DNA of 64,000 nucleotides from Alkalispirochaeta sp. (GTDB taxonomy: Bacteria > Spirochaetota > Spirochaetia > DSM-27196 > Alkalispirochaetaceae): NCBI GenBank assembly GCA_965242725.1, contig CBDESZ010000020.1, positions 45,602 through 109,601 of the forward strand, given 5' to 3'. The translations under genes and the position numbers were made by a program. Positions within the stretch are counted from its first letter, which is position 1. Each line of letters starts with the position of its first letter. The notes beneath the pieces were generated by a model. The model ran no database searches, was not told the DNA's origin, and worked only from the letters and a program-made list of their open reading frames with translations. Positions 1 to 64,000 of the stretch are shown piece by piece.

Positions 1-613
1 GGAGGAACTCAAGCTCTCCAACAGCGGCCTTGCTGCCCACGACCGGCCCAACTTTTGCGACCATCCTCCGGAAGTGATTAAGCCCTTTCGCGGTTTCTGG
101 GAGGACTTTGTCAACTGGGCACGGGCGGAGAGCCTGTGGATTCTCGGATTCGGCACCGGCTGCGGTGCCATAGAGCTGCGCCCCCTGATGACGAGCCGAT
201 TTGATATGTACCAGTACGGTATACAGGCACGGCCCACGCCAAGACAGAGTTCGGTCTTTGTCATCGGCGGCTACGCGTCGGTAAAGACGATGAAGCGTAT
301 CGTCCGCAGTTATGAGCAGATGCAGGGACCCAAGTTCGTGCTCGGTCTCGGCAGTTGCACGATCAACGGCGGTATGTACTGGGACAGCTACAATACCGTC
401 AACCGTCTGGACCACTACATACCCGTAGACGTCTACATTGCCGGATGCATGCCACGGCCGGAGGCGTTGCTGGCGGGATTCATGGAGTTGAAGCGAATGA
501 TCAAGGCAGGGGAATGCCAGGGCGCAAACAGGTATGCCGAGCACTTTGAGTGGTACAAGGCAAACCAGAAGCGCATCATCAAAGACTGGAACATGCCGGA
601 TTACAACTGGTGA
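1..613 (+). CDS. NuoB/MbxJ-like Fe-S subunit of a complex-I-family membrane oxidoreductase (5' partial)
   Basis: Frame is open from position 2. Motifs GTGCGAIE, GSCTINGG, IPVDVYIAGCMPRPE; the C-terminal 'YAEHFEWYKANQ' resembles MbxJ. Confidence 0.9.
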   Translation, partial: EELKLSNSGLAAHDRPNFCDHPPEVIKPFRGFWEDFVNWARAESLWILGFGTGCGAIELRPLMTSRFDMYQYGIQARPTPRQSSVFVIGGYASVKTMKRIVRSYEQMQGPKFVLGLGSCTINGGMYWDSYNTVNRLDHYIPVDVYIAGCMPRPEALLAGFMELKRMIKAGECQGANRYAEHFEWYKANQKRIIKDWNMPDYNW

Positions 614-623
614 GGGAGAAGCA

Positions 624-1250
624 ATGACCGACAAACAGCCGGAATCCATACAATCGTCGACTCCTGCCACGTCGCGGGACGTGCACGGCGTATTCAAGGA
701 GATACACCTCCGTTTCCAGGTGCGGGAACTGGAAGAGAAAAGAGCCGACCAGGCGTATCTGCACGTGGAGAAGGAAGACCTGGTACCACTTCTGACCTAT
801 TTGAGAGATACCGCCGGGTATACGCACCTCTCGTTTTTCACCGCCGTCGACCACATCGAGGAAGGGACGTTCGATCTTCTCTACATGCTCCACAGCTATG
901 AAAAGCGACACGATCTCGGAGTGATGGTACGCATATCCCGGGGAACGGGGCGAACAGACGGAGATGATCCTGAGGCGGCAGTCATGGATTCCATTCACCA
1001 CCTCTGGCCCGCGGCGGAGACGTATCAGCGGGAGTTGCGGGAAATGTTCGGAATCACTTTTCCCGGAAGCCCCCGGCTCCACGAGAACTTCGCCCTTGAA
1101 GGGTGGGAAGATATTCCCCCCATGCGACGGGAGTTCGACACACGGGAGTACTCGGAGCGCGTCTATTATGCCCGACCGGGCAGGACGACGAACGACACCC
1201 GTCAGCATATGAAAGACAAACTCTATCCCAGCGAGGCAGAATCATGGTGA
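624..1250 (+). CDS. NuoC/MbxK-like subunit
   Basis: ATG 624 after GGGAG; motifs 'FFTAVD', 'WPAAETYQRELREMFGITFPG', 'PPMRREF'. Confidence 0.88.
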   Translation: MTDKQPESIQSSTPATSRDVHGVFKEIHLRFQVRELEEKRADQAYLHVEKEDLVPLLTYLRDTAGYTHLSFFTAVDHIEEGTFDLLYMLHSYEKRHDLGVMVRISRGTGRTDGDDPEAAVMDSIHHLWPAAETYQRELREMFGITFPGSPRLHENFALEGWEDIPPMRREFDTREYSERVYYARPGRTTNDTRQHMKDKLYPSEAESW

Positions 1251-2482
1251 GAAACGTAATGCCCACCCGATCGTCCGCCCGGGGCGTGCCCAATCTGGCG
1301 ACCCGGAGTCAGGAACACATAAATGATAACCCGATCATGCCGCCCATCGTCCGCGGAAAGGCGAAATTTGACCTGGACAGCGGCAAGTACCTGAAGGTCT
1401 GGCAGGGGCCGCAGCATCCGGGAATCACCGGCAACATGAGTCTGGAACTCGTCGTCTGTGGTGACGAAATCGTGGAATGCAAGACCCACGTGGGATATCT
1501 CCACCGGGGATTTGAAAAACTCATGGAACGGCGGAAATACATTCAGTGTTTTCCCATCGTCTGCCGCATCGCCGTACCCGAGCCGGACTTTAATGAATAC
1601 CTCTTTGCCGCCACGGTGGAAGAATTGCAGGGCATAGAGGTCCCCGAACGGGCACAGTGGATAAGAAATCTCAATCTGGAAATGGCACGGCTTGCGAGTT
1701 TCTTTATGTGGCTCGGCGGACAGGCGGGAGCGTTCGGACTGGGAACGCAGGGTCAGTGGACCGTCACCATGCGGGACTACATTCTCGACCGTTTTGAGGA
1801 GCTCACGGGGGGACGGATCTACCACATGTACATGATCCCCGGCGGCGTGCGCAGCGACTTCCCGCCGGGATTCGCGGGGCGCCTGCGGGAGACGATGGAT
1901 ACCTGTGAAAAAACGCTCGACGACGTTGAGCGAACGCTCTTTCATAACGCCGTCTTCAAGAAACGGGCAAAAGGGTTGGGTGTGCTCCATCCCGACATCA
2001 TCGATCAGTTCGGGGTGACCGGGCCCAATGCGCGGGCCGCAGGGTTTGCACGGGATGTTCGCAAGGATCACCCGTATCTCGTCTATGATCGGCTGGACTT
2101 CGAGGTGATCACCCATACCGACTCGGACGCCTACGCCCGTGCGTGGGTACGGCTGCAGGAGATGTACCAGAGCATCGATCTGATCAGACAGATACTTGAT
2201 CGAATGCCCAAGGACGGTCCGTTCTTCACCAAACTGCCCAACGTTCTGCACTGGCGTGTCCCGGAAGGCCATACCTACCAGCGGGCCGAATGCACCCGCG
2301 GTGAATACGGCTACTACCTGAACAGCGACGGCAGTGACAAACCACGGCGCATTTACGTCCGGGGGCCGAGTTACACCCACGCGGTGACGCTTATGGAACA
2401 CCTGGCGATCGGGGTGAACATCGCCGACACGGCGGGACTCATGGTGAGTCTCCATACCTATCCACCGGAAGTTGAGAGGTAG
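1244..2482 (+). CDS. NuoD/MbxL-like large subunit lacking NiFe-binding cysteines
   Basis: GPQHPG, GYLHRGFEK, RGEYG, RGPS motifs; L1 region reads RIAVPE and the C-terminus HTYPPEVER. Confidence 0.9.
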   Translation: MVRNVMPTRSSARGVPNLATRSQEHINDNPIMPPIVRGKAKFDLDSGKYLKVWQGPQHPGITGNMSLELVVCGDEIVECKTHVGYLHRGFEKLMERRKYIQCFPIVCRIAVPEPDFNEYLFAATVEELQGIEVPERAQWIRNLNLEMARLASFFMWLGGQAGAFGLGTQGQWTVTMRDYILDRFEELTGGRIYHMYMIPGGVRSDFPPGFAGRLRETMDTCEKTLDDVERTLFHNAVFKKRAKGLGVLHPDIIDQFGVTGPNARAAGFARDVRKDHPYLVYDRLDFEVITHTDSDAYARAWVRLQEMYQSIDLIRQILDRMPKDGPFFTKLPNVLHWRVPEGHTYQRAECTRGEYGYYLNSDGSDKPRRIYVRGPSYTHAVTLMEHLAIGVNIADTAGLMVSLHTYPPEVER

Positions 2483-2485
2483 AAA

Positions 2486-4282
2486 ATGAGTCTGAGAGAT
2501 ATTGCCGCCCCCTTTACCGTATGGAAGCGGGCACTTGAAAAACCATATACCGACCGGAAACCCCTGGTGAATCGACCCGGTGCGGACCGCTATCGCGGTT
2601 TTCACATTAACGCCGTGGACAAGTGCATTGGCTGCGGAACCTGTGAGTCGGTATGTCAGAATGAAGCAATCGATCTCGTCCCGGTGGAGAGCCGGAAAAC
2701 GAAGCACGGCGATTCCGGATTGCGACCCAAAGTTGATTACGGTCGCTGCTGCTGGTGTGCCCTCTGTGTCGACATCTGTCCCACCGGCAGTCTGGGCATG
2801 AGCAACGAGTATGTGTGGGTGGACAGGGACCCCGAGGTCTTTCGGTTCGTTCCCGGTGAGGATATCAAACCGTGGAACGGCAGCGAGAAGGGGTACCGCC
2901 GTTCGCCGGGATATGATCTTCTGGAACCGAAGCGCGTGGAAATGCCCATGCTCGACTTTGAAGAGAGCAGAAAGAGCTTTGTCGAGATGGTTCAGGGGTA
3001 CAGCAAGGAACAGGCCCAGGCGGAAGCGGACCGCTGTATTGCCTGCGGCATCTGTATCGCCACCTGTCCCGCCCACATGGACGTCCCGGCATACATCGAC
3101 GCGATCCGACGCGACGATATGGGCGACGGGCTGCGTATCGTCTATGAAGCTAATCCATTACCGGCGTCATGTGGTCGCGTCTGTTCACACGCCTGTGAAT
3201 ACGTCTGCGCCATGAAGCACAAGGGGGAGGCGATCAGCATTCGCTGGCTGAAACGGTACATCATCGACCAGATCTATTCACAGGACTATCAGAAATTCCT
3301 TGAAAGCGCGGCCGAAGAAAACGGAAAACACATCACCATCGTCGGGTCGGGTCCTGGCGGTCTGGCGGCGGCGTATTACCTCAGGCTGTTGGGGTACGGG
3401 GTAACCGTATATGACGCCAACGAGCGCGCCGGCGGTATGCTGCGGTACGGTATTCCCGAGTACCGTCTGCCCTACGACCAGGTTGACAAGGATATCGAAT
3501 ACATCCGGTCCCTGGGTGTAACAATTGAACAGAACGTCCGGATCGGTGTGGACCGCTCTTTCCGGGAGATTTACGACGGGAGCGACGCGATCTTTTTCTC
3601 GACGGGACTTTCCGATCCCTTTGCCCTGGACATACCGGGGGAGGAACTGAAGGGGGTCATTCCGGGACTGAAGATACTCGACGATGTGACCAACGGCATC
3701 ACCCCCGACATCGGCTCCTCCGTCGTCGTCGTGGGCGGCGGAAATGTCGCCATGGATGCGGCCCGCACGAGCCTCCGGTACAATGCGGATGTGACGATTC
3801 TCTACCGCCGCCGGGAAGAGGATATGCCCGCCGACGCGGAGGAAATCGAAGAAAGCCGCGGCGAGGGATGCGCAATTACCACCCAGGCGATACCGCTCCG
3901 TATTGAAAAGGGCGACACGACGCGGTTGAAGCTCTACTGGGGCAGGGCGGAAATGATTCCCGATGAAAAGGGCGGTCGCCCCCGGCCGCAACTCATTGAG
4001 GGAAGTGAAGAGGTCATTGAATGCGACACCGTCATTCCCGCCATCGGGCAGGGCGCGGACTACCGGTTCCTGCCGGAAGAAATAACTGATAAACTCGATT
4101 TTTCCCGGGGCATGGTAGTGGTGAACGAGTTCAAGCAGACCGGCGATACGAAGATATTCGCCGGGGGCGACATCACCAACAGGACCCGTGATGCCATTTC
4201 GGCGATCGCAAACGGTCACTCCGCCGCCAAGGGAATCGATATCTATCTCACAAACTTTTCACAGAATGGGGAGCAACGATGA
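2486..4282 (+). CDS. NuoI-like 2x[4Fe-4S] domain fused to a GltD/NfnB-like FAD/NAD(P)H oxidoreductase
   Basis: RYRGFH..CIGCGTCESVC and CCWCALCVDICP; then RCIACGICIATCP, CGRVC, GSGPGG, GGGNVAMD, FAGGD. Confidence 0.9.
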   Translation: MSLRDIAAPFTVWKRALEKPYTDRKPLVNRPGADRYRGFHINAVDKCIGCGTCESVCQNEAIDLVPVESRKTKHGDSGLRPKVDYGRCCWCALCVDICPTGSLGMSNEYVWVDRDPEVFRFVPGEDIKPWNGSEKGYRRSPGYDLLEPKRVEMPMLDFEESRKSFVEMVQGYSKEQAQAEADRCIACGICIATCPAHMDVPAYIDAIRRDDMGDGLRIVYEANPLPASCGRVCSHACEYVCAMKHKGEAISIRWLKRYIIDQIYSQDYQKFLESAAEENGKHITIVGSGPGGLAAAYYLRLLGYGVTVYDANERAGGMLRYGIPEYRLPYDQVDKDIEYIRSLGVTIEQNVRIGVDRSFREIYDGSDAIFFSTGLSDPFALDIPGEELKGVIPGLKILDDVTNGITPDIGSSVVVVGGGNVAMDAARTSLRYNADVTILYRRREEDMPADAEEIEESRGEGCAITTQAIPLRIEKGDTTRLKLYWGRAEMIPDEKGGRPRPQLIEGSEEVIECDTVIPAIGQGADYRFLPEEITDKLDFSRGMVVVNEFKQTGDTKIFAGGDITNRTRDAISAIANGHSAAKGIDIYLTNFSQNGEQR

Positions 4283-5217
4283 ATCGGGTCGTAGAAAAAC
4301 AACGGCTATCGGACGACGTCTTCCGGATGACCTTTGAGGCGCCGTATATCGCCGAGGCGCGTAAGCCGGGACAGTTCATTATCATACAGTTGGATGACAA
4401 CTTCGGTGAGCGAATTCCTCTCACCATTGCCGACGCGGACGCGTCGGCGGGGACGGTGACGATCATTTTTCAGGCCGTCGGAAAGACGACGATCAACCTC
4501 GCCGGCAGGGAGGTGGGAGAGTCGATAGCCAATGTCCTCGGCCCGCTGGGAACGCCGACGGAAATCGAACGGTGGGGAACTGTTGTCTGTGTCGGCGGCG
4601 GAATCGGCGTCGCTCCGCTCCATCCCATCGTCCAGGCGGTGAAGGAAGCGGGCAACAGGGTTATCACCATCATGGGCGCCCGCAACAAGGAGCTGTTGAT
4701 TCTCGAAGATGAAATGAAACGATGGAGCGACGAGGTCATCGTATGCACCGACGACGGCAGCTACGGACGGAAGGATCTCGTGACCGCGCCGTTGAAGGAG
4801 CTTTGCGAAGAGGGCGTTCCCGACAAAGTCTTTGCGATCGGTCCGCCGATCATGATGAAATTCGCCGCGGAAACGACGCGGCCCTATAACGTATCTACCA
4901 TGGTAAGTCTCAACACCATCATGGTTGACGGTACGGGAATGTGCGGTGGGTGCAGAGTGACCGTGGGTGACGAGACGAAGTTCGTCTGTGTGGACGGGCC
5001 GGAATTTGATGGCCACCTTGTGGACTTTGACAACATGATGTCCCGACAGCGGGCCTACCTGGACCAGGAACGACATGCCAAAGAGGCGTGTCGCATCGGC
5101 CTTACTCCGAAGCCTGGCGCGACGTCGGCTGCAAAGACGGCGCCCGCTGATGCGCCGAAGCCCGCTGGAAAAACGGCACCGGTAGAAAAAACAACAACGG
5201 AACGGGGAGGCCGGTAA
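4279..5217 (+). CDS. nfnA: NfnA/SudB (sulfide/dihydroorotate dehydrogenase-like FAD/NAD-binding subunit)
   Basis: KPGQF, ERIPLTIAD, GPLG, GGGIG, TDDGSYG, MVDGTGMCGGCRV, CVDGPEFD. Confidence 0.9.
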   Translation: MNRVVEKQRLSDDVFRMTFEAPYIAEARKPGQFIIIQLDDNFGERIPLTIADADASAGTVTIIFQAVGKTTINLAGREVGESIANVLGPLGTPTEIERWGTVVCVGGGIGVAPLHPIVQAVKEAGNRVITIMGARNKELLILEDEMKRWSDEVIVCTDDGSYGRKDLVTAPLKELCEEGVPDKVFAIGPPIMMKFAAETTRPYNVSTMVSLNTIMVDGTGMCGGCRVTVGDETKFVCVDGPEFDGHLVDFDNMMSRQRAYLDQERHAKEACRIGLTPKPGATSAAKTAPADAPKPAGKTAPVEKTTTERGGR

Positions 5218-5218
5218 G

Positions 5219-6730
5219 ATGGAAGGTCATCAAAGTGTTGAAGAACTGAACGCCCAGGCGCATCAGCTGTGGGAAGAGTTTGGTCCCCGGGAGCTCGACG
5301 GGACGTTGAAGAACAAGGATAGACGACAGATTCCGCAAATGGATATGCCCGCTCAGGATCCCTCCCTTCGACGGTGCAACCAGTCGGAGGTCGCCCTGGG
5401 ATATACGATGGAACAGGTGCAGGTTGAAGCGCTGCGCTGCCTGAACTGTCCCACCGCGCCGTGCATCAAGGGTTGCCCCGTATCAATCGATATTCCCAAG
5501 TTTGTCAAGCTTGCCGCCGTGGGGAAATTCCAGGAATCGGTGAACGTCATCAAGGAGTCCAGCCTCCTTCCGGCGATATGCGGTCGCGTCTGTCCCCAGG
5601 AAAGTCAGTGCATGCTTGAATGTACCGTCGGAAAGGCGGCCCGGGATCCCATGCAGTCGGTCGCCATCGGGCGGATTGAACGGTATGTAGCGGACCGGGA
5701 GAGAGAGCAGGGCGCTATAGAAGTTCCCGCAGTTGCATCGGACTCCGGTTTCAAGGTGGGTGTCATCGGTTCCGGTCCCGCCGGACTCACCGCGGCGGCG
5801 GACCTGCGCAAGGCGGGTCACCACGTGGAAATCTTTGAGGCCTTTCACAAACCCGGTGGCGTCATGATATACGGCATCCCCGAATTTCGGCTGCCCAAGA
5901 AAATCGTTGAACAGGAGATTGCCGGTCTGAAACAGATGGGCGTCGTATTTCGGACCAACTTCCTCATCGGCCGGACACGGACGATCGAAGAGCTTCTGGA
6001 AAAGGACGGGTTTGACGCGCTCTTCATCGGAAGCGGGGCGGGCCTTCCCAGATTCATGGAAATTCCCGGAGAAAATCTCGTCGGTGTGTTCAGCGCAAAT
6101 GAATATCTGACCCGGTCAAACCTCATGAAAGCGTACGACAGGGAAAACGTGGATACACCCATTTACAATTCCAGGGTCGTCGCCGTTCTCGGTGGGGGAA
6201 ATGTCGCCATGGACGCGGCGCGTATGGCATTGAGACTGGGTGCCGAGGAAGTTCACGTCATCTACCGCCGGACCCGCACCGAGATGCCCGCCCGTGTCGA
6301 AGAGGTGGACCACGCCGAGGAAGAGGGAATCATTTTTCACTTTCTGAGCAATCCCGTGGAAATCCTTGGTGACGAGACCGGTCGCGTCCGGGCAATCACG
6401 TGCCAGCGGTATGAACTCGGGGAACCGGATGACTCGGGACGTCGCCGGCCGGTCCCGATCGAAAACGATTATTTCGAGATGGATGTGGACACCGTCATTC
6501 CCGCCCTGGGGAATGTCTCCAATCCGCTCATTCGAAAGACCACCGATAATCTCGTGACCAATAAATGGGGAAATATCGAGGTGGATGAGCAGAATCGAAC
6601 GAGTCTCCAACGGGTATATGCCGGGGGCGACATCGTCCTTGGCGCGGCGACGGTCATCCTCGCCATGGGTGAAGGGAGGCGTGCTGCCGCGGCGATCACA
6701 GCCGATCTCGCAACCGGACGATGGAAATGA
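5219..6730 (+). CDS. nfnB: NfnB/SudA (GltD-like NADPH-dependent large subunit)
   Basis: RCLNC..CIKGCP, CGRVCPQESQC, GSGPAG, SANEYLTR, GGGNVAMD, AGGDIVLGAATVILAMGEG; adjacent to nfnA. Confidence 0.9.
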   Translation: MEGHQSVEELNAQAHQLWEEFGPRELDGTLKNKDRRQIPQMDMPAQDPSLRRCNQSEVALGYTMEQVQVEALRCLNCPTAPCIKGCPVSIDIPKFVKLAAVGKFQESVNVIKESSLLPAICGRVCPQESQCMLECTVGKAARDPMQSVAIGRIERYVADREREQGAIEVPAVASDSGFKVGVIGSGPAGLTAAADLRKAGHHVEIFEAFHKPGGVMIYGIPEFRLPKKIVEQEIAGLKQMGVVFRTNFLIGRTRTIEELLEKDGFDALFIGSGAGLPRFMEIPGENLVGVFSANEYLTRSNLMKAYDRENVDTPIYNSRVVAVLGGGNVAMDAARMALRLGAEEVHVIYRRTRTEMPARVEEVDHAEEEGIIFHFLSNPVEILGDETGRVRAITCQRYELGEPDDSGRRRPVPIENDYFEMDVDTVIPALGNVSNPLIRKTTDNLVTNKWGNIEVDEQNRTSLQRVYAGGDIVLGAATVILAMGEGRRAAAAITADLATGRWK

Positions 6731-7086
6731 TATCTCAGGATCGCATGGCGATCATCGAAGATCTGAAAAACGATTACTCGGAGAAACGCTGCACCGATGT
6801 GCAGCAGCTCCTCTCGACGATGGCCAATCCGATCCGTTTTCGACTCCTTTGTGCCCTCCGGGGCCGTTCTTTTACCGTGACGGAACTTGTGGAGCTTACC
6901 GACTCCAACCTTCCCAATGTGAGCCAGCATCTCAAGATGATGTGGATGGGGGGGTATATAAACAAGGAGCGTCACGGGAAGCAGGTCTATTACAACCTCT
7001 CGGACAAAAAGATCATCGACGTTCTGGAAATGGTCGAGCAGGTCTTCCCGGCCGGTTCATATCGTGAGGACGGCGGCTGCGATTGA
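6721..7086 (+). CDS. ArsR/SmtB family transcriptional regulator (BigR/SqrR-like Cys pattern)
   Basis: ANPIRFRLLCAL, TVTEL, VSQHL, ERHGKQVYY; start may be 6727. Confidence 0.88.
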   Translation: MEMISQDRMAIIEDLKNDYSEKRCTDVQQLLSTMANPIRFRLLCALRGRSFTVTELVELTDSNLPNVSQHLKMMWMGGYINKERHGKQVYYNLSDKKIIDVLEMVEQVFPAGSYREDGGCD

Positions 7087-7114
7087 CCGGCGGCGCAGTC
7101 GGAAATGCCGCATT

Positions 7115-8581
7115 TCATCGGTGTCGATTTGTCGTCCCATCGGCACCGTCGGGAGCGGACATATATGCGTCCAGTGCCGCTGCGAGCTCCTCGGGGGCAA
7201 GTCCCCAGGTACGACCGAATCGGCGCCAACAAAAGCCGGAAAAGTCGTAAAAGCGATAAAAAGGTGAAATCTCGCGGTCCAGAAGCCGTGCGACGGGACC
7301 GGGAAAACGGCCGCGATTGACGACGAGTTCCCAGTATTTTGCGAACCTTTTCAGATGTTCAATTTCCGACTCCGTCATGCGGTCCGTCTCGAGGACGTCG
7401 TACGGCGGATCGGCACTGTACCGCATTCGAGCGTCGTGAGCGGCGATCGGTGCACCGGGAAGGCGCTTTAATATCCCCACCTGTATTTCACCGGGACGGT
7501 ATCGATAGAGGCGATCAAAACCGGTGGCGAAGCTTTCAAGTGATTCCCCGGGAAGACCGACGATGAGGTCGGCGTGGACGACCGCAGCGGTCTCGTTCGA
7601 CAGGAATGCCATGGTTCTCTCCGTCTCCACGTGGTCGCTCCGTCGTTCTATCGATGCTGCAACTTCTTTGTTGAAGGTCTGAACGCCAACCTCCAGTCGC
7701 AGCGTATCCGGCGGGAATCGGCGTATCACATCCCGCAGCTCCCGGGGAAATCGATCGGGTACCGTCTCAAACTGAACGGTCATTCCCGGTCGTACGCGAT
7801 TCAGCCAGAATTCCAGCACCGCCGCGGCGCGGGAGTAGTCGAGATTGAAGGTCCGGTCGATGAATTTGAATCGCGTCGCCCCGCGGCGTATGAGATGATC
7901 GCTCATGTCAAAGAGTTGATCCAACGGAGCCGGCCGTATCTTCCGATCCAGGCTGCTCAGGCAGAACTGGCACCGGAAGGGACATCCCCGGCTCGCTTCG
8001 AGGTACATGAACCGCCGCTCAATGTCGTGGTCAGAAAAGAGGTGATGGGGTAACCGCACGGTCGAGAGGTCCGGAGGAGGCGCGTCGACGACCCAGTGTC
8101 CCCGACCGGTTACACGCGCTTCCCGGGGAACCGCTTTTTTCTCCCCGTCTCTTCCCGTCAGCAGCTCGGCGGCGATAGGCGGAAAGACCAGCTCAGCTTC
8201 ACCACGGACGACACCGTCGACTCGGCCGAATATGGGGTGTGATACCGGCAGATGTGACGCTTCCGGCCCTCCGAGGATGATAAATGTGTCGGGAAGGTGG
8301 TTGCGGACCGCCTCGAGTACCGGAAGGGTGTCGAGATGGTTCCAGATGTACAGACCGACTGCGAGAATTCGCGGTCGCCGTTTCAGAACTTCTGCGACTA
8401 TATAATCATTCCCGGCGCGACGGGTGACTTCAAGAATATCAACTGAAAAGCCTTCGAGTCCGCCCTGGGACTCCATGTTCGCCCGAAGATACCACAGACC
8501 CATTGCGGGATGGACGTATCCGGCGTTAATGGTGAAGAGGAGAATATCCGGCCTGGAAGGATCTGCATTCAACGCGTTCAT
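7115..8581 (-). CDS. B12-binding-domain radical SAM protein
   Basis: YIWN, LGGPE, EASRGCPFRCQFC (CxxxCxxC), FIDRTFN, HADLIVGLPGE; start placed at 8581 to avoid head-to-head overlap. Confidence 0.88.
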   Translation of the reverse strand: MNALNADPSRPDILLFTINAGYVHPAMGLWYLRANMESQGGLEGFSVDILEVTRRAGNDYIVAEVLKRRPRILAVGLYIWNHLDTLPVLEAVRNHLPDTFIILGGPEASHLPVSHPIFGRVDGVVRGEAELVFPPIAAELLTGRDGEKKAVPREARVTGRGHWVVDAPPPDLSTVRLPHHLFSDHDIERRFMYLEASRGCPFRCQFCLSSLDRKIRPAPLDQLFDMSDHLIRRGATRFKFIDRTFNLDYSRAAAVLEFWLNRVRPGMTVQFETVPDRFPRELRDVIRRFPPDTLRLEVGVQTFNKEVAASIERRSDHVETERTMAFLSNETAAVVHADLIVGLPGESLESFATGFDRLYRYRPGEIQVGILKRLPGAPIAAHDARMRYSADPPYDVLETDRMTESEIEHLKRFAKYWELVVNRGRFPGPVARLLDREISPFYRFYDFSGFCWRRFGRTWGLAPEELAAALDAYMSAPDGADGTTNRHR

Positions 8582-8649
8582 CACGGCGCGCAAAGTATAC
8601 CCGGCGACAACGGATTGATATACCGTCGACATTTGGTGCATATAGAGGT

Positions 8650-9045
8650 ATGGCACGATTTGCATTTGAACATGTAGCTCTCAACGTTCCCCGGAAAGCG
8701 GAAATGGCCGATTGGTACGTCGCCAATCTCGGTCTCCATATCGTCAGAGAAGTCCCCGGCAGGATGGTATTTCTTGCCGATTCCGAAGGTGTCGTCGTCA
8801 TGGAGTTGTATACCAATCGGGACGCCGCGCAGTTGGAACTGCAAAAGGTGGAGCCCCTTTCGCTGCACATCGCGTTTGAGGTATCCGATCCGGCGACGGC
8901 TGCGGAAGAACTGGTTCGCGCCGGTGCCTCCATTGAAGTTCCTGTGGAGCAGGTCGGGAATGATACGATGGTGATGCTTCGTGATCCCTTTGGATTACCC
9001 CTCCAGCTCGTGCGTCGGGGAGAGAAAATGCGCCGGAATTCCTGA
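8650..9045 (+). CDS. VOC/glyoxalase family protein
   Basis: EHVALNV, WY..LG, LHIAFEV, RDPFG.PLQL. Confidence 0.85.
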   Translation: MARFAFEHVALNVPRKAEMADWYVANLGLHIVREVPGRMVFLADSEGVVVMELYTNRDAAQLELQKVEPLSLHIAFEVSDPATAAEELVRAGASIEVPVEQVGNDTMVMLRDPFGLPLQLVRRGEKMRRNS

Positions 9046-9053
9046 ATGTCTTA

Positions 9054-9083
9054 TTGACAATATATTATAAAAACATAATATAT
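9054..9083 (+). promoter_or_regulatory. sigma70-type promoter with overlapping palindromic operator
   Basis: TTGACA 9054-9059 with TAATAT 16 nt downstream; ATATATTAT-N6-ATAATATAT palindrome 9060-9083. Confidence 0.65.
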
Positions 9084-9087
9084 AGTA

Positions 9088-9600
9088 GTGACACTACATG
9101 AATTCAACACAATAGCCTCGGATACGGAAAAAGCGACAATAATCGATCTCTGGGCTTCCTGGTGCGGACCATGCAAGATGATGAAGCCTCATTTCGAGGC
9201 GCTGGCCCGGGAATACGGTGACCGTATTCGCGTCCTTGCGGTAAACGTAGAGGAGAGTCCGGAGATTGCAGAAGAGTTGAAGGTCTTCTCCATTCCAACC
9301 GTCGTTGTCTTTCGTGGCGGCGGGGAAGTAGCACGCCGCAGCGGCGCCCAGTCTGAGGCCGACCTGCGTACCCTCTTTGATGCGGTGGCCGACGAGCGGG
9401 AAATACCGGCAATGAGCGGTAAAGCGCGGCTTGTTCGCATCGTCGGGGCGGTTGTACTCTCGGTCATAGCCGGTCAGGTTCAACCGGGTTGGCCGCTTCA
9501 GATCGCGTCGGCGTTGCTCTTTGTCTCAGCCATACACGATCGCTGTCCGATTATTCAGGCGTTGAAGCGTCCCTTCCTCCGTTCCTCTTCTGAGACATAG
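9088..9600 (+). CDS. thioredoxin with C-terminal membrane DUF2892/YgaP-like domain
   Basis: WCGPC active site; then 'RLVRIVG', two hydrophobic segments and 'RCP'. Confidence 0.85.
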   Translation: MTLHEFNTIASDTEKATIIDLWASWCGPCKMMKPHFEALAREYGDRIRVLAVNVEESPEIAEELKVFSIPTVVVFRGGGEVARRSGAQSEADLRTLFDAVADEREIPAMSGKARLVRIVGAVVLSVIAGQVQPGWPLQIASALLFVSAIHDRCPIIQALKRPFLRSSSET

Positions 9601-9712
9601 GACCCGCGCGGTTTCCGTCCCTCGTCGGTCCTCCGCCCGAGAAAATTTGACCTTCGCTGAAAATCTTTTTATCGTTAATGTATAGAACCCAAAACGTCGA
9701 AAGGAGGCCAGA

Positions 9713-10021
9713 ATGGCACAACAGCGAAATATTTTCCAGGAAGGAATCTACGCGGGGCTAGGAATTGCTCTTCGGACGAAGGATCGGATTGAAGAGTTTG
9801 CAAAGAAAATCACCAGCGAATATGAAATGAACGAAGAAGAAGGAAAGCGGTTCATGGATGATCTGGTGAAGCAGTCGGAGGAGACGCGGACACGTCTCGA
9901 CGAAATCATCGAGAAACGTATGGAGTCCTACATTAAGGATGCGGGACTATCCACGAAAGCCGACACGGATAAGCTGATGAAAAAAATCAGCGAACTTGAA
10001 AAGAAACTCGATCAGAAATAA
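9713..10021 (+). CDS. phasin-like coiled-coil protein
   Basis: AAGGAGG RBS; 'YAGLG', 'EEGKRFMDDL', 'GLSTKAD..ISELE'; typical partner of UbiB kinases. Confidence 0.7.
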   Translation: MAQQRNIFQEGIYAGLGIALRTKDRIEEFAKKITSEYEMNEEEGKRFMDDLVKQSEETRTRLDEIIEKRMESYIKDAGLSTKADTDKLMKKISELEKKLDQK

Positions 10022-10091
10022 CCGACACACATCAGGCCGTACTTTAAGGATTTGAACCATCATTAAACGCAAGCTTCGCAGAGGCGCGGTT

Positions 10092-11759
10092 GTGTCCCGG
10101 TACAGTGAAATCATCGCTGTGCTGGGTAAGTACGGTTTGGCTGAATTTGTCAGCCATCGACCGCTCCTGCGCCGCATTTCCACACGGCTGACTCGCAGCG
10201 GTGGAAAATACCGGCCTCCCCGGCTGGTCCGCGAGACCTTTGCCCAGCGTCTTCGGCGCGCCCTGGAAGAACTGGGACCCACGTTCATCAAATTCGGACA
10301 GATTCTGGCGGACCGGGGCGACATCGTTCCCAAAGAGGTTGTCCGGGAGCTGAAACGGCTTCAGGACGAAGTTGCGCCCTTTCCCGCCGACGAGGCGCGC
10401 CGGCTGGTTGAAAAAAACCTTGGAAAACCGATAGATCACCTCTTTCTCCATTTTTATGATGAACCCGAGGGGGCAGCCTCTCTCGCACAGGTGCACCGGG
10501 CAATTCTGCCTACGGGGCAGGCGGTGGCGGTGAAGATCAAGCGTCCGGAAATCGATGATCTGATCTGGGCCGACCTGGAGATCATGCGACAACTGGCAGG
10601 GTTCCTCGACGGGTATACGAGTTACTTCAAGGTCGTTACTGCAACGGAAATCATTGACGAATTCGCGGTTCAGATCGAGAAGGAACTTGATTTCGTCGAA
10701 GAGTTTCTCAGCATCACAAAGTTTTCCGCCGACTATGAGGACGACGAAACCGTCGCCGTGGCGCGTGTTTTCAATGACTATGTGACCAGGGACGTGCTTG
10801 TACAGGAGTTCATGTACGGCAAGAAGGTTTCCGAAGTCATCGAAATGGAGAACACCGGCCGGTACGACAAGAAGGAAATAAACCGACGGACCGCGGACTT
10901 TATCATGTCTCAATTGTTCATCAACGGTTATTTCCATGCCGATCCCCATCCGGGCAACTTCCTCGTGCTGGAAGACAACGTCATCTGTTTTATCGACTTT
11001 GGAATGGTGTACTCCCTGCGCCCCTATGAGCAGGAGAATCTCAATCTCATGATGATCGGCCTTTCACGGCTCGACCCGGCACTGGTGGCACGCTCGCTCC
11101 TGCGGATGGGATACGCCGAGGGTGCCGTCGATGCTGAACGCTTTGAGTCGGTGGTTCACGATTACATTGAAGCCCATCTCGCCCGGCCGTTGGAATACAT
11201 CGATATTCCCGCGGCGCTGATGCAGTTGCTTCAAATGGTCGTCAACTACGGGATCAAACTTCCCCCGCGGCTCATCTATGTGGCAAAGGTGCTGGGGGGA
11301 CTTCAGACTATCGGTGCCGGTCTGGATCCGGAGTTTCAGCTGCTGAAGTATTTGAGGGACTTCTCTCCCCGCATCTGGGCAAATCAGGTTGCCTCGGACC
11401 GCGCCGGGAACCGCGTCCTCAACGCAGCCCTCAACTGGAATGACGCGTTCCTCGATGCGCCGGTCCTCGTCCAGGACTTGCATCGCCTCCTCCGGGATCG
11501 GCGGTTGGAGATACATGTCCCGGAAGCGGAGTACCTTGCGGAAACATACGACCGGGTAGGCTTTCGCATGACCTTTGGACTCGTGCTTTCGGCGCTGCTC
11601 ATGAGTTCAGCCGTCGTCGTTCTGGCAGATATTGAACCCCAGATCAACGGAATACCGATTTTCGGAATCATAGGGTTCGCCGTCGGCGGGGTGATGGGGC
11701 TTGTCTTCCTCTTTATGGGCATGATGAGCTTTTTCAGATGGCACCGCCACCACCGCTAA
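10092..11759 (+). CDS. AarF/ABC1/UbiB family kinase
   Basis: LGPTFIKFGQ, AASLAQVHRA, VAVKIKRP, FHADPHPGN, IDFGMV; C-terminal TM helices. Confidence 0.92.
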   Translation: MSRYSEIIAVLGKYGLAEFVSHRPLLRRISTRLTRSGGKYRPPRLVRETFAQRLRRALEELGPTFIKFGQILADRGDIVPKEVVRELKRLQDEVAPFPADEARRLVEKNLGKPIDHLFLHFYDEPEGAASLAQVHRAILPTGQAVAVKIKRPEIDDLIWADLEIMRQLAGFLDGYTSYFKVVTATEIIDEFAVQIEKELDFVEEFLSITKFSADYEDDETVAVARVFNDYVTRDVLVQEFMYGKKVSEVIEMENTGRYDKKEINRRTADFIMSQLFINGYFHADPHPGNFLVLEDNVICFIDFGMVYSLRPYEQENLNLMMIGLSRLDPALVARSLLRMGYAEGAVDAERFESVVHDYIEAHLARPLEYIDIPAALMQLLQMVVNYGIKLPPRLIYVAKVLGGLQTIGAGLDPEFQLLKYLRDFSPRIWANQVASDRAGNRVLNAALNWNDAFLDAPVLVQDLHRLLRDRRLEIHVPEAEYLAETYDRVGFRMTFGLVLSALLMSSAVVVLADIEPQINGIPIFGIIGFAVGGVMGLVFLFMGMMSFFRWHRHHR

Positions 11760-11815
11760 ACCTGCGCCGCCGACGGCAACCGGCCTCCGGCAACTGCCGC
11801 CGACCGAAATAGCCG

Positions 11816-12760
11816 TTACATAATGTGCGCTTCCGAAAGGACCGACCGGGCCCACATCCTGGATTCCTCGTCTTCCTTCCAGATCTCGTCGAGAGCGGCG
11901 TGAATCTCCGGCGTCAACCGACCCGTTTCACGGTACGCCATAACGCCTTTCGCGGCGTCCGCGGTGAGGACGGAATATGAGTTCCCGTGTGTTTTCAACG
12001 CGCTTGACGGAATGGAATCGATAACCTCGTCGTTCCCGTAGGACGCAAGGACTGAAAATATCTTTGACCGTTGCGGGACGAGATCCACGATCGTGCCGGC
12101 CAGCAGGAAGAATCCCACCGTTGCCGTGGCGGCATAGTCGGGCACGTCGGTAACTTCGGGAAAGTACTGCGGCCAGTCTATGGTCTGTTGAATCCTGTTC
12201 TGCCTGTTAATGGGAACGCGAATCATCTCCGCCGGATGGTCCAACGGCGTCTCCCGGCCGTGAAATCCCCAGTGACCATCCATCCCGATTCCCTTGACCT
12301 CGATAACGTGGACTCCCGGGTCATCGAGAGTCGCACGGAGAGATTCACCGTAGTTCTTGAGACGTTCGTCGTCACCGTCGCTCCCGTCGATCTCCAGGGG
12401 GTGTATGTTTTCCGCCGGAGGTGCAGCGTCGCCGAGACGGCGGTACACTTTGTCTTCAAGAAGGTGGCGGAACGTGACGGGAAAACGCGGGTCCGACCGG
12501 GCAATCGGATAGTCGTCAAACTGAAAGAAGTGCGACCTCCGTACAACCCTTGCGAAATCCGCATCATCCCGGCAGTCGGCAATGAAGGCGTCGTACCACG
12601 CCAGTGCGCTCGGTGCAGCCATGAGCCAGAATACGACATTCTTTCCCTCATCCGCGGCCTCGAGGGCACGGGCCTTCACGATCTTCTGTGCCGCCCGTCC
12701 CATGGACCGTTCGTCGGGGACGACGGTTATGCGAGTTTTTCCTGCATTGAAATTGCTCAT
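11816..12760 (-). CDS. divergent glucosamine-6-phosphate deaminase/isomerase-like protein
   Basis: FFQFDDY, GIGMDGHWGF, IPSSALKTH resemble NagB motifs. Confidence 0.7.
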   Translation of the reverse strand: MSNFNAGKTRITVVPDERSMGRAAQKIVKARALEAADEGKNVVFWLMAAPSALAWYDAFIADCRDDADFARVVRRSHFFQFDDYPIARSDPRFPVTFRHLLEDKVYRRLGDAAPPAENIHPLEIDGSDGDDERLKNYGESLRATLDDPGVHVIEVKGIGMDGHWGFHGRETPLDHPAEMIRVPINRQNRIQQTIDWPQYFPEVTDVPDYAATATVGFFLLAGTIVDLVPQRSKIFSVLASYGNDEVIDSIPSSALKTHGNSYSVLTADAAKGVMAYRETGRLTPEIHAALDEIWKEDEESRMWARSVLSEAHIM

Positions 12761-12765
12761 AGCAG

Positions 12766-13530
12766 TTATCCCAGATGGCGTACGCGGGGTATATAGCGAC
12801 GTTCGTTTTCCCTGTTTGCCTCATCACCGCCGGGGAGATTTGCACTCATCCACAGGGGCGGTTCCACACCCAGATCAACCAGCTGTTTCACCGTCTCAAT
12901 CATGAGGAGGTTGATCGCAAAGACGTTGCACAGCGTCGCGGTAGGCCCTGTCTTCTGGGGAGAACCTTCAATTTCCACGACGGCGTCTCCGTAGGGAAGA
13001 TGACAGTTAATGAAATGGTCAACTTCCTGATAGAGATTTTTTCCGCTCGGGTGGCGGGAAGGGTGGTCCGCCGGAAGGCGGTCTGCAAACTCCCGGGACG
13101 TGATTCCGATCGTCGTCATCTCCCGTTCCCGTGCCGACAGCACCGTATCGATAACCATTGAATTGATGCCGTATGCGTTGGCGATCACAATGACTTCTCC
13201 CGGTTCCCTGCCGACACCGTATGCGTTGAGCACACTCTGGGCGTATCCGGGGGTGCGTTCTATGACGTTTGATCGTTTTGCCCCGTGGATGAGGTTGGTA
13301 CCGGCGTCGAGAATGGCGTTAATCGGCGCAAGTCCTCCCGCCCGCCAGAGCACCTCTTCGGCCACCATATTGGAATGGCCCCCCGGGCCGATGACATGCA
13401 CCAGGCGGTCGTCGGCGATCGCCCTCGCGATCGGTTTGGCCGCCAGCTCTATCGATTTCCGTTCCTGCATAATGGCGTCAAACGCCGAGCGTACTGCGCT
13501 GTTGTACTGGTCAAAGTGGTCATGCATCAT
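12766..13530 (-). CDS. SIS domain (sugar isomerase) protein
   Basis: GPGGHS, RAGGLA, IGITS, SRHPSGK, SANLPGGD; start 13530 after AAGGAAG. Confidence 0.85.
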   Translation of the reverse strand: MMHDHFDQYNSAVRSAFDAIMQERKSIELAAKPIARAIADDRLVHVIGPGGHSNMVAEEVLWRAGGLAPINAILDAGTNLIHGAKRSNVIERTPGYAQSVLNAYGVGREPGEVIVIANAYGINSMVIDTVLSAREREMTTIGITSREFADRLPADHPSRHPSGKNLYQEVDHFINCHLPYGDAVVEIEGSPQKTGPTATLCNVFAINLLMIETVKQLVDLGVEPPLWMSANLPGGDEANRENERRYIPRVRHLG

Positions 13531-13993
13531 GTACTTCCTTTCGTGTTTTTGCGAGTCGTTCAATGTTGACAAGGAGCATTAGAGCCGCAGCGACGGGAAG
13601 TGCCAGATAGGCGTATCCCGTCGGAAAGTTCCACGTCTCGTAGGATATTCTCATACGGACCGATGTTATTCGCGCCCCGTTTATGATTATCAAGACGAAA
13701 AAGGGCAGGGTGAGCGTATCCATTGCGGAACGAACGATTCTTCGTACCCTGTCACCCATCTTCTGGACGAAGTAATCGACCATCAAATGGTCGTCCCGCC
13801 GATAAAGAATCACCGCCGACATGAGAACCGACCATATAAAGGTCATTCTGATCATTCCCGGTACCCATTGAATGGCGACGCCGCCGAGATTGCGGCTTAC
13901 GATATTTGTGATGGTAAAGACGAAGACGGCGGTAAAGAGAACGCCGCTTACCGTTTCAAGGATCGCCTCCACCCGGTCAAGCAGGTATTTCAT
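13520..13993 (-). CDS. TRAP transporter small permease (DctQ)
   Basis: About four TM segments, 'HLMVDY'; lies between dctM and SIS genes; start after GGGAGGG. Confidence 0.85.
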   Translation of the reverse strand: MKYLLDRVEAILETVSGVLFTAVFVFTITNIVSRNLGGVAIQWVPGMIRMTFIWSVLMSAVILYRRDDHLMVDYFVQKMGDRVRRIVRSAMDTLTLPFFVLIIINGARITSVRMRISYETWNFPTGYAYLALPVAAALMLLVNIERLAKTRKEVHDA

Positions 13994-14009
13994 TTCGCGC
14001 TTCCCCTCC

Positions 14010-15287
14010 CTAAAAGAGCAGATTGGGTACCCACAGGACGAGCTGGGGGACCCATGTGATGAGTATGAGAACGGCAAAGAGTGCTACCGTGTATGGCCAG
14101 AGGGCGTATACCAGATCACCGAATTTCATTCCCGAAATCTTGGTCTGTACAAAAAGAAGCGCTCCGATCGGCGGCGTCAGGAGGCCGATCATCAGATTGA
14201 GAACGGTAATGACCCCGAAATGGGTGGGATCGATACCGAGATTTATCGCGATGGGCAACAGTACGGGGAAAAAGATCAGCATCACCGGGACCGCGTCGAG
14301 AATACACCCCATGAGGAGAAAGAAGATTGTCGTCAGCGCGAGAAAACCGTTCCTTCCCAGATTGAGATTGGTAATGAGGGTAAATACCTGCTCGCCGAGT
14401 TGTTCCGACGCTACAATGTACTGGTAGAGGCCCACTACGGCAAAAATGGCCATAATTGAAGCTGAAAAGACGGCAGTATTGCGAATGATCGGAAATATCT
14501 CCGTCACCTTGATCGATCGGTAGACGATGAGGCTGAGGACGAGAATGTAGACATTGGTCAGTGCCGCGACCTCCACCAGCGTGACAAAACCGAAGACAAC
14601 TCCGCTGATGACAAAAAGCGGCGCAAGTACCGCGAGGAACGTATCCCGCAGGAGCATGAGAAACTCGGAGAAATTGCGTTTCCCCTCGATGCGGGGATAG
14701 CCCTTCTTCTTCGCCTGAATCGTTGAAACGACCCATAAGAACGCGGCCATGAGGAGCCCCGGCACGAGGCCACCGAGGAAGAGTCGGCCGATGGAAATGC
14801 CGCTGATCACGCCGATGAATATCATCGGTACGCTCGGCGGAATGATCGGTCCGATCACGGCGGAACTGGTGTTTATCGCCGCTGCGTATCCGTCGTCATA
14901 TCCCCGTTCACGCATAATCGGATGGAGCACCGAGGAGACTGAACTGGCATCCGCGACGGCGGATCCCGATACGCCGGCCATGATGACGCTCACCACGATT
15001 GATACATACGCCAGTCCCGCACGAAACTGACCGACGAAGAAGTCGGCAAATCGCGTGAGCCGCCTCGTAATTCCCGTGGTGTTCATGAGATTGCCTGCGA
15101 GAATGAAAAGGGGAATTGCAACGAGTGTTGTCGAATCGATTCCGCCGACCATCTGGGAGGCGAGGACACGCAACGACACCTCTCCCTTGAGGAGAATGAA
15201 GACCATGCCGCTCACCCCCATAGCCAGCCAGATGCTGACGCCGAGACCGATGAGCGTGAAAAGCATTGCGAATAAGAGTAAGACCAA
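14010..15287 (-). CDS. TRAP transporter large permease (DctM)
   Basis: AIPLFILAGNLM, GVSGSAVAD, GPIIPPS, GIDPTHFG, GLLTPP; TTG start after AGGAG inferred. Confidence 0.92.
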   Translation of the reverse strand: MVLLLFAMLFTLIGLGVSIWLAMGVSGMVFILLKGEVSLRVLASQMVGGIDSTTLVAIPLFILAGNLMNTTGITRRLTRFADFFVGQFRAGLAYVSIVVSVIMAGVSGSAVADASSVSSVLHPIMRERGYDDGYAAAINTSSAVIGPIIPPSVPMIFIGVISGISIGRLFLGGLVPGLLMAAFLWVVSTIQAKKKGYPRIEGKRNFSEFLMLLRDTFLAVLAPLFVISGVVFGFVTLVEVAALTNVYILVLSLIVYRSIKVTEIFPIIRNTAVFSASIMAIFAVVGLYQYIVASEQLGEQVFTLITNLNLGRNGFLALTTIFFLLMGCILDAVPVMLIFFPVLLPIAINLGIDPTHFGVITVLNLMIGLLTPPIGALLFVQTKISGMKFGDLVYALWPYTVALFAVLILITWVPQLVLWVPNLLF

Positions 15288-15305
15288 AATTGCCGCTCCT
15301 GGTAT

Positions 15306-15330
15306 GGTCGCCCGCACACGGCGGGCGACC
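15306..15330. terminator. intercistronic stem-loop between dctP and dctM
   Basis: Perfect 10-bp inverted repeat GGTCGCCCGC-ACACG-GCGGGCGACC. Confidence 0.6.
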
Positions 15331-15344
15331 TCTCATGTGTTCAT

Positions 15345-16343
15345 TCAGTCAAGATTCCGGATCTGCTCAAGCATGCCGGCAGGCCACTTGTCGCCGTCCC
15401 AATCCTCAAATACACCTTCAAGTTCAGCTCGTATCGCCGGGAGGTTCAGTTCCGGTTCTTCAATGACCGTCATATTCTCCCGAAGCGTCTCGTACGCCTG
15501 TGCGAGCTGCTGTTCCGTGAGCATCGTAACCAGTTCTCCCGCCTCTTCCGCGGCGTTCCTGATCAGCTCCTGATCCGCTGCCGGGAGGCTGTCCCACATT
15601 GCGGGGCTGGCGTAGAACGTCTCGATATCGCGAATGTAATCGGTACGCATATAGTAGTCCTGAACTTCGTAAAAGCTCATGTTTGCCACCGTGATGGCGC
15701 CGTTTTCCTGGGCATCGACGACGCCGGTGCTCAGGGCGACATAGAGTTCACCGAATGCGATCTGCTGGGGAACCGCCCCAAGGCGTTCCATAACGCGAAG
15801 AACAACTTCACTTGCTGCGGTACGAATCTTCAACCCCTCAAAATCTTCGGGTTCCCGGATTGCACGGTCTGCCGTCAGGCCGCGGGGAGCGGTGTCGCCG
15901 GCGATAGTGACGATGCGTACACCCGTGTTTTCCTCGGCTTCCGCGATGACCGGTGCGAAGAAATCGGATGTCAATGCGGAGCGCATGTGCTCATAGTCGC
16001 GATAGAGAAAGGGGATGGCCGTGATTTCAAACGCTTCGCCTCCGTCGATGAATGCAAGCGTGTTGATACCGCCGTAAACCATATCGAGATCTCCCGTCTG
16101 GAGTTGGGTGAACATTTCCTGGATATTACCCATTTGACTGTTTGGAAAAACCCGGACGGTTATTCGTCCGTCACTCGCCTCATTGACCAGCTCGGCAAAA
16201 CGAAGAGCCCCCAAATGAGTGGGATGGGCGGTATCCCGGATATGTCCCATGCGAATGGTCATTGTACCGTCTTCCGCCACTCCCGACGCAAAGACCACAG
16301 TTGCGACAGCGAAAAGCAATGCCGCTACGAATGTTCGTTTCAT
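15345..16343 (-). CDS. TRAP transporter substrate-binding protein (DctP)
   Basis: Signal peptide MKRTF..; VFPNSQMG, GLKIR, GELYVALSTGVVDAQEN; AAGGAGG RBS. Confidence 0.92.
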   Translation of the reverse strand: MKRTFVAALLFAVATVVFASGVAEDGTMTIRMGHIRDTAHPTHLGALRFAELVNEASDGRITVRVFPNSQMGNIQEMFTQLQTGDLDMVYGGINTLAFIDGGEAFEITAIPFLYRDYEHMRSALTSDFFAPVIAEAEENTGVRIVTIAGDTAPRGLTADRAIREPEDFEGLKIRTAASEVVLRVMERLGAVPQQIAFGELYVALSTGVVDAQENGAITVANMSFYEVQDYYMRTDYIRDIETFYASPAMWDSLPAADQELIRNAAEEAGELVTMLTEQQLAQAYETLRENMTVIEEPELNLPAIRAELEGVFEDWDGDKWPAGMLEQIRNLD

Positions 16344-16392
16344 AAAAACCTCCTTGAAAAGATTGAAAAAACAAAACCGCCAATATTTTCTG

Positions 16393-17121
16393 TTACTGAT
16401 ACACCTCCTTTGCCAGTTTGCCTTTGGTGGAACTCCAGCTGATGACGTCCTTGAAATGCTCCTGCAGACGCCGTTCCGCAAGTTCCACATCCTTCATTTC
16501 CAACGCATCAACGAGCTCCCTGTGGAGGCGTATAAACTCTTCAGTGTCCGAGGTGTGATACTCCCGCAGGTGCGTCATCGACCGCTGAAGGGTTGAAAAC
16601 ATCTCAATGAGGTGAACCAGCAGGTGGTTGTTCAGAGGCCGGTAGAGGGTGCTGTGAAATCGGGTGTGTATCGAAATGAGTCTGTCTTCGTCTTCATCAT
16701 CGCCATCATCTGCGGCGACTTCCGCCATTTGGGAGAGCAGATGGCGGAGATCGGAAATATCCTCGTCGGTCAACAGGGGAATGACCCGGGCGATAAAGGT
16801 ATGTTCCAGGGCCATACGGACGGCGATGACGTCGGCGAAGTTCTTGACGCTTATTTCCGTCCCGTAGGCTATGCTCGATACGAGCGCATCATAGTTGAAC
16901 CCGCGGACAAACCGTCCCACCCCGTGGCGCGTCTCGATCGCGCCTATCGCCTCAAGGGAGCGTAGTGCTTCCCGTATCGACGTGCGACTGATTCCCAATG
17001 CATCGCCCAGGGCCTTCTCCGTGGGGATCATGTCGCCCTCTTTGAGACCCTGTGTCGCGATGTACATCCGGATCTGTGTTTGAGCGCTTTCGGTGAGACC
17101 TGCAGATCTGAGATTTTTCAC
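16393..17121 (-). CDS. FadR/GntR family regulator
   Basis: IPTEKAL..LGISRTSIREAL..RHGVG; FCD-like C-terminus. Confidence 0.9.
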   Translation of the reverse strand: MKNLRSAGLTESAQTQIRMYIATQGLKEGDMIPTEKALGDALGISRTSIREALRSLEAIGAIETRHGVGRFVRGFNYDALVSSIAYGTEISVKNFADVIAVRMALEHTFIARVIPLLTDEDISDLRHLLSQMAEVAADDGDDEDEDRLISIHTRFHSTLYRPLNNHLLVHLIEMFSTLQRSMTHLREYHTSDTEEFIRLHRELVDALEMKDVELAERRLQEHFKDVISWSSTKGKLAKEVYQ

Positions 17122-18386
17122 GAAACCACCTCCATCGATTTGTCCCGATATACGACGACACCGTCCCGTATTGCGTGGGTGACGTGCAGCTCCCGATCGC
17201 CTTCACGCCACTCAAATCGCACCAGGTCTCCGAACATTTCGGCTCCACCTTCGGTTTTCTCCGTTTGGGACGGATCGGAGGTGATGTATCCGGGCAGGCG
17301 GAAGTGGTCCATTGTGCGTAGGGTGCACGCCTCAACCGCCTGGGACAGGGATAGATCTGTATGCCGCACCGCCTGGGCGATATTGTGATTGAGGAGGTGG
17401 CCTGCTCCGGCAAGAAAGGGAGTACCGGCAAGGGAGACGTGTCCGTCGTGGTGCACCTCTACCTCCATATTGCCCCACCGTTTACGCCCCGGCGCGGTAC
17501 CTGCCAGGGGAGCGACATCACTGACGAGGATAATGCGGGATCGCTCCTTGCCGCGGACGATGCTCCGAAGCGCGTGGGGGGGAAGATGAAAACCGTCGGC
17601 GATAATTCCGGCGGTCAACCGGTCTTCCGCAAGCTGGGTCCATAGATAGTTGTTCAGACGCGGAAGGGATGCGTGGCTGCCGTTTCCCAGGTGGGTGGAC
17701 ATGGACGCGCCGGCATCGACGGCGGCGAGAATCTCGTCATCCGTCGCGGCGGTATGACCGATGGATACAACGACCCCTTCCGACACCAGCCGTTCTATGA
17801 GTTTAATCGAGCCGGGTCGTTCCGGCGCGAGGGTAACCATCGCGAGGTCACCCCCTGCGGCGGCGAGCCATTCAGATACTTCCGCCCAATCGGGATTGCG
17901 CACATATCGCGGATCGTGGGCTCCCCGGGGTCCGTCTTCCGAAGAAATGTAGGGCCCCTCCACATGCAATCCGGCGAGAGCCGCCCGTCGCTGTGGCAGG
18001 GAGTCGGCAATCCCGTGAAGAATCTCGAGGTTGCGACATATCCGTTCCTGGCTGTTGGTAATCACCGTGGGTACGTGCCGTGTCGTTCCGGTGACGGCGA
18101 GTGCGTTGATCACACGGTCGACATCGTCCTCGCACAGATCGGGTCCGCTGTAATCAACGCCGTTGTAGCCGTTGACCTGAATATCCACAAAACCGGGGGC
18201 CCACCATGTGTGGTCCCGTCCCTGCCGGTACGTATCCGACGCCGATAGCGCCTGACCGGCAACAACGGCGGAAGATGCCACGATACTGGTGTCATCGGAG
18301 TATACATAGACGAATACGTCGCCCCCGTCCGCTATCCATCGACCTGAAACGGCCGAATTTTCGGCATGTAGGTCATCTGTTGTCAT
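17118..18386 (-). CDS. nagA: N-acetylglucosamine-6-phosphate deacetylase-like amidohydrolase
   Basis: PGFVDIQVNG, HVEGPYIS, GAH, TLAPE, GHT, THLGN, IADGFH. Confidence 0.82.
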   Translation of the reverse strand: MTTDDLHAENSAVSGRWIADGGDVFVYVYSDDTSIVASSAVVAGQALSASDTYRQGRDHTWWAPGFVDIQVNGYNGVDYSGPDLCEDDVDRVINALAVTGTTRHVPTVITNSQERICRNLEILHGIADSLPQRRAALAGLHVEGPYISSEDGPRGAHDPRYVRNPDWAEVSEWLAAAGGDLAMVTLAPERPGSIKLIERLVSEGVVVSIGHTAATDDEILAAVDAGASMSTHLGNGSHASLPRLNNYLWTQLAEDRLTAGIIADGFHLPPHALRSIVRGKERSRIILVSDVAPLAGTAPGRKRWGNMEVEVHHDGHVSLAGTPFLAGAGHLLNHNIAQAVRHTDLSLSQAVEACTLRTMDHFRLPGYITSDPSQTEKTEGGAEMFGDLVRFEWREGDRELHVTHAIRDGVVVYRDKSMEVVS

Positions 18387-18436
18387 ACAACATACATGTT
18401 ACCGTCGAACGTTCGTCCTGTCAATGTAATGTGCCG

Positions 18437-19363
18437 TCAGAAAATTGTGCGAAGAATAAGGTCCTGGTCGTAATTCCCGAATCCCCGACCGAATATGTTC
18501 ATGCCCCCCACATGCGCCGCGTCCCGTTCCACCCCGATACATACCTTGATGGAGTGGTGGTCGGACAGCCCCAGCTGATCAAGAGTCACGTCGGAGATTC
18601 TCACGCCGTCAACGTAGGATCCACTGTGATTGATACGCCAGTTCTTGAGGAGTCCGTATTGAGAGCCTTCCAGCTTCCACCAGGAGGGAGTCAGCTTTCC
18701 CCTGCGGTCTCCGTAGTCGCCGGGGGAGGTCCAGGTGCCGATTCTGACGCCGTTGATCCACACCGCGATATCCGAGCGCCATTCCTGATTTGTCCCGGGA
18801 ATCTCCGACGACAGTTCCGCGGACAGTTCAAGCGATTTTACCGGTTTGTCCTTGTACAGGCTGTTGTTGGGAAACTTGTATTCTATGAAACCCGTTTCAA
18901 ACCAGATAAGACCCGCTTTCATCCGGGCAGGATCGAGAAAGGACTCGGGAACATCGAGATAGCCGATAATACTTTCGGTGGAGCATAATCCGCAGGGCGC
19001 CGTTACTTCATATCGCGTGTACAGACCGATGGGCATTTCGACCTCAATGCGATTGTCGTCTTTTGGCGCCGGCTCAGGGGGATGGAGCTGAATGACGAGC
19101 TCCCGGTACACGGGATGACAGATTTTCTGAACCCCTTTCTTCCCCTTTACGTTTTCCGTTTGAATGAGTCCGGCCTTCTCGAGTATCGCGACGTTTGTCG
19201 CAACGGTCGACTGAGGCATCGAAAGGGTCGCCGCGATTTCATTAATGTTCTGTGGCCGTTCCTGTATGGCAAACAGTATGTCTACCCTGATCTCCGAAGA
19301 AAGCCCCTTTATCACCGAGACGTCGCGCTTGAGATCCACCACCAGAATCCGATCTTCTTCCAT
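18437..19363 (-). CDS. ArsR-type HTH regulator of the arabinoside cluster
   Basis: N-terminal wHTH (LSSEIR..NINEIA..QSTVA); C-terminal 'MPIGLY', 'APCGLC', 'WTSPGDYG..TPSWW..SQYG'. Confidence 0.85.
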   Translation of the reverse strand: MEEDRILVVDLKRDVSVIKGLSSEIRVDILFAIQERPQNINEIAATLSMPQSTVATNVAILEKAGLIQTENVKGKKGVQKICHPVYRELVIQLHPPEPAPKDDNRIEVEMPIGLYTRYEVTAPCGLCSTESIIGYLDVPESFLDPARMKAGLIWFETGFIEYKFPNNSLYKDKPVKSLELSAELSSEIPGTNQEWRSDIAVWINGVRIGTWTSPGDYGDRRGKLTPSWWKLEGSQYGLLKNWRINHSGSYVDGVRISDVTLDQLGLSDHHSIKVCIGVERDAAHVGGMNIFGRGFGNYDQDLILRTIF

Positions 19364-19567
19364 ATAACGATTGAATCATAATTTGTGATATATTACCAGC
19401 ATTTCGTTGAGGCATCGACGAAAAACGCTCAAAAATAGTCGTCCCGGACGTGTAAAAAAGTGATATAAAACATAAAGATTGATCTTGACGGGAGAAAAAA
19501 GCGCTCGTATAGTAAAAACGTTGATGAAATACGTTGGACGTATGCTTTATCTCGACCAAATACGGTA

Positions 19568-19590
19568 CTATATCAAATATAATGATATAG
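19568..19590. promoter_or_regulatory. palindromic operator upstream of the sugar-binding protein gene
   Basis: CTATATCA-N7-TGATATAG; related site TGAATCA-N7-TGATATA at 19372-19392. Confidence 0.55.
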
Positions 19591-19608
19591 ACCAAAAGGA
19601 GTAATTCC

Positions 19609-20919
19609 ATGAAGCGATTCAGTACGTTATTCTTTGTCGTTCTTCTTGTGGCCACATTGGCCGTCCCGGCGGTGTATGCCGGAGGACAGGGAGAGACTGC
19701 TGCCGACGGCGTTACCGAGTTGGAGTTGTGGACATTCCAGGAACTTCACATTGAGTTTTACGAACAGATGGCGCAGCGCTGGAACGAAGCCAACCCGGAC
19801 AGACAGATTGAACTTGTCGCGACTGCCTATCCCTATGACGACATGCACAATCAATTGCTTGTTGCCCTGCAGTCAGGTGTCGGAGCTCCCGATATCGTCG
19901 ACATAGAAATCTCCCGGTTTCCGAATTATCTGCGGGGTACTCCGCAGCTCGTTTCGATAAATGATGTGGTAGAACCGATCATGGAGGACTTCGTTCAGGC
20001 CCGCTTTGAAATTTATGCCAAAGATGGGACCTATTACGGAATGCCCTTTCATGTCGGTGCCACCGTCATGTATTACAACACGGAAATTCTCGGGCAGGCC
20101 GGCGTCGACGTTGATACCATAGAAACGTGGGACGATTACATCGCGGCGGGACGCGCCGTCCGCGAACGGGTTGGGGTACCGATGACAACCGTTGAGGTGA
20201 CCGAACAGTGGACCTTCTGGCCCCTCATTTCACAACGGGGATCGGGTCTTGTCGATGAGAATGGCGCGGTCATCCTGGACAACGATATCAACGTCGATAC
20301 CCTGGAGTTTCTCCATAGCCTGATCTATGAACATGAAATTGCAATTCCGACCCCGGGGGGATTCCACCATTCCGAAGAGTATTACGGCTTTATGAACGAC
20401 GGTGGGGCGGCGAGCATTCTCATGCCCTTCTGGTATATGGGACGGTTTACCGACTACATGCCCGACCTGAAGGGTAGGATCGCGGTCCGTCCCCTTCCAC
20501 GATTTTCGCCCGGCGGCAACCGGTCAGCAGGTATGGGCGGTACGGGAACCGTTATCACCCGGCAAAGCGAGCATATCGAACTGGCGAAAGATTTTCTTTC
20601 CTTCGCCAAATTGTCCGAAGAGGGCAACATTTACCTCTGGGAACTCATGGGCTTCGATCCTCCCCGGTGGAGCGTCTGGGACGATCCGGCGCTTCAAAGG
20701 GAAAACAAGTTTACCAATTACTTCACCAACGGTACCGCGATATTCGAAGAGGTATTAAAGGTACGAAATGAGATCAATCCCGTGTACATGTCACCGCAGG
20801 TACCCGATATCATCGGAATCATACAATCCGAAGTGATGTACCAGGCCCTCAATGATCAGAGCAAGAGTCCCCGTCGGGCCCTTGAAGACGCCGCCGATAG
20901 TATACGGGCGATGCAATAG
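19609..20919 (+). CDS. carbohydrate ABC transporter substrate-binding protein (AraN-like)
   Basis: Signal peptide; LWTFQELH, GVGAPDIVDIE, SAGMGGTGT; clustered with GH51. Confidence 0.9.
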   Translation: MKRFSTLFFVVLLVATLAVPAVYAGGQGETAADGVTELELWTFQELHIEFYEQMAQRWNEANPDRQIELVATAYPYDDMHNQLLVALQSGVGAPDIVDIEISRFPNYLRGTPQLVSINDVVEPIMEDFVQARFEIYAKDGTYYGMPFHVGATVMYYNTEILGQAGVDVDTIETWDDYIAAGRAVRERVGVPMTTVEVTEQWTFWPLISQRGSGLVDENGAVILDNDINVDTLEFLHSLIYEHEIAIPTPGGFHHSEEYYGFMNDGGAASILMPFWYMGRFTDYMPDLKGRIAVRPLPRFSPGGNRSAGMGGTGTVITRQSEHIELAKDFLSFAKLSEEGNIYLWELMGFDPPRWSVWDDPALQRENKFTNYFTNGTAIFEEVLKVRNEINPVYMSPQVPDIIGIIQSEVMYQALNDQSKSPRRALEDAADSIRAMQ

Positions 20920-21014
20920 ACTGAAGGAAACGGCGGAGCCCACGTATCGTGTACGACACAGCGCGTATGCATGCGTGGGCGTTTTCTTCAGCGGCACGCC
21001 ACAGGAGCCTGTTA

Positions 21015-21902
21015 ATGAAACGGACCGGCAGTTATCCTTCATATGTACCCTATATCTTCATCGCGCCGTTCCTGGTTTCACTGGCGGTCTTCTTTTTCTA
21101 TCCGATCATCATGACGATCATCATGAGCTTTCAGGAGATCGTCCCGGGAGAGACAACCTTTGTCGGCCTGCGCAACTATCAGCGCCTGAGGAACCCCCAA
21201 TTCGGGACGGCCATCAAAAACAGCCTCATCTATACCGCATTAACCATCGCAATACTGATCCCCGTACCGATGGTACTGGCGACACTTTTGAACAGCATAC
21301 CGAAACGATCAAGTAATGTACTTCGGGCGATGCTCTTTGTGCCGGCGCTTCTCTCGGTGGTCGTGGTGGGAACCCTTTTCAGACTGATATTTTCTTCAAG
21401 CGATGTCGCCCTGGCAAACGCCCTTTCCGGTATCCTTGGATTTGAACCTCAGACGTGGTTATTGGGAGGGGCGAGCCACTCCATGGCGCTTCTCGTACTC
21501 ATTGCGACATGGCGGTGGACGGGTATTAATATCGTGTACTTTCTCTCGGGGCTGCAGCAGGTTCCGGACGAGCTTTATGAATCGGCCGAAATCGACGGGG
21601 CGGGGCCGTTGCAGAAATTCTGGGGAATTACCGTTCCCCTCCTGCGGCCGACAACGATTTTTGTTACCGCCATCAGCATCTTCGGCGGGCTTGCGATGTT
21701 TGAGGAAAGCTTCATCCTCTGGACGCAGGGATCGCCCAACAATACGGGGCTGACGATCGTCAGGTACATATACCGACGCGGATTTGAAGCGGGCGAGCTG
21801 GGATTCGGTTCTGCCGTCGGTATTGTCCTCCTTGCCCTCGTGGTGATTATCAGCGCTCTCTTTCTCACGTCTGCGGGATTCTTCCGTCGGGAGGAGGCGT
21901 AG
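21015..21902 (+). CDS. carbohydrate ABC transporter permease (AraP-like)
   Basis: YIFIAPF, FVGLRNY, WRWTG, ELYESAEIDGA EAA loop. Confidence 0.92.
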   Translation: MKRTGSYPSYVPYIFIAPFLVSLAVFFFYPIIMTIIMSFQEIVPGETTFVGLRNYQRLRNPQFGTAIKNSLIYTALTIAILIPVPMVLATLLNSIPKRSSNVLRAMLFVPALLSVVVVGTLFRLIFSSSDVALANALSGILGFEPQTWLLGGASHSMALLVLIATWRWTGINIVYFLSGLQQVPDELYESAEIDGAGPLQKFWGITVPLLRPTTIFVTAISIFGGLAMFEESFILWTQGSPNNTGLTIVRYIYRRGFEAGELGFGSAVGIVLLALVVIISALFLTSAGFFRREEA

Positions 21903-21904
21903 CG

Positions 21905-22753
21905 ATGACTTCAATCGACCGTTCTTCTACCGGCAGATTTCTGAGTATCACGGCTCTCATACTTGTCGCCTTTATTTTTCTCGTTCCCGTCTACGCACTG
22001 GCCCTCGCCGCATTTCGTCCCGGCCAGGAACTCCTGCGTTACGGAATTACCTTTCAGACCCTCGTACCGACGGACCTCATTCCAGACAACGTTATAAACC
22101 TGATTTCGGCGCGCCGCGGCGCATATCTTCACTGGTTCCGGAACAGCGTTGTCATCATGGTGCTGAGGACCGGGTTGTCCGTATTCGTCTCCTCGTTTGT
22201 AGGGTACGGGCTGGGGGTGTATCGATTCAGGGGGCGCAACCTCGTTCTCTCCCTCGTTCTGCTGCTGATGGTCGTACCGATTCAGATTCTGATTCTTCCC
22301 TTGTACCGCCTTATCATCACGCTGCGTATCATTAACACGATCTGGGGCGTTATTTTGCCCTTTATCGTCTATCCCTTCGCAATATTCTTTTTTCGGCAAT
22401 TTGCACTTACCTTGCCGAAAGATTTTCTCGATGCCGGACGAATCGACGGAGTCGGTGAATTCGGAATCTATTTTCGTATCATGATGCCCCTTATGGCGCC
22501 CGCATTTGGCGCAATGACGATTCTCATCTCGCTGCAGAGCTGGAACGATTTCCTTTGGCCCCTCATCGTTATGCGTACGGAAACGATGTTCACCATTCCC
22601 ATCGGACTCAATGCATTGCTGACACCCTACGGGAACAACTACGACATGCTGCTCTCGGGGGCGTTCGTCGCGACGCTGCCGATAATCGTCGTCTTTCTGT
22701 TCTTCCAGAAGTATTTCATCTCCGGGCTCAGTGCCGGTGCGATAAAAGGATAG
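21905..22753 (+). CDS. carbohydrate ABC transporter permease (AraQ-like)
   Basis: WFRNS, DAGRIDG, WNDFLWPL, FQKYFISGL..GAIKG. Confidence 0.92.
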   Translation: MTSIDRSSTGRFLSITALILVAFIFLVPVYALALAAFRPGQELLRYGITFQTLVPTDLIPDNVINLISARRGAYLHWFRNSVVIMVLRTGLSVFVSSFVGYGLGVYRFRGRNLVLSLVLLLMVVPIQILILPLYRLIITLRIINTIWGVILPFIVYPFAIFFFRQFALTLPKDFLDAGRIDGVGEFGIYFRIMMPLMAPAFGAMTILISLQSWNDFLWPLIVMRTETMFTIPIGLNALLTPYGNNYDMLLSGAFVATLPIIVVFLFFQKYFISGLSAGAIKG

Positions 22754-22776
22754 ATACGATCAATACCAATGGATAG

Positions 22777-24324
<1,548 letters not shown>

Positions 24325-24434
24325 GAGAATAGGAAGAGAAGCCGCCGAATGACGCAGCGTGCTCATGAGACATACCACTTGAGCGGTACTGGGGAGATCC
24401 CGTAGACACTCCTGTTTTGGATAGTGGAACAAAA

Positions 24435-24506
24435 AGCCAAGCGTCGGAGTCGAACCGACGACCTGCTCATTACGAGTGAGCTGCTCTGCCTCTGAGCTAG
24501 CTTGGC
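24435..24506 (-). tRNA. tRNA-Thr(CGT)
   Basis: Reverse strand GCCAAGC..TAGCTCAG..CTCGTAA..GGTTCGACTCC..GCTTGGC-T folds as a cloverleaf; CCA not encoded. Confidence 0.95.
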
Positions 24507-24585
24507 GTGTGAGGCGACATCCTACCGAAAAAGGAACAGAATGTGAAGCCCTCAACCCTCGCTTCCACATGCCGATATTATCACC

Positions 24586-25452
24586 ATGGTGCGAGGAGTA
24601 TTTACCGCAGCGAGCGGTATGGTTGCACAGCAACATCGCCTGGACGCGATATCAAACAATCTTGCCAATGCAAATACGGTCGGCTACAAACGGGACGTCT
24701 CCGTCCATAAAGCGTTTCCGGAGCTTCTGTTGCGTCGACTCAACGACAACGGCGTCATTTCCTTTCCCTACCGGAACGAACCGGTGGGCAGTATCGACAA
24801 GGCGCCGGTTGCGGGTCGGCTGGGAACCGGGGTGGAACAGAATGAAGTCTTCACCATCTTTGAGCAGGGGGCGGTACGACAGACGGAAAGCCCCTTTGAT
24901 GTCGCCCTGGAGGGGGAAGGGTTCTTTGTCGTCGATACACCGTACGGTGAGCGATATACGCGCAACGGTAATTTTACCATCGGTCCGGAAAGTCTTCTCG
25001 TCACGCAGCAGGGATATCCCGTTCTCGGCAGCGACGGAAATCCGATTGAAATCAAACTGAACAACTTTGTCATCGACGAGGATGGACGAATCTTTGCGAA
25101 TGAACGCTTCCTCGACGATCCGGACCGTCTTGTCCAGATGATGGAAAACGAATGGGACGAGACGATAGAGGTTGGTCGGCTCCGCCTGGTGGGTATGGAC
25201 GAAACGCGATACCTCCGCAAGGAGGGGGCAAATCTCTGGAATACCACGCGGGAGAGCGGGGAAGCGATGGACCTCATCGATGAAGGCAGGCCCGCCGTGC
25301 TTCAGGGATTTCTTGAAGAGGCCAACGTCAACCCTGTGACGGAAATGACACAAATGATCGAGGTCAATCGCGCGTATGAGGCGAACCAGAAAGTGGTGCA
25401 AAGCCAGGATCAGAGCACCGCGCGCCTGATCAGTGAAGTACTACGGATATAA
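24586..25452 (+). CDS. flgF: flagellar basal-body rod protein (FlgF/FlhO-like)
   Basis: AASGM..ISNNLANANTVGYK, YTRNGNF, LEEANVN..MIEVNRAYE. Confidence 0.85.
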   Translation: MVRGVFTAASGMVAQQHRLDAISNNLANANTVGYKRDVSVHKAFPELLLRRLNDNGVISFPYRNEPVGSIDKAPVAGRLGTGVEQNEVFTIFEQGAVRQTESPFDVALEGEGFFVVDTPYGERYTRNGNFTIGPESLLVTQQGYPVLGSDGNPIEIKLNNFVIDEDGRIFANERFLDDPDRLVQMMENEWDETIEVGRLRLVGMDETRYLRKEGANLWNTTRESGEAMDLIDEGRPAVLQGFLEEANVNPVTEMTQMIEVNRAYEANQKVVQSQDQSTARLISEVLRI

Positions 25453-25468
25453 CGAGGAGTAACGAACC

Positions 25469-26263
25469 ATGATGAGATCGCTGTGGACCGCCGCGTCGGG
25501 AATGATCGGACAACAATACAATATCGATACCGTCTCGAATAACCTTTCCAACGTGAATACGACGGGTTTCAAGCGGAATCGGGCGGACTTTGAGGACCTC
25601 CTTTACCAGACGACCCGTACCGCCGGTACGCCGGCAACGGAGCGTACCCTTGTTCCAACGCCGGTACAGGTAGGACACGGCGTCAAGGTGGCCGGTTCTT
25701 CCAAGCTGTTTCAACAGGGAAGTCTCCAGAATACCGGCAATGTCAGCGATATCGCCATTGAAGGTGAAGGCTTTTTTCGCGCCCTCGATTACGACGGTTC
25801 CTACGTCTATACCAGGGACGGAGCGTTTCAAATCGACTCCGACGGACAGCTGGTGACCAACAACGGATTGCGGGTTGCACCTGAAATCATTATGCCTCCC
25901 GATTTTATTCGTGAAACCGTAACGGTCACTGAGGACGGACGGGTATTCACCCAGGTTCCCGGACTGGAAGACCCGATCCAGGTCGGTCAGATCCAGCTGT
26001 ATCGCTTTGTGAATCCCGCCGGACTGAATGCGACGGGACAGAACCTCTTCCGTCAGACGGCGGCAAGCGGAGAAGCGATCGGCGGTACACCTGGCGTTGA
26101 GGGAATGGGTCGTACCCGGCAAAAGTTTCTGGAAATGTCCAACGTCTCCGTGGTGAGCGAGATGGTCAATATGATTGTCGCTCAGCGGGCGTATGAAATG
26201 AACAGTCGGGCGATACAGACAAGCGACACCATGCTGGGTATTGCCAACGGACTGAAGCGGTAA
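25469..26263 (+). CDS. flgG: flagellar basal-body rod protein FlgG
   Basis: MMRSLWTAASGM, NNLSNVNTTGFK, FEDLLYQ, LEMSNV..MIVAQRAYE. Confidence 0.95.
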   Translation: MMRSLWTAASGMIGQQYNIDTVSNNLSNVNTTGFKRNRADFEDLLYQTTRTAGTPATERTLVPTPVQVGHGVKVAGSSKLFQQGSLQNTGNVSDIAIEGEGFFRALDYDGSYVYTRDGAFQIDSDGQLVTNNGLRVAPEIIMPPDFIRETVTVTEDGRVFTQVPGLEDPIQVGQIQLYRFVNPAGLNATGQNLFRQTAASGEAIGGTPGVEGMGRTRQKFLEMSNVSVVSEMVNMIVAQRAYEMNSRAIQTSDTMLGIANGLKR

Positions 26264-26325
26264 GACAAACATGATACCCCGCGGCGGGATGCACAGTAGC
26301 CGTCGCGGGATGAAAGGGTAGTCAC

Positions 26326-26640
26326 ATGGACGGATCGATAGGAATTTCAAACGGTTCCGCCAACCTGGCGCAGCTGCAGTTACAGAACCTCCGGTATGAG
26401 CTTCCCCGGGGCGCCGATGAAGATCGTCTCCGTACAGTTGCCGAAGACTTTGAGGCGATTTTCGTCAAGCAGATGCTGGAGAGTATGCGCGGCACCCTCA
26501 ACCCCGACAACAGGCTTGTAGATACCGGCATGGCCGGCGAGATTTATGAGGATATGCTCTACGACGAGTACGCCCAGGTCATGACCAAAAGCGGCGGGTT
26601 TGGATTGGCCGATATGATTGTGAAACAGTATCGACCGTGA
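26326..26640 (+). CDS. flgJ: rod-binding protein (short FlgJ, no hydrolase domain)
   Basis: LRTVAEDFEAIFVKQML..MR, YEDMLYDEYA, GFGLADM. Confidence 0.85.
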   Translation: MDGSIGISNGSANLAQLQLQNLRYELPRGADEDRLRTVAEDFEAIFVKQMLESMRGTLNPDNRLVDTGMAGEIYEDMLYDEYAQVMTKSGGFGLADMIVKQYRP

Positions 26641-26676
26641 TATGTTCCCTCTATGAGGTGGTCTTGTTATCGCCTC

Positions 26677-26727
26677 TGTATGATAATTTGTACACCATAC
26701 GGCTGTGATTGTATAAAAAAGAATACA
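26677..26727. promoter_or_regulatory. tandem candidate upstream activator sequences
   Basis: Two TGTA-N10-TACA palindromes (26677-26694, 26710-26727) upstream of the -24/-12 element. Confidence 0.55.
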
Positions 26728-26812
26728 TTCTGATTATCCCCTTCCGCGCCCCCAGGTCATAAGTCCTGATATTAAAAGTAATTATAGTCAATATACCGCG
26801 TAAACGACCTCT

Positions 26813-26828
26813 TGGCACGGCTATTGCT
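26813..26828 (+). promoter_or_regulatory. sigma54 (-24/-12) promoter
   Basis: TGGCAC-GGCTA-TTGCT: canonical GG-N10-GC, ~20 nt upstream of the GGAGG-preceded ATG at 26850. Confidence 0.85.
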
Positions 26829-26849
26829 TCATTGTATGTGGAGGATAGT

Positions 26850-27695
26850 ATGGCTGAGAAAAGAATTGCGAAAAGTGCCAGGACCGATGCATTGCAGGCG
26901 TACTATGACCAGATACGACGCAGCCCCCTGCTCACCGCCGAGGACGAGCGGGAGTTGTCCATTCGTATTCAGCGAGGCGAGAGCGAAGCACGGACGCGTC
27001 TTGTGGAGTGCAATCTCAGGCTGGTGGTAAAGATCGCAAAGGCCTATATGAACCCCGATATTTCGCTTCTCGACTTGATCCAGGACGGTAACCTCGGCCT
27101 TCTCAAGGCGGCTGCCCGCTTTGACTACCGAAAAAACGTGCGTTTCAGCACCTACGCGGCGTGGTGGATCAAACAGGCAATTACCCGTTCGCTCGCCAAT
27201 CGGCGTCGGACGATCCGTCTTCCCCATCGCAAGGAAGGAGCACTCAAGCGAATACAGAGGGCCTATAATTTCCTCAGCCAGAAACTCATGCGTTCACCCT
27301 CGATAGAGGAAATCGCCGACGAGGTGAACATGAATGCCGAGGATGTGGCGGAAATCATGCACATGGCGATTACACCGGTCTCCCTCGATACCGAAATCAA
27401 TGAGGAGTCGGGGACGATCATGGATTTAATCGAGGACAACTCGTATGCCCCCGATCTCTTTGTCATGGAAAAAATGCTCAGGGATGAAGCTCGGGCAAGT
27501 CTCAAAGTACTGAAAGACCGGGAGCAGCGTGTCCTGCGGTACCGCTTTGCCCTGGACGGAGGAGAACGGTACACACTGAAAAAAGTTTCCGACACGATGG
27601 GGATATCCCCTGAAACGGTCCGTCAAATCGAAATGCGGGCAATTAAGAAGCTTCGCCGGGACGCCGATCATTTGAAGGAGATGATGGCAAACTGA
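26850..27695 (+). CDS. alternative sigma-70 family factor (RpoS-like, lacks region 1.1)
   Basis: NLRLVVKIAK, DLIQDGNLGL, RFSTYAAWWIKQ, RTIRLP, ETVRQIE..AIKKL. Confidence 0.9.
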   Translation: MAEKRIAKSARTDALQAYYDQIRRSPLLTAEDERELSIRIQRGESEARTRLVECNLRLVVKIAKAYMNPDISLLDLIQDGNLGLLKAAARFDYRKNVRFSTYAAWWIKQAITRSLANRRRTIRLPHRKEGALKRIQRAYNFLSQKLMRSPSIEEIADEVNMNAEDVAEIMHMAITPVSLDTEINEESGTIMDLIEDNSYAPDLFVMEKMLRDEARASLKVLKDREQRVLRYRFALDGGERYTLKKVSDTMGISPETVRQIEMRAIKKLRRDADHLKEMMAN

Positions 27696-27708
27696 CCGGC
27701 GGAGGACC

Positions 27709-28656
27709 ATGAAACGAATTTTCTACATTTTGATTCTTTCTCTCGTGCTCGCTTCCGCTGTGTCGGCAATTGCATTCCTTGTCTATCCCGACGCGGCGGT
27801 GAACGGTGACGTACGTGAGGAAGGCGATAGCGCCGGCGTTGAACCCGTTGAAAACGAGAAGGGAAGGAACGAACAGCCGGGGGCGGAGTCTGCGGTACCT
27901 CTGGGGCGACGGGACGATGAAACGCGGGAGCCCGCTGTACCCGAGGATGACCGGGAAGGGAAAAAACTCTACCTGATACTTGACGATGGTGGTCACAGCA
28001 TCGACCAATTACGCCGGTTTACCCCTTTCCCCGGCGTATTCACCGTCGCGGTTCTCCCCGGACTTGCCGACAGTGTGGAGGTGGCGAGAATGACCGTCGC
28101 CCTCGGACATGAGCTCATCCTGCACCAGCCGATGGAGGCGCAGGGAGGCAACGACCCGGGGCCGGGTGCAATCTATACGGTGCAACGGGACCATCAAATA
28201 CGGCGCGTTCTGCGCAGAAATCTCGCCCAGTTTCCCGACGCGATTGGAGTCAATAACCATATGGGCAGCAAGGCGACGCAAGACAGGCGGGTCATGGAAG
28301 CGGTCATATCGGCACTGACCATACGGGACCTCTTCTTTCTTGACAGCAGAACGACGGCGGAAAGCGTCGTGGATGGGGTCAACACATCCCACCTCCGACC
28401 TCCTCTCCGCCGGGACGTCTTTCTCGACAACGTGAGAACCGAAGAGGCGATATCGAAGCAGCTCGATCTGGCCCTTCGACTCGCAGATCGTCGAGGGCAT
28501 GCCGTCATGATCGGGCACGTCACCTCCGGGGAGCTTGCCCGGGTGCTTCTCTCCCGATACGATGAAATAACGGCGGCGGGGTATGAGTTTTTCCCCATCA
28601 GCGATCTGGCCGTCGGAGAGGAAGCACGCCTGGCTCATGAGGATACTGGGAATTGA
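27709..28656 (+). CDS. divergent polysaccharide deacetylase family protein
   Basis: N-terminal TM; ILDDGG, HQPME, NNHMGS, FLDSRT, RDVFLDN, IGH. Confidence 0.9.
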   Translation: MKRIFYILILSLVLASAVSAIAFLVYPDAAVNGDVREEGDSAGVEPVENEKGRNEQPGAESAVPLGRRDDETREPAVPEDDREGKKLYLILDDGGHSIDQLRRFTPFPGVFTVAVLPGLADSVEVARMTVALGHELILHQPMEAQGGNDPGPGAIYTVQRDHQIRRVLRRNLAQFPDAIGVNNHMGSKATQDRRVMEAVISALTIRDLFFLDSRTTAESVVDGVNTSHLRPPLRRDVFLDNVRTEEAISKQLDLALRLADRRGHAVMIGHVTSGELARVLLSRYDEITAAGYEFFPISDLAVGEEARLAHEDTGN

Positions 28657-29680
28657 AAGCTCCTGTGACGAGACCTCCGCGTCGATCGTCCGGGACGGAA
28701 CGACGATAGAATCGCTTATCATCGCATCACAGACGGAAATTCACGCTCGATATCACGGGGTGGTGCCGGAAGTTGCCTCCCGGGCACATGTGGAGCAGAT
28801 ACTCCCAGTGGTGACAGCCGCCATTGATGAGGCCGGCGGTATCCCTCCCGACGGCGTGGCGGTGAGCAACCGTCCGGGCCTGAGCGGCGCTCTTGCGGTA
28901 GGTGTCTCCTTTGCCAAGACGTACGCCTGGGCGACGGGGCTTCCCTTTGTCGCCGTTGACCATATGCACGCCCACGCCTACGCCGCATTTCTTGATGCAG
29001 AACCGGATACCGGAACCGAAGGTAAACGGCAACCGTTGACCTATCCCTACATCGTGCTTCTCGTTTCCGGAGGACACACGATGATCGGCGTGAGTCGCGG
29101 GCCCAGGGAGCTTGATGTGCTGGGGACGACTATCGACGACGCCTGTGGCGAGGCCTACGACAAGGTGAGCGCCTTTATCGGAACGGGGTATCCCGGCGGT
29201 CCCGTTATTGACCGTCTGGCGGCGGACGGTGATCCACGGGCGTGTGATTTTCCCCGTCCACGACTGAACCGCGCAAATGACCGGTACGATCTCTCCTATT
29301 CCGGTCTGAAGACGGCGGTGGTTCATCAGCTCGACCGCTTCTGGGACTCCGCGTATCCCCGGACACGGGAGAATCTCGCCGCCGCATTTCAGCACACCGC
29401 CATCGGCATGGTTGTCGATCGGGTGGTGAATGCAATGGACGATACCGGAATCAACACGGTTGTCGCCGGCGGCGGAGTTGCGTCAAACAGTGAGTTGCGC
29501 CGCCGTCTCTACCGTCTGAAGGACGAGCGGGGCGCACAGGTGGTGATTCCGCCGCCCAGACTGTGTGTCGACAACGGTGCGATGGTTGCCGGATTGGGGT
29601 ACCAACTCCTCACCGCAGGCGAGAGAACGGACTGGGATGTGGGTGTCTACGCCCGGGTACCTGCATTTCGCGGGCGCTGA
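28637..29680 (+). CDS. tsaD: tRNA threonylcarbamoyltransferase subunit TsaD
   Basis: ILGIESSCDET, GVVPEVASRAH, HMHAH, VSGGHT, DDACGEAYDK, DNGAMV. Confidence 0.95.
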   Translation: MRILGIESSCDETSASIVRDGTTIESLIIASQTEIHARYHGVVPEVASRAHVEQILPVVTAAIDEAGGIPPDGVAVSNRPGLSGALAVGVSFAKTYAWATGLPFVAVDHMHAHAYAAFLDAEPDTGTEGKRQPLTYPYIVLLVSGGHTMIGVSRGPRELDVLGTTIDDACGEAYDKVSAFIGTGYPGGPVIDRLAADGDPRACDFPRPRLNRANDRYDLSYSGLKTAVVHQLDRFWDSAYPRTRENLAAAFQHTAIGMVVDRVVNAMDDTGINTVVAGGGVASNSELRRRLYRLKDERGAQVVIPPPRLCVDNGAMVAGLGYQLLTAGERTDWDVGVYARVPAFRGR

Positions 29681-29689
29681 CACAAACGT

Positions 29690-30679
29690 TCAGCTGCGAC
29701 CACCGTGGGGTGCGGTAAAATCCTCGGCAAGTTCCTGCAGATCCTCGTCATCGGGATAGAGCCTGGGCGTCTCCGGCACCGGCTCCTCGATGAGCCGCCC
29801 GGCGCACTGACTGACGGCCAGGGAGAACTGGCTCTGCGGGTAGGTAAGTAGCGTTGGTGAACGTTCCAGAGCGCTTCGCGACGCAAGTTCGTCCTGAGGA
29901 AAATATGCGATAAACTCAACATCGCTCCTGAGATTGTTCCGTACGACCTGGCGCAGTCTGCCGCCGAGACGGATATCCTGGGGGTTGCGTCCCATGTTCA
30001 TGATGATCCGCGGACGAAAGCCGTCAAGTGCCTCACGGGCCGTCTGCCCGCTCTCAGGATTGATGTCGTAGATCCGGGATACCAGGGTGTTCATCGTTGC
30101 ATCCTGTCCTTCCACCTTTTCCTGCATGAAATCGAGGACGCATCGCCGCTCGTCGCTCTTGCCGGGGAAGGTGCGATGCAGGAGACGCAGCATCGCCGCC
30201 TTGAGAAAGGCGTAGGCGTTGAGAATGGCCGTCGTATCCGGGGTGGTGACGACGAGCCCGGACCGGGAGGTGAGAAAAAAATCGAGGGTGTTGTAGGTCG
30301 TACCCGAACCGAGGTCTATGAGGACGAAATCGGCGGTGAGGTTGTCCAATTCCTTCAGAATCGCCAGTTTACGCCAGTAGGGGAGGTTGGCGGTACCGCT
30401 GAAGAGGCTGTCGCCGGCGATGAAAAAGAGGCGGTCCTGGGTAGTGGGTACGACCAGCTGTTCCAGGGATTCAACCTTCCTGTTGATGAAATGACCGATG
30501 CCTTCGTGACGGTTGCGGATTCCCAGCACCGTATGGAGGTTGCTTCCCCCCAGATCGAGATCCACGAGAATCACCGTCTTGTTCTGCTGCGCCAGAGATA
30601 TGCCGAGATTTGCGGTGACCAGCGTTTTGCCCACGCCGCCCTTGCCGCTTGCCACAGGTATCCGGTATTGCATCGCCAT
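29690..30679 (-). CDS. MinD/FlhG-like P-loop ATPase
   Basis: Deviant Walker A SGKGGVGKT, DLDLGGSNL, IDLGSG, VTTPD..NAY. Confidence 0.88.
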   Translation of the reverse strand: MAMQYRIPVASGKGGVGKTLVTANLGISLAQQNKTVILVDLDLGGSNLHTVLGIRNRHEGIGHFINRKVESLEQLVVPTTQDRLFFIAGDSLFSGTANLPYWRKLAILKELDNLTADFVLIDLGSGTTYNTLDFFLTSRSGLVVTTPDTTAILNAYAFLKAAMLRLLHRTFPGKSDERRCVLDFMQEKVEGQDATMNTLVSRIYDINPESGQTAREALDGFRPRIIMNMGRNPQDIRLGGRLRQVVRNNLRSDVEFIAYFPQDELASRSALERSPTLLTYPQSQFSLAVSQCAGRLIEEPVPETPRLYPDDEDLQELAEDFTAPHGGRS

Positions 30680-30824
30680 GTACTATATGCCCTCCGGCGG
30701 GGAGATGCAAAGGGCGGCGGGTCGACGACGGGTGGCGGAGAGGTATCGCAAAACGTGGCTGCGACGGAAATGACGGGTTCGTCGATATTGACCTCCCGGG
30801 AAATCCGTCGGATACTCACACCCG

Positions 30825-31358
30825 ATGAAACAGGATCGGATTATCGACAATGCCATCAGGAAAGTCCCCAACTTTCCCAAGCCGGGAATTTTGTTTTATG
30901 ACCTCACCAGCCTGCTTGCTGCGCCGCATGCATTTGCCCACACCGTAGACCGGATGGAGCAGTTGTACGAAGTGGAAAATCTGGATGCCGTGGCTGCTAT
31001 CGAGGCGCGCGGATTTTTGCTGGCCGCTCCCTTTGCCCTCCGACAGGGGCTGCCTCTCGTACTGTTGCGGAAAAAGGGAAAGCTTCCCGGCCGTGTTTTG
31101 AGCAGGGAGTTTGAACTGGAATATGGCACCGATCGTATAGAGGTTCACCAGGAAGATGTCCCTCAGGGGGGACGCATCCTCGTTGTCGACGATTTGATTG
31201 CCACCGGCGGGACCGTTGAGGCGGCGTGTGAACTGATCGAGGAGGCGGGCGCCGTAGTGGCAGGCGTCTTTGCGGTGGTGGCGCTGCCGTTTCTCAATTT
31301 CCGTGAGAAGCTCGGTGGACGTACCGTTCACTATCTGCAGGAGTACGCGACGGAATAG
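30825..31358 (+). CDS. apt: adenine phosphoribosyltransferase
   Basis: NFPKPGILFYD, EARGF, RKKGKLP, LEYG, VDDLIATGGT. Confidence 0.95.
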   Translation: MKQDRIIDNAIRKVPNFPKPGILFYDLTSLLAAPHAFAHTVDRMEQLYEVENLDAVAAIEARGFLLAAPFALRQGLPLVLLRKKGKLPGRVLSREFELEYGTDRIEVHQEDVPQGGRILVVDDLIATGGTVEAACELIEEAGAVVAGVFAVVALPFLNFREKLGGRTVHYLQEYATE

Positions 31359-31505
31359 CGGCCGTCTCCGCGTACGGCTCAGGCGTTGTTGCCGTCGGGA
31401 GCCGGCGTGGACGTTCAGTTGAGCCGGTGCGGGTTCGGCGCGGCGCAATTACGACGGCGGCCCTTCCCCGGGGATCATTCCCCGTGATTGGAGCAGGTAA
31501 AATAC

Positions 31506-31534
31506 TTGACAGAGCGCCGGCGCGACGCTATAGT
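31506..31534 (+). promoter_or_regulatory. sigma70 promoter of the tRNA pair
   Basis: TTGACA-17 nt-TATAGT followed by a GC-rich discriminator. Confidence 0.85.
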
Positions 31535-31548
31535 GCCACCGTTCAAGA

Positions 31549-31619
31549 TTCCCGGTAGTGTAATGGTAGCACCACAGATTCTGGATCTGTTTGTGGGGGT
31601 TCAAGTCCTCCCCGGGAAG
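31549..31619 (+). tRNA. tRNA-Gln(CTG)
   Basis: TTCCCGG..CCGGGAA acceptor stem; anticodon loop TTCTGGA; GGTTCAAGTCC T-arm. Confidence 0.93.
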
Positions 31620-31625
31620 CTTCTT

Positions 31626-31698
31626 GGCCCCTTCGTCTAGTGGCCCAGGACGTGAGATTCTCATTCTCAAAACAGGGGTTCGATTCCCCTAGGGGCTA
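31626..31698 (+). tRNA. tRNA-Glu(CTC)
   Basis: GGCCCCT..AGGGGCT acceptor stem; anticodon loop TTCTCAT; GGTTCGATTCC T-arm. Confidence 0.93.
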
Positions 31699-31701
31699 TT
31701 C

Positions 31702-31734
31702 AGCCGGCAGTCATCGTACTTGCCGGCTTTTTTT
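31702..31734 (+). terminator. Rho-independent terminator after the tRNAs
   Basis: AGCCGGCA..TGCCGGCT hairpin followed by a T7 tract. Confidence 0.75.
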
Positions 31735-32686
31735 ATCTCGTTTGCGACCGTTTGAGTTGTCGGAGATAGAATGTTTCACCCCGGTATTTCTTTTCAAGGA
31801 GCTGCCCCGAGCTGATCAGGTCATCGACCAGCGACCAGGGATTCCCGCCTTTTGATACGAGCCGAACCATGTCGTCCCGGCGTACCGGGTGCACGGAGGT
31901 TATGGCGAGAATACCGTCGGCAACGTTGTCGCCGGTATTGAATTCCCCTTCTTCGTGGGTCACATTCAGTTCCGTCTTGATACCGCCGTCACTGAAGGTA
32001 CGATATGCGGTGAGGATTTCCTGTTCGTCCGGTGGTTCAACCCACGACTCGGCGGGAGGGCGTGTCGGAATTGAGAGGTATGCAATATCGGGAGCGATTT
32101 GTGCGATCAGGCGTGCCAGCGCACTCACCTGTTCCGTTGTCGTGTTGAGACCTTTTACAAGCATCGTCTCCGTTGCAAAAACGCCTTGGTAACGTCGCCG
32201 GAACTCTATGATCCCTTCAATGACGGTCCGGTAGTCAAGGGACCGGGAGGGGCGGTCAATCAAACGCCATGTGTGTTCATCGGCGGCATCGATCTTCACG
32301 GAAACCCAGTCCGCCTGTGCTACAGCCGCCGTGACTTCCGGCTTGAAGAGGAGGCTTCCATTGGTAATGACCGCGCAGCGGACATCGCTTTCTTCACCGA
32401 TTCCCTGTAGGAGGGAACCAAGGTTTGTGTCGAGGGTCGGTTCCCCGTCGGGTACGATCGTGACGTAATCAACTCCGTTCTCGTCGCCGTCGTCACGAAG
32501 GACGCAAAGAACCTCGGAAGCCACGTCCACTGGGGCATAGAACTCCTGCAGTTCCGTCGTGACCCGTTGCGGCGCGCCAAGCTGGCAGTAGACACATGCG
32601 TAACTGCAATATTTTGGAGGGATATTGTTGACGCCGAGACTACGTCCCAACCGGCGTGAAGGTACGGGACCATAAATATATTTCAT
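31733..32686 (-). CDS. radical SAM protein (COG0731-like)
   Basis: YGPVPSRRLGRSLG, CSYACVYC, DGEPTL, ITNGSL. Confidence 0.88.
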   Translation of the reverse strand: MKYIYGPVPSRRLGRSLGVNNIPPKYCSYACVYCQLGAPQRVTTELQEFYAPVDVASEVLCVLRDDGDENGVDYVTIVPDGEPTLDTNLGSLLQGIGEESDVRCAVITNGSLLFKPEVTAAVAQADWVSVKIDAADEHTWRLIDRPSRSLDYRTVIEGIIEFRRRYQGVFATETMLVKGLNTTTEQVSALARLIAQIAPDIAYLSIPTRPPAESWVEPPDEQEILTAYRTFSDGGIKTELNVTHEEGEFNTGDNVADGILAITSVHPVRRDDMVRLVSKGGNPWSLVDDLISSGQLLEKKYRGETFYLRQLKRSQTR

Positions 32687-32777
32687 TATACCATAATTGT
32701 AGTTCACCGGCGGCGGCTATGAAAGGGGCGCTTCGACTCCTCCGTCCATGCCGGCGCGTCTACAGGGTATCCAATAC

Positions 32778-32845
32778 CGGTTCAACCCCGAATTGTTACG
32801 GTTCAGGCTACTCGTCCGGGCCGCGACGGATGGAGGACGTACAAT
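32778..32845 (+). promoter_or_regulatory. LytTR-type direct repeats plus -10 element upstream of the ABC operon
   Basis: CGGTTCA at 32778 and 32799 (21-bp period); TACAAT at 32840-32845; no consensus -35. Confidence 0.6.
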
Positions 32846-32877
32846 GGCCCAACACATTTTCCAAGGAGGATTGTTCG

Positions 32878-33951
32878 ATGAGACGAAACAGCATAGTACT
32901 GTTCCTGATTCTCACTGCGACGCTTGCCTTTGCGTCGGGAACCCAGGAAGGGGCGGCGGCGGACCAGCCGGAAGAACGGGAGCTTGTGGTATACAGCACC
33001 ATATTTGCTGAATATGCCGAAGCGATGAAAGAGGGATTCGAGGCACTTCATCCCGGTGTCACCGTGCATGTACTGAACCCCGGTGGAACCGAGGCGATGT
33101 TCATGAAACTGGAGTCGGAGCGTGAAAATCCCCAGGCCGATGTCGTTCACGCCGGGTCCATGATCAACTACCAGAATGCGGTAAATCTGGGGCTTCTTGA
33201 ACCATATGCGCCTCAGGCGCCGGGCTTTCAATCCTCCATCCCGGTTGGTGACGGGCAGCTGAACCTGAGTCATCCCGAAGACTACTACCACGTATGGTCG
33301 TTGATGTTTACGGGCATCATGTACAACCAACAGGTATTGGACCGATACGACCTCCCCGTACCCCGGACATATCAGGACCTGGCAAATCCCGTCTATAAGG
33401 ACCAGATCATCAGTGCCGATCCCCTGAAGTCTTCCACCGCCAGCTCCAACGTCATGGCGATGCTGCAGATATATGGGGATGACGCTCCCCAACTCTGGGC
33501 CGGCATCAATGAAAACCTTCCGTATTACTCCGGATCGAGCTCTCGGATTTACACGCTTGTGAGCAAGGGTGAATTTGCCCTGGCGATCGGTCTCTCCCGA
33601 CCGGCTCTCGTGGCGATGCAGGAAGGCTTTCCCGTGGACTTCGTTTTTCCCGCCGACGGAAGTCAGATTTACGACAACTCCATGGGTATCGTCGCCGACG
33701 CGAAGAACCCCGACCTCGCCAGAGAGTTTGTTGATTTCATTCTCAGTGACGAGATGCAGTTGAAGGGGTCGGAGTATCTCTACATTCCCGTTAAGTCCGG
33801 CGTCATCGATCCGTCGCTGCCGTTCAGTCTGGAAAGCGCCACCGCGGAGATAGGTACGATCTACTCCCCGGATCCGCAACTTGCGGACGAAAACCGGCAG
33901 CTCATCCAGGATACCTTCGGCGAGTACATTCGCAATAAAGGCACCCAATAA
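32878..33951 (+). CDS. ABC transporter substrate-binding protein (Fe3+/polyamine/thiamine class)
   Basis: AAGGAGG RBS, signal peptide, LVVYS, ENPQADV, ADPLKSST, AREFVDFILS. Confidence 0.9.
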   Translation: MRRNSIVLFLILTATLAFASGTQEGAAADQPEERELVVYSTIFAEYAEAMKEGFEALHPGVTVHVLNPGGTEAMFMKLESERENPQADVVHAGSMINYQNAVNLGLLEPYAPQAPGFQSSIPVGDGQLNLSHPEDYYHVWSLMFTGIMYNQQVLDRYDLPVPRTYQDLANPVYKDQIISADPLKSSTASSNVMAMLQIYGDDAPQLWAGINENLPYYSGSSSRIYTLVSKGEFALAIGLSRPALVAMQEGFPVDFVFPADGSQIYDNSMGIVADAKNPDLAREFVDFILSDEMQLKGSEYLYIPVKSGVIDPSLPFSLESATAEIGTIYSPDPQLADENRQLIQDTFGEYIRNKGTQ

Positions 33952-33974
33952 TACGCAGCCTTTGTGAAGGTTCG

Positions 33975-34029
33975 CGCCGCTTGCCTGCTGGTCGGTCCGC
34001 TCCGGCGGCTGCCGGCGGGCACGGCGCGC
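33975..34029 (+). terminator. intercistronic stem-loop after the binding-protein gene
   Basis: GCGCCG..TGCCTGCTGG pairs with CCGGCGGGCA..CGGCGC. Confidence 0.5.
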
Positions 34030-34051
34030 TATTTTTACCTATACGGAGCAC

Positions 34052-35692
34052 ATGATGCGACTTTCTGTTTCACGTTCCTGGTTTTTTGTAGCCTATGCGG
34101 TGGTTACGATCCTGTTGGTGGCATTTCTTGTCGTACCCATCGGAAAGCTTTTTACCGGATCCTTTTCGATCGTTGCGGATCAATCACGGCCGCTTCCCGA
34201 CGGCTTTTTTCTCTACATGCTGCGGGTTACCTGGAATACCATCCGCATGGCTATGACAACGACAATTTTGTCGGTACTGATAGCCCTGCCGTTGGCATTC
34301 ATGATCGTCAAGCTGCAGATACCGTCTGCGGGCGTCTTTCTCGGACTGCTCTCGGTTCCCCTCATTACGCCTGCGTTTATTTCCAGCTTTGCCACAATCA
34401 TCCTGCTGGGGAACAGTGGTGTGATTACCATGTTTTTCCAGTTGCTTGGTTTTGACCCGAAGACCATATACGGTTTCCGGGGGCTTGTTGTCACGCAAGT
34501 GCTTCACGCAATGCCCTACGCCCTGCTGTTGACCATTTCCGGCCTCAAGACGGTACCCCGTCATTTGGAGGAGGCGTCAATTTCGCTGGGTCACGGTGTG
34601 CTGAAAACACAGTTTTCCGTCGTGCTGCCCTATATCTTTCCTCATATACTCATGGCGGCGCTCATGGTCTTTTTGACCTCCATGGGCGATGTCGGCGGGC
34701 CCCTTATCATCGGCGGCAGCTACAAAGTTATCTCCACGGAGATCTATGCAAACTTCGTCACCTACATGGGAGACGAGAGAATACCGATCATCTTTGGTGC
34801 GTGGACGCTGCTTCTCTCGTTCATACTCCTTTTCATCGTGAATAAGCTGATGAAACTGACGGAAATAAAACACAAGTTTCGCCTCGGGATCATGACCTAT
34901 GACCACCGGCGGGCGCGTCGTGGTGCGACGGCGGCACTCGTGGTCGTCACATTTCTCTTCCTTGCCCCCTATATTGCGATCATCGTCCAGTCATTCGGTA
35001 CAATCTGGGCGTACGACTGGCTTCCCCGGGCGTTCACCGTGGACAACTATGTCACCGCCATTAAGGACTTTCACGCCATACGAAACACGATGATTCTCCT
35101 GGTGACGGTCACGCCGATCATTATCGTCGCAAGTGTCGTGTTTGCCCACATGTTCAAGAACCGGCGGGAGCTGGCGTGGATCAATTATATGACGCTGCTG
35201 CCCTTTACCATTCCCGGCGTCATCATTGCCGTGAGTCTCCTCCAGACCTATGCCGGCGTATCGCTGGGACAGCACGATCTCATTGCCACGATCTGGATTC
35301 TCATTATCGCCATCAGCATCAGGCGGCTTCCATTTGTCCTCAAGGTCATCGAGGCGGGCTTTTCGAAGATAGATGACTCACAACGGGAAGCGGCGTTCAG
35401 TCTGGGCGCATCGGAAGGCAGGACGTTCTTTTCCGTTATTCTGCCCCAATTGAAGCCGGCCATTTACACCGCTCTCGTCATAGGTATGATCAAGGTCGTT
35501 ACCGAACTGTCGTCCAGTCTGATGCTCAACCCTCCGGGGTGGAGAAACATGTCACTGTATATCGCCTATTATGTGGAAGAGGGATTCATTGCCCGCGCGT
35601 CAGCCATGGGCATTCTCTTGATCATCATCGTCGGGATCGGAACCGCCGTATCCAACACACTTCAAAAGAGGGAGGCACAGCGTAATGGCTGA
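34052..35692 (+). CDS. ABC transporter permease, two-domain FbpB type
   Basis: Two EAA loops (PRHLEEASISLG; QREAAFSLGA); about 12 hydrophobic segments. Confidence 0.92.
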   Translation: MMRLSVSRSWFFVAYAVVTILLVAFLVVPIGKLFTGSFSIVADQSRPLPDGFFLYMLRVTWNTIRMAMTTTILSVLIALPLAFMIVKLQIPSAGVFLGLLSVPLITPAFISSFATIILLGNSGVITMFFQLLGFDPKTIYGFRGLVVTQVLHAMPYALLLTISGLKTVPRHLEEASISLGHGVLKTQFSVVLPYIFPHILMAALMVFLTSMGDVGGPLIIGGSYKVISTEIYANFVTYMGDERIPIIFGAWTLLLSFILLFIVNKLMKLTEIKHKFRLGIMTYDHRRARRGATAALVVVTFLFLAPYIAIIVQSFGTIWAYDWLPRAFTVDNYVTAIKDFHAIRNTMILLVTVTPIIIVASVVFAHMFKNRRELAWINYMTLLPFTIPGVIIAVSLLQTYAGVSLGQHDLIATIWILIIAISIRRLPFVLKVIEAGFSKIDDSQREAAFSLGASEGRTFFSVILPQLKPAIYTALVIGMIKVVTELSSSLMLNPPGWRNMSLYIAYYVEEGFIARASAMGILLIIIVGIGTAVSNTLQKREAQRNG

Positions 35693-36776
35693 AATCGTGA
35701 TCGATAATCTACACAAGTCTTTCGGCAACACCGAAGCCGTCCGGGGATTGTCCATCAATATAGAAAAGGGAGAACTCGTATCACTTCTTGGACCATCGGG
35801 GTGCGGGAAGACGACCCTGCTCCGGCTCATCGCGGGGTTTGAGACACCCACGGCGGGTAACATCTTTCTCCGGGATCGTAATATAACTGAAATTCCGCCG
35901 CAAAAGCGGAATATCGGGATCGTCTTTCAGGACTACGCCGTATTTCCGACGATGAACGTCTTTGACAATGTAGCATATGGTCTACGGATACGAAAGCTTT
36001 CGAGAGAGGAAATTACCGACCGGGTTCAGGAGTATCTGGAACTTGTCGGACTGACGGGATATGAAAAGCGCCTGCCCTCACAGTTGTCCGGCGGGCAGCA
36101 GCAACGGGTCGCCCTTGCCCGGGCGCTTGTCATCAAGCCGGATGTTCTCCTTCTCGATGAACCGCTTTCCAACTTGGATGCGGCCCTCCGCCTGAGCATA
36201 CGCAAGGAGATACGGAAAATTCAGCAGTCCCTGGGAATAACGACCGTCTTTGTCACCCATGATCAGGAGGAGGCGCTCTCCATTTCAGACAAGGTCTTCG
36301 TCATGCGATTGGGCGAACTGATGCAGGGGGGAGGACCTCAGGAAATATATCGAATGCCGCGAAACGACTTTGTCGCCGGCTTCATCGGCAAGTCCAACAT
36401 CCTCTACGGGCGATTGACCGACCGGGAAGGGGGGCTTTCGCGGATCACGGTGGGTGATACGACCTTTACGACCGCATTGGGAGAGGACATACCTGCGGGC
36501 AGCGATGTATGGGTCTCCGTCCGGCCCCAGTACATCAGGATGAACCACCAGGCACCGAAGGACGCGCCCAATCAAGTATCAGGCGTCATTACCTATATCG
36601 AATATCTCGGAGGGGTTGTCAAAGGAGAAGTTTCCGTATCAGATGACCTGATCCTGGAGTTCGAGCAGCCCATACAGGGCAATGACGGATCGGCACTCCG
36701 ACTTCGCGACAACGTGACCGGTGTCGTCGACGTACGGGATATTGTGGTGGGGAGAAACATGAGACGCCTTGATTAG
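35685..36776 (+). CDS. ABC transporter ATP-binding protein (FbpC/PotA type)
   Basis: GPSGCGKT, LSGGQQQR, LLLDEP, VTHDQEEA; TOBE-like tail. Confidence 0.95.
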   Translation: MAEIVIDNLHKSFGNTEAVRGLSINIEKGELVSLLGPSGCGKTTLLRLIAGFETPTAGNIFLRDRNITEIPPQKRNIGIVFQDYAVFPTMNVFDNVAYGLRIRKLSREEITDRVQEYLELVGLTGYEKRLPSQLSGGQQQRVALARALVIKPDVLLLDEPLSNLDAALRLSIRKEIRKIQQSLGITTVFVTHDQEEALSISDKVFVMRLGELMQGGGPQEIYRMPRNDFVAGFIGKSNILYGRLTDREGGLSRITVGDTTFTTALGEDIPAGSDVWVSVRPQYIRMNHQAPKDAPNQVSGVITYIEYLGGVVKGEVSVSDDLILEFEQPIQGNDGSALRLRDNVTGVVDVRDIVVGRNMRRLD

Positions 36777-39474
36777 GCTCCGACGACTCTATAGATATCT
36801 CATTCTCGTCCCGCCGGTGATTCTCATCGGCGGGTTTCTCGTCTTACCCCTGGCAAGACTGCTCGTTCACGGATGGACCGCAGCCATCACGATCAGGGAA
36901 CCGTTGCCCCCCTTTGTATGGCCACACCTCGTCTATGTCACGAAAAACACCTTTATCATGGGCGGCTTGACGACGCTGTTTTCCCTCACCGTCGCGCTCC
37001 CGGTCGCCTTCATACTTGCAAAGACCGACCTTCCGGGTCTCCGTTTCTGGCCCGGGCTGCTCACTATCCCCATGATTTCACCCCCTTTCATCATGGCCTT
37101 TTCCACGCTGCTGCTCTATGGGAGGAGCGGTGTACTGTCCTCACTCTTTCGTGAATGGCTGGGAATCAACCTTCCCCATATATTCGGTCTGCCCGGGCTC
37201 GTACTGACCCAGCTGGTCGTATCGATACCGTACGCCACGTTTATTCTCATGGCGGGGTTCAGGGGCATTCCCAGGCACGTTGAAGAGTCGGCATACGCGG
37301 TGGGCTCGCCGCCGATGCGCGTCTTTTTTGACGTCCTATTGCCGTGTATCTATCCCCATTTGATTATCGCCGGGCTGATGGTTTTTCTCATGTCCATCGG
37401 CGACGTCGGTGGTCCGCTGATTATCGGTGGTGGATATCCCGTCATCGCATCGGAAATCTACAGCAATTTCCTTTCAGTATTGACTGACGATCGCATTGCC
37501 GTAATCCTCGGGTCCTGGATCATCATTCTCTCGTTTTTAATGGTAGGCGCGGTGAATATTCTCCTTCGGTTTACGGTAAAGCGATATCGTCCGGGTTCCG
37601 ATCCGGTGGTGTACAGACTGGGCCGTCGTCGCCCGCTTGCGCTCGTTTTTGTCGGGGCGGTCGTCGTTTGGCTGCTTCTGCCCTTTCTCATGGTCGTCGT
37701 CCAGTCTTTCGGCACGATCTGGACCGCCGAGCCGATTCCCCGGGGATGGACCCTGGACCATTACGTTCGTGTCTTTCAGGCACCCGGACTTGTGGTCAAT
37801 ACGCTGGTCCTTGCCGCGGTGGTGACGCCGGTAATCGTCGTGATAAGTATCATTCTCGGCCATTCCCTGAACATCAGACGGGGACGAAAAATCCTCAACG
37901 TCCTCATGGTCCTTCCTTTTTTGCTGCCCGGAGTCGTGTTGGCGTTGGGTGTGGTCGAAACGTATGCGACGCTCTTTGCTCACATGCGGACGATTCCCGT
38001 TTACGGGCTCTTGGCGGGGACGGTGATGATACGGCGCCTGCCATATACGTTAAAAACCCTTGAAGCGGGATATCTCGTGACGGACCGTCGTCGTGAGGAA
38101 TCCGCTACCAGTCTGGGGAGTTCACCGTTGGCCGCGTTTCTGAAGGTTACCCTTCCACAAATGCAGCCCTTCCTGCTGGCGGCATTGGTTATCGGTTTTA
38201 TAAAAGTCGCCACGGAACTGTCTGCGTCACTCATCCTCGCACCCCCCGATTGGCAAAGTCTTTCCATGGGAATCGTCTATTACATTGAACAGGGACAGCT
38301 CGGTCGCGCTTCGGCGATGAGCGTCGTGCTGGTCGTCCTCATCGGAACCGGCACTTTCACCGTGATGTACCGCCTTCATGGCGCGCGGGGTTATGAAGGC
38401 AATGACGGCGATCAGCGTGATCGTGAACACCTGCGGTCGGATGACGCTCTGGAAGGCATCGTTCTCGGTCGGACACCGGTGATCGTACCGACACCAAACC
38501 GGGGAAGAACCGGCATTGTTTCCGTGCGGCCCGCCTGGGGCCGATGGGAGCCCCGGCTCGTGGTGGACTCCCGTTATGGGATCGTCGATGCGAGCAGGGG
38601 ATTCCTGCGGCTCGTCGGCGCCTCCACCGTCGATGAATTGAAACGGGAGGGTCGTTTCTCGGTTCTCTTCTTCAGTGACCGTACGTTACTGGAGATATTC
38701 TCCACGCGGGAGGCGGTGCAGGAGCGGGCGACATCGATCATGACCCTGTCGGGAGCGCGTATCCCCGTCATCGTCTACGCCAATGTGGTGGAACGGGACC
38801 AGGGTGATGTCATAGGATATTTTTACTGTCGCCGCGTCTCCGGGCGCTCGCGCCGTCTCCGGGAGTACCGACGTCTCAGGGATCGTATGGCTACGGCTGA
38901 ACAGGAAATACTCAAGGCGCAGATCACCCCGCACCTCCTCTTCAACACCCTCAATAACATCGCCCACATGATAGGAGAGGAGCCTGAGGAGGCGCGGGAT
39001 GTCGTTCAGAGTCTGGCGGACCTCTATCGATATACCCTTGCCGCCACAAAGAAGGAGCTCGTGCCCCTGGCGGATGAGGTGGAGACGATTCGGCGCTATC
39101 TTTCCATAGAGAAAGCGCGTTTTGGCGAGCGCTTGACGTGGCAGATCGACGTAAAGCCCGCCGCACAGGGCGTCTGGATTCCACCGATGATATTGCAGCC
39201 TATCGTCGAAAACGCCGTCACCCACGGCGCCGACGAGAGGGGCCGGATCCGGGTGGATGTTGTTGTCGCAAGGAGCGGTGATGATATCGTCATGTCGGTG
39301 AGGGACCACGGAGCTACCCCCTTTGACGAGGAAGCTCTCGTTTCCGGGAGCGGTACGGGATTGCGTAACGTGGAGGGACGTCTCTATGCGCTGTATGGGC
39401 GGCATCTGCAATTTGAACGATTCCCTGATGGTGGACTGAGGGTAATTATGACCCTGCCGGAACGGAAGGAATGA
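36769..39474 (+). CDS. fusion: FbpB-type ABC permease + PAS-like segment + LytS-type histidine kinase
   Basis: Single 901-aa ORF. EAA loops PRHVEESAYAVG and RREESATSLG; H-box LKAQITPHLLFNTLN; N-box LQPIVENAVTHG; DHG; GTGLRNV. Confidence 0.9.
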   Translation: MIRLRRLYRYLILVPPVILIGGFLVLPLARLLVHGWTAAITIREPLPPFVWPHLVYVTKNTFIMGGLTTLFSLTVALPVAFILAKTDLPGLRFWPGLLTIPMISPPFIMAFSTLLLYGRSGVLSSLFREWLGINLPHIFGLPGLVLTQLVVSIPYATFILMAGFRGIPRHVEESAYAVGSPPMRVFFDVLLPCIYPHLIIAGLMVFLMSIGDVGGPLIIGGGYPVIASEIYSNFLSVLTDDRIAVILGSWIIILSFLMVGAVNILLRFTVKRYRPGSDPVVYRLGRRRPLALVFVGAVVVWLLLPFLMVVVQSFGTIWTAEPIPRGWTLDHYVRVFQAPGLVVNTLVLAAVVTPVIVVISIILGHSLNIRRGRKILNVLMVLPFLLPGVVLALGVVETYATLFAHMRTIPVYGLLAGTVMIRRLPYTLKTLEAGYLVTDRRREESATSLGSSPLAAFLKVTLPQMQPFLLAALVIGFIKVATELSASLILAPPDWQSLSMGIVYYIEQGQLGRASAMSVVLVVLIGTGTFTVMYRLHGARGYEGNDGDQRDREHLRSDDALEGIVLGRTPVIVPTPNRGRTGIVSVRPAWGRWEPRLVVDSRYGIVDASRGFLRLVGASTVDELKREGRFSVLFFSDRTLLEIFSTREAVQERATSIMTLSGARIPVIVYANVVERDQGDVIGYFYCRRVSGRSRRLREYRRLRDRMATAEQEILKAQITPHLLFNTLNNIAHMIGEEPEEARDVVQSLADLYRYTLAATKKELVPLADEVETIRRYLSIEKARFGERLTWQIDVKPAAQGVWIPPMILQPIVENAVTHGADERGRIRVDVVVARSGDDIVMSVRDHGATPFDEEALVSGSGTGLRNVEGRLYALYGRHLQFERFPDGGLRVIMTLPERKE

Positions 39475-39475
39475 C

Positions 39476-40387
39476 ATGGAAAGACCGGTCATACGTATTT
39501 GCATTATTGACGACGAATTTCGTGCCCGGCGGCGCATCGCACATCTCCTTGAGGCCGAGAAACGGTGCACGGTGGTAGGCGAGGCCGATAACGGCGGAGA
39601 CGCCGTGGAACTGATCGACCGGGAAAAGCCGGATCTGGTCTTCCTCGATATACGCATGCCCGGCCTGAGCGGGTTTCAGGTACTGCAGCGAGCTCTTCAC
39701 CGTCCCGCGGTAATATTCGTCACCGCCTACGACGAGCACGCCGTACAGGCATTTGAAGTTCACGCGGTGGACTACCTGCTCAAGCCGTTTCCGGACGAAC
39801 GATTTCGTGATGCCCTTAGGCGCGCGACGGAACGCGTGTGGCCGCCGTCGGGATCCGATGCGGCCGCACACAATACGGCAGCGTCCAATATCGCCGGCGA
39901 CGAAGAAACTGACGGGCTCGTGCCGGCGTTGGCGGGCGGCGTGGGCGAGGCGCTCCTTGCGGAGCTGCAGCGGCTGACATATGGCCCCGACCGGCGCACC
40001 GCGGAGGACGGCAACGCAGTTCGGGAAGCGGAAACGGGACATCCCGTACTGGAACGTGTCCCGGTACGCCGGGGATTTGAATTTGAAATGGTACCCGTGG
40101 CCGGCGTTGACTACTTCACCGTTATCGACGGTCTCGTTTTTCTCGTACGGGACGGACGACGAGTCGTTGTAGACCATACGCTCTCAGAGCTGGAATTGCG
40201 GCTCGACGCTCGTAAATTCATGCGGGTCCACCGCAAAAGCCTGGTGAATATCAATAGGGTCGAACGCGTGGTGCCCTGGGGGCGTGGCCGCATCGCCCTC
40301 CATTTCACTGGTGAAGAAGAAGCGGAGCCCGTACACGTCGGTCGGGACCGCACCCAGGAAGTGAAGAGGCGTCTGGGAATCCCCTGA
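39476..40387 (+). CDS. LytTR family response regulator
   Basis: IDDE, FLDIRMPG, FVTAYD, DYLLKP; LytTR 'TLSELE..FMRVHRKSLVN'. Confidence 0.93.
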   Translation: MERPVIRICIIDDEFRARRRIAHLLEAEKRCTVVGEADNGGDAVELIDREKPDLVFLDIRMPGLSGFQVLQRALHRPAVIFVTAYDEHAVQAFEVHAVDYLLKPFPDERFRDALRRATERVWPPSGSDAAAHNTAASNIAGDEETDGLVPALAGGVGEALLAELQRLTYGPDRRTAEDGNAVREAETGHPVLERVPVRRGFEFEMVPVAGVDYFTVIDGLVFLVRDGRRVVVDHTLSELELRLDARKFMRVHRKSLVNINRVERVVPWGRGRIALHFTGEEEAEPVHVGRDRTQEVKRRLGIP

Positions 40388-40440
40388 CGTGAACCCCGAA
40401 AACCTTGTTTTCATCGGTATGCTGCAGGTACTATGCATCC

Positions 40441-42102
40441 ATGAGCAGCCGGCCGGAACACCCCTTCGATGTCTACTATAAACGCGGATGGATCTATGTT
40501 GTGGTTCGTCCCGGCGAAGGGGGTGCGGAGGCCGTGCGGCCACCGGTTTATCCCGAGGACATTGAAAACCGCATGCGCCTTCTGGGAATGCCGAAAGTTC
40601 GATCGGGCGTGCTCCTCCGCCTCATCGACGAAGCGACGGGGGAGGCGGAGCGCCTTGTAAAGTGGCCGGAAGGCGAGCGCCTGGCTTCACGCATCTCCGT
40701 GGCGATATCGGACGATGAGATGAGCGCTTCCATTTCAGTAACAAAACCGCGTCGGGGCGCCGTCGGCCCCGACAGGGAAGACATCCTCAAGGCCCTTGAC
40801 GCCGCCGGTGTGACATTCGGAATCGATGAGGATGCAATCGCCGAGTTTCTTGCACACCCTCGTTACGACGAAAAGACAACCGTCGCCGTCGGAGGCGAGC
40901 CCGTATCCGGATCGGCACGCCGCGTGGAATACCGCTTCAAAGTGGATCGGGGAAAACCGTACCTCCAGATGCCCTTTGACCGCATCAACCTGCGGGAACT
41001 GAACTTTGTGGACAACAGGAAAGAGGGTGACGTTCTCGCTGTTCTCCTTCCTCCCGTGAAGGCGAAGGACGGGAAAACGGTCACGGGTACCACCATTCCC
41101 GCCGCTACCGACGAGACCGTGGTGATCCTCCCGGCGGGAGAAAATACCCGCCTTGACGAGGAGGGGACCGAACTCATCGCCGCCTGTGACGGGAATGTCC
41201 GTTTTCACAACGGACTGGTGATCGTGGAACCGGTAATCGAGGTGGAGAACGTCAATTATGAGACGGGAAATATTCACTTTGACGGATCGGTGGTTGTTGC
41301 GGGAAGCGTCGCCGACGGCTTCATCGTGGAAGCGGGAGGATCTATACAGATCGGACGGGGCGTCGGACGGGCGCAACTCCGGGCAGGCGAAAATATACTC
41401 CTCACCAGCGGCATGAACGGAAACGGCGAAGGTGTTCTCGAGTGCGGCGGAAATCTCTTTGCCCGGTATATCGAGAGTGCGACGGTCCGGTGCAAGGGCA
41501 ACGTTCTTGTCGAAGAGGCGATTCTCCACTCGACAATCACCGTCTGGAATCACTGTATCCTCAATGGACGACGGGCGGAGTGCATCGGCGGTGAGCTCAT
41601 TGTCGGAGGAAGTCTCTGGTGCCGGAAGCTGGGTAATCGTAACGACGCACAGACCCTCGTCGCCATCGGCGTTCCGCCGGAACTCTTTGAGGAGTACCGC
41701 ACCGCCCGGGGAGAGCTGGACGCCAAGGAGGATGAGGTGGAAGAACTTGAAGAAAAACTCCGCCGCATAGAACGGGCGATCGACGACGGCAGGACCGATG
41801 AAAAGTACCTTGCCGCCCGGGAGCAGCTGAGGATAGATCTCGCCCGGGAGGGCGTCCAGATCGACGTCCTGCGTCGCCGAGTGCCTGCTCTACGGGATCG
41901 CCTTGATCCGACTACGGCGAGTTTTGTCGTCGCCGAGGAGACAATCTTCAACGGCGTCACCGTCACCTTCGGTAAACAGGAGTATCGCGTGCCCCAGACG
42001 GGCACCCGGAAGGCACTTCTCCACGTCACCCGTGACGCCATCAAGGTGGAAGGATTCAACCGCCAGACACCACCCAAAATCGAGTTTACCCTGCCGGTGT
42101 AG
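40441..42102 (+). CDS. FapA/DUF342 family protein
   Basis: ISDDEMSA, GVTFGID, GKTVTG, GENT, VNYETGNIHFDGSV..GSV..GFIV, coiled coil near the C-terminus. Confidence 0.85.
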   Translation: MSSRPEHPFDVYYKRGWIYVVVRPGEGGAEAVRPPVYPEDIENRMRLLGMPKVRSGVLLRLIDEATGEAERLVKWPEGERLASRISVAISDDEMSASISVTKPRRGAVGPDREDILKALDAAGVTFGIDEDAIAEFLAHPRYDEKTTVAVGGEPVSGSARRVEYRFKVDRGKPYLQMPFDRINLRELNFVDNRKEGDVLAVLLPPVKAKDGKTVTGTTIPAATDETVVILPAGENTRLDEEGTELIAACDGNVRFHNGLVIVEPVIEVENVNYETGNIHFDGSVVVAGSVADGFIVEAGGSIQIGRGVGRAQLRAGENILLTSGMNGNGEGVLECGGNLFARYIESATVRCKGNVLVEEAILHSTITVWNHCILNGRRAECIGGELIVGGSLWCRKLGNRNDAQTLVAIGVPPELFEEYRTARGELDAKEDEVEELEEKLRRIERAIDDGRTDEKYLAAREQLRIDLAREGVQIDVLRRRVPALRDRLDPTTASFVVAEETIFNGVTVTFGKQEYRVPQTGTRKALLHVTRDAIKVEGFNRQTPPKIEFTLPV

Positions 42103-42283
42103 CGTCGGCTGCATATGCCTCGGCTTCCGCCGTCGGGCACAAGTCCGCCGTTTCCGGACTTCCGTCGCGGACGTCGACCGTCCGATGCCGACGGTCAGAC
42201 TTTGGCCCTCGACCCCGCACGCCTCGTAGGATACACTCACCGATAAACATGATAAATAAACTCATAAAAACAGGGGAAGAACG

Positions 42284-43222
42284 ATGCAGGTAACCGTATT
42301 TGGAGCCACAGGAAATACAGGAGGTGCCGTCACCCGTCATCTCCTGCGCGCCGGCGCCACCGTCCGCGCAGTGACCCGGGACCGACGGAACGCCGAAGAC
42401 CTCGGTGTACAGGAAATCATGGAGTGGGACTGGCAACGCCCTGGGGCGTTTCGGGAAGCCCTCCACGGCGCCGACGCCGCCTATTTCATGTGCCCTGTGG
42501 GATTACACGAGGGATCGCTGTACGCATTCCGGGATGAATACTCCCGTCGATTTGCCGCCGCCGCCCGGGCCGCCTCCGGTACCGCCCCAACGCCTGAGAC
42601 TCCAGCCACACTCCGCCGCGTCGTCCAGCTTTCAAGCTTCGGTGCCGACATCGCCGCAGGATCGGGCGTCCTGGAAGGTCTCCACGCTGCCGAGGAAAAC
42701 CTCGCCGGCTGTGTCCCCAATCGCATCATCCTCCGTCCCGGCTACTTCTGGCAGAACTTCCGCGCCAACGTGGAGGGCGTCCGGGATCGGGGCTTCCTCG
42801 GGGGGTATCCCATAGAGCCCGAAACCCGCCTCCTTTTTGCGGACACGACGGAGATCGGGCGCGTCGCCGCGGAGCTCCTCCTTGACGGCCCCCGCCGGGG
42901 TGAAGAGCTCTACTACACCGGACATCCCACTCTGTACAGCTTCCGTGAGATCGCCTCCGCGCTGGCGGACCATCTGGATCGTCCCGACCTTGTGTGGACC
43001 AACGTCGGCTATGACGCCGCCCGGGAGCACATGGCCGCCCGTTCCATGCCCGTGGACCTCATCGACAACTTTCTCGCCTTTTTTGCCGCCATCAACTCCG
43101 GTACAACCATGGAAGCCTACTCGTCGGACCTCCTCATCCCCCAGCACTTCGGACTGGATGACTTCCTTCGCTGGTTTGCCGACCTCCTGGCCGACGACGA
43201 TTCACTATCTTCTTCTTCCTGA
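42284..43222 (+). CDS. NmrA family NAD(P)-binding protein
   Basis: VFGATGNTG, VRAVTR, LSSFGA, LRPGYF. Confidence 0.85.
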   Translation: MQVTVFGATGNTGGAVTRHLLRAGATVRAVTRDRRNAEDLGVQEIMEWDWQRPGAFREALHGADAAYFMCPVGLHEGSLYAFRDEYSRRFAAAARAASGTAPTPETPATLRRVVQLSSFGADIAAGSGVLEGLHAAEENLAGCVPNRIILRPGYFWQNFRANVEGVRDRGFLGGYPIEPETRLLFADTTEIGRVAAELLLDGPRRGEELYYTGHPTLYSFREIASALADHLDRPDLVWTNVGYDAAREHMAARSMPVDLIDNFLAFFAAINSGTTMEAYSSDLLIPQHFGLDDFLRWFADLLADDDSLSSSS

Positions 43223-43304
43223 ATTTTTGCTTCGCGAACGTGCGTTCTGCCCGGTTTGTACCGCATACCGCGGAAGCAACCGGATCGGCCGGCGGGGCGG
43301 GCGT

Positions 43305-44507
43305 TCACCCTCGCGCGGCAGCACCCCTCGTCCGATCCAGGATCGCCAGGATCACGGCAACACCGTACAACGATGCGCCGACGACAAAGACGATCCCGGC
43401 GGATTCCACCGCCTCGATGGCAAACCATCCCAGGAGGGGCCCGCTGGCGGCACCGAGGTCCGAGGCGGTCATCGTCCTGGAAAAGACTCCGCCTCCCGCG
43501 ACGCCCGCCTCGGTGACGACTGAAATACGGCACGCCACGGTTGCGACAAAAAAGAGTACTACTGCGGCAATGAGCACCGCACCGTTGGCGGTGACGGCCG
43601 CCGTTCCAAGGGAAAAAATACCGACGGAAAATCCCGCAATCTGTGCCGCTGCGAGTCCGATCCTGTCTATCCACCGTCCCGCCAGGGGAGAACCGACGCC
43701 GTTGACGCCGTAGTTTACGGCGATGAGAAAACCGTTGAGTGCAGCTACACCGGTGACAACGGAACCGACAGCGACCCTCCCGCCAAAGCGCGCGTTCAGT
43801 ACAAACCCGAGTGTGGAAATGACGAGCCCGGTACCGACACCGCTTGTTATGAAGGCGCGGACCAGAATGGACCAGTCCACCGCGGTTCGTACGTCCCCCG
43901 GTGCCGACGGAATACCCTGCCGTACGGGGAGGCGATGAAGGGCGGCACGGCCGGCCGGTATCGCGAGGAGAGAGAGCGCCGCGGCGGTCAGAAAGGCTGC
44001 GCGATACCCCCATCGCTCGAAGAAGAGGGCACCACCGAGAGTTCCCGCCACAAAGAAGATCGGTACCACTCCGTGATAGACACCCAGTCGGCCGCCGGAC
44101 TCCTCACGCCTGCCGGCGTCGACGGTGGTGAGTACGCCTGCGTGACGAATGAAGGACCAGCAAACGCCCCACAACGCACGGGCCGAGAGAAAGAGGATAA
44201 AGGGGGGAGAAAAGGCGTATATCATCGTTGAAGCGGCGCCCACACAGAGTGCCGCAGAAAGTGTTGAAGTGGTATTCCGCCTCTCCAGGACGCGACGGGC
44301 GGAGCCGTTGGAGATAAGCCGCACCCACCGGTTCACCGAGAGAAGGACTCCCACCTGCATCGGTGAGAAGCCCAGAGCGGCTGCTTCAACGGGAAGGACC
44401 ACATAGATCAGCATGTCGCCAAAGAGGGAGAGGCCCACCGCACCTGCCAGGACCATGACCCATGCGGTGCCGGCAGCGGGCGAAAAAACCGGTTTCATAG
44501 GTGACAT
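43305..44507 (-). CDS. MFS transporter
   Basis: About 12 TM segments; [35 protein letters not shown]. Confidence 0.85.
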
Positions 44508-44574
44508 CGTGACGCAGACCCCTGGAAGCGTCTATACTGTCCCCATCCACGAGTACCAATCTCAGCGGGAGGCT

Positions 44575-47088
44575 ATGATGGCCAAAAAAAAAGTTGACAA
44601 ACCGGAACTGACTCCTTCAAACAACCCCTTCAAGGGCACCGACGTGGAGTCTCTCATACACTCATTTGTGAATCACCTTGAATACAGTCAGGCAAAAGAT
44701 GAATACAGCGCCACCAAGCTCGATCTCTACAAGAGTCTCGCCCTGACGATGAGGGACCTCCTCTTTGAACGGTGGATCGATACTCAGCAGAGTTACTATA
44801 AAAAACCGTCCAAGCGTATCTATTACCTCTCGCTGGAGTTTCTGATCGGGCGTACGTTGGATAACGCCATCATCAACCTTGGTATCCGCGAGGCGGTGGA
44901 AAAGGCATTGGGAGAGTGGAATCTCAACCTTGAAGACCTCGCGGAGATGGAGTTTGATGCAGGACTGGGCAACGGCGGGCTTGGCCGCCTGGCGGCGTGT
45001 TTTCTCGACTCAATGGCGACGCTGGCGCTGCCGGCCTACGGCTACGGAATCCGGTATGAGTACGGGATCTTCTTTCAGCGCATTCGCAACGGAGAGCAGG
45101 TTGAAACACCCGATCCCTGGCTGCGTTACGGGAACCCCTGGGAGATCGAGCGGCCGGAGTTTCTCTACCCCGTACATTTTTACGGTCAGGTGCAGCAACG
45201 GACGGACGAGCAGGGACGGCAGCGGGTTGAATGGGTGGACACCCAGGAGGTGATGGCCATGGCCTACGACACCCCCGTGCCGGGGTACCGCAACGATACG
45301 GTCAACAACATGCGTCTCTGGGCCGCCAAATCGACGCGTGACTTCGAGCTCAGTTACTTCAACCATGGGGACTATGAACGGGCCGTTGCGGACAAAGTTA
45401 TCACCGAGACGATATCCAAGGTGCTCTATCCCAACGACAACATATTCGAAGGAAAGGAATTGCGTCTCAAGCAGGAGTACTTCTTCGTTTCCGCAACGCT
45501 CCAGGACATCGTGCGCCGGTACAAAAAGACGAACGGCAATTTCGGCCGCTTTCCCGATGAGGTGGCGATTCAGCTCAACGATACACACCCGGCCGTCGGC
45601 ATCGCCGAGCTCATGCGCATATTGGTTGACGTAGAGGGGGTGACCTGGAACACCGCCTGGGATATCACTGCCCGCACCTTCGCCTATACGAACCATACGG
45701 TCCTTCCGGAAGCCCTTGAACGGTGGCCGGTGGATCTCTTCGGCCGCGTTCTCCCGCGACATCTGCAGATCGTCTTTGAGATAAACCAACGTTTCATGGA
45801 AGAGGTAGCCCGCCTCTATCCGGGCGATACCGGGCGAATGGCGCGCATGTCCATCATAGAAGAGGGGGCGTCCAAGAAAATTCGTATGGCAAACCTTGCA
45901 ATCGTGGGAAGCCATTCGGTGAACGGCGTCTCCGCGCTGCACAGCGAGATTATCAGGAACGACCTCTTCCGGGACTTTGCCGAGATGTGGCCGGACAAGT
46001 TCAACAACAAGACCAACGGTATAACGCAACGACGATGGCTCAAGAGCTGTAATCCCGGCCTCTCGCAGTTGATCAGCTCAAGAATTGGAGACGGGTGGGT
46101 GACCGATCTGGAGGAGCTGGAAAAACTCCTTCCCCTCGCGGAGGACGCGGAGTTCCGCGCGCAGTGGCGGAAGGTCAAACGCGCCAACAAGGAGCGAATG
46201 TGCGCCTACATTCTCAAGCACAACAGTCTGGTGGTAGACGGGGACTCTCTCTTTGACTGTCAGGTAAAGCGCATACACGAGTACAAACGGCAGCTTCTGA
46301 ACGTCCTCCACGTGATACACCTCTACAACACAATCAGGGACAATCCCGACGCGGAGACGGTACCGCGGACCGTCATATTCGGCGGCAAGGCGGCGCCGGG
46401 TTATCACATGGCAAAACTGATCATCCGCCTCATCAACGCGGTAGCGGAGGTCGTGAACAACGACGAGGCGACGGCGGACAAACTCCGGGTAGTCTTTCTG
46501 GCCAATTACAGCGTCAGTCTCGCGGAGAAACTGATGCCCGCCGCGGACCTCTCGGAGCAAATCTCGACCGCCGGCACCGAGGCGTCGGGAACGGGCAATA
46601 TGAAATTCTCCCTTAACGGCGCTCTCACCATCGGCACTCTGGACGGTGCCAACGTGGAGATCCGTGAAGAGGTGGGCGCTGACAACATCTTTATCTTCGG
46701 CCTCAGAACGGAAGAAGTGGAGGCGACGCGCCGCGACGGCTACGACCCGTGGAAGTACTACAACGGTGACGCCGCCCTGCGGCGCGTACTGACGATGATC
46801 TCGACGGGCCATTTTTCACCGGACGAGCCGGGACGGTTTACTCCGATCATCGATGCACTGCTTCAGCATGGCGACACGTACCGCCTCCTCGCCGATTTTC
46901 GTCCCTACATCGAGGCACAGGAAGAAGTCTCCACCCTCTACCGCGACGAGGAAGAGTGGACGAGAAAATCCATTCTCAACGTTGCCCGGATGGGAAAGTT
47001 CTCCAGCGACCGCACCATCAGGCAGTACGCCGAAGAGATATGGAACACCAAACCGGTGCCGGTGAAGCGTACGAAGAAGCGTTCCTGA
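44575..47088 (+). CDS. glgP: glycogen/starch phosphorylase
   Basis: [52 protein letters not shown]. Confidence 0.97.
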
Positions 47089-47110
47089 GGCGGTGTATCT
47101 GGGTGGGCAG

Positions 47111-47169
47111 GCGAGGCGGGTGGCCCTTGCCACTTTCACGATCGTACGCCTCAGATAACCGGATGGTTC
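47111..47169 (+). repeat. 59-bp direct repeat, copy 1
   Basis: 51/59 identical (hand alignment) to 56562-56620; first 26 bp exact. Confidence 0.9.
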
Positions 47170-47218
47170 GATCTAAAAAGTTTGATAAATTCTTGGTATC
47201 AAATATAATTCATTTCAA

Positions 47219-49099
47219 ATGAAACGTTCATCGATTTTTGTCCTGCTGGCCATCAACGTCGGTGTGCCCCTGTTCTTCGGGGCTTTTGTTCGGGAGCAAT
47301 TTGTCGGGCTCTTTAATCCGTATATTGAATTAACCCTGGGTGAACGAGTTCTCTTCTCCCTGCGGCCGGTGAACTACGGTGCGGTGGTCTTCTTCGGCGT
47401 GCTGGCTCATGGTATGGTCATGGGGTTGCTGCGACCGCTGTCCCGCTATTTAAAGGGCGACAACGCGTTGTACGACCGCGCCCGTCGGGCGGCGCTCAGG
47501 GTTCCCTGGTTTCTCATCGCCGTTCACATGGTGTTGTGGTTCATCGGGGTGACGGTGGTATATGGAGTGCTTTACAAGTGGAACGCTCCAGGCGGCATCG
47601 GTTATGTGAAATCCCTGATCAACTCTCTGGCGACGGGGCTGATCACCGGCATCACCTCGGCCCTGGCGATCAACATCGTCCTCGTACCCTACAAGCTGGC
47701 GCTGAAGATGGTGGATATTCGCTCCGGCGAGCGTGATCTCTTTCTCCATATCAAGGATTTTCTCATCCTTGGCGCCGTTGCCCTCAACATGGGCGTCTTC
47801 TTTGAGCATATACTCATTTTTTATCGCGACGGGACCAACATTCCGCCCCTCTATGAGAATCACGTTACGGCGATCGTTCTTGTGACCCTCTTTTATGTTC
47901 TTGTTCTTTCCGGGCTGCTCCTGCTTTCCCGGAAGGAGAGCGCCAAACAGTACGGCTATCTGGAGGAACGGATCGATGAGTTGCGCCGCGCCGGGGGAGA
48001 TCTCTCGCAGATGGTCTATCTGGTAAACTTTGACGACCTCGGTCGAATTTCGGAAGGCATGAACGGGTTCATCTCGTCACTGGCGGAGATGATCGGAACC
48101 ATCGTGGACCGGGTACAGTCCCTCTCCGACGTCGGCCACGCCCTGGAACGGTCTATCCAGGCCGTGGAGCGTGAAGTGAGCAGGGACGGAGCCATCGTTT
48201 CCGATACGACGGGAAAGATCGGGGAGACGAGAGACAAAATCGGAAATTCGACGGAATCGGTCCTTGCCATAACCGGACAGGTGGCTTCCCTGGACGTACA
48301 GGTCGCCGAACAATCAAGCGCCGTCGAGCAATCATCCGCAGCGGTGGAAGAGATGATCGCCGGCGTCAACTCAATCGGCACCCTCGTCCGGGACCTGGAG
48401 GCGATTTTTCAGAAACTTCGCCGGGCGATCCGGGACTCCCAGGAGCGCACCCAATCGATCACGGCAAACATGGCCGAGGTGGTGACCCAGGCGCAGGAAC
48501 TCGGCAAGGCAAACAAGCTCATTCAGGAGGTCGCGTCCAGGACGGGGCTTCTGGCGATGAACGCCGCCATCGAGGCGGCCCACGCGGGGAGCGCCGGTCA
48601 CGGATTTGCCGTCGTGGCCCAGGAGATCAGGGAGCTTGCGGAGAACAGCGCCGGCCAGTCACGACAGATCAGGGAAGCTCTGAAGACGACGACTCACCTC
48701 ATCGAGTCGATCTCCCGGGAGGTAAACGCATCCGACGAAGCCCACTCGGTCATGGGTTCCCTCGTCGAGGAGACCCATCACATCGAGCAATCCGTCCTGA
48801 GCGCCCTCGAGGAACAGCAGGTGGGCAGCAACGAGGTACTCCAGACACTTGGTACGATGCGGGAGTCGACGTCGGCGGTAAAGGTTTCCGCCCAGGAAAT
48901 GAACGCCCAGGCGACGACGGTGCAGGAACGGATGCGGGACCTCATGGAACTGAGCGGCTCGCTGGAGGACGCAATTGGTCGCGTATCCGAAAGCAGCGAA
49001 ACCATCGGCGCCACAACGGCGGAAATGACCGGGCAGAGTACGGAAATGGGCGCCGCCCTGGAGCACATCAGGCACCTGGTAAGCCGGTTTTCCCGGTGA
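47219..49099 (+). CDS. methyl-accepting chemotaxis protein with multi-TM sensor
   Basis: About six TM segments, HAMP-like 'GGDLS..DDLG', hairpin tip [30 protein letters not shown]. Confidence 0.93.
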
Positions 49100-49139
49100 C
49101 CAACGGGCCTTTAAGAGAGTGCGGGCCGGGAGCGTCGCA

Positions 49140-49168
49140 TTGACAATTGTCACGTGACAGATTACAAA
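49140..49168 (+). promoter_or_regulatory. promoter/operator of the toxin-antitoxin pair
   Basis: TTGACA at 49140; overlapping palindromes TGACAATTGTCA (49141-49152) and TGTCACGTGACA (49148-49159). Confidence 0.65.
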
Positions 49169-49173
49169 TTGAC

Positions 49174-49458
49174 GTGATAAAGACTTTCGCCGATAAGCAT
49201 ACTCAAGGGTTCTACGTTACCGGAAGGTCAAGAAAGATTCCTCCGGACATTATCCGAAGGGCACGGAGAAAGCTTGAGTATGTCGATGTGGCGTCCAGGT
49301 TGGAGGACCTCAAGGTGCCTCCCGGAAATAGACTCCATCTCCTTCGGGAGGATCGAGAGAGGCAATACGCAAATCGAATTAATGATCAGTGGCGGGTGTG
49401 TTTTCAGTTTGTAGATGGTGATGCGTATAACGTTGAGATTACTGATTACCACTCGTAA
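49174..49458 (+). CDS. higB: HigB (RelE/ParE family) toxin
   Basis: IKTF, LEDLKVPPGNRLH.L, RINDQWRVCF, VEITDYH. Confidence 0.92.
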   Translation: MIKTFADKHTQGFYVTGRSRKIPPDIIRRARRKLEYVDVASRLEDLKVPPGNRLHLLREDRERQYANRINDQWRVCFQFVDGDAYNVEITDYHS

Positions 49459-49469
49459 AGGAGTAACCA

Positions 49470-49784
49470 ATGAGTATTCCAAATAATAGAGCAAGACAAA
49501 TTAAACCAATTCATCCCGGTGAAATGCTAAGAGAAGATTTTATGTCCGATTTCGGACTGACCGTTTCTCAACTGGCCGCCGCGTTATGCGTTTCCCGGCA
49601 ATCGGTGAATGAGCTTGTTCGCGAGCGCCGAGCGGTCAGTCCGGAGATGGCCCTTCGACTGTCTCGGCTGTTTGGTAACTCGCCCGAATTCTGGCTAAAC
49701 GCACAGCGGGCAGTGGATCTTTGGAATGCCGAACAGGCGGCGGGTTCCGACATTAAACGCGTAAAACCTTTGGATGTTGCATAA
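49470..49784 (+). CDS. higA: HigA antitoxin
   Basis: PIHPGEMLREDF, VSRQ, SPEMALRL..FGNSPEFWLNAQ. Confidence 0.94.
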   Translation: MSIPNNRARQIKPIHPGEMLREDFMSDFGLTVSQLAAALCVSRQSVNELVRERRAVSPEMALRLSRLFGNSPEFWLNAQRAVDLWNAEQAAGSDIKRVKPLDVA

Positions 49785-49950
49785 GAACAACGTGTGATGA
49801 ATTCGATGTAGCACCGGGACACTTTATTCAAATACGATTATCACCCCTTTTTACCGGAAGAAACGGAAAAGTGCGGGAGACGCGTGCGACTTTGCGCGCC
49901 GCACCCGGTAAGCGTCCGACAGAGAGGGCCGGCGCATAACGACACGTTAG

Positions 49951-50062
49951 AACGAGGCATCGGCGCAGATAGAAACGCTGATGCACCAGTTCAAGGCGGA
50001 AGATCCGGATATACGCGCCATAATCCTCATTGGCTCCCTCGCGTCGGGTGCGCCGACAAAGA
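49951..50062 (+). pseudogene. N-terminal remnant of a minimal nucleotidyltransferase
   Basis: Translates as 'AQIETLMHQFKAEDPDIRAIILIGSLASG' (MNT hhhGS motif); no DxD follows. Confidence 0.45.
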
Positions 50063-50065
50063 ACC

Positions 50066-51628
50066 TTACAGTAAATCCGGATACCGCTCCCGCAGCGCCT
50101 TGCGGAAAGCCGGGGGCTTCAGTCCCAACAGACGCGCCGCCTCCGCCTTGTTACCGTCGGCACGGCGCAATGCTTCGGCGTACCAGGCGCGTTCGGTATC
50201 CAAAAGGATGTCGGTCACATCCACCGGAGTGTCGCCGGTCCACATCGTGGATGGGGAAGGCGCGGGTGATACGGGGGAGGTCGGTTCGGGTCCGCCTGCC
50301 GTACCGGGTACATCTCCGTCGTAAAGAATTTCCTGCACCTCCGCTGCGTCGATCACATCCGTCTCGGCATATGAACAGAGTTGGCGTACCGTATTTTGCA
50401 ACTGCCGCACGTTCCGCGGCCAGGAATAACCGGCCAGGACGGCAATCGCCTCCGGGGATAATTCATACTGTGTGTCGTGTTCAAGGTTCCACCGATTCAG
50501 AAACGTCCCGGCGAGGAGTTCAACGTCCCCGGCCCGGTCTCTCAGGGGCGGCAGGTGAACAGGCAGTTGCCGCAACCGTTCGTAGAGGTCCGCCCGGAAA
50601 GTGCCCTCTTCAACCATAGACCCAAGATCACGATTGGTGGCGACGATAATTCTGACGTCCACATGGACCGGCTTGTCGTACCCAACGGGGGTAATCTCCC
50701 GCTGGTCGATAACGCGCAAGAGGGCGGCCTGCACGGGCATCGGCAGTTCACCCACTTCATCCAGAAAGAGCGTCCCTCCCCGGGCGCTGCGAAAGGCGCC
50801 GGGGCGGTCGGCGACGGCTCCTGTAAAGGCTCCTTTCTTGTGGCCAAAGAGGGCACTCTCGACGAGCCCCTCCGGGAGCGCCGCGGAATTGACGGGGATA
50901 AACGCCTCGCCGCGACGACGGCTGCGATCGTGTATATGTCGCGCTACCAGCTCCTTCCCCGTACCCGTTTCACCGGTGATACAGACCACGGCATCGTCAA
51001 AACGGGCGGCACGGTTGGTCCGTTCCAGAAGATGGCCCATCGCCGGGGACTTCCCGACAATTTCCGGGCGCACCATAGTCCATGCATCGTCCCGGCCGGC
51101 TGGACCTTCCGTCGCGGCGGACTCGTCTTGCTTGTCATGGGGACGCAGAGTGATTTTCACCGGAAAGCGGGCCGGATCCAGCCGGACATCACGGCAGCGG
51201 TAATGGCCTCCGCCGAAGCGCGGGGGAACTCCCTGGAGAAGGACGGCCGGAAACCCGCCGGATTGTACCATAAGAAACCACACCGTCTGCATTTGCGGCG
51301 TCCCCGGATCGAGAAGAACATAATTGCGCATTTCCCTGTACGGCAGGGACGGGAGGACTTGTGCGAGGGAACGGGAGAGCGTGCGGTAGATCTCCTCGTA
51401 GTCCACTACGCTCTGGAGTTCAATATCCATAAAGGAAAAGGTGGGGCCGCCCGATGAATCCCGCGCAGCGTCGCGGATGACGCCGGCCCGTTCGGCATAC
51501 TCACTGCGGGTAATGCAGAGGACCACGTGGTCAAAGCGACGGAACCGCAGCAGGGAGAGCACGGGACCGGGATCGTCCCCGGGACCGGGTATGTGCAGGG
51601 GATCGTGATTGCCCACAAAGGTGTACAA
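50066..51628 (-). CDS. sigma54 enhancer-binding protein with N-terminal CARF-like (RtcR-like) domain
   Basis: N-term FVGNHDP..GPVL..FDHVVL..DYEEIY..PGTPQM..WF; GETGTGKE, GAFTGA, FLDEVG, WPRNVRQL; C-terminal HTH. Start uncertain. Confidence 0.88.
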   Translation of the reverse strand: MYTFVGNHDPLHIPGPGDDPGPVLSLLRFRRFDHVVLCITRSEYAERAGVIRDAARDSSGGPTFSFMDIELQSVVDYEEIYRTLSRSLAQVLPSLPYREMRNYVLLDPGTPQMQTVWFLMVQSGGFPAVLLQGVPPRFGGGHYRCRDVRLDPARFPVKITLRPHDKQDESAATEGPAGRDDAWTMVRPEIVGKSPAMGHLLERTNRAARFDDAVVCITGETGTGKELVARHIHDRSRRRGEAFIPVNSAALPEGLVESALFGHKKGAFTGAVADRPGAFRSARGGTLFLDEVGELPMPVQAALLRVIDQREITPVGYDKPVHVDVRIIVATNRDLGSMVEEGTFRADLYERLRQLPVHLPPLRDRAGDVELLAGTFLNRWNLEHDTQYELSPEAIAVLAGYSWPRNVRQLQNTVRQLCSYAETDVIDAAEVQEILYDGDVPGTAGGPEPTSPVSPAPSPSTMWTGDTPVDVTDILLDTERAWYAEALRRADGNKAEAARLLGLKPPAFRKALRERYPDLL

Positions 51629-51650
51629 AACGTCGGCGTGTATTGTCGAT

Positions 51651-52136
51651 TCAATCCCGTTCTATGCTCCGGAGAAATGTTCCAAATGCATCCATTTCCT
51701 GCAATAAAAGGGGATGCAGTTGGTCCAGTTTTGCGATAAGAAAATCCAGTTTGTCCCAGTCATATTCCACCCGGTAGTAATACCGTTTGAAATGCCGGAA
51801 CCGCCGCAACTCATCCAGGTACATATAGGAATCATCACCAATCACACGGGGACGAATGCCGGGTACCTCAATATTCAATCGGTGTAACAGATCTGCATGC
51901 CAGCGTTCGGAATCCAGGTTATTGCCAAAGTTCTGGGCGATTCGGAACATCGTGGTCTCCGCAGCGGTATAATAATTCTCCAGCAATCCCGCCACGACAA
52001 GGCCGTTCTTGCGACTCTTTCCTTCCCGCACCACGTCATCGGTCATGATCTGTTGAAGGTAGTCATACAATTCGTTCAGAACCTGAATTTGTGAAGTGAT
52101 TTCCCCTTCCAGTTCTGCAATCGGATCGTCATTCAT
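51651..52136 (-). CDS. HEPN (HepT-like) ribonuclease toxin
   Basis: LENYYTAAE..F.RIA, WHADLL, LDELRRFRHFKRYYY; overlaps the MNT stop. Confidence 0.85.
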   Translation of the reverse strand: MNDDPIAELEGEITSQIQVLNELYDYLQQIMTDDVVREGKSRKNGLVVAGLLENYYTAAETTMFRIAQNFGNNLDSERWHADLLHRLNIEVPGIRPRVIGDDSYMYLDELRRFRHFKRYYYRVEYDWDKLDFLIAKLDQLHPLLLQEMDAFGTFLRSIERD

Positions 52137-52524
52137 TGTCGAATTTCCTTTCATACACAACGGACCCTTTCCGGAGAATGCGCGAACGGTGTTCCCGGTG
52201 GAGTTTCTCCAGGGGGACAAGATCCAGAGAAAAGGTTGTCCGTCCGAGGGCCCATCGTTCCATCTCCGACCACGCCTCCATATCGATAACGCCTTCGACG
52301 GCGATATCAATATCGGAATACTCCCTGAATTGCTCCGGATTGAGAAGAGATCCCCAGACGACGATTCGTGTTGGATTCCAGGTATCCCGTATCCCGGCAA
52401 TGATGACATCCGCGTCCGCCCGGGCGGCCTCCCACCGTTCATGGAGTGTCTCCCTGCGGGCGCGCAGCCGTTGTCGATACGACCTTCGTGCGGCTTCAAT
52501 ATCAAATCCACCTGAAACACCCAT
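52129..52524 (-). CDS. minimal nucleotidyltransferase (MNT) antitoxin
   Basis: IVVWGSLL..SDIDIAVEG, LDLV, I..KG. Confidence 0.88.
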   Translation of the reverse strand: MGVSGGFDIEAARRSYRQRLRARRETLHERWEAARADADVIIAGIRDTWNPTRIVVWGSLLNPEQFREYSDIDIAVEGVIDMEAWSEMERWALGRTTFSLDLVPLEKLHREHRSRILRKGSVVYERKFDNE

Positions 52525-53046
52525 ACACCAAGAGTGCGCCGCGCGGGCGTGTCCGTCAAGGTCACCCGAAAGAGCTATCCGTGTACACCGGCCGGGACAC
52601 GCATCTTGTTTCAATTTCCGCTCTGAGTCCATGTATTATCGTCACCGTATGTTGATTGCGGTGTATTGATCCCGTACACCACGTAGACCAGTAACTAAGC
52701 TAAATCCCGCAATCGAGGTGTCACGATCGTCGAGGAACAGCTCTCCGCGTTCAGGTGATAGAGAAGTGGACCGGAACACGGTATGTAGTGCGTGTATTTC
52801 TTAATAGAACGAACAGAAGTTGTCATGTTACTATGTTTTGATTGTATAGAAATCGTCTCAAAATATTATAATTGGAGATTAGTCATGGATATCAAGGCGT
52901 GGCAATGACTGCACTGCCCGGAAACGGATGCGCGGTCAGTTCCTGTCCAATAATGAATTTGACGCGTAGATCGAGGTGCTTAGCTTCCGGAGTATCCCGT
53001 GATGCGGGACACTCTATGACAATTGATCGCAACGGAGAAAACAGTA

Positions 53047-56000
53047 ATGACTGATACTTTTGAACAACTTCGCCGATGGCTTTCATATTACAGAAGGTCC
53101 TTGGCCGATGCGAGATCGGGAGATGGCAGGATCAACGGGAACATCTTTGTCGAATATGGTACTGCCGGTTTTCTGGTACACGAGCGGATTCATCGAGTAT
53201 TGGAAGAGGTCAAGGAACAAGGGCAGCAGACATCGCCCATGGATGTTGTTTGGGCACCGGGGTATTTCATAAAAAAGAAAGATACAAACAGCTATGGGAA
53301 GCGATACTGGCTCTTCCCATTTTGGATACCCGCGACGCTGACCGGGGAAATACAATTGGAAATACCTGAAAGTGGAGCATTACCGCGAATTCCGCGTGAA
53401 TATTTGTCTCCAATCGCAAACGTCGGTCCATCTCCGGTTTTTGCCTCGGTGGATGATCTGGATCGAGCGCTGGAACGTTTTAATCCGCCTCGAAATTCTT
53501 GGAATGAGTACCGTGACTACGCATTGCAATTCTTTCAAACTGTTACCGGCACTAACTTCTTGTCTCTCCAGGGAAATGATTACCTCTGGGAGGCACGACC
53601 GGTTGTATACCTCGATGAAACGACAAGCTTTAATGATGCCCCACTCGCAATATACGACCATATCCTCAGCGAGTGGGAAAATCGTGGCCACCTAACGCGG
53701 ACGGAATCTCTTATAGGGAACCTACTGTCGCACCAGGAACCAAAAGAACTCCGACCATTACCCGAACGAAGTGAGCTTATCCTCTGCTCCCGGCACTTAG
53801 GTCAGATCACAAAAGAGTTTCCTTTAAGCCCGTCTCAGCGTATCGCTCTTTCGTTACATTTGACGTCCGGCCTGGGCGAAGTGTTGGCCGTGAAAGGTCC
53901 CCCGGGCACCGGAAAGACTACATTGTTGCGTTCTGTTTTTGCTTCCGAAATCTGCACGGCCGCAGTAAAAGGAGACTCGCCGGCGACGATATTGGCTACC
54001 TCGGCTAACAATCAGGCAATAACTAATATTCTCGATACAATCGAGTTTACCGGTCCCGGTGATCGTATAGACAATCGATGGTTGGACGTCGCCGGACCCT
54101 TGGGGGTCTATGCGACTCGCAGCGACACCAATGCAACCGTTTATAAAGAAAAACACCCCGATGGATGGACGCTGAACCTTACTATGGGTGAATTTTACGG
54201 GGATTATTTCAATGCGTTGGATCAGTTGAATATTGTCGAAGAACGCGAGCGATTTTTCGCTCGGTTAAGCGGGCATATCCCACGCCATTCAATAACATTT
54301 CTATCGGATGCTACTGAGGTACTTCACAAATCGGTTGTACAAATACACGATCGAATCGTGCGCGTAATTAGGGACGGCCGTGGCTCCGTCTCCGTGTTTG
54401 CCGAGTCGACACCGATAGACGTGATTTTGAAATGGGATTCTCGAGAGTATGATGATCAAATCGAAAAGCTTTCGGCAACGCGACGTCGATTGAAACGGAT
54501 TCTAGGAATATCGTTGTTCGGACGCAGCCGCCTCAAGGCGCGGTATTTCAAAGTATTGAGAAAACTCGCCAAGAGAAAGGTACTCAGAGAACATGTACTG
54601 GGGTTGGTCTCAGGTCTTTCCAGCCTGACTGACGAATATCCGGAAGAGTATCAGCAGGTCAATCACGATCGTGATTGGTTTTCTCTTACTGCGGATCTCC
54701 TCGATCTGACCCTTCGATATCGTTTGTTCTGGTTTTCCATTCACTACTGGGAAGCGCGGTGGTTGCAAGAAATTAATCACCGCATAGATGACGGGATAAC
54801 ATATGACAAAGGGGCAAAAGGACGCGCGGCGATATTGAAGGAATTTGCCTATCTTGCACCCATAATGGTAGTGACGATGTACAGCATACATCGGTTTGTC
54901 ACGTATTCTTCCCGAAACACTAAATTGGGATGGCATGATGTTCCACTTAAAGGCTTCTTTGACCTCTTAATAGTTGACGAAGCGGGGCAGATTGGACCGG
55001 AGGTGGGAGTCATCACCTTTTTATACGGGAGACGGGCACTAGTGGTTGGCGATGTGTACCAGATTGAACCAATACCGAGTGTAGAGTCAGCCGTTATTGA
55101 CGCAGGGAACATTGGTAATAGGGGTCTCCTTTCAGAGGATATGGACTATTCCATATACAAACGAGAAGGCGTGACAGTTGCGGGAGGCTCACTTATGCGG
55201 TTGGCGCAGATTGCAAGCCGTTATTCCTATCCGGCTGACCGGAACGACACGCACGAACGGGGCACCCTCCTGATTGAACATCGAAGATGTTTCAACGAAA
55301 TAATTGAATTTTCGAATAAATTTGTCTATCGAGGATTGTTGCGACCCATGCGCGGTAGTGGCCAAAGACAAGGCGATATAAGTAATTCCACTTTTGACAA
55401 AATTACCCCTTTACCACCGGTGGGATACATGCATGTTGAAGGATTCTCGATAAAGGCAGAAGGCAGCAGATTGAACCGAATCGAAGCCGAAGCAGTTGTG
55501 ACACTTATCATTTCCCGAAAGAACCACTTTGAACGGATATATAACGAAGACATCGGCCGTATTGTTGGTATAGTGACACCGTTTCGACGGCAAGCGTTGT
55601 ATATCCGCACACTGCTGGAAACACATAATATTAACAATATCACCTGTGGAACGGTACACGCCCTTCAGGGATCTGAGCGAAAAATCGTTTTCTTTTCATC
55701 GGTATACGGCATCAATGAGACGGGGAACAGTCTGTTCTTTGACAGATCCTTTAACATGCTTAATGTCGCCCTCACAAGAGCGCAGGATCACTTTATCACG
55801 ATTGGTAATATGAGGCTCTTTAATAGATCGGAGACTACGCTCCCGTCGGGAGCATTAGGGTCAATCCTCTTCAGTTCTCCCGAAAACGAAATTTCCACAA
55901 AGGATCTGTACTACCGGGAGGATCATGACACGAAGGAACCGCTACTCGTGAGAAGGTATCGTGAAAGCGACAACGGATCTGGTTTTACGGTTGAACCGCA

Positions 56001-56511
56001 GGAATTAAATTTCAACCGCGTTTCCACACCGTCCGGACATCATCGTACACTCGAACGGGCCGTCGAAGGAGCAACAGAACGCGTCGTTATTGTGTCACCC
56101 TTTCTATCGATACGGGTTCTCGAATTTTGTGTGGACGGTCGGCCTACTATCGGTCAACTCCTGAAAAAGGCTGTGGAGAAGAATATCAGTGTCAAAATCG
56201 TAACTGATTGGCGCCTGGATTACGACCAGACAACCGGGTCGCTCAAGGAGAATTCCAAAGCGGCGCGGGAGTTTTTACAGAACGTAGGTGCCGAACTCAT
56301 CGTGAAATGTGGAATCCACAACAAGACAATTATACGGGACGACGATCTGATTGCAGAAGGCTCATTTAATTGGCTTTCCGCGAGTCGTGAAGGAGGATCA
56401 CGTTATTCGAGATACGAAACCACCCAAGTGCTTCATGGACCAGGGGTAAAGAAAATCGTAGATCGCTTTCTCGAAGAACTAGAATCCATTCCAACGTCGA
56501 ATGATCCATGA
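53047..56511 (+). CDS. SF1 (DNA2/NAM7-like) helicase with C-terminal PLD domain; Mokosh type II-like
   Basis: YYRRSLAD; GPPGTGKT; SANNQA; VDEAGQ; VGDVYQ; EHRRC; TVHALQGSE; NVALTRA; HNKTIIRDD (HxKx4D); GSFNWLS. Confidence 0.85.
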   Translation: MTDTFEQLRRWLSYYRRSLADARSGDGRINGNIFVEYGTAGFLVHERIHRVLEEVKEQGQQTSPMDVVWAPGYFIKKKDTNSYGKRYWLFPFWIPATLTGEIQLEIPESGALPRIPREYLSPIANVGPSPVFASVDDLDRALERFNPPRNSWNEYRDYALQFFQTVTGTNFLSLQGNDYLWEARPVVYLDETTSFNDAPLAIYDHILSEWENRGHLTRTESLIGNLLSHQEPKELRPLPERSELILCSRHLGQITKEFPLSPSQRIALSLHLTSGLGEVLAVKGPPGTGKTTLLRSVFASEICTAAVKGDSPATILATSANNQAITNILDTIEFTGPGDRIDNRWLDVAGPLGVYATRSDTNATVYKEKHPDGWTLNLTMGEFYGDYFNALDQLNIVEERERFFARLSGHIPRHSITFLSDATEVLHKSVVQIHDRIVRVIRDGRGSVSVFAESTPIDVILKWDSREYDDQIEKLSATRRRLKRILGISLFGRSRLKARYFKVLRKLAKRKVLREHVLGLVSGLSSLTDEYPEEYQQVNHDRDWFSLTADLLDLTLRYRLFWFSIHYWEARWLQEINHRIDDGITYDKGAKGRAAILKEFAYLAPIMVVTMYSIHRFVTYSSRNTKLGWHDVPLKGFFDLLIVDEAGQIGPEVGVITFLYGRRALVVGDVYQIEPIPSVESAVIDAGNIGNRGLLSEDMDYSIYKREGVTVAGGSLMRLAQIASRYSYPADRNDTHERGTLLIEHRRCFNEIIEFSNKFVYRGLLRPMRGSGQRQGDISNSTFDKITPLPPVGYMHVEGFSIKAEGSRLNRIEAEAVVTLIISRKNHFERIYNEDIGRIVGIVTPFRRQALYIRTLLETHNINNITCGTVHALQGSERKIVFFSSVYGINETGNSLFFDRSFNMLNVALTRAQDHFITIGNMRLFNRSETTLPSGALGSILFSSPENEISTKDLYYREDHDTKEPLLVRRYRESDNGSGFTVEPQELNFNRVSTPSGHHRTLERAVEGATERVVIVSPFLSIRVLEFCVDGRPTIGQLLKKAVEKNISVKIVTDWRLDYDQTTGSLKENSKAAREFLQNVGAELIVKCGIHNKTIIRDDDLIAEGSFNWLSASREGGSRYSRYETTQVLHGPGVKKIVDRFLEELESIPTSNDP

Positions 56512-56561
56512 GGAGCATGTCTTATCTTATTATCCCCCGATCGACCCCGTAGCCGCTTCCT

Positions 56562-56620
56562 GCGAGGCGGGTGGCCCTTGCCACTTTGATGAATGTAAAC
56601 CGCAGACAACCGGATGGTTC
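56562..56620 (+). repeat. 59-bp direct repeat, copy 2
   Basis: Matches 47111-47169 in the same orientation. Confidence 0.9.
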
Positions 56621-56685
56621 AGTTTAAAAGATACGGATTGTAGTACCCATGTCCGATTGGAGATTTTCGGGTATACTGTGTCCAT

Positions 56686-57939
56686 ATGAAGCGCGATCGG
56701 ATTGAGTTTTTCGGGGCGGCCGCGGGGGGCGCCATTTTTGAGATCATCAGGCGGGAGGGGCCGGTTTCCCGGGCGCAGCTGGTGCGGACCACGGCGCTCT
56801 CAAAGAGCACCGTTTCGCTCCATGTGGACCGCCTGCTCAAGGTTGGGGTCATTAAGGAGGAGGCGCGACAGACCGATTCCGGGCCGGGACGGCGGAGCCT
56901 CCTGCGCTTTGCCGCCGACCGGGGCATCGTGGTGGGTATCGAGCTGGGTGTGACGAGCATCGATGTGGCCGTGTGTGATCTCGATGCCGCCGTTCTTGCC
57001 TCCTATTCGGAACCGCTTGATATCGCCCTGGGACCGGTACCGGTACTTGGCCGGGCCTACGAGATCATTGACGACCTTCTTGAAGAGGTGGATGACGGAC
57101 ACGGACCGTTGACGGGGATTGGTATCGGTCTGCCCGGGCCGGTGAACCGGACGCTGGGGTGCGTGGTAAGTCCGCCCATCATGCCCGGCTGGGACCGCTA
57201 TCCCGTGCGGGACGAGGTGGCGTCCCACTGCGGGGTGCCCTGTTTTGTGGACAACGACGTCAACGTGATGGCCCTCGGTGAGGCGCGGGCAGGGAGTGCC
57301 TCCCACGCCGAAAGCTTCCTTTTTGTAAAGATCGGCACCGGCATCGGCGCGGGGATCGTCATCGACGGCGAGCTCTACCGCGGCTTTAAGGGGAGCGCCG
57401 GCGATATCGGCCATATCGGTATCGACGGGGAGACGACGCGCTGTTCCTGCGGCAATCGGGGTTGTCTGGAGGTGGTCGCCGGGGGCGGCGCGATCGGCCG
57501 GAAGGGACGGGAGCTTGCGGAGAGCGGTGAGAGTTCCGTGCTGGTGGAGACGGCGCGGCGCCTGGCCGCCGAGGAGCCTCCCCGGGAGATTTCTGCGGTG
57601 GATGTGGGCGTTGCGGCGCGGCAGGGTGATACCGCAGCCCTGGAGCTGGTGATCGAGAGCGGGCGTCATGTGGGTTCCGTCCTGGCGAAGCTGGTGAACT
57701 TCTTCAACCCCGAGATGGTCGTCCTGGGCGGCGGCACGGTGAATATCGGCGACGCCTTCGTGGCGGCGATACGGGAGATGGTAATCCGCCGGTCGACGCA
57801 GCTGGCGACGGTGGACCTCGTGGTGCGGCGTTCCGCCTTCGGCGAGCAGAGCGGCATGGTGGGGGCGGCGTTCATGGTGGTGGACGAGCTCTTTTCGACC
57901 CGGGCGGTGACGGAAATGGTGCGGGAGTACGATGGGTGA
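56686..57939 (+). CDS. ROK family transcriptional regulator
   Basis: SRAQL..LSKSTVS HTH; GLPGP, DNDVN, GTGIGAG, GDIGH, CSCGNRGCLE. Confidence 0.93.
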   Translation: MKRDRIEFFGAAAGGAIFEIIRREGPVSRAQLVRTTALSKSTVSLHVDRLLKVGVIKEEARQTDSGPGRRSLLRFAADRGIVVGIELGVTSIDVAVCDLDAAVLASYSEPLDIALGPVPVLGRAYEIIDDLLEEVDDGHGPLTGIGIGLPGPVNRTLGCVVSPPIMPGWDRYPVRDEVASHCGVPCFVDNDVNVMALGEARAGSASHAESFLFVKIGTGIGAGIVIDGELYRGFKGSAGDIGHIGIDGETTRCSCGNRGCLEVVAGGGAIGRKGRELAESGESSVLVETARRLAAEEPPREISAVDVGVAARQGDTAALELVIESGRHVGSVLAKLVNFFNPEMVVLGGGTVNIGDAFVAAIREMVIRRSTQLATVDLVVRRSAFGEQSGMVGAAFMVVDELFSTRAVTEMVREYDG

Positions 57940-58111
57940 GGTCGGGGTGAAGCGGAGAGTCGCGCGGTGAGGGCGAGGCGATAGCGACGAGGGGCCGCCG
58001 AGGTGCGGGTCCGACAAGGCGATAGCGATTAGCGGCGGTCGCGGCGCGTGACGCCTGTAAAACCACCCGCGACACCGCCTGCTCCCCCGGCGTTCTTTTT
58101 TTAGCGATAAA

Positions 58112-58164
58112 TGTCCGAAATTCGAACAAAATCGTTTGCATTGCGGAAGAATCAGGTGTAAAAT
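58112..58164 (+). promoter_or_regulatory. candidate ROK operator and sigma70 promoter
   Basis: TGTCCG-AAATT-CGAACA imperfect palindrome; TTGCAT-17 nt-TAAAAT (58136-58164). Confidence 0.5.
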
Positions 58165-58185
58165 CAAGCGTCAAGGAGGTCATGC

Positions 58186-59433
58186 ATGCGATTAGGATTT
58201 ATCGGAGCGGGGTTCATCTCCACCTTTCACGCCACCGCGCTGACGATGGTTCGCGGTGTAGAGGTGACCGCCGTGTTGCGCCGCTCCCGTTCGCCCCGGT
58301 TTGTACAGCACTGCACGTCCCTCGGGGTAGGTACTCCCGTTGAATATGATTCCATCGCCGATGTGGTAAAGAACTGCGACGTTGTCGCCATTTACAACCC
58401 CAACTACCTGCGCATCGAGACGATGGAAGCGATCGTTGCCGCCGTTGAAGGGGGTGCCAAGCTGACCGGTGTGATCATTGAGAAGCCCCTCGGCAGGACG
58501 ATGAAGGAGGCGCGGAAGCTTGTGGACCTCGCAAAGCGGGCGCGCCTGAAGACCACCTATTTCGAAAATCAGATTTTCATGAAAGCCATCGCCGCCCAGC
58601 GGGAACAGCTGAAACCGTCCATTGAGGCGATGGGGGCACCAAGCCTCGTCCGCAGCGCCGAGGAGCACGGCGGCCCCCACGGCGACTGGTTCTGGGATCC
58701 CGTACGCCTCGGCGGCGGCGTGCTCATGGACATGGGCTGCCACAGCATTGCCGTGGGACAGTACCTCCTGACCCCGCCGGGAAAACCCCTCGGTTTCCTC
58801 AAGCCCGTATCCGTAAGTTGCGATACCAGCCTTCTCAAGTGGGGCGAGTCGCCCTGGCGGGAGAAGCTTCTGAAAGAGCGGGGTATCGATTATGCGAAAA
58901 CGCCGGCGGAGGACTTTGCCACCGGTATCATCACCTACCGCAATCCCGAGACGGGGGCGATCGTGAAGTCCCAGTTTACCGACTCCTGGATGTTTGAGAA
59001 GCAGGGGCTGCGGCTGATGATGGACGGTATGGGTCCGGGCTACGCCTTTGAAATCAATACCCTGCGCTCGCCGACGGAGATATTTATCGGCGACGCCGCG
59101 GCGGAGTCCCTGGCGGACGCGGAACTGGCACTGGAGAAGTCCACCGCCACCCGGGGTCTGCTGCCCATTCAGGCCAACGAGGCGGACCTCTACGGCTATG
59201 TCGATGAAAACCGGGACATGGTGGAACGCTTTTCCCGCGGCGAAGACGGCATGCTCAACTGGGAGTATGGACTGGAGATTACTCGCCTCCTGATGGCGGC
59301 GTACTACTCAGCCGAACAGGGAAAGGTGGTCGATCTAACCGATCCGAAGATAGATGCAATTCTGGAAGAATACGTTCCCGCGATCCAGAAAGGTGAGGGG
59401 AACGGCGTCCTCAAGAGGGGCGCAAAAAACTAA
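58186..59433 (+). CDS. Gfo/Idh/MocA family oxidoreductase
   Basis: GFIGAGFI, EKPL, WFWD..GGGVLMDMGCH. Confidence 0.9.
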   Translation: MRLGFIGAGFISTFHATALTMVRGVEVTAVLRRSRSPRFVQHCTSLGVGTPVEYDSIADVVKNCDVVAIYNPNYLRIETMEAIVAAVEGGAKLTGVIIEKPLGRTMKEARKLVDLAKRARLKTTYFENQIFMKAIAAQREQLKPSIEAMGAPSLVRSAEEHGGPHGDWFWDPVRLGGGVLMDMGCHSIAVGQYLLTPPGKPLGFLKPVSVSCDTSLLKWGESPWREKLLKERGIDYAKTPAEDFATGIITYRNPETGAIVKSQFTDSWMFEKQGLRLMMDGMGPGYAFEINTLRSPTEIFIGDAAAESLADAELALEKSTATRGLLPIQANEADLYGYVDENRDMVERFSRGEDGMLNWEYGLEITRLLMAAYYSAEQGKVVDLTDPKIDAILEEYVPAIQKGEGNGVLKRGAKN

Positions 59434-59443
59434 GGAGGGCCGT

Positions 59444-60451
59444 ATGGCTAAGAGACTTATTATTGTTGGGCTGATCCTGCTGATCAGCGTCGGCGCGGCA
59501 TTTGCCGGTGGACAGGGTGAGTCGGACACCAAGTCGATCGCCGTGATCATGCCCGGGGCGACCCATGGGTTCCTCGGAGAGAGCATTCGCCACGCAGAGG
59601 ACGCCACCCAGGCGATGGGCGAAGCCCGTGGATACGACTACCAGTTCCTCATCTCCGACGACGTCGTACAGCAGGCAAATCAGATCGATACCGTCGTCTC
59701 CCAGGGAGTGGACGTGGTCGTGCTGTGGCCCCACAACGGCGATGAGCTGCGTTCCGCTGCACAACAGATCGTGGACGCCGGGATTCCCCTGGTCATCTAC
59801 GACCGGCTGATCACCAACTTTGACGAAACCGCGGAGCTCATGGGTGACAACGTAACGATCGGTGAAGAGACGGGCGAGTATTTTAACGACTACTTCGCCG
59901 ATGAACTCGCGGCGGGACAGGTGAATATCCTTGAGTTCAAGGGTGACAACTCCACCGTGCCGACCCAGCGGAACGAAGGCTTCTGGTCCACCGCCCATGA
60001 TAACTTCAACGTCGTAAATGAGTACGTTACCAACTGGAGCCGCGACACGGCGCAGACGCAAATGGAGACCTTCCTCAACTCAAGCAGCCGCGAGGTGGTT
60101 GAGAGCATTCAGGGTATCTTCACCCACGACGCCGAGGTCCAGGCGGGCGTACTTGCCGCCATTGAAGGATACAGCGGAACCTTCGACCTGAACATTAAAC
60201 TCGTCTCCGGCGTCAGCGCACCCCGGGAGCTCCTGGAGAACTTTGACCGCTATGAGGAGCTGGGAATCGATCAGGTCACCTTTGCCTTTTCACCTGCGAT
60301 GGTCCGTGATGCAATCGAGCTGGGATACGACATCCTCGATGGTGAAGAGGTCTCGGGCATGCACCTCGTGGAGACGGAGATGGTCGACAACTCCAACTAC
60401 CGCGAGTTCATGCAGGGAGACGTGTTCACAACCCGTTATTCCGTAGAATAG
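59444..60451 (+). CDS. monosaccharide ABC transporter substrate-binding protein
   Basis: Signal peptide ..FAGGQGE; QGVDVV..P, GIPLVIYDR, GDN..G. Confidence 0.9.
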   Translation: MAKRLIIVGLILLISVGAAFAGGQGESDTKSIAVIMPGATHGFLGESIRHAEDATQAMGEARGYDYQFLISDDVVQQANQIDTVVSQGVDVVVLWPHNGDELRSAAQQIVDAGIPLVIYDRLITNFDETAELMGDNVTIGEETGEYFNDYFADELAAGQVNILEFKGDNSTVPTQRNEGFWSTAHDNFNVVNEYVTNWSRDTAQTQMETFLNSSSREVVESIQGIFTHDAEVQAGVLAAIEGYSGTFDLNIKLVSGVSAPRELLENFDRYEELGIDQVTFAFSPAMVRDAIELGYDILDGEEVSGMHLVETEMVDNSNYREFMQGDVFTTRYSVE

Positions 60452-60475
60452 TATTAGACGGTATTGAAGGTTGAG

Positions 60476-60502
60476 CGGGCCGGCGCCTGACGCGCCGGCC
60501 CG
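60476..60502 (+). terminator. intercistronic stem-loop
   Basis: CGGGCCGGCGC-CTGAC-GCGCCGGCCCG perfect 11-bp stem. Confidence 0.6.
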
Positions 60503-60590
60503 TTGTCTGCTCCACCCCGTACGCGGAATGTGGTCCTCATTCAACGATGTTGGGCCGCCGGGTCGGGGTTGGCAACAATAAGGCGGTCCC

Positions 60591-62087
60591 ATGCAGTTAG
60601 AGATGAAAAACATCTACAAGAGCTTCGGCGCGGTGAAGGCGGTGGTGGACGTCTCCTTTTCCGTCGGTGAAGCGGAGATACACGGCCTCCTTGGTGAGAA
60701 TGGTGCGGGAAAGTCTACGCTCATGAATGTCCTCGGCGGCGTCCTGCCCCCCGATTCCGGCACGATTCTCATTGACGGTGAAGAGGTTGCCCATTTGACG
60801 CCGATCAAGGCGTCCAGACTCGGAATTCGGTTTATCCATCAGGAACTCAACCTGGTCAACGATCTCAAGGTCTTCGAAAACCTCTTTCTCCGGAACGAAA
60901 TCGTCACCGCCGGTATGTATCTCAACAAGCGGGAAATGATCCGTCGCTCCCGGGAGATCTTTGAAAAGCTGGGGCTGGAGATCGATCCCACCGCCTACGT
61001 TCGAGATCTGGATACCTCCCGGAAGCAGCTTGTCGAGATCGCCCGGGCGCTCCTCTTCGACTGCAAGCTGATCATCATGGATGAGCCCACCACCGCGCTC
61101 ACCAACGACGAGATTGAGAATCTCTTTGAGATCATGCGGGGCCTCAAGAGCCACGGCGTGAGCTGTATCTACATTTCCCACAAGATGCCGGAGCTTTTTT
61201 CAGTCTGTGACCGGTATACCGTGCTCAGGGACGGGCGATTTGTAGCAACCGGCAATTTCGCCGATATCAACGAGCAACAGGCGACGGAAATGCTCGTCGG
61301 ACGGAGTATCGTCGACGACGTGGTGGAAAAGACGAACAAGGTCGGTGAAGAGCATGTCCTTGAAGTGGAACGGCTCACCTGCGAGGGCCATTTCGAGGAG
61401 GTGAGCTTCGGCCTTCGCCGGGGTGAGGTCCTTGTCTTTACCGGTCTCTTCGGCGACGGTCGAGGGGCCCTTGCGGAATGCCTCTTCGGCGCCCGACGCA
61501 TCACCTCCGGGACGATTCGCCTCCACGGGAAGGAACTGGATACCAGCTCCATCCTCAAGGTGATAAAGTCAGGCGTTTCCATGGTTCCCCGAAACCGCAA
61601 AGAGCGTTCGATCCTGAAGGACCTCTCGGTAAAGGACAATCTCTCCATGGCGTACTTCACCAGTGCCCACCGGGGACTGGTGATCAGAAAAGCCGACGAG
61701 AATAGCCGCTTTGAAGAAAACCGCCGACAGACCAATATTCGCGTGGGAAATCCCAACGACCCCATTACCTCCCTGAGCGGGGGAAATCAGCAGAAGGTCG
61801 TCTTTTCACGCTGGTTCGGTCTGGAGAGCGATGTCTTTATTCTGGATAATCCTACCCAGGGGATCGACGTAGGTGCAAAGTTTGAGATCTATCAATTGAT
61901 CAACAAGCTTGTGGAAACGGGGAAGAGCGTCATCATGTTCAGCTCCGAGTTTCCCGAGATTTACAAGATCGCCGATCGCTGCATCGTCATGTACAAGGGT
62001 GAAATCAACAAAGAATTTGCAAGAGAGGAACTCAACGAGGTGGATGTGATGTACTACGCAACGGGATCCAACAGGAAGGCCGGCTGA
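60591..62087 (+). CDS. monosaccharide ABC transporter ATP-binding protein (RbsA-like)
   Basis: GENGAGKST, MDEPT, ISHK, LSGGNQQKV, PTQGIDVGAK. Confidence 0.93.
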   Translation: MQLEMKNIYKSFGAVKAVVDVSFSVGEAEIHGLLGENGAGKSTLMNVLGGVLPPDSGTILIDGEEVAHLTPIKASRLGIRFIHQELNLVNDLKVFENLFLRNEIVTAGMYLNKREMIRRSREIFEKLGLEIDPTAYVRDLDTSRKQLVEIARALLFDCKLIIMDEPTTALTNDEIENLFEIMRGLKSHGVSCIYISHKMPELFSVCDRYTVLRDGRFVATGNFADINEQQATEMLVGRSIVDDVVEKTNKVGEEHVLEVERLTCEGHFEEVSFGLRRGEVLVFTGLFGDGRGALAECLFGARRITSGTIRLHGKELDTSSILKVIKSGVSMVPRNRKERSILKDLSVKDNLSMAYFTSAHRGLVIRKADENSRFEENRRQTNIRVGNPNDPITSLSGGNQQKVVFSRWFGLESDVFILDNPTQGIDVGAKFEIYQLINKLVETGKSVIMFSSEFPEIYKIADRCIVMYKGEINKEFAREELNEVDVMYYATGSNRKAG

Positions 62088-62089
62088 AT

Positions 62090-63086
62090 ATGAAGAATCT
62101 CCTTGAAAACCGTGACTGGAAGAGCGTTCTTAAATACCTCTTTGTAAATTACAACTACGTCTTCTCTTTTGCGCTGCTGTTGATCGTGGGGCGCTTCGCC
62201 AGCGATCAGTTTTTGTCCGTCGCCAGTATTTCCAACCTGATTCGCTCGTCCGTTTTCATCGGAATCATCGCCCTGGGAATGACCCTCACCATCATATCGG
62301 GCAATATCGACCTCTCGGTGGGTTCCATTCTGGCGTTGGCGGCGGCACTGAGCGTGAACACCTTCAACGCCTCCGGCAGCGTCCTCCAGGCGTTGCTCGT
62401 GGCGGCGGCGGCGGGGGCGGGACTCGGTCTGATTAACGGACTCTTTGTGGGGTACGCCAGGATGGCGTCGTTCATCGTCACCCTCGCAACGATGACCGCC
62501 TACCGTTCACTCACCGTCCAAATGGGGCAGGGCGGCCCTCTTCTGACGGACAACGCCATTTACTTTGAACGGCTCCGGTGGATCGGCTACGGCCGCCTCG
62601 GCGGTCCCCAGGGGCTGCCGTATCTGGCCATTGTCTTCATTGCCCTCACGGCGGTCATGTGGTTTGTCATGAACAAGACGAAGTTCGGCCGTTACGTCTA
62701 CGCCGTCGGCTCCAACGAGAAGGCGGCTAAGCTCACCGGTATCGGCGTCACCCGCGTCAAGGTCGCCATTTTCACAATTACCGGCTTTCTCACCGGTATC
62801 GCCGCCTTTCTCTATGCCGCCCGCTTCGGTTCCGTCGACGTCGCCACGGCGGGGGCGCATGTTTGAACTCGATGTGATCGCCGCGGTGGCTATCGGTGGT
62901 ACCATGATGTCCGGCGGACGCGGTACCGTTCAGGGTACCTTTTTCGGCGCCGTGATTATCTATTCCATCGACGCCATTCTCTCGGCCTATCAGGTACCTG
63001 CATTCGTCAATGACTTTATCAAGGGCGTCCTCATTCTCGGAGCCGTTCTGTTGCAGAAAGTTCTCGACCGCACCCGGGACGAGTAA
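62090..63086 (+). pseudogene. monosaccharide ABC permease (RbsC-like), frameshifted at ~62855
   Basis: GNIDLSVG, KFGRYVYAVG; removing one G from the G5 run restores TAGRMFELDVIAAVAIGG. Confidence 0.85.
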
Positions 63087-63267
63087 CGACGTCGGATCGC
63101 GTCGGCATCATGGGATTCGCGCGCCTCGCGCGCGGCCCGCCGCGATACCGATCGTCTTCCCCTGCACGTACAGCTTTCTTCGACGGAGACTACCGAATAT
63201 GCAGGTAAAATAAAAAAAATAATTCCCGCAATGGCGGTGAAATGATAGTATGCCTTTGATGGGTGGT

Positions 63268-63662
63268 ATGAACTACGAGATTTTTACAGATGGAGAGGGG
63301 AGCTATCTTCGCGTTGTCATTGAAGGTGAAATAGACGTGAAAGATCTGGATACTCTCGATGAAAAGCTGCGCCACGCCGCCCGACAACACGGGATTCCGG
63401 CGCTCCTGATCGACGTCAGAAAGGCACGCAACGTGTCGCAAAAACCGAAAATTGTGGAGTACGGCAGAGAACCGGCGGTCGCCTCCGCGGGATTCCCTCG
63501 GGAGTGGCCGCGGGGTGGTTCTTGTGGATCCGACGGGACCGCAGTCACGATTTTATCGTCGACTCTCTCCGATTTCGGGGACACAGGGTGAGTCTCTCCC
63601 GGGATGAATCGGCGGCCGTTGAATGGCTGTGTCGGGAAATGGAACGGACACCGCCATTGTGA
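63268..63662 (+). pseudogene. small hypothetical (STAS/SEC14-like) gene with apparent frameshifts
   Basis: 'LLIDVR' in the first frame; the expected tail 'DESAAVEWL' lies in another frame ending at TGA 63662. Confidence 0.4.
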
Positions 63663-64000
63663 CGGCGGATTACCGTTTTTTTACCGGGTGGAGGGAAGCG
63701 ACGACGGCAATGAATACGGACGCGCCGTACCGAAGGAGCCCCCTGTTTCCCGTTCTTCACTGCGATAATCTGGGCAAGAATACTGACGGCAATTTCACCT
63801 GACGATTTTCCGCCGATGTCGAGACCGATGGGTGTGGTGAATGGGCCGGAGCGGCGACAGATCGACGTCTCCCTCCGGGCGCGAGCGTCACGTTCTATCG
63901 CCCGTTGGGCCTTGCCGATTGCACCGATATAGAAGGGACGCCGGGAGAGCTCCATCGTACCGTTCTCCATTCCCCGGAGCAGCGCTGTCCACAGGGCATC
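63545..64000 (-). CDS. XdhC family protein, C-terminal part (partial)
   Basis: PFYIGAIG and PIGLDIGGKSSGEIAVSILAQII motifs; true stop uncertain. Confidence 0.75.
   Translation of the reverse strand, partial: DALWTALLRGMENGTMELSRRPFYIGAIGKAQRAIERDARARRETSICRRSGPFTTPIGLDIGGKSSGEIAVSILAQIIAVKNGKQGAPSVRRVRIHCRRRFPPPGKKTVIRRHNGGVRSISRHSHSTAADSSRERLTLCPRNRRESTIKS

Follow-up and report, generated by a model that had tools for sequence, protein, structure and literature searches.

A permease of the type I ABC importer fold fused to a LytS-type histidine kinase in a conserved five-gene cassette of spirochaetes

The 64,000-nucleotide stretch of Alkalispirochaeta DNA analyzed here (hereafter, the window) encodes a single chain of 901 amino acids in which a complete two-domain ABC importer permease is joined, via a linker and a PAS domain, to a PF06580 histidine kinase. 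This architecture, a transporter-derived kinase built on a type I ABC importer, is conserved and, within the literature searched, undescribed: we found no description there of an ABC importer permease fused to a kinase, and subscription papers or supplementary domain-architecture tables may list one. The fused gene belongs to a set of five co-oriented genes that encode a binding protein, a permease, an ATPase, the fused protein and a LytTR regulator. We give about even chances to a scenario in which the permease part is the sensor of the kinase, with the binding protein and the ATPase docking on it and the operon being induced through the LytTR regulator. The features of the cassette are as follows.

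32777–32805, plus strand: two 8-bp direct repeats with a 21-bp period, a predicted LytTR operator, 101 bp before the binding-protein start
32878–33951, plus strand: solute-binding protein, 357 aa, related to P5PA and AfuA (Pfam; solved-structure matches)
34052–35692, plus strand: stand-alone two-domain permease, 546 aa, likely the transporting copy (Pfam; mean of 75.5% identity between loci)
35685–36776, plus strand: ABC ATPase with a TOBE domain, 363 aa, the only ATPase of the cassette (Pfam)
36769–38382, plus strand: second permease copy with both EAA loops, residues 1–538 of the fused gene (Pfam; FbpB match)
38383–38544, plus strand: linker with a conserved LExLxLGRTP-like motif, modelled at low confidence, residues 539–592 of the fused gene
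38545–38838, plus strand: PAS domain, which one subgroup of relatives lacks, residues ~593–690 of the fused gene
38839–39474, plus strand: signalling helix, PF06580 phospho-acceptor domain (His722) and HATPase_c, residues 691–901 of the fused gene
39476–40387, plus strand: receiver-LytTR response regulator, 303 aa, one base after the fused-gene stop (Pfam Response_reg and LytTR)

The initial annotation had proposed one uninterrupted reading frame that joins an FbpB-type permease to a kinase, with a LytTR regulator starting 2 nt later, and both points were confirmed: the frame spans 36769–39474 on the plus strand, its TTG start overlaps the ATPase stop codon, and the regulator starts at 39476, following the stop at 39474. 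Pfam places BPD_transp_1 in two stretches of the fused protein, His_kinase (PF06580) at residues 710–789 (E 4e-26) and HATPase_c at 808–899. Two BPD_transp_1 halves in one chain, each with its EAA coupling loop, are the hallmark of FbpB/AfuB-type permeases, and the AlphaFold model (mean pLDDT 71) matches FbpB of the FbpBC importer (9j4r_A; TM 0.82 of target) as well as LOV-kinase structures over ~360 columns. Confidence falls below 50 in the linker (537–592), a segment of ~55 residues that varies in length among homologues and is poorly modelled. Although Pfam has no match for the PAS-like stretch of the window protein, likewise pointed out initially, modelling of the middle part on its own (pLDDT 85) gave a PAS domain with a long helix after it, and this model resembles solved PAS/LOV domains (best E 3.5e-6). 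ESM Atlas, with neither a cluster at 0.9 or above nor a model, was uninformative, and prediction of a complex of the fused permease with the ATPase domain and the linker-PAS segment scored 0.00, which is evidence neither for nor against. BPD_transp_1 is the only transporter domain that Pfam detects in the fused protein, with no Amt or SLC5-STAC domain.

The assignment of the kinase to LytS holds in part. The LytS-type core is intact, with the QITPH (His722), ENAVTHG, DHG and GTGL motifs all in place, and the P721-H722 pair is invariant, followed by Phe (PHF) in most homologues and by Leu (PHL) in the window protein, in keeping with the Pro before, and the aromatic or hydrophobic residue after, the phospho-His that the accessible text on this family describes (PMC10653868). 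The 5TMR-LYT input domain (PF07694) that defines LytS proper, however, is missing, with no match in the fused protein at E up to 0.1.

The fusion is genuine, given that 20 other full-length clusters carry the same three Pfam domains, which amounts to independent proof. Among the 7998 candidates scored, 21 full-length 90%-identity clusters, including that of the window, cover 94–100% of the protein and all contain the same three families, the other 20 being 37–77% identical to the window protein. A profile search of 1.84 billion representatives added one full-length protein (P0138), one partial protein (P0139) and a PAS-less group, from which a search with P0143 recovered 13 full-length clusters and one partial; in the PAS-less members, the last core motif lies 134–180 residues from the phospho-His, versus 228–246 in the PAS-bearing ones. 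Neither a stop nor a frameshift separates permease from kinase in the window, and the homologues are fused, not split; the intact reading frame and the conserved fused homologues rule out an assembly or frameshift artefact. The region 36500–40500 is also found in one piece, with zero differences, in four public assemblies of one sample, at low depth, but these may be the source of the window itself and, therefore, are not independent proof. A search of shorter proteins with residues 540–760 yielded only 17 weak matches covering 24–49% of that segment, all of them ordinary PF06580 kinases, so that split homologues were rejected. One protein, P0023 (539 aa), falls within the fused clade, yet ends after the last membrane helix and, judging from its sequence, may be a split form.

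The fused gene or a part of it is carried by 29 loci, several of which are the same or near-identical contigs. The five-gene order, the conservation of which was a point raised in the initial annotation, is identical in all 19 loci that reach all five genes and also in the PAS-less loci L140 and L141; the other 10 of the 29 are cut off by contig ends, and what they contain agrees with this order, and the regulator adjoins the fused gene wherever the locus is long enough. Sixteen of the 19 have an unbroken fused frame; in L010, L046 and L047 it is broken together with neighbouring cassette genes; L009 has an extra small ORF ahead of the regulator. In L143, the stand-alone permease is short, and a deletion was rejected as the cause because the gap consists of unknown bases in the assembly. 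All 11 named genome records with the cassette belong to Spirochaetota, as does every fetched locus with a resolved taxon (two protein records carry other or no labels). Even there, the cassette is rare: with partial matches counted, it was found only in the source genome among 401 in a phylum sample, in 7 of 401 genomes of a class sample, in 5 of 401 of another order and in 3 of 61 near relatives. For 33 weak PAS matches in the phylum sample, no permease was present within the 1.5-kb flanks of the 29 loci fetched. No flanking gene families are common beyond close relatives, which provides no hint of a ligand and suggests a self-contained module that has been moved or often lost. In the window, a FapA-family gene (40405–42102), common only to L008 and L036, lies directly 3' of the cassette, and a radical SAM gene (31733–32707, minus strand), divergent from the cassette and not conserved in the other loci, lies on the other side. 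A sigma-70 and terminator scan gave results at chance level.

The known systems closest to this architecture, here compared on the basis of the accessible text of the cited reports, each share some of its features. Ca. Kuenenia stuttgartiensis has, in Ks-Amt5, a histidine kinase to which an entire transporter membrane domain is likewise attached as the sensor, but there the fold is that of an Amt channel that binds the ligand directly (PMC5764959), rather than that of a type I ABC importer permease. CbrA similarly combines a transporter, a PAS domain and a kinase in one chain (SLC5-STAC-PAS kinase; PMC13022988, PMC7096432) and has been called a rare transceptor (PMC13022988); it is, however, a secondary symporter with a STAC linker and, as far as these reports go, no stand-alone twin, whereas the protein described here has an ABC permease, no STAC match, a PF06580 kinase and a LytTR output, and is duplicated within its own operon. 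In BceAB-BceS and PstSCAB-PhoU-PhoR, an ABC transporter controls a kinase that regulates transporter genes, but each partner is a polypeptide of its own, and what the kinase reads is the working transporter itself (PMC6978683, PMC8534201), whereas here a dedicated second permease is covalently the input of the kinase; reviews name Ks-Amt5 as the transporter-fused kinase and BceAB or PstSCAB as separate partners (PMC8534201, PMC6978683). In HptA-HptS, XylFII-LytS and SpsB-SpsK, uptake genes are induced by a kinase that receives the ligand from a binding protein, with docking, for HptS and LytS, on a periplasmic Cache or four-helix domain (PMC8050422, PMC4049939), and no such domain is present in the fused protein; HptA is a distant relative of the window's binding protein (6lkg, E 8e-7). 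LytS/BtsS share with the cassette the PF06580 core and the LytTR partner (PMC10653868, PMC11109136), but neither 5TMR-LYT, a fold itself related to ECF S-components (PMC11109136), nor GAF is found here, where the input is a recognizable, recent paralogue of the neighbouring permease. The FbpBC, AfuABC and P5PAB importers have the same single-chain, two-domain permease fold and the same binding-protein family, without the kinase fusion.

Control of kinases by ABC transporters is hard to dissect because the partners, as in PstSCAB-PhoR and BceAB-BceS, are separate polypeptides that associate transiently. In the fused protein, permease and kinase share one chain, a kinase-free twin in the same operon provides a built-in control, and the natural PAS-less variants, along with a likely operator for a reporter, could aid the dissection. 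Type I ABC importers would join the few transporter folds that serve kinases as inputs, and the cassette could become a chassis for sensors with specificity set by the binding protein.

The two permeases of the cassette are paralogues, with 41% identity between the first 530 residues of the fused protein and the stand-alone copy, and together they form one subfamily as against 14 other FbpB-like permeases (SH-aLRT 100). Mean identity across 11 loci is highest for the binding protein (80%), followed by the stand-alone permease (76%) and the ATPase (75%), and is lower for the fused permease (60%), the kinase (59%) and the regulator (61%), so that the fused permease diverges at the rate of the kinase. 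The stand-alone copy is the more conserved one in 54 of 55 locus pairs, which are not independent. Nevertheless, the fused permease is under purifying selection, with dN/dS of 0.047–0.112 versus 0.031–0.043 for the stand-alone copy (five pairs with dS <1; four saturated pairs left out). An alignment of 22 fused and 18 stand-alone rows, from which 7 near-duplicates had been removed, has 97 columns that are conserved in both copies; these take in E173, G179, P192, E444, G450 and P463 of the EAA loops as well as the core motifs GDxGxP and TEL. The EAA Glu, Gly and Pro show no variation across the 21 PAS-bearing proteins, and almost every PAS-less protein retains them. The EAA segments as a whole are less conserved among the fused than among the stand-alone copies (0.55 versus 0.69 and 0.59 versus 0.73). 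Thirteen columns switch between the copies, several from polar to apolar; the cytoplasmic loop 270–284, although conserved within each of the two copies, shows only 11% similarity when they are compared; and the main fused clade has lost the polar S111, H152 and E510 (stand-alone numbering), which are largely kept in the deep-branching and PAS-less fused members. In the permease tree, the stand-alone copies have short branches and the fused ones form three lineages, one of which sits inside the stand-alone group on a long branch. Other rearranged permeases were encountered as well: P0223 (1017 aa) joins a two-domain FbpB-type permease to a binding-protein domain, and P0219 (1145 aa) has four BPD_transp_1 stretches, that is, two permeases in one chain.

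As a rule of the family, permeases of type I ABC importers depend on a binding protein and an ATPase, and they turn outward in response to the loaded binding protein and to the binding of ATP by the ATPase dimer. In the scenario that we prefer, the ligand-loaded binding protein and the single ATPase of the cassette would dock on the fused permease, and the shape change of the latter would switch the kinase, conceivably along a path from the last membrane helix via the linker, the PAS domain and the signalling helix to His722; the kinase would then phosphorylate the adjacent LytTR regulator, which would bind the upstream repeat and induce the five-gene operon, presumably by activation rather than repression. 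The stand-alone copy would transport and the fused copy would mostly sense, so that two complexes, one that imports and one that reports, would share the binding protein and the ATPase. Because there is one intact ATPase gene (Walker A, signature, Walker B and H-loop are invariant) and two permeases with coupling loops, such sharing is the simplest model. The docking and the permease-to-kinase coupling are inferred from the comparative analysis. The role of the permease as the sensor is supported by its being the only input common to the PAS-bearing and PAS-less members, by the purifying selection that acts on it, and by its taking the place of the periplasmic sensor and HAMP found in sibling kinases. 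The long, variable and poorly modelled linker fits loose coupling and counts against tight coupling, as does CbrA, the kinase activity of which is reported not to be significantly affected by substrate, with the transporter domain not essential for it (PMC7096432), so that fusion need not mean coupling. Equally balanced, in our estimation, is the case for a more general view of the importer complex as a receptor, its alternating-access cycle being an ATP-driven switch for the attached kinase; that such a receptor would represent a class separate from the Amt- and SLC5-based transceptors is a proposition for which we see the scales as level.

A rather less probable alternative is that the fused permease is itself a working importer served by the shared ATPase, with the kinase reading the transport cycle, that is, flux. 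The conserved core and coupling motifs and the strong purifying selection on the fused permease are compatible with this, and CbrA is described as both transporting and phosphorylating (PMC7096432). Furthermore, one locus (L129; 4488–10328 of G643:C16) encompasses the binding protein, ATPase, fused gene and regulator without the stand-alone permease, and no close stand-alone permease is found elsewhere in this 90%-complete genome. However, all four cassette genes in L129 are frameshifted, with several breaks at single-base runs, so that this cassette, which may be decaying or mis-assembled, is only a hint; and the coexistence, in nearly all loci, of a faster-changing copy with a conserved one suggests division of labour instead. 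The L129 cassette is preceded, as read from sequence, by a kynureninase-like gene and one for an amino-acid permease.

It is improbable, in our assessment, that the fused permease only docks the loaded binding protein, without the ATPase and in the manner of HptA-HptS or XylFII-LytS, and retains its EAA loops for folding. The lower conservation of the EAA segments in the fused copies would fit such a receptor, as would the sibling system, in which a binding protein has no adjoining ATPase gene, and binding-protein-stimulated kinases are well known (PMC8050422, accessible text); yet the EAA Glu, Gly and Pro are invariant in the PAS-bearing proteins and persist almost throughout the PAS-less ones, and, as a weaker point, L129 keeps the ATPase gene in the absence of the stand-alone permease. 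Least probable is an uncoupled fusion, with the permease as an anchor and the PAS domain sensing the imported ligand or another cytoplasmic cue: the long, low-confidence linker, the purifying selection on the PAS part and the precedent of CbrA, the PAS domain of which is reported to bind its substrate (PMC13022988), are all in its favor, but 13 full-length PAS-less clusters keep the permease, the kinase and, where seen, the gene order, and an anchor needs no 540-residue permease at dN/dS ~0.05–0.1.

A predicted operator bears on the regulatory end of the preferred scenario, sensing by the fused permease. The regulator keeps its phosphorylation residues (D13, D58, T83 and K103 are invariant); in the window, it has an Ala/Gly-rich insert of ~50 residues between the receiver and LytTR domains (39836–40045), absent from all 8 aligned relatives. 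The 170-bp region between the radical SAM gene and the cassette holds the repeat, and most loci have two or three repeats with the 21-bp period ahead of the binding-protein gene, a period that matches the spacing of published LytTR sites; LytTR domains are described as binding 9-bp repeats 12–13 bp apart with a GTT core (PMC5600425, accessible text). With no motif assumed and 6 near-identical regions dropped, a lag-21 repeat is detected in 9 of 14 upstream regions (in one of the nine, L142, the repeat sequence is different) and is missing or degenerate in the other 5; no other lag from 12 to 35 scores in more than 3 of the 14, and 500 shuffles of the upstream regions gave a mean of 0.48 and a maximum of 3. 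A matrix derived from 10 other loci ranks the window site first in the 4.3-Mb genome (26.3 versus 21.9 for the next), a ranking that is not fully blind because the window, along with two other loci, is where the motif was originally noticed. The predicted regulon, it seems, is the cassette itself.

The source annotations name the cassette iron(III), but the binding protein points elsewhere: its closest solved relatives are P5PA and AfuA (E 1e-25 to 1e-22), and iron binders match only at 1e-7 or weaker, so that ferric iron was rejected and, on sequence grounds, is likely not the ligand. According to the accessible text on AfuA and P5PA (PMC4546632, PMC8427247) for the residue roles, the phosphate clamp is kept, with AfuA Ser37, Thr60, Ser148 and Thr150 and P5PA Ser183 aligning to T71, S94, S185, T187 and S220, all invariant in 8 of 8 proteins (mapping read by eye from HMMER alignments). 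In a separate comparison of pocket residues, the rows of P0038, P0039 and P0295 were left out. The sugar-recognition residues of AfuA, His205, Asp206 and Glu229, align to R241, P242 and Y265 and are not kept. We slightly favor, therefore, a small organic anion with a phosphate or phosphonate group as the candidate ligand, perhaps with a carboxylate for R241.

The origin of the kinase module appears to lie in a family of siblings. The next-best profile matches are proteins of ~680 aa that align to residues ~550–888 of the fused protein and share its PAS-kinase module, which in them follows an ordinary periplasmic sensor and HAMP; their N-terminus was read as TM, periplasmic helices, TM and HAMP, the HAMP match being weak, so that the permease takes the input position of this TM-periplasmic-TM-HAMP unit. 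The sibling in the window genome, P0188, lies between a binding-protein gene and a LytTR gene. Its locus (L111:5017–12410, G000:C26; gene identities read from sequence) comprises a binding-protein gene with no ATPase gene beside it, the TM-HAMP-PAS PF06580 kinase, the LytTR regulator and, ahead of a TRAP operon, a repeat of similar sequence with a 21-bp period, and cross-talk between the regulators of the two systems is possible. In a quick kinase tree, the fused kinases form two groups at an unresolved fork with the sibling family, and neither this tree nor that of the permeases shows or excludes a single origin of the fusion. The sibling family is, nevertheless, the probable donor of the kinase module, and duplication of the permease combined with an input swap with this family is the probable route of origin. 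For a few residues, the motif conserved in the linker can be aligned with the final HAMP helix of the sibling proteins, a weak hint that it might mark the fusion junction. Six further proteins of 650–825 aa (P0158, P0159, P0162, P0163, P0169 and P0170) contain two PF06580 cores in tandem.
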